21,533 nucleotides of DNA from Octopus sinensis (GCF_006345805.1 NW_021823718.1:1-21533), one strand, 5' to 3'; numbered from the stretch's first letter, positions 1 to 21,533 are shown. Program-made: numbers and translations. The notes: generated by a model from the letters alone, not told the origin.

Positions 1-127
1 AAAGAAAGGAAAATTAGTATTTTTTAGCTTCTGGGTTTATTGCTTGAAAAAAAATATATTTTAAGCCATACGAGATACTGGAAACAATAAAATCTAAGTG
101 GGAAAGATTTATTTAATTTTTCTCACT

Positions 128-305
128 AACACACACACCACGCGCACACACAGCCACACACACACATATAAACATACACGCACATATATATATATATACA
201 TAAATACCGCACTCATGCCTACATATATTCATATAAATATATACATAAACACACATACACACACACATATACATATATGTATGTATGTATTTATGTATAT
301 ATACC

Positions 306-343
<38 letters not shown>

Positions 344-398
344 TGCATATATACACATGTTTGTATATGCGTGTGTGCCTGTATACATACATGCATAT
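128..398. repeat. Compound (CA)n/(TA)n/(TATG)n microsatellite tract
   Basis: Visible dinucleotide runs; they account for the HT/YI/CV-repeat ORFs at 98-500. Confidence 0.95.
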
Positions 399-560
399 AG
401 GGGAAGGTGTGGCTGTGTAGCAAGAAGTTTGCTTCCCAGCCACATGATTCCAGGTTCAGTCCCACTGCGTGGCACCTTGAGCAAGTGTCTTCTATTATAA
501 CCTTGGGCTGACCAAATCTTACTGAGTGGATTTGGTAGACGAAAACTGAAAGAAGTTCAT

Positions 561-632
<72 letters not shown>

Positions 633-838
633 CTGCCTGTATTTGTCCCCCACCACCGCTTGACAACCGGTGGTAATGTGTTTACGTCCCCGTAACATAG
701 CCGTTTGGCAAAAGGAACAGATAGGCTAATAGGCTTATAAAAAGTAAGTCGGTGTGTCGATATGTTCGACTTAAACCGTTCAAGGCGGTGCCCCAGCATG
801 GCCACAGTTAAATGACTGACACAAGTTAAAGATAAAAA
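399..838 (+). mobile_element. SINE family A copy 1 (tRNA-like head, CORE-like body, internal microsatellite)
   Basis: A-box-like TGGCTGTGTAG, B-box-like GGTTCAGTCC, CORE-like GGCACCTTGAGCAAGTGTCTT, internal (TG)/(TA) run, tail ...GGCCACAGTTAAATGACTGACACAAGTTAAAG. Aligns by eye to five other copies in the window. Confidence 0.9.
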
Positions 839-956
839 TGCATAGAAACGTGGCGCATGAATACATAACAACTTTTATAAAAATACATATATTATAACAT
901 CCATATCCATGTATATATGCATAGGTATTATATATATATATATATATTATATATAT

Positions 957-995
<39 letters not shown>

Positions 996-1003
<8 letters not shown>

Positions 1004-1650
1004 AAAGGGCTTAGTAAAATAAATTACTTTGCCGCATACTGAACTCATTAGAAATAGCAGCTAAAAAACTTTTTTTTAAAGCTATTTCTAATACTTAAAA
1101 AAAATCTCTCTCATATATAGTGTTTGCTTAATTCGAGGGCAAAATAATTTAATTAATCAATTTCACCAAGTGTTCAGTATGCAAAGGGACCATTCAAGGC
1201 GAATTCAAATTATTACATTATATAAAAGGCTTAGTAAAATAAATTACTTTGCCGCATACTGAACTCATTAGAAATAGCAGCTAAAAAACTTTTTTAAGGC
1301 TATTTCTAATACTTAAGAAAAATCTCTCTCATATATAGTGTTGCTTAATTCAACTCACAAAGTTTGGGGTAAGGACATCGAAAAATAAATGCTAAGGTTA
1401 TTTGTCCTACCCCCAAACTTTTGTGAGTTGAATTAAGCAAACACTATATATGAGAGAGATTTTCTTTAAGTATTAGAAATAGCTTTAAAAAAGTTTTTTA
1501 GCTGCTATTTCTAATGAGTTCAGTATGCGGCAAGTAATTTATTTTACTAAGCCCTTTTATATAATGTAATAATTTGAATTCGCCTTGAATGGTCCCTTTG
1601 CATACTGAACACTTGGTGAAATTGATTAATAATTAATTAATTTTGCCCTC
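996..1650. repeat. Foldback / long inverted repeat with an extra tandem sub-unit, between (TA)n tracts
   Basis: 1135-1377 is the reverse complement of 1403-1650 (25-nt spacer). 996-1133 directly repeats 1217-1350 (period ~221). (TA)n lies at ~925-1000 and ~1660-1686. Confidence 0.92.
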
Positions 1651-1794
1651 AATTGTTGAAATATATATATATAGATATATATATATAATCAAAATAACCA
1701 ACAAGAATGACTCCGGTAATTTGGTACGATCGTTTCGTACTACATCATTTTATTAAATGTTGTAAGTATTGCAACAGTTTTAAAATGCTGAGCA

Positions 1795-1796
1795 CT

Positions 1797-1828
<32 letters not shown>

Positions 1829-1876
1829 CACGCACGTGTGTGTGTGTGTGTGTGTGTGTCTGTGTTTGTCTGTGTG
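1795..1876. repeat. (TA)n(TG)n microsatellite
   Basis: Direct reading. Confidence 0.95.
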
Positions 1877-1925
1877 CATTTATCTTTTACCTTTTATTTG
1901 TATTATCACAAAGTCAGTAAGTTGA

Positions 1926-2104
1926 GGGAACGGATTAATTTGATTACATCCACTCTAGTCCTCAATCTGTATTTATTTTATCGACCCTGAGAGTATCGAA
2001 GGCAAAGTGGACCTTGGTGGAATGTGAACTCAGAACGTAAGGATGGACAAAATGCCGCTAAGCATTTTGCTCGTCACACTAACGATTCTGCCAGCTCGCT
2101 GCCT
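1926..2104 (-). mobile_element. SINE family B, diverged copy lacking most of the tail
   Basis: Degenerate match to family B: GGCAAAGTGGACCTTGGTGGAATGTGAACTCAGAACG...CTAACGATTCTGCCAGCTCGCTGCC on +. Confidence 0.8.
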
Positions 2105-2119
2105 TCATTCTGAAGTCAC

Positions 2120-2324
2120 ATTATTTTCAAATTTTGGCACAAGACCAGCAAGCTCGAGGAAGAGAGTAAATCGATTACATCGACCCCAGTGCTCAATTGG
2201 TCCTTGTTTTATCGATCCTGAAAGGACAGAAGTTAACATCAACCTCGGCACAGAACGTAAAAGATGACGAAGTGCTACGACGCATTTTGTCCTGAGCGCT
2301 AACGACCCGGTGAGCTCGCTGCCT
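2120..2324 (-). mobile_element. SINE family B variant with alternative tail 2 (...GCTGGTCTTGTGCCAAAATTTGAAA)
   Basis: Diverged B head and body; the tail TTTCAAATTTTGGCACAAGACCAGC matches 9281-9306. Confidence 0.75.
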
Positions 2325-3086
2325 TTGTTCAGAAGTATTATTACTAGCATCTACACTCACTTCGGAGGAAAGACTAGAACTCCATTTCCACACTCCAAAT
2401 CATCTACAAGATCAGATGCTGTTGGCCTCAGAGAAGAAATGCCTGTCGCAAAGTGTGTTTCGTAAAAGATGGAAGTCTATAGCAAGTATGTTGCGTGAGA
2501 AAGAACCTGTTTAAACGAGAATGTAGAAAAGGAGAAAGCAAAGTCTTCAGTGTGAGTATGTGGTTTGTGGGGTCAACCGCGACCTCCGCTTCATTTTTTG
2601 TTAATCACTCATTCTCATTTAATTGTATATATTTTAATTGTTTGTTTATTCATACATTTCGTCTCATTCGATACCCTGACTCCAATGTTTGTTTTGTCTG
2701 TCCTCGTATCGTCCCCTCTTTTTCTCAACCTTATGGTGAATAAAGAAATTCTCTCTCTCTCTCTCACTCGCTGTACATATAGCAAACTACTCAGTTTAAT
2801 TAGTTTAGTAAGGCACACTCTAACAATTAATACTTAATAATGCACAACACACCGCATTTAGATAATTCAAAATAAATGTCAGTCGTAACTTTTAGTAATA
2901 AACTAACAATTTTAGCCTCGCTGTGAAAGTAAATAAAGTGGACACACTATGGGTTTTATTCTCTATGTGAACAGAAAACGTATAAAATATCTGATTAGTT
3001 CCTAATATTTTTAGACTTTCGTCGGATAAAAGAGAACCTAAATTCTGTCCACGAGAGATTGATAGCTGTTCATCAGTTAAACTGGT

Positions 3087-3427
3087 GGATCTTTTCGGTT
3101 TGAACGACAGTTTTTTCTAGCGGTGTCATATGAAATTGTCACCCATAATTATAACTCTAGTATCGATCTATTGCATTTTAATGTGTTTTAGGGTTAGGGT
3201 TGGTCAGGGTTAGGGTTAGGGGTGGGGGAAAGGGTATCTTTTTTTCTTCACAAATGTAAATAAACCCAATCTGTTTCTTAAACAAGGGACATAAACTATA
3301 GACTTTTCTCAATAAAGTCAAGAGAAAAAGATGTTTTATAATCACATTCTACCAGTATACGAAGTTTAAAAGTGTTTAGTTACGTGGAAATTATTTTTAA
3401 AAACTGCCGGTCAAACCGAAAAGATCC
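3087..3427. mobile_element. MITE copy 1 (GGATC termini, possibly Merlin-like), internally deleted
   Basis: 29-bp TIRs GGATCTTTTCGGTTTGAACGACAGTTTTT / AAAAACTGCCGGTCAAACCGAAAAGATCC; perfect 8-bp TSD AAACTGGT (3079-3086, 3428-3435). Lacks ~90 bp present in copies 2 and 3. The superfamily call is an inference from GG ends plus 8-bp TSD. Confidence 0.9.
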
Positions 3428-4065
3428 AAACTGGTCAGTTTCATTTATATATCAATGCATGCACTGACAAGATAAATGAATTGAAAACGTACATCTGCGT
3501 TAAGTACATATGCAAGTCTGTGTGTACAACAATATAGATAAATGCATGTGGACATATGAATATGTATTAAAGCATATATATATTTGTGTAATAATAAGCA
3601 AAGCGTGTGCTCTCTTATCTATTCTCGCGCTAAAATAACTTATTGTATACAAGCCATTATTCAAACCACAAAGAACTTAACGGAAAAAATACATGTATAT
3701 AAACATAATATACGTGGGTAAAGAAATACGTGCCCGTTCTATCTTTTCATCGTCGCACCTGTAGTGTCAAATGTAGTTAAAACGGCAGGAATAATGCATG
3801 CACATGCAGACATCTATTCATGGTTGTAAGACATAGCAAGACATAATACAAAAAGAAAGAGACGAATATCTGCTGGATTCTCTTTGAAAAGAAAGAAAAA
3901 AATGCTTTTGTAAAGGTTTTATTTTTTTTTTTTTAAATTGTCTGAGATCGATCGAGTTGACTTCTGCTTTTTTCTTCTTTACTTGTGTAAAGATAACTTG
4001 GCTTTCTTTATTATGAATTATAGAGTCTTTTTGTGTTTTTTGTTTTCTTTATTATTCTATAACAA

Positions 4066-4445
4066 TGCGGGAAGGAAGGAAGGAAGGAAGGAAGGAAAGG
4101 AAGGAAGGAAGGAAGGAAGGAAGAAGAAGAAGAAGAAGAAGAAGAAGAAGGGGAGGAAGAAGAAGAGAAAGAAGAAAAAGAAGAAGAAGAAGAAGGAGGA
4201 GAAGAAGAAGAAGAAAGAGAAGAAGAAGAAGAAGAAGAAGAAGAAGGGGAGGAAGAAGAAGAGAAAGAAGAAGAAGGAGAATGAGTAGGAGAAGAAGAAA
4301 GAGAAGAAGAAAGAGAAGAAGAAGAAGAAAAGGAAGAAGAAAAAGAAGAGGAAGAACAACAACAACAAGAGGGAGGAGGGGAGAAAGTGGCGGCGGCGGT
4401 GGTGGTGGTGGCGGTGGTGGTGGTGGTGGTGATGGTGGTGCAGGA
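4066..4445. repeat. Polypurine simple-repeat block (GGAA)n-(AAG)n then (GGT/GGC)n
   Basis: Direct reading; produces the poly-K, poly-R, poly-F and poly-G ORFs. Confidence 0.95.
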
Positions 4446-5551
4446 GGTGAACTGTAAGAATTTTATAAGTTCTAAGTTCTATATTGGCCGTTGGAAATAT
4501 GTCAGTCAGTTTATATAATTCATCTTGTAATTCAAGTTGATCTTTGCGGTCTTGTGCTGTCGACGTTTGCACATATTATTAGGAACAATGCAAGAAACAC
4601 GCTCGTTGTTTGTACATTTAGAGACCTGCTAAAGACCAATGAATGGCTTTTGTTATGTCAGGACGCAACATGGCTCGCTCGCTCTTGTTGTTGTTTATCT
4701 TCTTTTCTTTTTTTTTTTTCAAACATTTTGAAATAATATTCAATGAAGGAGCAAAATATGTCTGAGAAAAAAAAGAGAAAAAAGAAAAAAAGGAAAATGA
4801 AATAACTGAATGAATGTTGAATGTTGAGTGAATCAATGAATGAATCGACCAATCAGCCAATGAGCTTTACACGAATAGAAATGACTCTGACAGCAATACC
4901 CTATTCATAAAACATAGTTCTCTTTCTCTTTTTATTTCTATTTCTATATCTCACACCCTCTTTTATTCTTATCTTCCATTTTCTTTCTCTATATCCCCCT
5001 CTTTTATTTCTTTGCCTTTTCTATGCATTACCTTCTTTATCTAAGTATTGACCGACTTTTACATTACTATCGAGTAAGAAAATTGAACAAAGGATTTTTT
5101 TTTTTGTATTTTTTTTTCTTTACCTTCTTCTTACAAATGATTGATATTTTAAGTTGCCGTCTGGTTTTAAAGTCGGTTTACTGACTGAACTTTCAATTAT
5201 CAATTTTACGTTGTCATTGCAAAGTTTAAAACAAAATTTAACTCACTGACTCGACTCAATCGTAAATTTGATATCCAAGCTATAATATAACAATATAAAT
5301 TATAACAAAAGCATTCCCGTAAGTAGAGGTGAAAGTTAAAGAAGTTTGAACGAAACTCCTCGACATAATTCCACGCAAATGTAATTATTTGCTTGCATAT
5401 CTTTTAACTTTGTGTTTTTTGCAGATTGCATGACTAAATGCGGGTCGATTTTTTAAAAACTGGGGACACCTCGGTAGGAATCTTGGCTACACTCATAAAA
5501 ACAACGCTTCGAGACTCATCTCGGCCAATCAATATTGATCTGTAAGTTCAA

Positions 5552-6199
5552 GGCGGTGAGCTGGCAGAACCGTTAGCACGCCGGGCGAAATGCGTAGCTG
5601 TATTTCGTCTGCCGTTACGTTGTGAGTTCAAATTCCGCCGAGGTCGACTTTGCCTTTCATCCTTTCGGGGTCGATTAAATAAGAACCAGTTACGCACTGG
5701 GGTCGATATAATCGACTTAATCCGTTTGTCTGTCCTTGTTTGTCCCCTCTGTGTTTAGCCCCTTGTGGATAGTAAAGAAATAGGTATTTCGTCAGCCGCT
5801 ACGTTCTGAGTTCAAATTGCGCCAAGGTCGACTTTGCCTTTCATCCTTTCGGGGTCGATAAATAAAGTACCAGTTACGCACTGGGGTCGATATAATCGAC
5901 TTAATCCGTTTGTCTGTCCTTGTTTGTCCCCTCTGTGTTTAGCCCCTTGTGTATAGTAAAGAAATAGGTATTCCGTCAGCCGCTACGTTCTGAGTTCAAA
6001 TTGCGCCAAGGTCGACTTTGCCTTTCATCCTTTCGGGGTCGATAAATAAAGTACCAGTTACGCACTGGGGTCGATATAATCGACTTAATCCGTTTGTCTG
6101 TCCTTGTTTGTCCTCTCTGTGTTTAGCCCCTTGTGGGTAGTAAAGAAATAAGAAACGTTAGCACGCCAGGCGAAGTGCTTTGCGTTATTTCGTCTATCT
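5552..6199 (+). mobile_element. SINE family B array: head + 3 x 184-bp units + partial head
   Basis: Head GGCGGTGAGCTGGCAGAACCGTTAGCACGCCGGGCG; units start at 5600, 5784 and 5968, each with B-box GAGTTCAAATT and ending GTAAAGAAATA; 6151-6197 restarts inside the head. The body (GGTCGACTTTGCCTTTCATCCTTTCGGGGTCGATAAA..AGTACCAG) resembles the Meta domain as I recall it. Confidence 0.92.
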
Positions 6200-6439
6200 T
6201 AACAGACAAATGCGAAAGAGAACAAAACCCCGTCAGTTGTATTTTTGGTAAAGGTGCACAATAAGTTGATGATGGTGACGAATGTATGACGATAGCGTGA
6301 CGATGATGGTGATGATGATGATTGTTTTTGACTTCTAAAACATTTCTTGAAGTAAATGCCTTCCCTTTTATGTTAGAATTCAGAAATATGTAAAGTTTCT
6401 TGTGTTCTGTTATTTTATTTTACTCATTTTCGATTTTTG

Positions 6440-6655
6440 ATTCTTATATTCTTTTACCTGTTTCAGTCAATAGACTGCGGTCATGCTGGAGCACCGCCTT
6501 TTAGTCGAAAAAAAAATCGGTTCCTGGACTTATTCTTTGTAAGCCAGGTACTTATTCAATCGGACTGTTTTTCCAAACCGCTATGTTACGGGAACATAAA
6601 CACACCAACAGCGATCGTCAAGTGATGGTAAGGTGGGGGACAAACACAGACACGA

Positions 6656-6735
<80 letters not shown>

Positions 6736-6895
6736 GACGGGCTTCTTTCAGTTTCCGTCTAACAAATCCACACACAAGACTTTGGTCGGCCCGAGGCTAT
6801 AGTAAAGGACACTTGCCCAAAGTGCCACGTAGTGGGACTGAACCCGGAACCAATGGTTGGGAAGCAAGCTTCTTACCAGACAGCTACACCTGCGG
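6440..6895 (-). mobile_element. SINE family A copy 2
   Basis: Full-length reverse-complement match including head, CORE-like segment, internal (CA)n(TA)n and tail. Confidence 0.9.
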
Positions 6896-7581
6896 TTGAA
6901 TATATTTTTGTATATTTAAAAATTGGAATTTGGAAAATAAAAGCTTTTTTCACAACCACAATTTATTTTTGTTCACGTGTAATTAAAAAAATTTCGAGAT
7001 ATTCGGCTGTTATTTCTAGCACATGAAAATACTTACTAGGTTTAACTTCATGTGCAGGTGGAAAATCACCGATGCATATGCAAATGAGCGAACGAGGTTT
7101 AAAACATACGGAATATTGGTGCGGATGTGCGAGTGGTAGAAGGGGTATTAATTTTCTTTTTTTTTTTGATATATTTAAAATTTTTTTTTAATTACTTCAA
7201 ATTCAAAAGCTCAGTATTTTCTACGAAAATTCCTCCCAAAAAATTCTCAAAATTGAAAAAATGACAAAATCGGGGGAGGAACGGGGTATTTAAATTGTGA
7301 AATTCTGATTTTTTTTTTTCTTTTTCCAAAATCAGAATCTCCTTGCCGAAAACGTCAGAATTTGTGAAAAAAAGAAAGTGGGGGAGATGAGATACTGCTT
7401 ATTGTATACATGTGCCGAAAATATAATTGAAGGGGTTTAGTCTGCTTTCGCACATTCACTTAGGGGTTTTTGTCCGAAATGATTGTGTCTGAGGGGGTGG
7501 TTGTCCTAAGGAGGTTTTGTCCTAAAGGAAGATTTTGTTCTACACTATCATTTTTCATATGGTGAATTAAAGACTAATCCA

Positions 7582-7992
7582 GGGTCTTATCGGTTTGAAC
7601 GGCAGTTTTTTCTAGCGGCGTCATATGAAATTGTCACCCATAAGTATGACCCTAGTATCGATCTATTGCATTTCAATCTGTTTTAGGGTTAGGAGTGGGG
7701 GGAAGGGTATCCTTTTTTCTTCAGAAATGTAAATAAACCCAATCTGTTTCTTAAACAAGGGACATATTCATACGGCAAAGAATGCTTTCACCTCAATAAA
7801 CGTCATTGATTGGTTGAAATTGCAGAAATTGAAGAAAAAAAACAACAAATATCTTACAAACTATAGAATTTTCTGAATAAAGCCAAGCGAAAAAGATGTT
7901 TTATAAACACATTCTACCAGTATACGAAATTTAAAAGTGTTAAGTTACGTGGAAATTATTTTTAAAAACTGCCGGTCAAACCGAAAAGATCC
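7582..7992. mobile_element. MITE copy 2 (same family as 3087-3427)
   Basis: Same TIRs (left slightly mutated, GGGTCTTATCGG); perfect 8-bp TSD CTAATCCA (7574-7581, 7993-8000). Confidence 0.92.
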
Positions 7993-9273
7993 CTAATCCA
8001 CCATATGGTAACTCGTGTACACGTATGACGGCTGTTCTTATAAAATCTCCGGGTTTCCTATCAAGTTGCCACCGTCTGAACACTAGAGATTAATTCGATG
8101 GTTCGGGTGTCTCTTATTTATAAACAGACTTCAAAAGCAAAAGCCAAAAGTTCAAATTTTATTTCACTGTTAAGTTTTCATCAGTCACACAAAACAGACG
8201 TGCCCGCCAACAAACAACAGAGAGATATATTTTACCTATTGGTAATCTTCAGGAAACGACTCCTCCACTGTCGACAGAAATTTATTACAATCAACTTACA
8301 AAATAGCATTATCCCCCATCAGCTTTAGATTTATATATTTATTTACTTATCTATCTATTACTTTATTTTACGAGAGGGGGAGGTTATCAGAAGTTACGAT
8401 GATTTGTGTGATGTCATTGAAGCTGCATCTACCTTTTCTTCTTTTTTTTTCTTTACTTTTTTTTCTTCTCCTTTTTGTCATCACACATAGGAACTGAAAT
8501 ATTTGGAGCCTCAAAAGAACCTTTGACATGTCGATACAGTTTTTAAACGGTTACTACTACATGGTCAACCATGAAATTCTAAACTATGATTATCATCGCT
8601 GACAAGAATAATTAGTTTAGAATGGGCGACGGTTGAACACATTATAGCTGATTTGAATGATTCGTATATACTGTGTTTATCTTGACTGGGATAGGTGAAG
8701 TGAAGGGATGGGAACTTGCTTATGTGGGGTGTTATGTGTGTAATGGATATCAGTTAGTGTTCAAAGGATTTGGTGGCAGCCCAAAAGTCTGGAGGTGAAG
8801 AAAAGGTCAAGTAGTTTGGTTTTGTCAGTTTATGTGTGTACGTTGTTAAAGACTGCGTGAGCGTGTTGATATAGGCAGCTCTTATAAAAATACAGTTTGC
8901 CGAACTATATTTAATGTTTAATAAACATATGTAAATAATCTTACCGTGGACCGAAACATGGGAGTATACACCGAATTCTCGGCAGCATGGCGCGGGTATC
9001 GTATTGACTACAGTTGTTAATCTTTGTCAGAGTTAGTTCAACGGTGGCTGGATATGTCTGTGTAATGCATAGGTGAGATTCGTGTGCAATAAATACGTAG
9101 GATAAGTTTATGAAACCATTGCCACCACTGTTCTGATTTGGCTGGTTGGAAGGGTTGAACGGAAGTAAAGTCACAGGAAAAAAAAGTCACAGAAAATAAA
9201 AAGAAAAACTTTATTCGGGTTTGGAGAAAATGTCAGAAGAAAATAAATGTTAAACTTCATCTAAGTGCCATAA

Positions 9274-9995
9274 ATATTAGTTTCAAATTTTGGCACAAGG
9301 CCAGCAGTTTTCAGGGGTGGCGGAAGTCGATTGTATCGACTCTAGTATTTGATTGGCGCAATTTGAACTCAAAACATAACGTCAGACGAAATACCTATTT
9401 CTTTACTACCCACAAGGGGATAAACACAGAGAGAACAAACAAGGACAGACAAACGGATTAAGTCGATTACATCGATCCCAGTGCGTAACTGGTATTTATT
9501 TAATCGACCCCGAAAAGAAGAAAGGCAAAGTCGACCTCGGCGGAATTTGAACTCAGAACGTAGCGACAGACGAAATACCTATTTCTTTACTACCCACAAG
9601 GAGCTAAACACAAAGGAAACAAACAAGGACAGACAAACGGATTAAGTCAATTACATCGACCCGAAGTGCGTAACTGGTACTTAATTTATCGACCCCGAAT
9701 GGATGAAAGGCAAAGTCGACCTCGGCGGAATTTGAACTTAGAACGTAGCAGCAGACGAAATACCTATTTCTTTACTACCCACAAGGGGCTAAACACAGAG
9801 AGGACAAACAAGGACAGACAAACAGATTAAGTCGACCATATCGACCCCAGTGCGCAACTGGTACTTAATTTATCGACCCCGAAAGGATGAAAGGCAAAGT
9901 CGACCTCGGCGGAATTTGAACTCAGAACGTAACGGCAGACGAAATACCGCTAAGCATTTTGCCCGGCGCGCTAACGTTTCTGCCAGCTCTTCGCC
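9274..9995 (-). mobile_element. SINE family B array: head + 3 x ~184-bp units + deleted 4th unit ending in tail 2
   Basis: On +, unit boundaries TATTTCTTTAC at 9396, 9580 and 9765; head ends at 9995; 9274-9395 is a shortened unit with the GGCACAAGGCCAGC tail. Confidence 0.92.
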
Positions 9996-10828
9996 ATAGT
10001 GGCATCAATTACCGCCTGACCGACGTGCCTTGCCCCGCATCACATTTGATCAGACTGGAGCGTTTTTACTTTTGCTTCATGTATAAAGGACAATTCATTT
10101 ACTATCCGTAACTGCTGCGTAGAAGTCTAGGTATACTGTGTTTAACGACGCTCTGACATACGCTTTTGTGCGCGCACGCATGCATGCACAAACACATACG
10201 CACGCACGCACGCATGCACGCTCACCTACACACATTTGAATATGATAAATATCACAAAACACTGCTTTATTTGAGATATTAAATGAAACATGATTTGTTT
10301 TTTTTCATTAACGTGTAAGGTTATTACATAAATCATGGTGTCATTGTATACAAGACATGTGTTATCAGTTAATAAGAGACTGAAAATCTTTTTTCATTGT
10401 TTAAAGTATTACTTGTGTTATTTAATTGAAATTTGACATTTCTCCTGAGATTTTCGTTTCTTTTCCGACATTTTTATTTTCTGGGAATGGAAGGGTTAGC
10501 ATTCTGCATAAAAAAAAACTTATGTTAGATGACTGAGAACGCATGGTGTTTCTTTCGGTGTTGGTTAAAAACAAAACAAGAAATTCTGGTAAAAGGCGGG
10601 CGACTAGATTACAGGAACAATAGTAAATACATTGGTACTGATTTTAGTAACCCAGGATATAAATAAAGCACAAAGTCGATATTATCTTAGCGGAATTCTG
10701 GCAAAGAGCATAGAGAAAGGCAAGTACATAACAATTGCAAAAGTGCTGCCTTAAGGCAAGGGTACACTAGGCAGTTGCTTGGGTCCTCACGGGTCTTGGG
10801 ATCAATTTCGGATCTATGTATGTATTAT

Positions 10829-11215
10829 ACTTTGTACTTGTACTTGTAGCGACATTCACCCTGGGCGGGTTGGGTCGACTTCTTCTACTCATGGAAGAAG
10901 TTTCGTGGGAATATGTGGATTTCACAAGCGGTCCCCAACAATCCCGCATGTAGAGACATCCTGTTTGCCGCAGTATGTCCACAGACACAGGGACAGAACG
11001 ACTGAGGAGCCGCCGGTTGCCGAAACAGATACTCCGAGGATTTTCACCAGAGCCCCGTCTGCCGGGATGTGGCCCTAATACCACTCGGTGTCAGACCAAT
11101 CCGCCTTGGGTGGCCCTACCAGGAACCGAAGTTCCCGACGGCATAGCTCTGACACTACCCGTTGCCAGCGTCCCCACCACGGTGAGGAGGGGACGGATTT
11201 TGGGGACGCAAAATG
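10829..11215 (-). mobile_element. Non-autonomous RTE-clade (BovB/Expander-like) retroposon, ~385 bp
   Basis: 14-bp TSD TATGTATGTATTAT (10815-10828, 11216-11229); GC-rich against an AT-rich background; 3' tail (ACAAGT)n; 5' leader GAGCTATGCCGT...GTAGGGCCACCCAAGGCGGA resembles the BovB 5' UTR as I recall it; no RT ORF. Confidence 0.8.
11053..11209 (-). ncRNA. Candidate HDV-like ribozyme (nested double pseudoknot) in the retroposon 5' leader
   Basis: Hand-folded: P1 GCGUCCCC/GGGGACGC, L3 UCACCGU, P1.1 CA/UG, J4/2 GG-CAGA-C, P2 CCCC/GGGG, large P4 with a cUUCGg hairpin. P2 and P3 are weak. Confidence 0.45.
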
Positions 11216-11817
11216 TATGTATGTATTATGGCTTGCTGTCAATAAATAAATACTATTGAGCCCAATGCATTGATTTACCCGGAATCTCACCGATCTAGGG
11301 CCCAATTCTAATCTATGTATGCTGTGACTTGATGTCAATAAATAAATAATACAGAGCCGAATGCATTGGTTTGCTCCAGAGGCTGGTGATGTTGCTATGA
11401 CGGCTCTGCAAGTTATCTTTTCAGCTCCCTGATCGGTGCTGAAGACGGGATAAAGCAACCTCTATTTAGGCGGTGTCCACTTGCTAGAAATAAGAGTCAG
11501 AACTCCATTGAATGAATTCAGCAAAAATAATATCAGACAGAGAGGAAAAAAAAAGTAACAGCTAAAAACAAATCGTAATTTTGGTTGGGGCAAAATAAAA
11601 ATAAAGTCGCAAAAAAAAATTGCTACATTCCATTTAAATACCATAAATGATAAACTAATTAAACAAACAATATTTGAAGTGACTTAACTGACAACATATG
11701 TTTTGTACACAATGACAATATAATTTATATACCAGCTTTGCGCGTATGTGGAAAAAAAAATTACGGCGCGTACAATATCTTAAATAAAACAATGTTAGAA
11801 AGTATTTAGGATATTTA

Positions 11818-12176
11818 AATGTGTGTGTATGTGTATTGTAACTTATATTCGTGTGACTTTCAATGTGTCAGTGTAGACACACATACAAATGTATGTGTGC
11901 GTGTATGTATGTGTGCATGTATGTGTGCATGTATGTATGTGTGTATATGTATTATGTATGTGTGTGTATGTATGAATGTATGTAGTGTGTATGTGTGTGT
12001 ATGTATATTATAATCGAGTGCTATAGTTGTGAGTATATATAAAAAATATTGTAACCATTATCTGATAAGGAATCTAATACGATGGGTAGAGTGGATACAC
12101 ACACATACACACGCACACATACACATGCACACATACACACAAAACACGCAAACATATATATACACATACTCATACA
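11818..12176. repeat. Degenerate (TG/TGTA)n then (CA)n tracts
   Basis: Direct reading. Confidence 0.85.
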
Positions 12177-13095
12177 CAGGGTGTCCATAAAGTCTCTTTA
12201 CAATTTAAAAAAATTATTACAAATGCAGTTGATGAGATATTTTAACCAGATTTGTTTTATTTCAATAATTGTTTATTAAAGCTTTTATTGATATTAATGT
12301 TTTGTCTTTCAGGTACTCTGTTGATGGAAGAGAACTGTGTCACTGAACCCCTTTAAAAAGGCTACTCCTCATGAAAAGGCACAATGTGTATCCTGGTTTA
12401 TTGAGTCAAAATCGGATGTTCAGACTCAACGAAACTACAGAACTAAGTATAGAAGAGATCCACCATCGCGTCCTTCAATTCGTGCATGTGTGGTGTGGAA
12501 CCATGTGCAATCGAATAATTGGTCCATTTTCCTTCTACAAGTCAACAGTTACGGCAGATGTTTACCTCGACCTTCTGACCGAATATGTGGCACCACAACC
12601 GATTGATTTAAAACCAACCATCATTTTCCAGTAAGATGGTACACCACCACATTGTGGACGGCATGTTCGTCAGTTCCTTTATCAAACATTTCCAGACCGA
12701 GGGATTGAAATTCCTTGGCCATCGCGTTTCCAGACCGATGGATTGAAATTCTTTGGCCATCGCGTTTGCCAGATATCACTCCCTTGGACTTCTTTTTATG
12801 GGGTTATGTAAAAGATATCGTGTATCAAACAAAGATACGGGACATTGCTGACTTGAAGCAAAGCATTCGTAATGCCATTGCCACCATTGATGAGGCTATC
12901 CTACAGCGAACATGGCAAGAACTCGAGTACCGTCTTGATGTGCTTCGTGCAACTAATGGTTCCCATATTGAGGTCTATTTAATAATAGTTAAAAAAAAAT
13001 TTACTAAACAATTATTACAATAAAACAAATCTGGTTAAGATATCTTGCCAACTGCCTTTGCAATAAAATTGTAAAGAGACTTTATGGACACCATG
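12177..13095 (+). mobile_element. Tc1/mariner-superfamily DNA transposon, internally deleted
   Basis: TIRs CAGGGTGTCCATAAAGTCTCTTTACAATTT / AAATTGTAAAGAGACTTTATGGACACCATG, imperfect match extending ~100 bp; TA at 13096-97. Confidence 0.93.
12358..12981 (+). pseudogene. Transposase pseudogene (rosa/Visitor DD41D-like motifs)
   Basis: N-terminal ATPHEKAQCVSWFIESKSDVQTQRNYRTKYRRDPPSRPSIRA joined directly to VWCG..IIGPF..TVT...YLDLL, FQ*DGTPPH and WPSRLPDITPLDFFLWGYVKDIVY...LEYRLDVLRATNGSHIE. Stop, frameshifts, large deletion and a 38-bp duplication (12689-12764). Confidence 0.9.
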
Positions 13096-13296
13096 TATAG
13101 TAATATCAAGAGCGGATATCTACTCTCGGTAGTGAACAGCCCATCCAAGGACAAAACTCAGAGTAAACCTTTGATAATAATAATTAGAATAAATATATGT
13201 GTACATGTATACATAAGAAGGGCTACCCAAAAGAAACCGGAATTTTACAATATTATTTTATTTACTTAGTTTTACATACTCTTTGCTCCTACTCCA

Positions 13297-13523
13297 TACT
13301 CTTTTACTTGTTTCAGTCATTTGACTGCGGCCATGCTGGAGCATCGCCTTTTTTAGTCGAGCGAATCGACTCCAGGACTTATTCTTTCTAAGCCTTAGTA
13401 CTTATTCTATCAGTATCTTTTGCCGAACCGCTAAGTTACGGGGACGTAAACACACCAGCATCGATTGTCAAACGATGTTGGGGGACAAACACAGATACAC
13501 AAACATACACACACATACACACA

Positions 13524-13594
<71 letters not shown>

Positions 13595-13619
13595 CATGTA
13601 TATGATGGGCTTCCTTCAG
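13297..13619 (-). mobile_element. SINE family A copy 3 (5'-truncated)
   Basis: Tail, 3' body and internal (CA)n present; breaks off at GGGCTTCCTTCAG before the head. Confidence 0.88.
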
Positions 13620-13829
13620 CCATCACAAAAATCGACGAAGCACTGCAAAACAACGACGCACCACGTAGGAGTACGACTTCACTCGACAACGCAGGTTGGC
13701 AGACTGATGCCTGAGGGTCACATCAAGTGGTTTCTGGCGGTGGAAGCCTCAACTACAACGGGCTTGACCAACAGAGAACATTTCCGGTTAATTTTGGGTA
13801 CCACCTCGAATATACGTGCGTATATTATG

Positions 13830-14083
13830 TGTGTGTATTTTCGTGTGTATGTGTGTGTGTGTGTGTGTTTTCGTGTCTGTGTTTGTACCACATAACCGCT
13901 TGACAACCGGTGTTGGTGTGTTTACGTCCCCGTAACTTAGCGGATCGGCAAAAAAAGACGATAGAATAAGTGCTAAGCTTATGTAATAAGTCCTGGGGTC
14001 GATCTGTTCGACTAAAACCCTTTAAGGCGGTGCTGCAGCATGGCCGCAGTGAAATGATTGAAACAAGTAAAAAATAATAATAG
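13830..14083 (+). mobile_element. SINE family A copy 4 (3' half only)
   Basis: (TG)n, then CCGCTTGACAACCGGTGTTGGTGTGTTTACGTCCCCGTAAC...GAAACAAGTAAAAA. Left boundary approximate. Confidence 0.88.
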
Positions 14084-14179
14084 AATACACAGATATATGT
14101 GTAAATCTGGGTGTGTATATGAACAGCCACGAATATGAATACGATCGTAGGAGATTATAGAAAATGCAAAGTTTCTTTG

Positions 14180-15119
14180 AATATTATCCAAACAGCGAGT
14201 CACCATCAACTTTCTGTTCAATCATGCGGTCCAAGAAATTCCGAGTGGGATCTCTATATCGATGGATTTGATGTCGTTGTAGTTTCAACAACACCATATA
14301 TATATGATGCTTACCAAAGCATCATATACTCTCTGCAGTTGTTCAATATAAATGTTAGCGTTCACAGCATGACCATATGGGACAAGCTCAAAATGCAACA
14401 GTCCTTGCCTCGAATTTCTGTTCAAACCGCCCTATATTGAGAACAGGTTCTGAAGCCTGGCCGGAAGGAAACCACTGATTTCTCTTAATAAGATTACGAA
14501 AATAAATCCATTTTCCTCTCCAATTACGATTCGACGCCAAAAACGGACATCGCAAGGATTTTCCAACAGTTGTGTACAAATATTTATACGTTGTTGAGTT
14601 TCGTCGCTGAAAAGTTCATGAGGAACTTCTTGACAGCGTTTGTTGGGTGTCAACTGGTGGTACTTTGTGAAGAATCAAATTCTATCAACAATGTACGAGT
14701 GTCAGTGCTTGGCAGTTGTCCAACCACTTCAGGCAAAGCCTCATCTTTCACAACAGGTTTTCCTGACCTTGGTTTTGCCTTAAAGCTGTTGTCACCTTCC
14801 TTGAAACTTTCGAACGCTTTGAGCCACACGTTCCTTGACACTTCCTGGGCCTTCGACATCAGTAATTTCTTTGATCGTTGGCCTTGCACACAAGCCTTTT
14901 CCCCACAGGTAGCATAAAACGGCTCTAATTGCAATTTTTTTTCGCTACTAATTATCAAAACTGTGAAATTAAAATTAACAACTAACGTTCATGTGTTATA
15001 TATGAAATTTAGAATGAGCAGCAACTAGAAGGAAGCTATATCAAATTAATGATATATGTAGAGATACGAGTTGTTAAGAATCATCAATGTAAGTTCAAAA
15101 AGACTTTTGTTCACCCCTG
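14180..15119 (-). mobile_element. Decayed mariner (Mos1/Hsmar-like) element with fragmented transposase
   Basis: Minus-strand fragments FKEGDNSFKAKPRSGKP, KRCQEVPHEL, RFWRRIVIG/KWIYFRN, FELVPYGHAVNANIYIEQLQRVYDAL; TIR-like CAGGGGTGAACAAAAGTC at 15119 downward. The other TIR was not found, so the left boundary is approximate. Confidence 0.85.
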
Positions 15120-15745
15120 TGTGTGTGTGTGTGTGTACATAAATTCAAATTTTGTATTTGAAGCAGTTTAATAGTGTAAATATTATGAATATCACACACC
15201 TAATGTATATCTGTTTGTAAATGCTACAAAACTTCAGTATGTGAAGTAAAGAAACCCCTTTAAAGACGAACAGAGTTAAAAACACAGCATACATCAGAGT
15301 AGACGAAACGAAATCTCCTGAGAAATAAGGTATGTATGTTTACAAATAGTGTAAAATCTCTTTGCTACAGACTGGTCATAGCGAGTTGTTTAGCAGATGG
15401 AGAAGGATGTGGCGCTAATGAGTGGAAATAACCACGAAACATCGATATCTCTTGCTCTTGTTCATTTCTGGGGCGATTTCGTTTCGCCTGCTTTGAAGTA
15501 TGCAGTAATTTTCTCTTAACACGATTCGTCTCCCTTAGACTAAAGCACCGCAGCTTTGTAGCGTTTACTAACACACATACATTATGTAATGTAATATTTA
15601 CCTACATGCATATACACTCACAGACATATTCACACGCACACAAACCCCTCCCTCTGTCTCTCTCTCTCTCACACACACACACCGTCATATATGTATATAC
15701 AATATGTATCTTTAGAGTTTGACTCTACCAAGTTATTCTTATACA

Positions 15746-16123
15746 GGCGTAGGAGTGGCTGTGTGGTAAGTAGCTTGCTTACCAACCACATGGTTCCGGG
15801 TTCAGTCACACTGCGTGGCACCTTGGGCAAGTGTCTTCTACTATAGCCTCGAGCCGACCAAAGCCTTGTGAGTGGATTTGGTAGACAGAAACTGAAAGAA
15901 GCCCGTCGTATATATGCATATATATGTATGTGTGTGTACATGTTTGTCCCCCCCCCCAACATCGCTTGACAACCGATGCTGGTGTGTTTACGTTCCCGTA
16001 ACTTAGCGGTTCGGCAAAAGAGACCGATAGAATATGTACTACGTTTACAAAGAATAAGTCCTGTGGTCGGCTAAAGGCGGTGCTCCAGCATGGCCACAGT
16101 CAAATGACTGAAACAAGTAAAAG
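15746..16123 (+). mobile_element. SINE family A copy 5 (near full length)
   Basis: GGCGTAGGAGTGGCTGTGTGGTAAG head, GGTTCAGTC B-box, GGCACCTTGGGCAAGTGTC, tail GAAACAAGTAAAAG. Confidence 0.92.
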
Positions 16124-16137
16124 TATATTTATCGATT

Positions 16138-16332
16138 TGAGGTTCCACTTTGGAAGATAGGTTCGCAAGGTGCAGTCAGTCGCTCCATGGAATGATCGAA
16201 CATGGATCCTCATGGCTGCGAAGCAAACTCCTTCGCGTGTCATTCTTCACCCTAATTTTCCTTGGTTTCTTTCTTCTTGTTTTTCCTTTCTTATTTTAAA
16301 TTTAATCTCTGTTGTTGTTCTTTACGGCATTG
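16138..16332 (+). repeat. 195-bp direct repeat, copy 1
   Basis: TGAGGTTCCACTTTGGAAG...TTTACGGCATTG; near-identical to 16752-16946. Confidence 0.95.
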
Positions 16333-16751
16333 GGATCTTTTCGGTTTGAACGGCAGTTTTATCTAGCATTTTCATATGAAATTGTCACCCATAATTTTGA
16401 CCCTAGTATCGATCTATTGCATTTCAATCTGTTTTAGAGTTAGAGTTCGGGGTGGAGGGAAGGGTATCTTTTTTTCTTCACAAACGTAAATAAACCCAAT
16501 CTGTTTCTTAAACGAGGGACATATTCATACGGCACAGAATGTTTTCACCTCAATAGACGTCATTGATTGGTTGAAATTGCAGAAATTGAAGAAAAAACCC
16601 CAACAAATATCTTACAAACTATAGAATTTATTCAATAAAGCCAAAAGAAAAAGATGTTTTCGAAACACATTCTACCAGTATACGAAGTTTAAAAGTGTTT
16701 AAGTTACGTGAAAATTATTTTTAAAAACTGCCGGTCAAACCGAAAAGATCC
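16333..16751. mobile_element. MITE copy 3 (no 8-bp TSD)
   Basis: Intact GGATCTTTTCGGTTTGAACGGCAG / CTGCCGGTCAAACCGAAAAGATCC TIRs; the flanking 8-mers CGGCATTG and TGAGGCTC differ. Confidence 0.92.
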
Positions 16752-16946
16752 TGAGGCTCCACTTTCGAAGATAGGTTCGCAAGGTGCAGTCAGTCATTCC
16801 ATGGAATGATCGAACATGGATCCCCATGGTTGCGAAGCAAACTCCTTCGCGTGTCATTCTTCACCCTAATTTTCCTTGGTTTCTTTTTTTTTTTTTTCCT
16901 TTCTTATTTTAAATTTAATCTCTGTTGTTGTTCTTTATGGGCATTG
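16752..16946 (+). repeat. 195-bp direct repeat, copy 2
   Basis: TGAGGCTCCACTTTCGAAG...TTTATGGGCATTG. Confidence 0.95.
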
Positions 16947-17189
16947 TTATTGTTGACGTCGTCGGAGGCGGCGCTGTCATCGTTGTCATCGTTGTCATCG
17001 TCGTTGTCGACCGTTTATCTCTTCGCTGCAAAACCATAAATCCTACGTTCTTCCCATCCAATAAATTTTATCATCTTTTCACCCAAACATATCAAAAGGA
17101 AAGCGAACGAATACAACAACCAGACAAAACTATAACAACTTTCAACAGTTTTATTTCTTTAAACTACACCCCGCCGACTTTATCTTGAT

Positions 17190-17203
17190 TAGACACACAC
17201 ACA

Positions 17204-17247
<44 letters not shown>

Positions 17248-17694
17248 TTCACACACATACTTCGATGATTACTTACACACACTCCGCGCACGTGTATATA
17301 TGTGCATGGTTGTAAGTGTATGTTTGTCTGAATTCACATAGAGAAAAGCTCCCCCCCTCTCTCTCTCTCTCTCTCTCTCGTTCTCTTTCTCACAGACACA
17401 TAAACCAAACACAAACTCTCTCTCTCTCTCTAACATACACACAAACACACTTACACACAAGCGTATGCACAGTCGTGTGGGGGGAATATGCTACGCACAC
17501 ACCTACGCACGCACATTCGGACATACACGTGCGTTCTGACACACATGCGCGGGCACACAGCATACGCATACATATACCCACTTAACACGTATTCAGTTAT
17601 ATACACAAACGCGAGCGCACAAACACACTTACATACACAATTGGCGCGCGCACACATATTTCCACACGCTTACCAACACACCTCACACACACAC

Positions 17695-17752
<58 letters not shown>

Positions 17753-18205
17753 ATATACATTCAGACATAGATATACATGTATATCTATCTACACTGATAT
17801 ACATACAACATAATTACATGTATTCACACACATACGTACACATGCGCGTACACATGGGCACGCGCATAAGCACACGCGCGCGCATACACATTCAACACAC
17901 ATTTCCAAACACACTCACTGATGACGAGCAACAAACAAGCGCGAGGAGACACATTTTTCATAGTCACAAGTACATGCACACACGTACACATACATATACA
18001 TATGCATACACACACACACACACACACACACATACGTATGCATACACCGACACACACTCACATGCATAAATACAAGCCAATGCAAGTACATATACATACG
18101 CTCGCAAGCTTTAGACACACATCCGCACGAGCACACACATGGACACACGCACTTGCATACCAAAACACACATACACGCGCACACACACATTCATATTTAG
18201 ACACT

Positions 18206-18247
<42 letters not shown>

Positions 18248-18383
18248 GGCGTATGCATAAATACAAGCCAACGCAAGTACATACATATGCATACGCTCAC
18301 AAGCATCGACACACATCCGCACGAGCACAGGGCATGGACACACGCACACACGCATACCAAAACACACAGTCACACTCACATAC

Positions 18384-18468
<85 letters not shown>

Positions 18469-18490
18469 TGCACACGTATACACATACAAA
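17190..18490. repeat. Long cryptic CA-rich region with (CA)n, (CT)n, (TA)n and a ~191-bp tandem duplication
   Basis: ATGCATAAATACAAGCCA at 18062 and 18253; all HT/CV ORFs here are artefacts. Confidence 0.9.
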
Positions 18491-19019
18491 CAATAAACCC
18501 GACAGCCAGACAGATAAACAGACAGACTTTACAGACGCAAAACGTTATTCCTTTCAAAGAACTGCACGTGCCCTAACTTCCTTTTAGAAAAAAAGGTAAC
18601 AAAAACCCAAAAAAACACTTTCATTTTATAGCTTATACACTCTTCCTCTTCCTCTTCCTACTCCCGATTTTCTCTGTATTTCTTTTTCTTTCTCCTCGTC
18701 TCTCTCTCTCTCTCTTTTTTTTTTTTTTTCACTAACTTTTCTTTCTTCCAAACCGCTTTTTTTATTTTTTAACTCTTATTCCTCCGAAGGTGAACCTTTT
18801 TTTTTTTACGTTATTCCACCCAACCACCCACGTGACACACCTTTCTTTTAAGATGTTCTTTTACGAATCTATCTATTTATTTATTTATTTATTTATTTCC
18901 ACCAATTATAAATTATATTGCACAGTTGTTGTTCTTGTTCTTGTTGCTGTCCCATTGATATCGGCCAAAATACTCTTTGTTTTGTGATGTTTTTTTGCTG
19001 TCTTTAGATCTTTGTTGTT

Positions 19020-19318
19020 ATTGTTTTTGCTTTTGTTGTTGTTGTTGTTGTTGTTGTTGTTTTGCAGGGGTGTTGCAGGGTGGAAGTTTATTTTTACGAG
19101 AAGCGTATTTTATTTATTATTTTTTTTTTGTTTTGTTTTTTGTGTGTTTTTTTGGTTTTGACTTTGCTTTATTATAATTTCTTTGATATTCATTCTTTGT
19201 TCCTTCTTGATTTTTCTTGCCTTTTTGCACTTATTATGTCTGTGTGTGCTCTATGTGCGTGCGGACGTGCCTCTGTGTGTGTGTGTGTGTGTGTGTGCGT
19301 GCGTGCGTGTGTGTGTGT

Positions 19319-19369
<51 letters not shown>

Positions 19370-19510
19370 CGTGCGTGTGTGTATGTGTGTCCGAGAGTGA
19401 GGTTTGTTGTGGTGCGTGTGCATATGAGTGGCCTGGAATGTGATTGCACGTGTATTTGAACATGCGTGTGTGAGAGTGTACGTGTGTGTATGAGAGAGAG
19501 AGAGAGAGTG
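19020..19510. repeat. (TTG)n, T-rich, (TG)n and (GA)n tracts
   Basis: Direct reading. Confidence 0.9.
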
Positions 19511-19901
19511 GAAGTGAGATTGAGCGAGTGTATATTTTATCCCTGTTTAAACTCCTTTCATTTCCACCCGATCTTTAACTGAACCTACCCGCTTCAACTC
19601 GTACTTCAGGATGACACACCAAGTGTCAACCGGTCAAACGAAAATTGATAATTTTTGTTCATCTTGTTTGTTTACTTATTTCTGTATTCATTGTTTTATA
19701 TTTTTATAAGAAATAACTTTTCAGGGAAGATAGTCAAAACTACTACGACCAATGTCTAACCCAGTGGTTCTCAGCCAGGATCCATGTGATCCCTGCAGAT
19801 CCATATAAGATTTTGAGGTTCATACTAGCAAAATAGTAAATTGGAGATCCACAATAAGGCTTTTGAGGATCTATGAAAAGTCTCGATTCTTAAAGTTTCC
19901 A

Positions 19902-20302
19902 GGCACAGGAGCGGCTGTGTGGTAAGTAGCTTGCTTACCAACCACATGGATCCAGGTTCAGTCCCACTGCGTGGCACCTGGGCAAGTGTCTTCTACTAGA
20001 GCCTCGTGCCGACCAAAGCCTTGTGAGTAGATTTGGTAGACGGAAACTGAAAGAAGCCCGTCGTATATATGTATATGTATATATACATATGTATTTGTAT
20101 TTCTGTGTTTGTCTCCCCGACATCGCTTGACAACCGATGCTGGTGTGTTTACGCCCCCGTAACCTAGCGGTTCGGCAAAAGAGACCGATAGAATAAGTAC
20201 TAGGCTTACAAAGGATAAGTCCCGGGGTCGGTTTGCTCGACTAAAGGCGGTGCTCCAGCATGGCCGCAGTCAAATGACTGAAACAAGTAAAAGAATAAAA
20301 GA
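19902..20302 (+). mobile_element. SINE family A copy 6, nested in the hAT-like element
   Basis: Full head to (TAAAAGAA)n tail; possible TSD ATTCTTAAA (19886-94, 20303-11) offset by 7 nt. Confidence 0.92.
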
Positions 20303-21245
20303 ATTCTTAAATATTTTACACAGTTCGACCTACACGAGTTAATGCATAAAAAACAAATTAAGAATTTTGAAAAAAGTTTCTATAAGACTAGTTTTTAAAC
20401 ATCTAATGGCTCGTGGGGCCCACCAGAATAAAATAGTAATCAAAAGGGTCCACAGAAAAAAAAAAATAGTTGCTTTAGATGTATGTATTGGTATGTATTA
20501 CAAGAAGCGGCTAGGTTTCTCTCTCTTTCTAATGTATTATGTAGTTCAACCTACACAAGTTAATGTATGAAAAACAATATAAGAATTTTCAAAGTGTCAA
20601 TAGAACTGCTTTTTAAACATCGAATGGCTGAGGGTTCCAGAGTAAAATAGTAAACAAATAGGTTCATAGGTAAAAATGGTTGAGAACTTATAGTCTAAAT
20701 GAGTGGTTCTCAACCGGGGTCCATATAAGATTAGTGGTGGGGGGGGGGGTCCACGCTACAAATAGTAAATTGGGGTTCTACAATTGTATTTTAAGACCCC
20801 CTGAAAAAATATGCTTTAGGTGTATTTGTTGGGGTGTATTGGAAAAATAAAACCTATACACAGTCCAACATATAGAAATTATGGAAAACAAAATAGGTAT
20901 TTTGAAAGCAGTTTCTATAAAACTAATCTTTAAACATTGAATGGCTTTTTGCAGTCCACCAGAATAAAATAGCATCTCAAAGGGGTCCATAGATAAGGAA
21001 ACGTTGAGAACCCCTGCTTTAGATGTATGTATTGCAAGAAACAGCTGGGTTTCTTTCTCTAACATTTTGCATAGTTCAACCTACACAAGTTTATGTGTGA
21101 AAAACAAAATAGGAATTTTGAAAGAAGTTTCTATAAATATTGAATGGTTACAGGGGTCCGCCAGAATAAAATAGTAATAAAAGGGGTCCCTAAACAAAAT
21201 ATATATATATAAAAATATATACACACATATATATACAACTATATA

Positions 21246-21472
21246 TATTTCTTATTGCCCAAAGGGGCTAAACATAGAGGGGACAAAAAAAGACAGACAA
21301 AGGGATTAAGTCAATTACATCGACCCAGTGCGCCAACTGGTACTTTATTTATCGACCCGAAAGGATGAAAGGCAAAGTCGACCTCGGCGGTTTTGTTTGA
21401 ACCAGAACGTAACGACAGATGAAATACTGCTGAGCATTTCGCCCGGCGTGCTAACGTTTCTGCCAGCTCGCC
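21246..21472 (-). mobile_element. SINE family B monomer, nested in the hAT-derived array
   Basis: Single head plus one unit with tail 1. Confidence 0.9.
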
Positions 21473-21533
21473 ATATATACTGCTTTAGATGTATGTATTG
21501 GTATGTATTGCAAGAAACAGCTAGGTTTCTTCC

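What the first reader, a model, noticed from the sequence alone, without database searches (positions are those of the whole stretch)
11053..11209. Candidate HDV-like self-cleaving ribozyme defining the 5' end of the retroposon
Seen (minus strand): G1 = 11209, only 3-6 nt inside the TSD-defined boundary. P1 GCGUCCCC (11209-02) / GGGGACGC (11175-68). P3 (U)CC/GG(U) closes L3 UCACCGU, which keeps the U...G at loop positions 1 and 6. P1.1: L3 CA pairs with the UG directly after P1 (CC/GG in HDV, so a compensatory change). P4 base CGGGuaGUG/CACauCCCG. J4/2 GG-CAGA-C (11061-57) fits CNRA with a putative catalytic C at 11061. P2 CCCC/GGGG. Established: HDV-like ribozymes process 5' ends of R2, L1Tc and some RTE elements. 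Inference: a ribozyme-headed, ORF-less retroposon that excises itself from host read-through transcripts. Weak points: P2 only 4 bp, a U-U in P3, P1 8 bp, an alternative pairing with a second CGUCCCC; this copy may be inactive.
Basis: partly seen in the sequence, partly recalled or inferred. Interest (0 to 1): 0.8.

Follow-up and report, generated by a model that had tools for sequence, protein, structure and literature searches.

The report
Probable ribozyme-headed short retroposon
A 381-base mobile-element copy starts with a stretch that can fold like the HDV-type self-cutting RNAs known to trim other retrotransposons out of host transcripts; it is a plausible new example of a known trick, but unproven.

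Summary
The insert boundaries are solid. A perfect 14-bp target-site duplication flanks it, and the joined flanks align without a break to a neighbouring paralogous repeat unit. G11209 lies 6 nt inside the boundary.

The minus-strand segment 11209-11053 carries all invariant nucleotides of HDV-like ribozymes and the correct P1-P2-P3-P1.1-P4 order. Its P1.1 pair is compensated, and the 99-nt P4 domain folds closed on its own. With the invariants required, a motif this good appears in 3e-4 of 276,340 shuffles of the element, and in 7e-6 of them at the 5' end.

It is still not a certified member:
- It fails the published strict descriptor.
- It scores 15.9 bits against Rfam RF02682, whose gathering score is 44.
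- A duplicated CGUCCCC allows an inactive hairpin that dominates the pseudoknot-free ensemble, unlike the sea-urchin control ribozymes.
- No homologue could be found, so covariation could not be tested.

Ribozyme-headed, ORF-less non-LTR derivatives are already known (R2 SIDEs, NARTc). If real, this is a new member of a known kind, probably in a cephalopod genome. Confidence is about 0.55 and interest is moderate.

The parts
11216..11229 (-). 5' copy of the target-site duplication, ATAATACATACATA
   Evidence: Identical to 10815-10828. The joined flanks align across this point to a paralogous unit.
11210..11215 (-). Six extra bases, CATTTT, between the TSD and G1. Either an untemplated or microhomology 5' junction, or an uncleaved leader. 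U11210 would be the -1 nucleotide.
   Evidence: Variable 5' junctions are reported for elements whose RNA is cleaved at its 5' end (PMC3774820).
11202..11209 (-). P1 5' strand, GCGUCCCC. The proposed cleavage site is 5' of G11209.
   Evidence: 8/8 Watson-Crick pairs with 11168-11175. The Rfam RF02682 alignment starts exactly at 11209.
11193..11201 (-). J1/2, AAAAUCCGU
11189..11192 (-). P2 5' strand, CCCC. In the alternative register it is GUCCC, 11190-11194.
   Evidence: 4/4 pairs with 11053-11056. The alternative register gives 5 bp with GGGGC at 11052-11056 (read from the sequence; duplex energy).
11189..11195 (-). Competing Alt-P1 strand, CGUCCCC. It pairs with GGGGACG (11169-11175) to give an inactive hairpin.
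   Evidence: Pair probability 0.81-0.98 in nested ensembles, against 0.02-0.08 for P1. This is the minimum-free-energy fold.
11186..11188 (-). P3 5' strand, UCC
   Evidence: Two C-G pairs plus a U.U with 11176-11178
11179..11185 (-). L3, UCACCGU. The invariant U, C and G are present. Position 3 is A instead of a pyrimidine.
   Evidence: Descriptor TYYHCG*Y from the PMC4870747 supplement.
11176..11178 (-). P3 3' strand, GGU
11168..11175 (-). P1 3' strand, GGGGACGC
11162..11167 (-). J1/4, UGGCAA. U11167 and G11166 pair with L3 A11183 and C11184 to form P1.1. With C11161 it reads UGGCAAC, against AGGCAAC in the RF02682 consensus.
11063..11161 (-). P4 domain. A 99-nt three-way junction closed by CGGG/CCCG, with an 8-bp GUGUCAGA/UCUGACAC helix and a C(UUCG)G hairpin.
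   Evidence: It folds alone to exactly this closed shape: MFE equals the centroid, -42.9 kcal/mol, z -2.47, 1 of 200 shuffles as good.
11057..11062 (-). J4/2, G-CAGA-C. The putative catalytic C is at 11061 and fits CNRA plus one base.
   Evidence: with the descriptor
11053..11056 (-). P2 3' strand, GGGG
10851..11052 (-). Non-coding body of the element
   Evidence: No ORF with a Pfam domain. No other copy in the window. The element is 58% G+C against about 38-40% in the flanks.
10878..10901 (-). 3' hairpin with an 8-bp stem, ACUUCUUC/GAAGAAGU, 28 nt upstream of the tail. Candidate recognition site for a partner LINE's reverse transcriptase (inference).
   Evidence: Predicted in both the MFE and centroid folds
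10829..10850 (-). 3' tail, GCU(ACAAGU)n-like microsatellite
   Evidence: TRF finds period 6, 2.8 copies, at 10832-10848
10815..10828 (-). 3' copy of the target-site duplication
11286..11380 (-). Neighbouring paralogous repeat unit, which serves as an uninterrupted 'empty site'
   Evidence: The joined flanks align to it continuously across the junction, with about 80% identity over 98 nt.

Best explanation
The insert at 11215-10829 (minus strand) is one copy of a short, non-coding, non-LTR-type retroposon.

Shown:
- It is flanked by a 14-bp target-site duplication.
- It ends in an (ACAAGT)n tail.
- An uninterrupted paralogous site lies next to it.

Inferred:
- Its first 157 nt (11209-11053) are, or descend from, an HDV-like self-cleaving ribozyme.
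- The element has no promoter of its own and is transcribed as part of host read-through RNA.
- The nested double pseudoknot forms from P1 (7-8 bp), P2 (4-5 bp), P3, a 2-bp P1.1 and a large three-way-junction P4.
- C11061 in J4/2 catalyses scission between U11210 and G11209, leaving an RNA that begins at G1 and still carries the whole ribozyme.
- A partner LINE's reverse transcriptase recognises the 3' hairpin and tail and copies the RNA into a new site by target-primed reverse transcription. The 5' junction it leaves is imprecise, here CATTTT.
- This copy may be slow or dead, because a duplicated CGUCCCC allows an inactive hairpin.
For: - All helices and junctions exist as described.
- All positions fixed in the published descriptor are present: G1, the L3 U, C and G, and the J4/2 C, R and A.
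- The two base-identity departures (L3 position 3 = A, first J1/4 base = U) pair with each other, so P1.1 is kept. This is a flip of the U-A pair seen in the RF02682 consensus.
- In a 501-nt scan against 4227 families, the only Rfam match up to E = 10 is an HDV-like family, RF02682. It starts exactly at G11209.
- The candidate is the only relaxed-descriptor hit in the window. The same descriptor gave 0 hits in 20,000 element shuffles.
- On the composite score, 3e-4 of shuffles reach it anywhere and 7e-6 reach it at the 5' end.
- None of 121 natural bacterial loci that share the 18-nt P3-L3-J1/4 core also has P1, P2 and CNRA.
- The P4 domain folds autonomously and closes exactly where needed, with z -2.47.
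- The insert boundaries are confirmed by the TSD and the paralogous empty site.
- Active R2 ribozymes tolerate a P3 mismatch, P2 mismatches and very variable P4 (PMC3774820).
- Ribozyme-headed non-autonomous elements are established (PMC3414825; PMC6765202).
- No tRNA, 5S or 7SL-like head was found.
Against: - It fails my implementation of the published strict descriptor, which recovers all four sea-urchin control ribozymes. The failing points are the P3 U.U, P2 of 4-5 bp instead of at least 6, L3 position 3, the first J1/4 base, and a P4 region of about 100 nt.
- The Rfam score is 15.9 bits against a gathering score of 44. In that alignment the 3' part is placed on the wrong bases.
- In pseudoknot-free ensembles the Alt-P1 hairpin has probability 0.9-0.98, P1 has 0.02-0.08 and P2 has 0. 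In the sea-urchin controls the P1 and P2 probabilities sum to about 0.9-1.
- The nested part of the HDV-like fold is 6.3 kcal/mol worse than the Alt ensemble. Four G-C pairs of P2 must make that up.
- Six bases lie between the TSD and G1.
- This is a single copy. No homologue was found in any reachable collection, so there is no covariation evidence.
- The whole 176-nt region is not unusually stable, with z -0.96.
Confidence: 0.55

Rival explanations
1. There is no ribozyme. The 5' region is only a G+C-rich structured leader. Its real fold would be the nested one: the hairpin CGUCCCC-U-CC-loop-GG-U-GGGGACG, the three-way-junction domain, and a closing CCCC/GGGG stem. The HDV-like reading would then be a coincidence, helped by the CGUCCCC duplication and by the reader's freedom in choosing pairs.
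For: - The MFE and ensemble favour the Alt hairpin, 0.9-0.98.
- The candidate fails the strict descriptor and the Rfam threshold.
- A very loose net is matched by 8% of shuffles and by about a dozen other sites in the window.
- Low-complexity tiles tie the composite score when invariants are not required.
- No covariation data exist.
Against: - With invariants required, chance reaches this quality in 3e-4 of shuffles, and in 7e-6 at the 5' end.
- The compensated P1.1, a CNRA placed directly after the P4 closing helix, and the J1/4 GGCAAC shared with a real HDV-like family are not needed by the nested fold.
- The position at the element's 5' end is where such ribozymes are found.
Confidence: 0.33
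2. The master element carried an active HDV-like ribozyme, but this copy is a dead relic. The P3 U.U, the short P2 and perhaps the CGUCCCC duplication would be changes acquired after insertion or at the junction.
For: - The deviations cluster in helices that the consensus could repair.
- The sow-bug R2 gives a precedent for inactive ribozymes in dead copies (PMC3774820).
- The Alt fold is dominant.
Against: - The invariant nucleotides are all intact.
- The TSD copies are identical, which suggests a young insertion.
- Similar deviations occur in active R2 ribozymes.
- This reading is a sub-case of the best explanation, not a separate origin.
Confidence: 0.2
3. It is a conventional SINE whose 5' part is a degenerate RNA polymerase III head (tRNA, 5S or 7SL-derived), and is not a ribozyme.
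For: - TGGCAACGGGT and GGTTCCTGG, about 39 nt apart, look faintly like A and B boxes (read by eye).
- The length and the tail are SINE-like.
Against: - ARAGORN finds no tRNA.
- The permissive Rfam scan of 10800-11300 lists no tRNA, 5S, 7SL or snRNA match up to E = 10.
- Each putative box departs from the consensus at several positions.
Confidence: 0.04

Closest known systems
R2 SIDEs and R2/R1 hybrid SIDEs of Drosophila (Eickbush & Eickbush 2012, PMC3414825)
   Same: Both are short, ORF-less derivatives made of a 5' HDV-like ribozyme joined to a LINE 3' end. Both are mobilised in trans and have variable 5' junctions. The hybrid SIDEs also make 14-bp target-site duplications.
   Different: SIDEs sit in specific rDNA sites and are cut out of the 28S co-transcript. 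This element lies in a dispersed AT-rich repeat, its partner LINE is unknown, it ends in an (ACAAGT)n tail, and its ribozyme is unproven.
L1Tc/NARTc and other Pr77-bearing elements of trypanosomatids (PMC3185411, PMC3383444, PMC4035085)
   Same: An HDV-like ribozyme occupies the first nucleotides of both the autonomous and the non-autonomous (NARTc) elements. These are dispersed in the genome and released from long co-transcripts.
   Different: In those elements the 77-nt head is also an internal promoter. The host lineage and sequence are unrelated, and nothing here suggests promoter activity.
[quoted passage not shown] 2011, as summarised in PMC6765202 and PMC3774820)
   Same: These are promoter-less elements transcribed by read-through. 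The ribozyme's G1 defines the RNA 5' end.
   Different: Those elements encode reverse transcriptase. This copy has no ORF with a recognisable domain.
Rfam RF02682, the HDV-like ribozyme of Faecalibacterium prausnitzii
   Same: It is the best and only Rfam match. Shared features are a 7-bp P1 starting with GC, CC-UC..CGU-GG for P3/L3, xGGCAAC in J1/4, and GGC after P4.
   Different: The score is 15.9 bits against a gathering score of 44. The P1.1 pair is flipped (A-U instead of U-A), there are extra bases in P3, and P4 is about 99 nt instead of about 13. The host is eukaryotic and the setting is a transposon.
Sea-urchin drz-Spur ribozymes (sequences in the PMC4870747 supplement)
   Same: The topology and invariant nucleotides are the same. 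They served as positive controls here.
   Different: They pass the strict descriptor, and their native P1 and P2 dominate the nested ensemble. The candidate does neither.

Membership tests
HDV-like self-cleaving ribozymes | Nested double-pseudoknot order: P1 5', J1/2, P2 5', P3, L3, P3', P1 3', P1.1/J1/4, P4, J4/2, P2 3' | tested here: met
   All segments occur in this order, with complementary strands.
HDV-like self-cleaving ribozymes | The few invariant nucleotides: G (R) at +1; U, C and G in L3; C..RA in J4/2 (descriptor in the PMC4870747 supplement) | tested here: met
   G11209; U11185, C11181 and G11180; C11061, G11059 and A11058
HDV-like self-cleaving ribozymes | P1 of 6-7 bp, closed by Y opposite G1 | tested here: met
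   7 bp plus a possible eighth pair, all Watson-Crick, with a G1-C11168 closing pair
HDV-like self-cleaving ribozymes | P2 of at least 6 bp in the strict descriptor, or at least 5 bp, often with mismatches, in R2 ribozymes | tested here: not met
   4 G-C pairs, or 5 pairs including a G.U in the alternative register. Below the strict descriptor and borderline for the R2 range.
HDV-like self-cleaving ribozymes | P3 of 3 Watson-Crick pairs directly next to P2 and P1 | tested here: not met
   Two C-G pairs plus a U.U. A P3 mismatch does occur in the active jewel-wasp R2 ribozyme.
HDV-like self-cleaving ribozymes | L3 = U-Y-Y-H-C-G-(N)-Y, and J1/4 starting with R | tested here: not met
   UCACCGU has A at position 3, and J1/4 starts with U. 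These two bases pair with each other.
HDV-like self-cleaving ribozymes | P1.1 mini-helix between L3 and J1/4 | tested here: met
   C11184-G11166 and A11183-U11167, both Watson-Crick
HDV-like self-cleaving ribozymes | Score at or above a curated Rfam gathering score for an HDV-like family | tested here: not met
   No match at gathering level. The best is RF02682 at 15.9 bits against 44, E = 1.9 for 501 nt against 4227 families.
HDV-like self-cleaving ribozymes | Native helices are the favoured fold (a Fold-Filter type check) | tested here: not met
   P1 has probability 0.02-0.08, P2 has 0 and the Alt-P1 hairpin has 0.9-0.98. The controls sum to about 0.9-1. Once P2 is credited, the two folds are roughly isoenergetic.
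HDV-like self-cleaving ribozymes | Covariation supporting P1, P2, P3, P1.1 and P4 among homologues | not testable with these tools
   No second copy in the window. No homologue in the viral, metagenome or prokaryote collections or in the protein index.
HDV-like self-cleaving ribozymes | Mg2+-dependent site-specific self-scission, abolished by mutating the J4/2 C | not testable with these tools
   This needs a transcription and cleavage assay.
Ribozyme-headed non-autonomous non-LTR retroposons (SIDE or NARTc type) | A short ORF-less insert with a target-site duplication and a LINE-type 3' end | tested here: met
   14-bp TSD, a paralogous empty site, an (ACAAGT)n tail and a 3' hairpin, with no Pfam domain in any ORF
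Ribozyme-headed non-autonomous non-LTR retroposons (SIDE or NARTc type) | 5' and 3' ends shared with an autonomous partner LINE | not testable with these tools
   No LINE in the window, and no access to the source genome.
Ribozyme-headed non-autonomous non-LTR retroposons (SIDE or NARTc type) | Copy 5' ends coincide with the ribozyme cleavage site, give or take junction noise | tested here: inconclusive
   In this one copy G1 is 6 nt inside the TSD. Only one copy is available.

The most novel reading that the evidence does not exclude
A genome-wide dispersed family of SIDE-like, ribozyme-headed retroposons that is not tied to rDNA, in what is probably a cephalopod genome. Its HDV-like core would be non-canonical but active: a purine at L3 position 3 paired to a U in J1/4, a U.U in P3, a 4-5-bp P2 and a 99-nt three-way-junction P4. 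The duplicated CGUCCCC would act as a built-in Alt-P1/P1 switch that gates self-cleavage.
Probability: 0.25. Interest if true: 0.6.

Novelty: new member of a known kind. Interest (0 to 1): 0.4.

Why it matters
If the ribozyme is real, it extends the read-through plus self-cleavage way of life of promoter-less non-LTR elements in two directions. It would reach a short non-coding parasite dispersed through the genome, and a lineage (apparently cephalopod or mollusc) for which I found no report of HDV-like ribozymes.

It would also be a natural test of how far the HDV-like core can drift and still cut. The departures to test are the flipped P1.1 pair, the P3 mismatch, the short P2 and the very large P4. 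Descriptor and Rfam searches would both miss it, which suggests current surveys undercount such ribozymes.

If it is not real, it is a useful caution. A G+C-rich leader with a short internal duplication can mimic the motif.

Tried and rejected
- **Rfam at gathering thresholds, whole window:** nothing.
- **Rfam permissive scan, whole window:** only low-complexity miRNA-like noise.
- **Another copy in the window:** blastn with word size 7 found none.
- **Spurious ORFs as handles to pull element copies from the protein index:** two searches of element ORFs found nothing. Eight exact ORF look-ups were absent. A translated SINE query, meant to reach the same genome, found nothing.
- **Exact and degenerate DNA patterns:**
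  - Viral contigs: 25-mer, 0 hits; core pattern, 1 chance hit.
  - Metagenome contigs: 27-mer, 0 hits; active-site pattern with P1 left free, 0 hits.
  - Genome contigs: 121 matches to the core pattern, of which only 2 have any upstream P1 partner. Both look like chance hits inside coding sequence, and none passes the relaxed tier.
- **tRNA or pol III head:** ARAGORN found none.
- **Literal-sequence search of papers to confirm the organism:** none. Papers on HDV-like ribozymes plus octopus: none.
- **Two key papers not held:** Webb & Luptak 2011 and Ruminski et al. 2011.
- **Rejected alternative, P1 from the second CGUCCCC:** it leaves no room for a P2 5' strand between P1 and P3.
- **Rejected alternative, P1.1 from L3 CC with GG 11166-11165:** it would use the invariant L3 C.
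- **Yardsticks:** I did not fetch or write out the human virus's own ribozyme sequence. I used a bacterial Rfam consensus and published sea-urchin sequences instead.

Full report
**What is there**

The window is repeat-rich, gene-poor DNA of about 38% G+C with many (CA)n and (TA)n tracts. No ORF over 110 aa looks like a real gene.

On the minus strand, a G+C-rich block (58% G+C from G1 to 10850) interrupts an AT-rich repeat. A perfect 14-bp direct repeat, ATAATACATACATA, flanks it at 11229-11216 and 10828-10815. The block ends in a hexamer microsatellite, GCU(ACAAGU)n, at 10850-10829.

When the two flanks are joined with one copy of the repeat, they align without a break across the junction to the neighbouring paralogous repeat unit at 11380-11286, with about 80% identity over 98 nt. 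The insert boundaries are therefore firm. The insert is CATTTT (11215-11210) followed by 381 nt running from G11209 to 10829.

Other properties of the insert:
- It has no inverted termini.
- No ORF in it carries a Pfam domain.
- No tRNA-like or other small-RNA head was detected.
- There is no second copy in the window.
- An 8-bp hairpin (10901-10894 with 10885-10878) sits 28 nt before the tail.

This is the anatomy of a non-autonomous non-LTR retroposon that depends on a LINE recognising its 3' end. The dependence on a LINE is an inference.

**Check of the observation**

- P1: GCGUCCCC/GGGGACGC, 8/8.
- P2: CCCC/GGGG, 4/4.
- P3: two C-G pairs plus a U.U.
- L3: UCACCGU.
- P1.1: CA/UG.
- P4 base: CGGGuaGUG/CACauCCCG.
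- J4/2: G-CAGA-C, with C11061.

I add an alternative register. In it P1 is the canonical 7 bp, C11189-G11175 joins P3 across the U.U, and P2 becomes 5 bp (GUCCC 11194-11190 with GGGGC 11056-11052). This is read from the sequence, with the duplex energy.

The 99-nt P4 insert is not loose sequence. Folded on its own, it gives one dominant structure in which the MFE equals the centroid. That structure is a three-way junction closed by exactly the CGGG/CCCG pairs that bring J1/4 and J4/2 together. It contains an 8-bp helix and a C(UUCG)G hairpin. Its energy is -42.9 kcal/mol, z is -2.47, and 1 of 200 shuffles folds as well.

**Is it more than chance?**

I took the published RNArobo/RNAbob descriptors for HDV-like ribozymes from the supplement of PMC4870747 and re-implemented them. 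The strict version recovers all four sea-urchin ribozyme sequences printed there but not the candidate. The candidate fails for these reasons:
- P3 has a U.U.
- P2 is 4-5 bp rather than at least 6.
- L3 position 3 is A, not a pyrimidine.
- The first J1/4 base is U, not a purine.
- The P4 region is about 100 nt.

The L3 and J1/4 departures are the two partners of one P1.1 pair. The pair is therefore conserved, and relative to the U-A of the RF02682 consensus it is flipped.

I then tested descriptors of different stringency:
- **Relaxed tier, admittedly fitted to the candidate.** It requires P1 of 7-8 bp starting with G, P2 of at least 4 Watson-Crick pairs, P3 with at most one mispair, L3 U..HCG(N)Y, a 2-bp P1.1, and CNRA plus 0-1 base. 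It has exactly one hit in both strands of the window, G11209. It has 1 hit in 150 dinucleotide shuffles of the window (6.5 Mb) and none in 20,000 shuffles of the element.
- **Very loose net, to limit post-hoc bias.** It is hit by 8% of element shuffles, by 0.45% at the 5' end, and by about a dozen other window sites. That net proves nothing by itself.
- **Composite log-odds score, which lets features trade off.** The real sequence scores 39.4 bits. With the three L3 invariants required, 81 of 276,340 shuffles reach that score anywhere (3e-4) and 2 of 276,340 reach it with G1 in the first 13 nt (7e-6). Without the invariants, 4 of 3,000 shuffles reach it, and two low-complexity tiles of the real window score one bit higher through long helices with nonsense loops.
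- **Natural-sequence control.** A scan of prokaryotic genomes found 121 loci that happen to contain the same 18-nt P3-L3-P3'...UGGCAAC core. Only 2 have any upstream P1 partner, which is the chance expectation. None satisfies the relaxed tier in 0.89 Mb.

Rfam gives independent but weak support. Nothing reaches a gathering score. In a permissive scan of 10800-11300, the single match up to E = 10 among 4227 families is an HDV-like family, RF02682, on the minus strand and beginning exactly at G11209. It scores 15.9 bits with E = 1.9, which is about 5e-4 per family for that stretch. Its P1, P3/L3 and J1/4 (xGGCAAC) columns align well. The model skips P4 and misplaces the 3' end, so J4/2 contributes nothing to the score.

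**Evidence against**

- **A competing fold.** The 5' strand of P1 is nearly duplicated 14 nt downstream (GCGUCCCC ... CGUCCCC). The second copy, which must be free to form P2, can instead pair with the P1 3' strand. That makes a simple hairpin.
- **The competitor dominates pseudoknot-free ensembles.** The Alt-P1 hairpin has probability 0.81-0.98, P1 has 0.02-0.08 and P2 has 0.
- **The controls behave differently.** In three sea-urchin ribozymes the native P1 and P2 probabilities sum to about 0.9-1.
- **The energy gap is modest.** The ensemble with P1 and P3 enforced and the P2 strands left open is 6.3 kcal/mol less stable than the Alt ensemble. Four G-C pairs of P2 are worth roughly -6 to -10 kcal/mol. 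The two folds are therefore about isoenergetic before any pseudoknot penalty or tertiary gain. This is permissive, not supportive.
- **A downstream competitor.** A G.U-rich downstream hairpin can also sequester J4/2 and the P2 3' strand.
- **No comparative data.** The decisive comparative test could not be run, because the source genome is not in any collection I could reach.

**How it most likely works**

The shown facts are the insert, the TSD, the tail, the empty site and the motif. The rest is inference from established behaviour of R2, R4/Dong, baggins, RTE and L1Tc elements (PMC3774820; PMC6765202):
1. The element lacks a promoter and is transcribed within host RNA.
2. The 5' ribozyme cuts between U11210 and G11209, using C11061.
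3. The released RNA keeps the whole ribozyme.
4. A partner LINE's reverse transcriptase binds the 3' hairpin and tail and inserts a copy by target-primed reverse transcription.

The six extra bases at the 5' junction do not argue against cleavage at G1. In R2 lineages where cleavage is at the element's own 5' end, the 5' junctions are variable, which is attributed to priming at chance microhomologies. R2 SIDE copies show the same variation.

The deviations seen here have precedents among active R2 ribozymes: a P3 mismatch, mismatched or short P2 and very variable P4.

**Comparison with what is known**

Functionally this is the SIDE/NARTc design, a ribozyme head fused to a LINE 3' end with no ORF. 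The general statement that some non-autonomous SINEs use HDV-like ribozymes is already in reviews.

Membership in the HDV-like ribozyme class is not established. Topology, invariant nucleotides, P1 and P1.1 are met. P2 length, P3 pairing, the L3 and J1/4 base identities, the Rfam threshold and the fold-dominance check are not met. Covariation and catalysis are untestable here. I therefore file it as a probable new member of a known kind, not a new kind.

**Organism**

A SINE-like unit present four times in the window (for example 6737-6895) matches my recollection of an abundant octopus repeat. That rests on memory only. Neither the protein index nor a literal-sequence search of papers confirmed it. 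I found no paper that links HDV-like ribozymes with octopus. A giant-squid genome survey lists hammerhead ribozymes among its cis-regulatory RNA hits and does not mention HDV-like ribozymes.

**Verdict**

My estimates:
- About 0.55 that the segment is, or derives from, a genuine HDV-like ribozyme.
- Perhaps 0.3-0.4 that this particular copy still cleaves.
- About 0.33 that it is a look-alike whose real fold is the nested hairpin.

Interest is moderate at 0.4. The mechanism is well known, but the host lineage, the dispersed non-coding carrier and the off-consensus core would be worth a cleavage assay.

Noticed in passing
window 445-640 (-), 6737-6895 (+), 15791-15947 (-), 19979-20112 (-); partner blocks at 648-741, 6526-6662, 13888-13981, 15954-16047, 20115-20208: A SINE-like unit (GGGCTTCTTTCAGTTTCCGTC...CCTGCG) occurs four times. 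Each copy is joined through an internal (CA)n(TA)n microsatellite to a second conserved block. From memory it resembles an abundant octopus repeat, so the window is probably cephalopod. ARAGORN finds no tRNA in it, and a translated query found nothing in the protein index.
   Followed up: partly
window 5552-6151 and 9353-9995: Two arrays of a 184-bp tandem repeat lie in inverted orientation, 90-95% complementary, and enclose about 3.3-3.8 kb (D8, D9, I1-I7). This could be a foldback-type element or a large inverted duplication.
   Followed up: no
window 1152-1342 / 1440-1630: A 191-nt inverted repeat, 92% complementary, with a 97-nt spacer (I6). It looks like a MITE or foldback hairpin.
   Followed up: no
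window 3210-3427, 7683-7992, 16440-16750: Another interspersed repeat of about 300 bp, in three copies. Copies match at 93-95% over individual blocks (D14, D16).
   Followed up: no
window 3938-4572: About 600 bp of purine-rich low-complexity sequence with strong GC and AT skew. It yields long artefactual K/R/E-rich and F/S-rich ORFs.
   Followed up: no
window 11230-11400 (-): The retroposon landed inside a local tandem duplication of a unit of about 95 bp (..AATGCATTSGGCTC..TATTTATTTATTGACA..ACATACATAGAT..). The uninterrupted neighbouring unit conveniently serves as the empty site.
   Followed up: yes
window 11045-11062 with 11022-11040 (-): Just downstream of the ribozyme, J4/2 and the P2 3' strand (AGACGGGGCUCUGG) can pair with CCUCGGAGUAUCUGUUU in a G.U-rich hairpin. 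This is a second possible competitor, or a switch, for P2.
   Followed up: partly
window 237-400, 11877-12142, 17691-18158 and similar: The permissive Rfam scan lists dozens of sub-threshold 'miRNA' matches (mir-297, mir-3149, mir-466 and others). All fall on (CA)n, (TA)n or (GT)n microsatellites and are low-complexity artefacts.
   Followed up: yes
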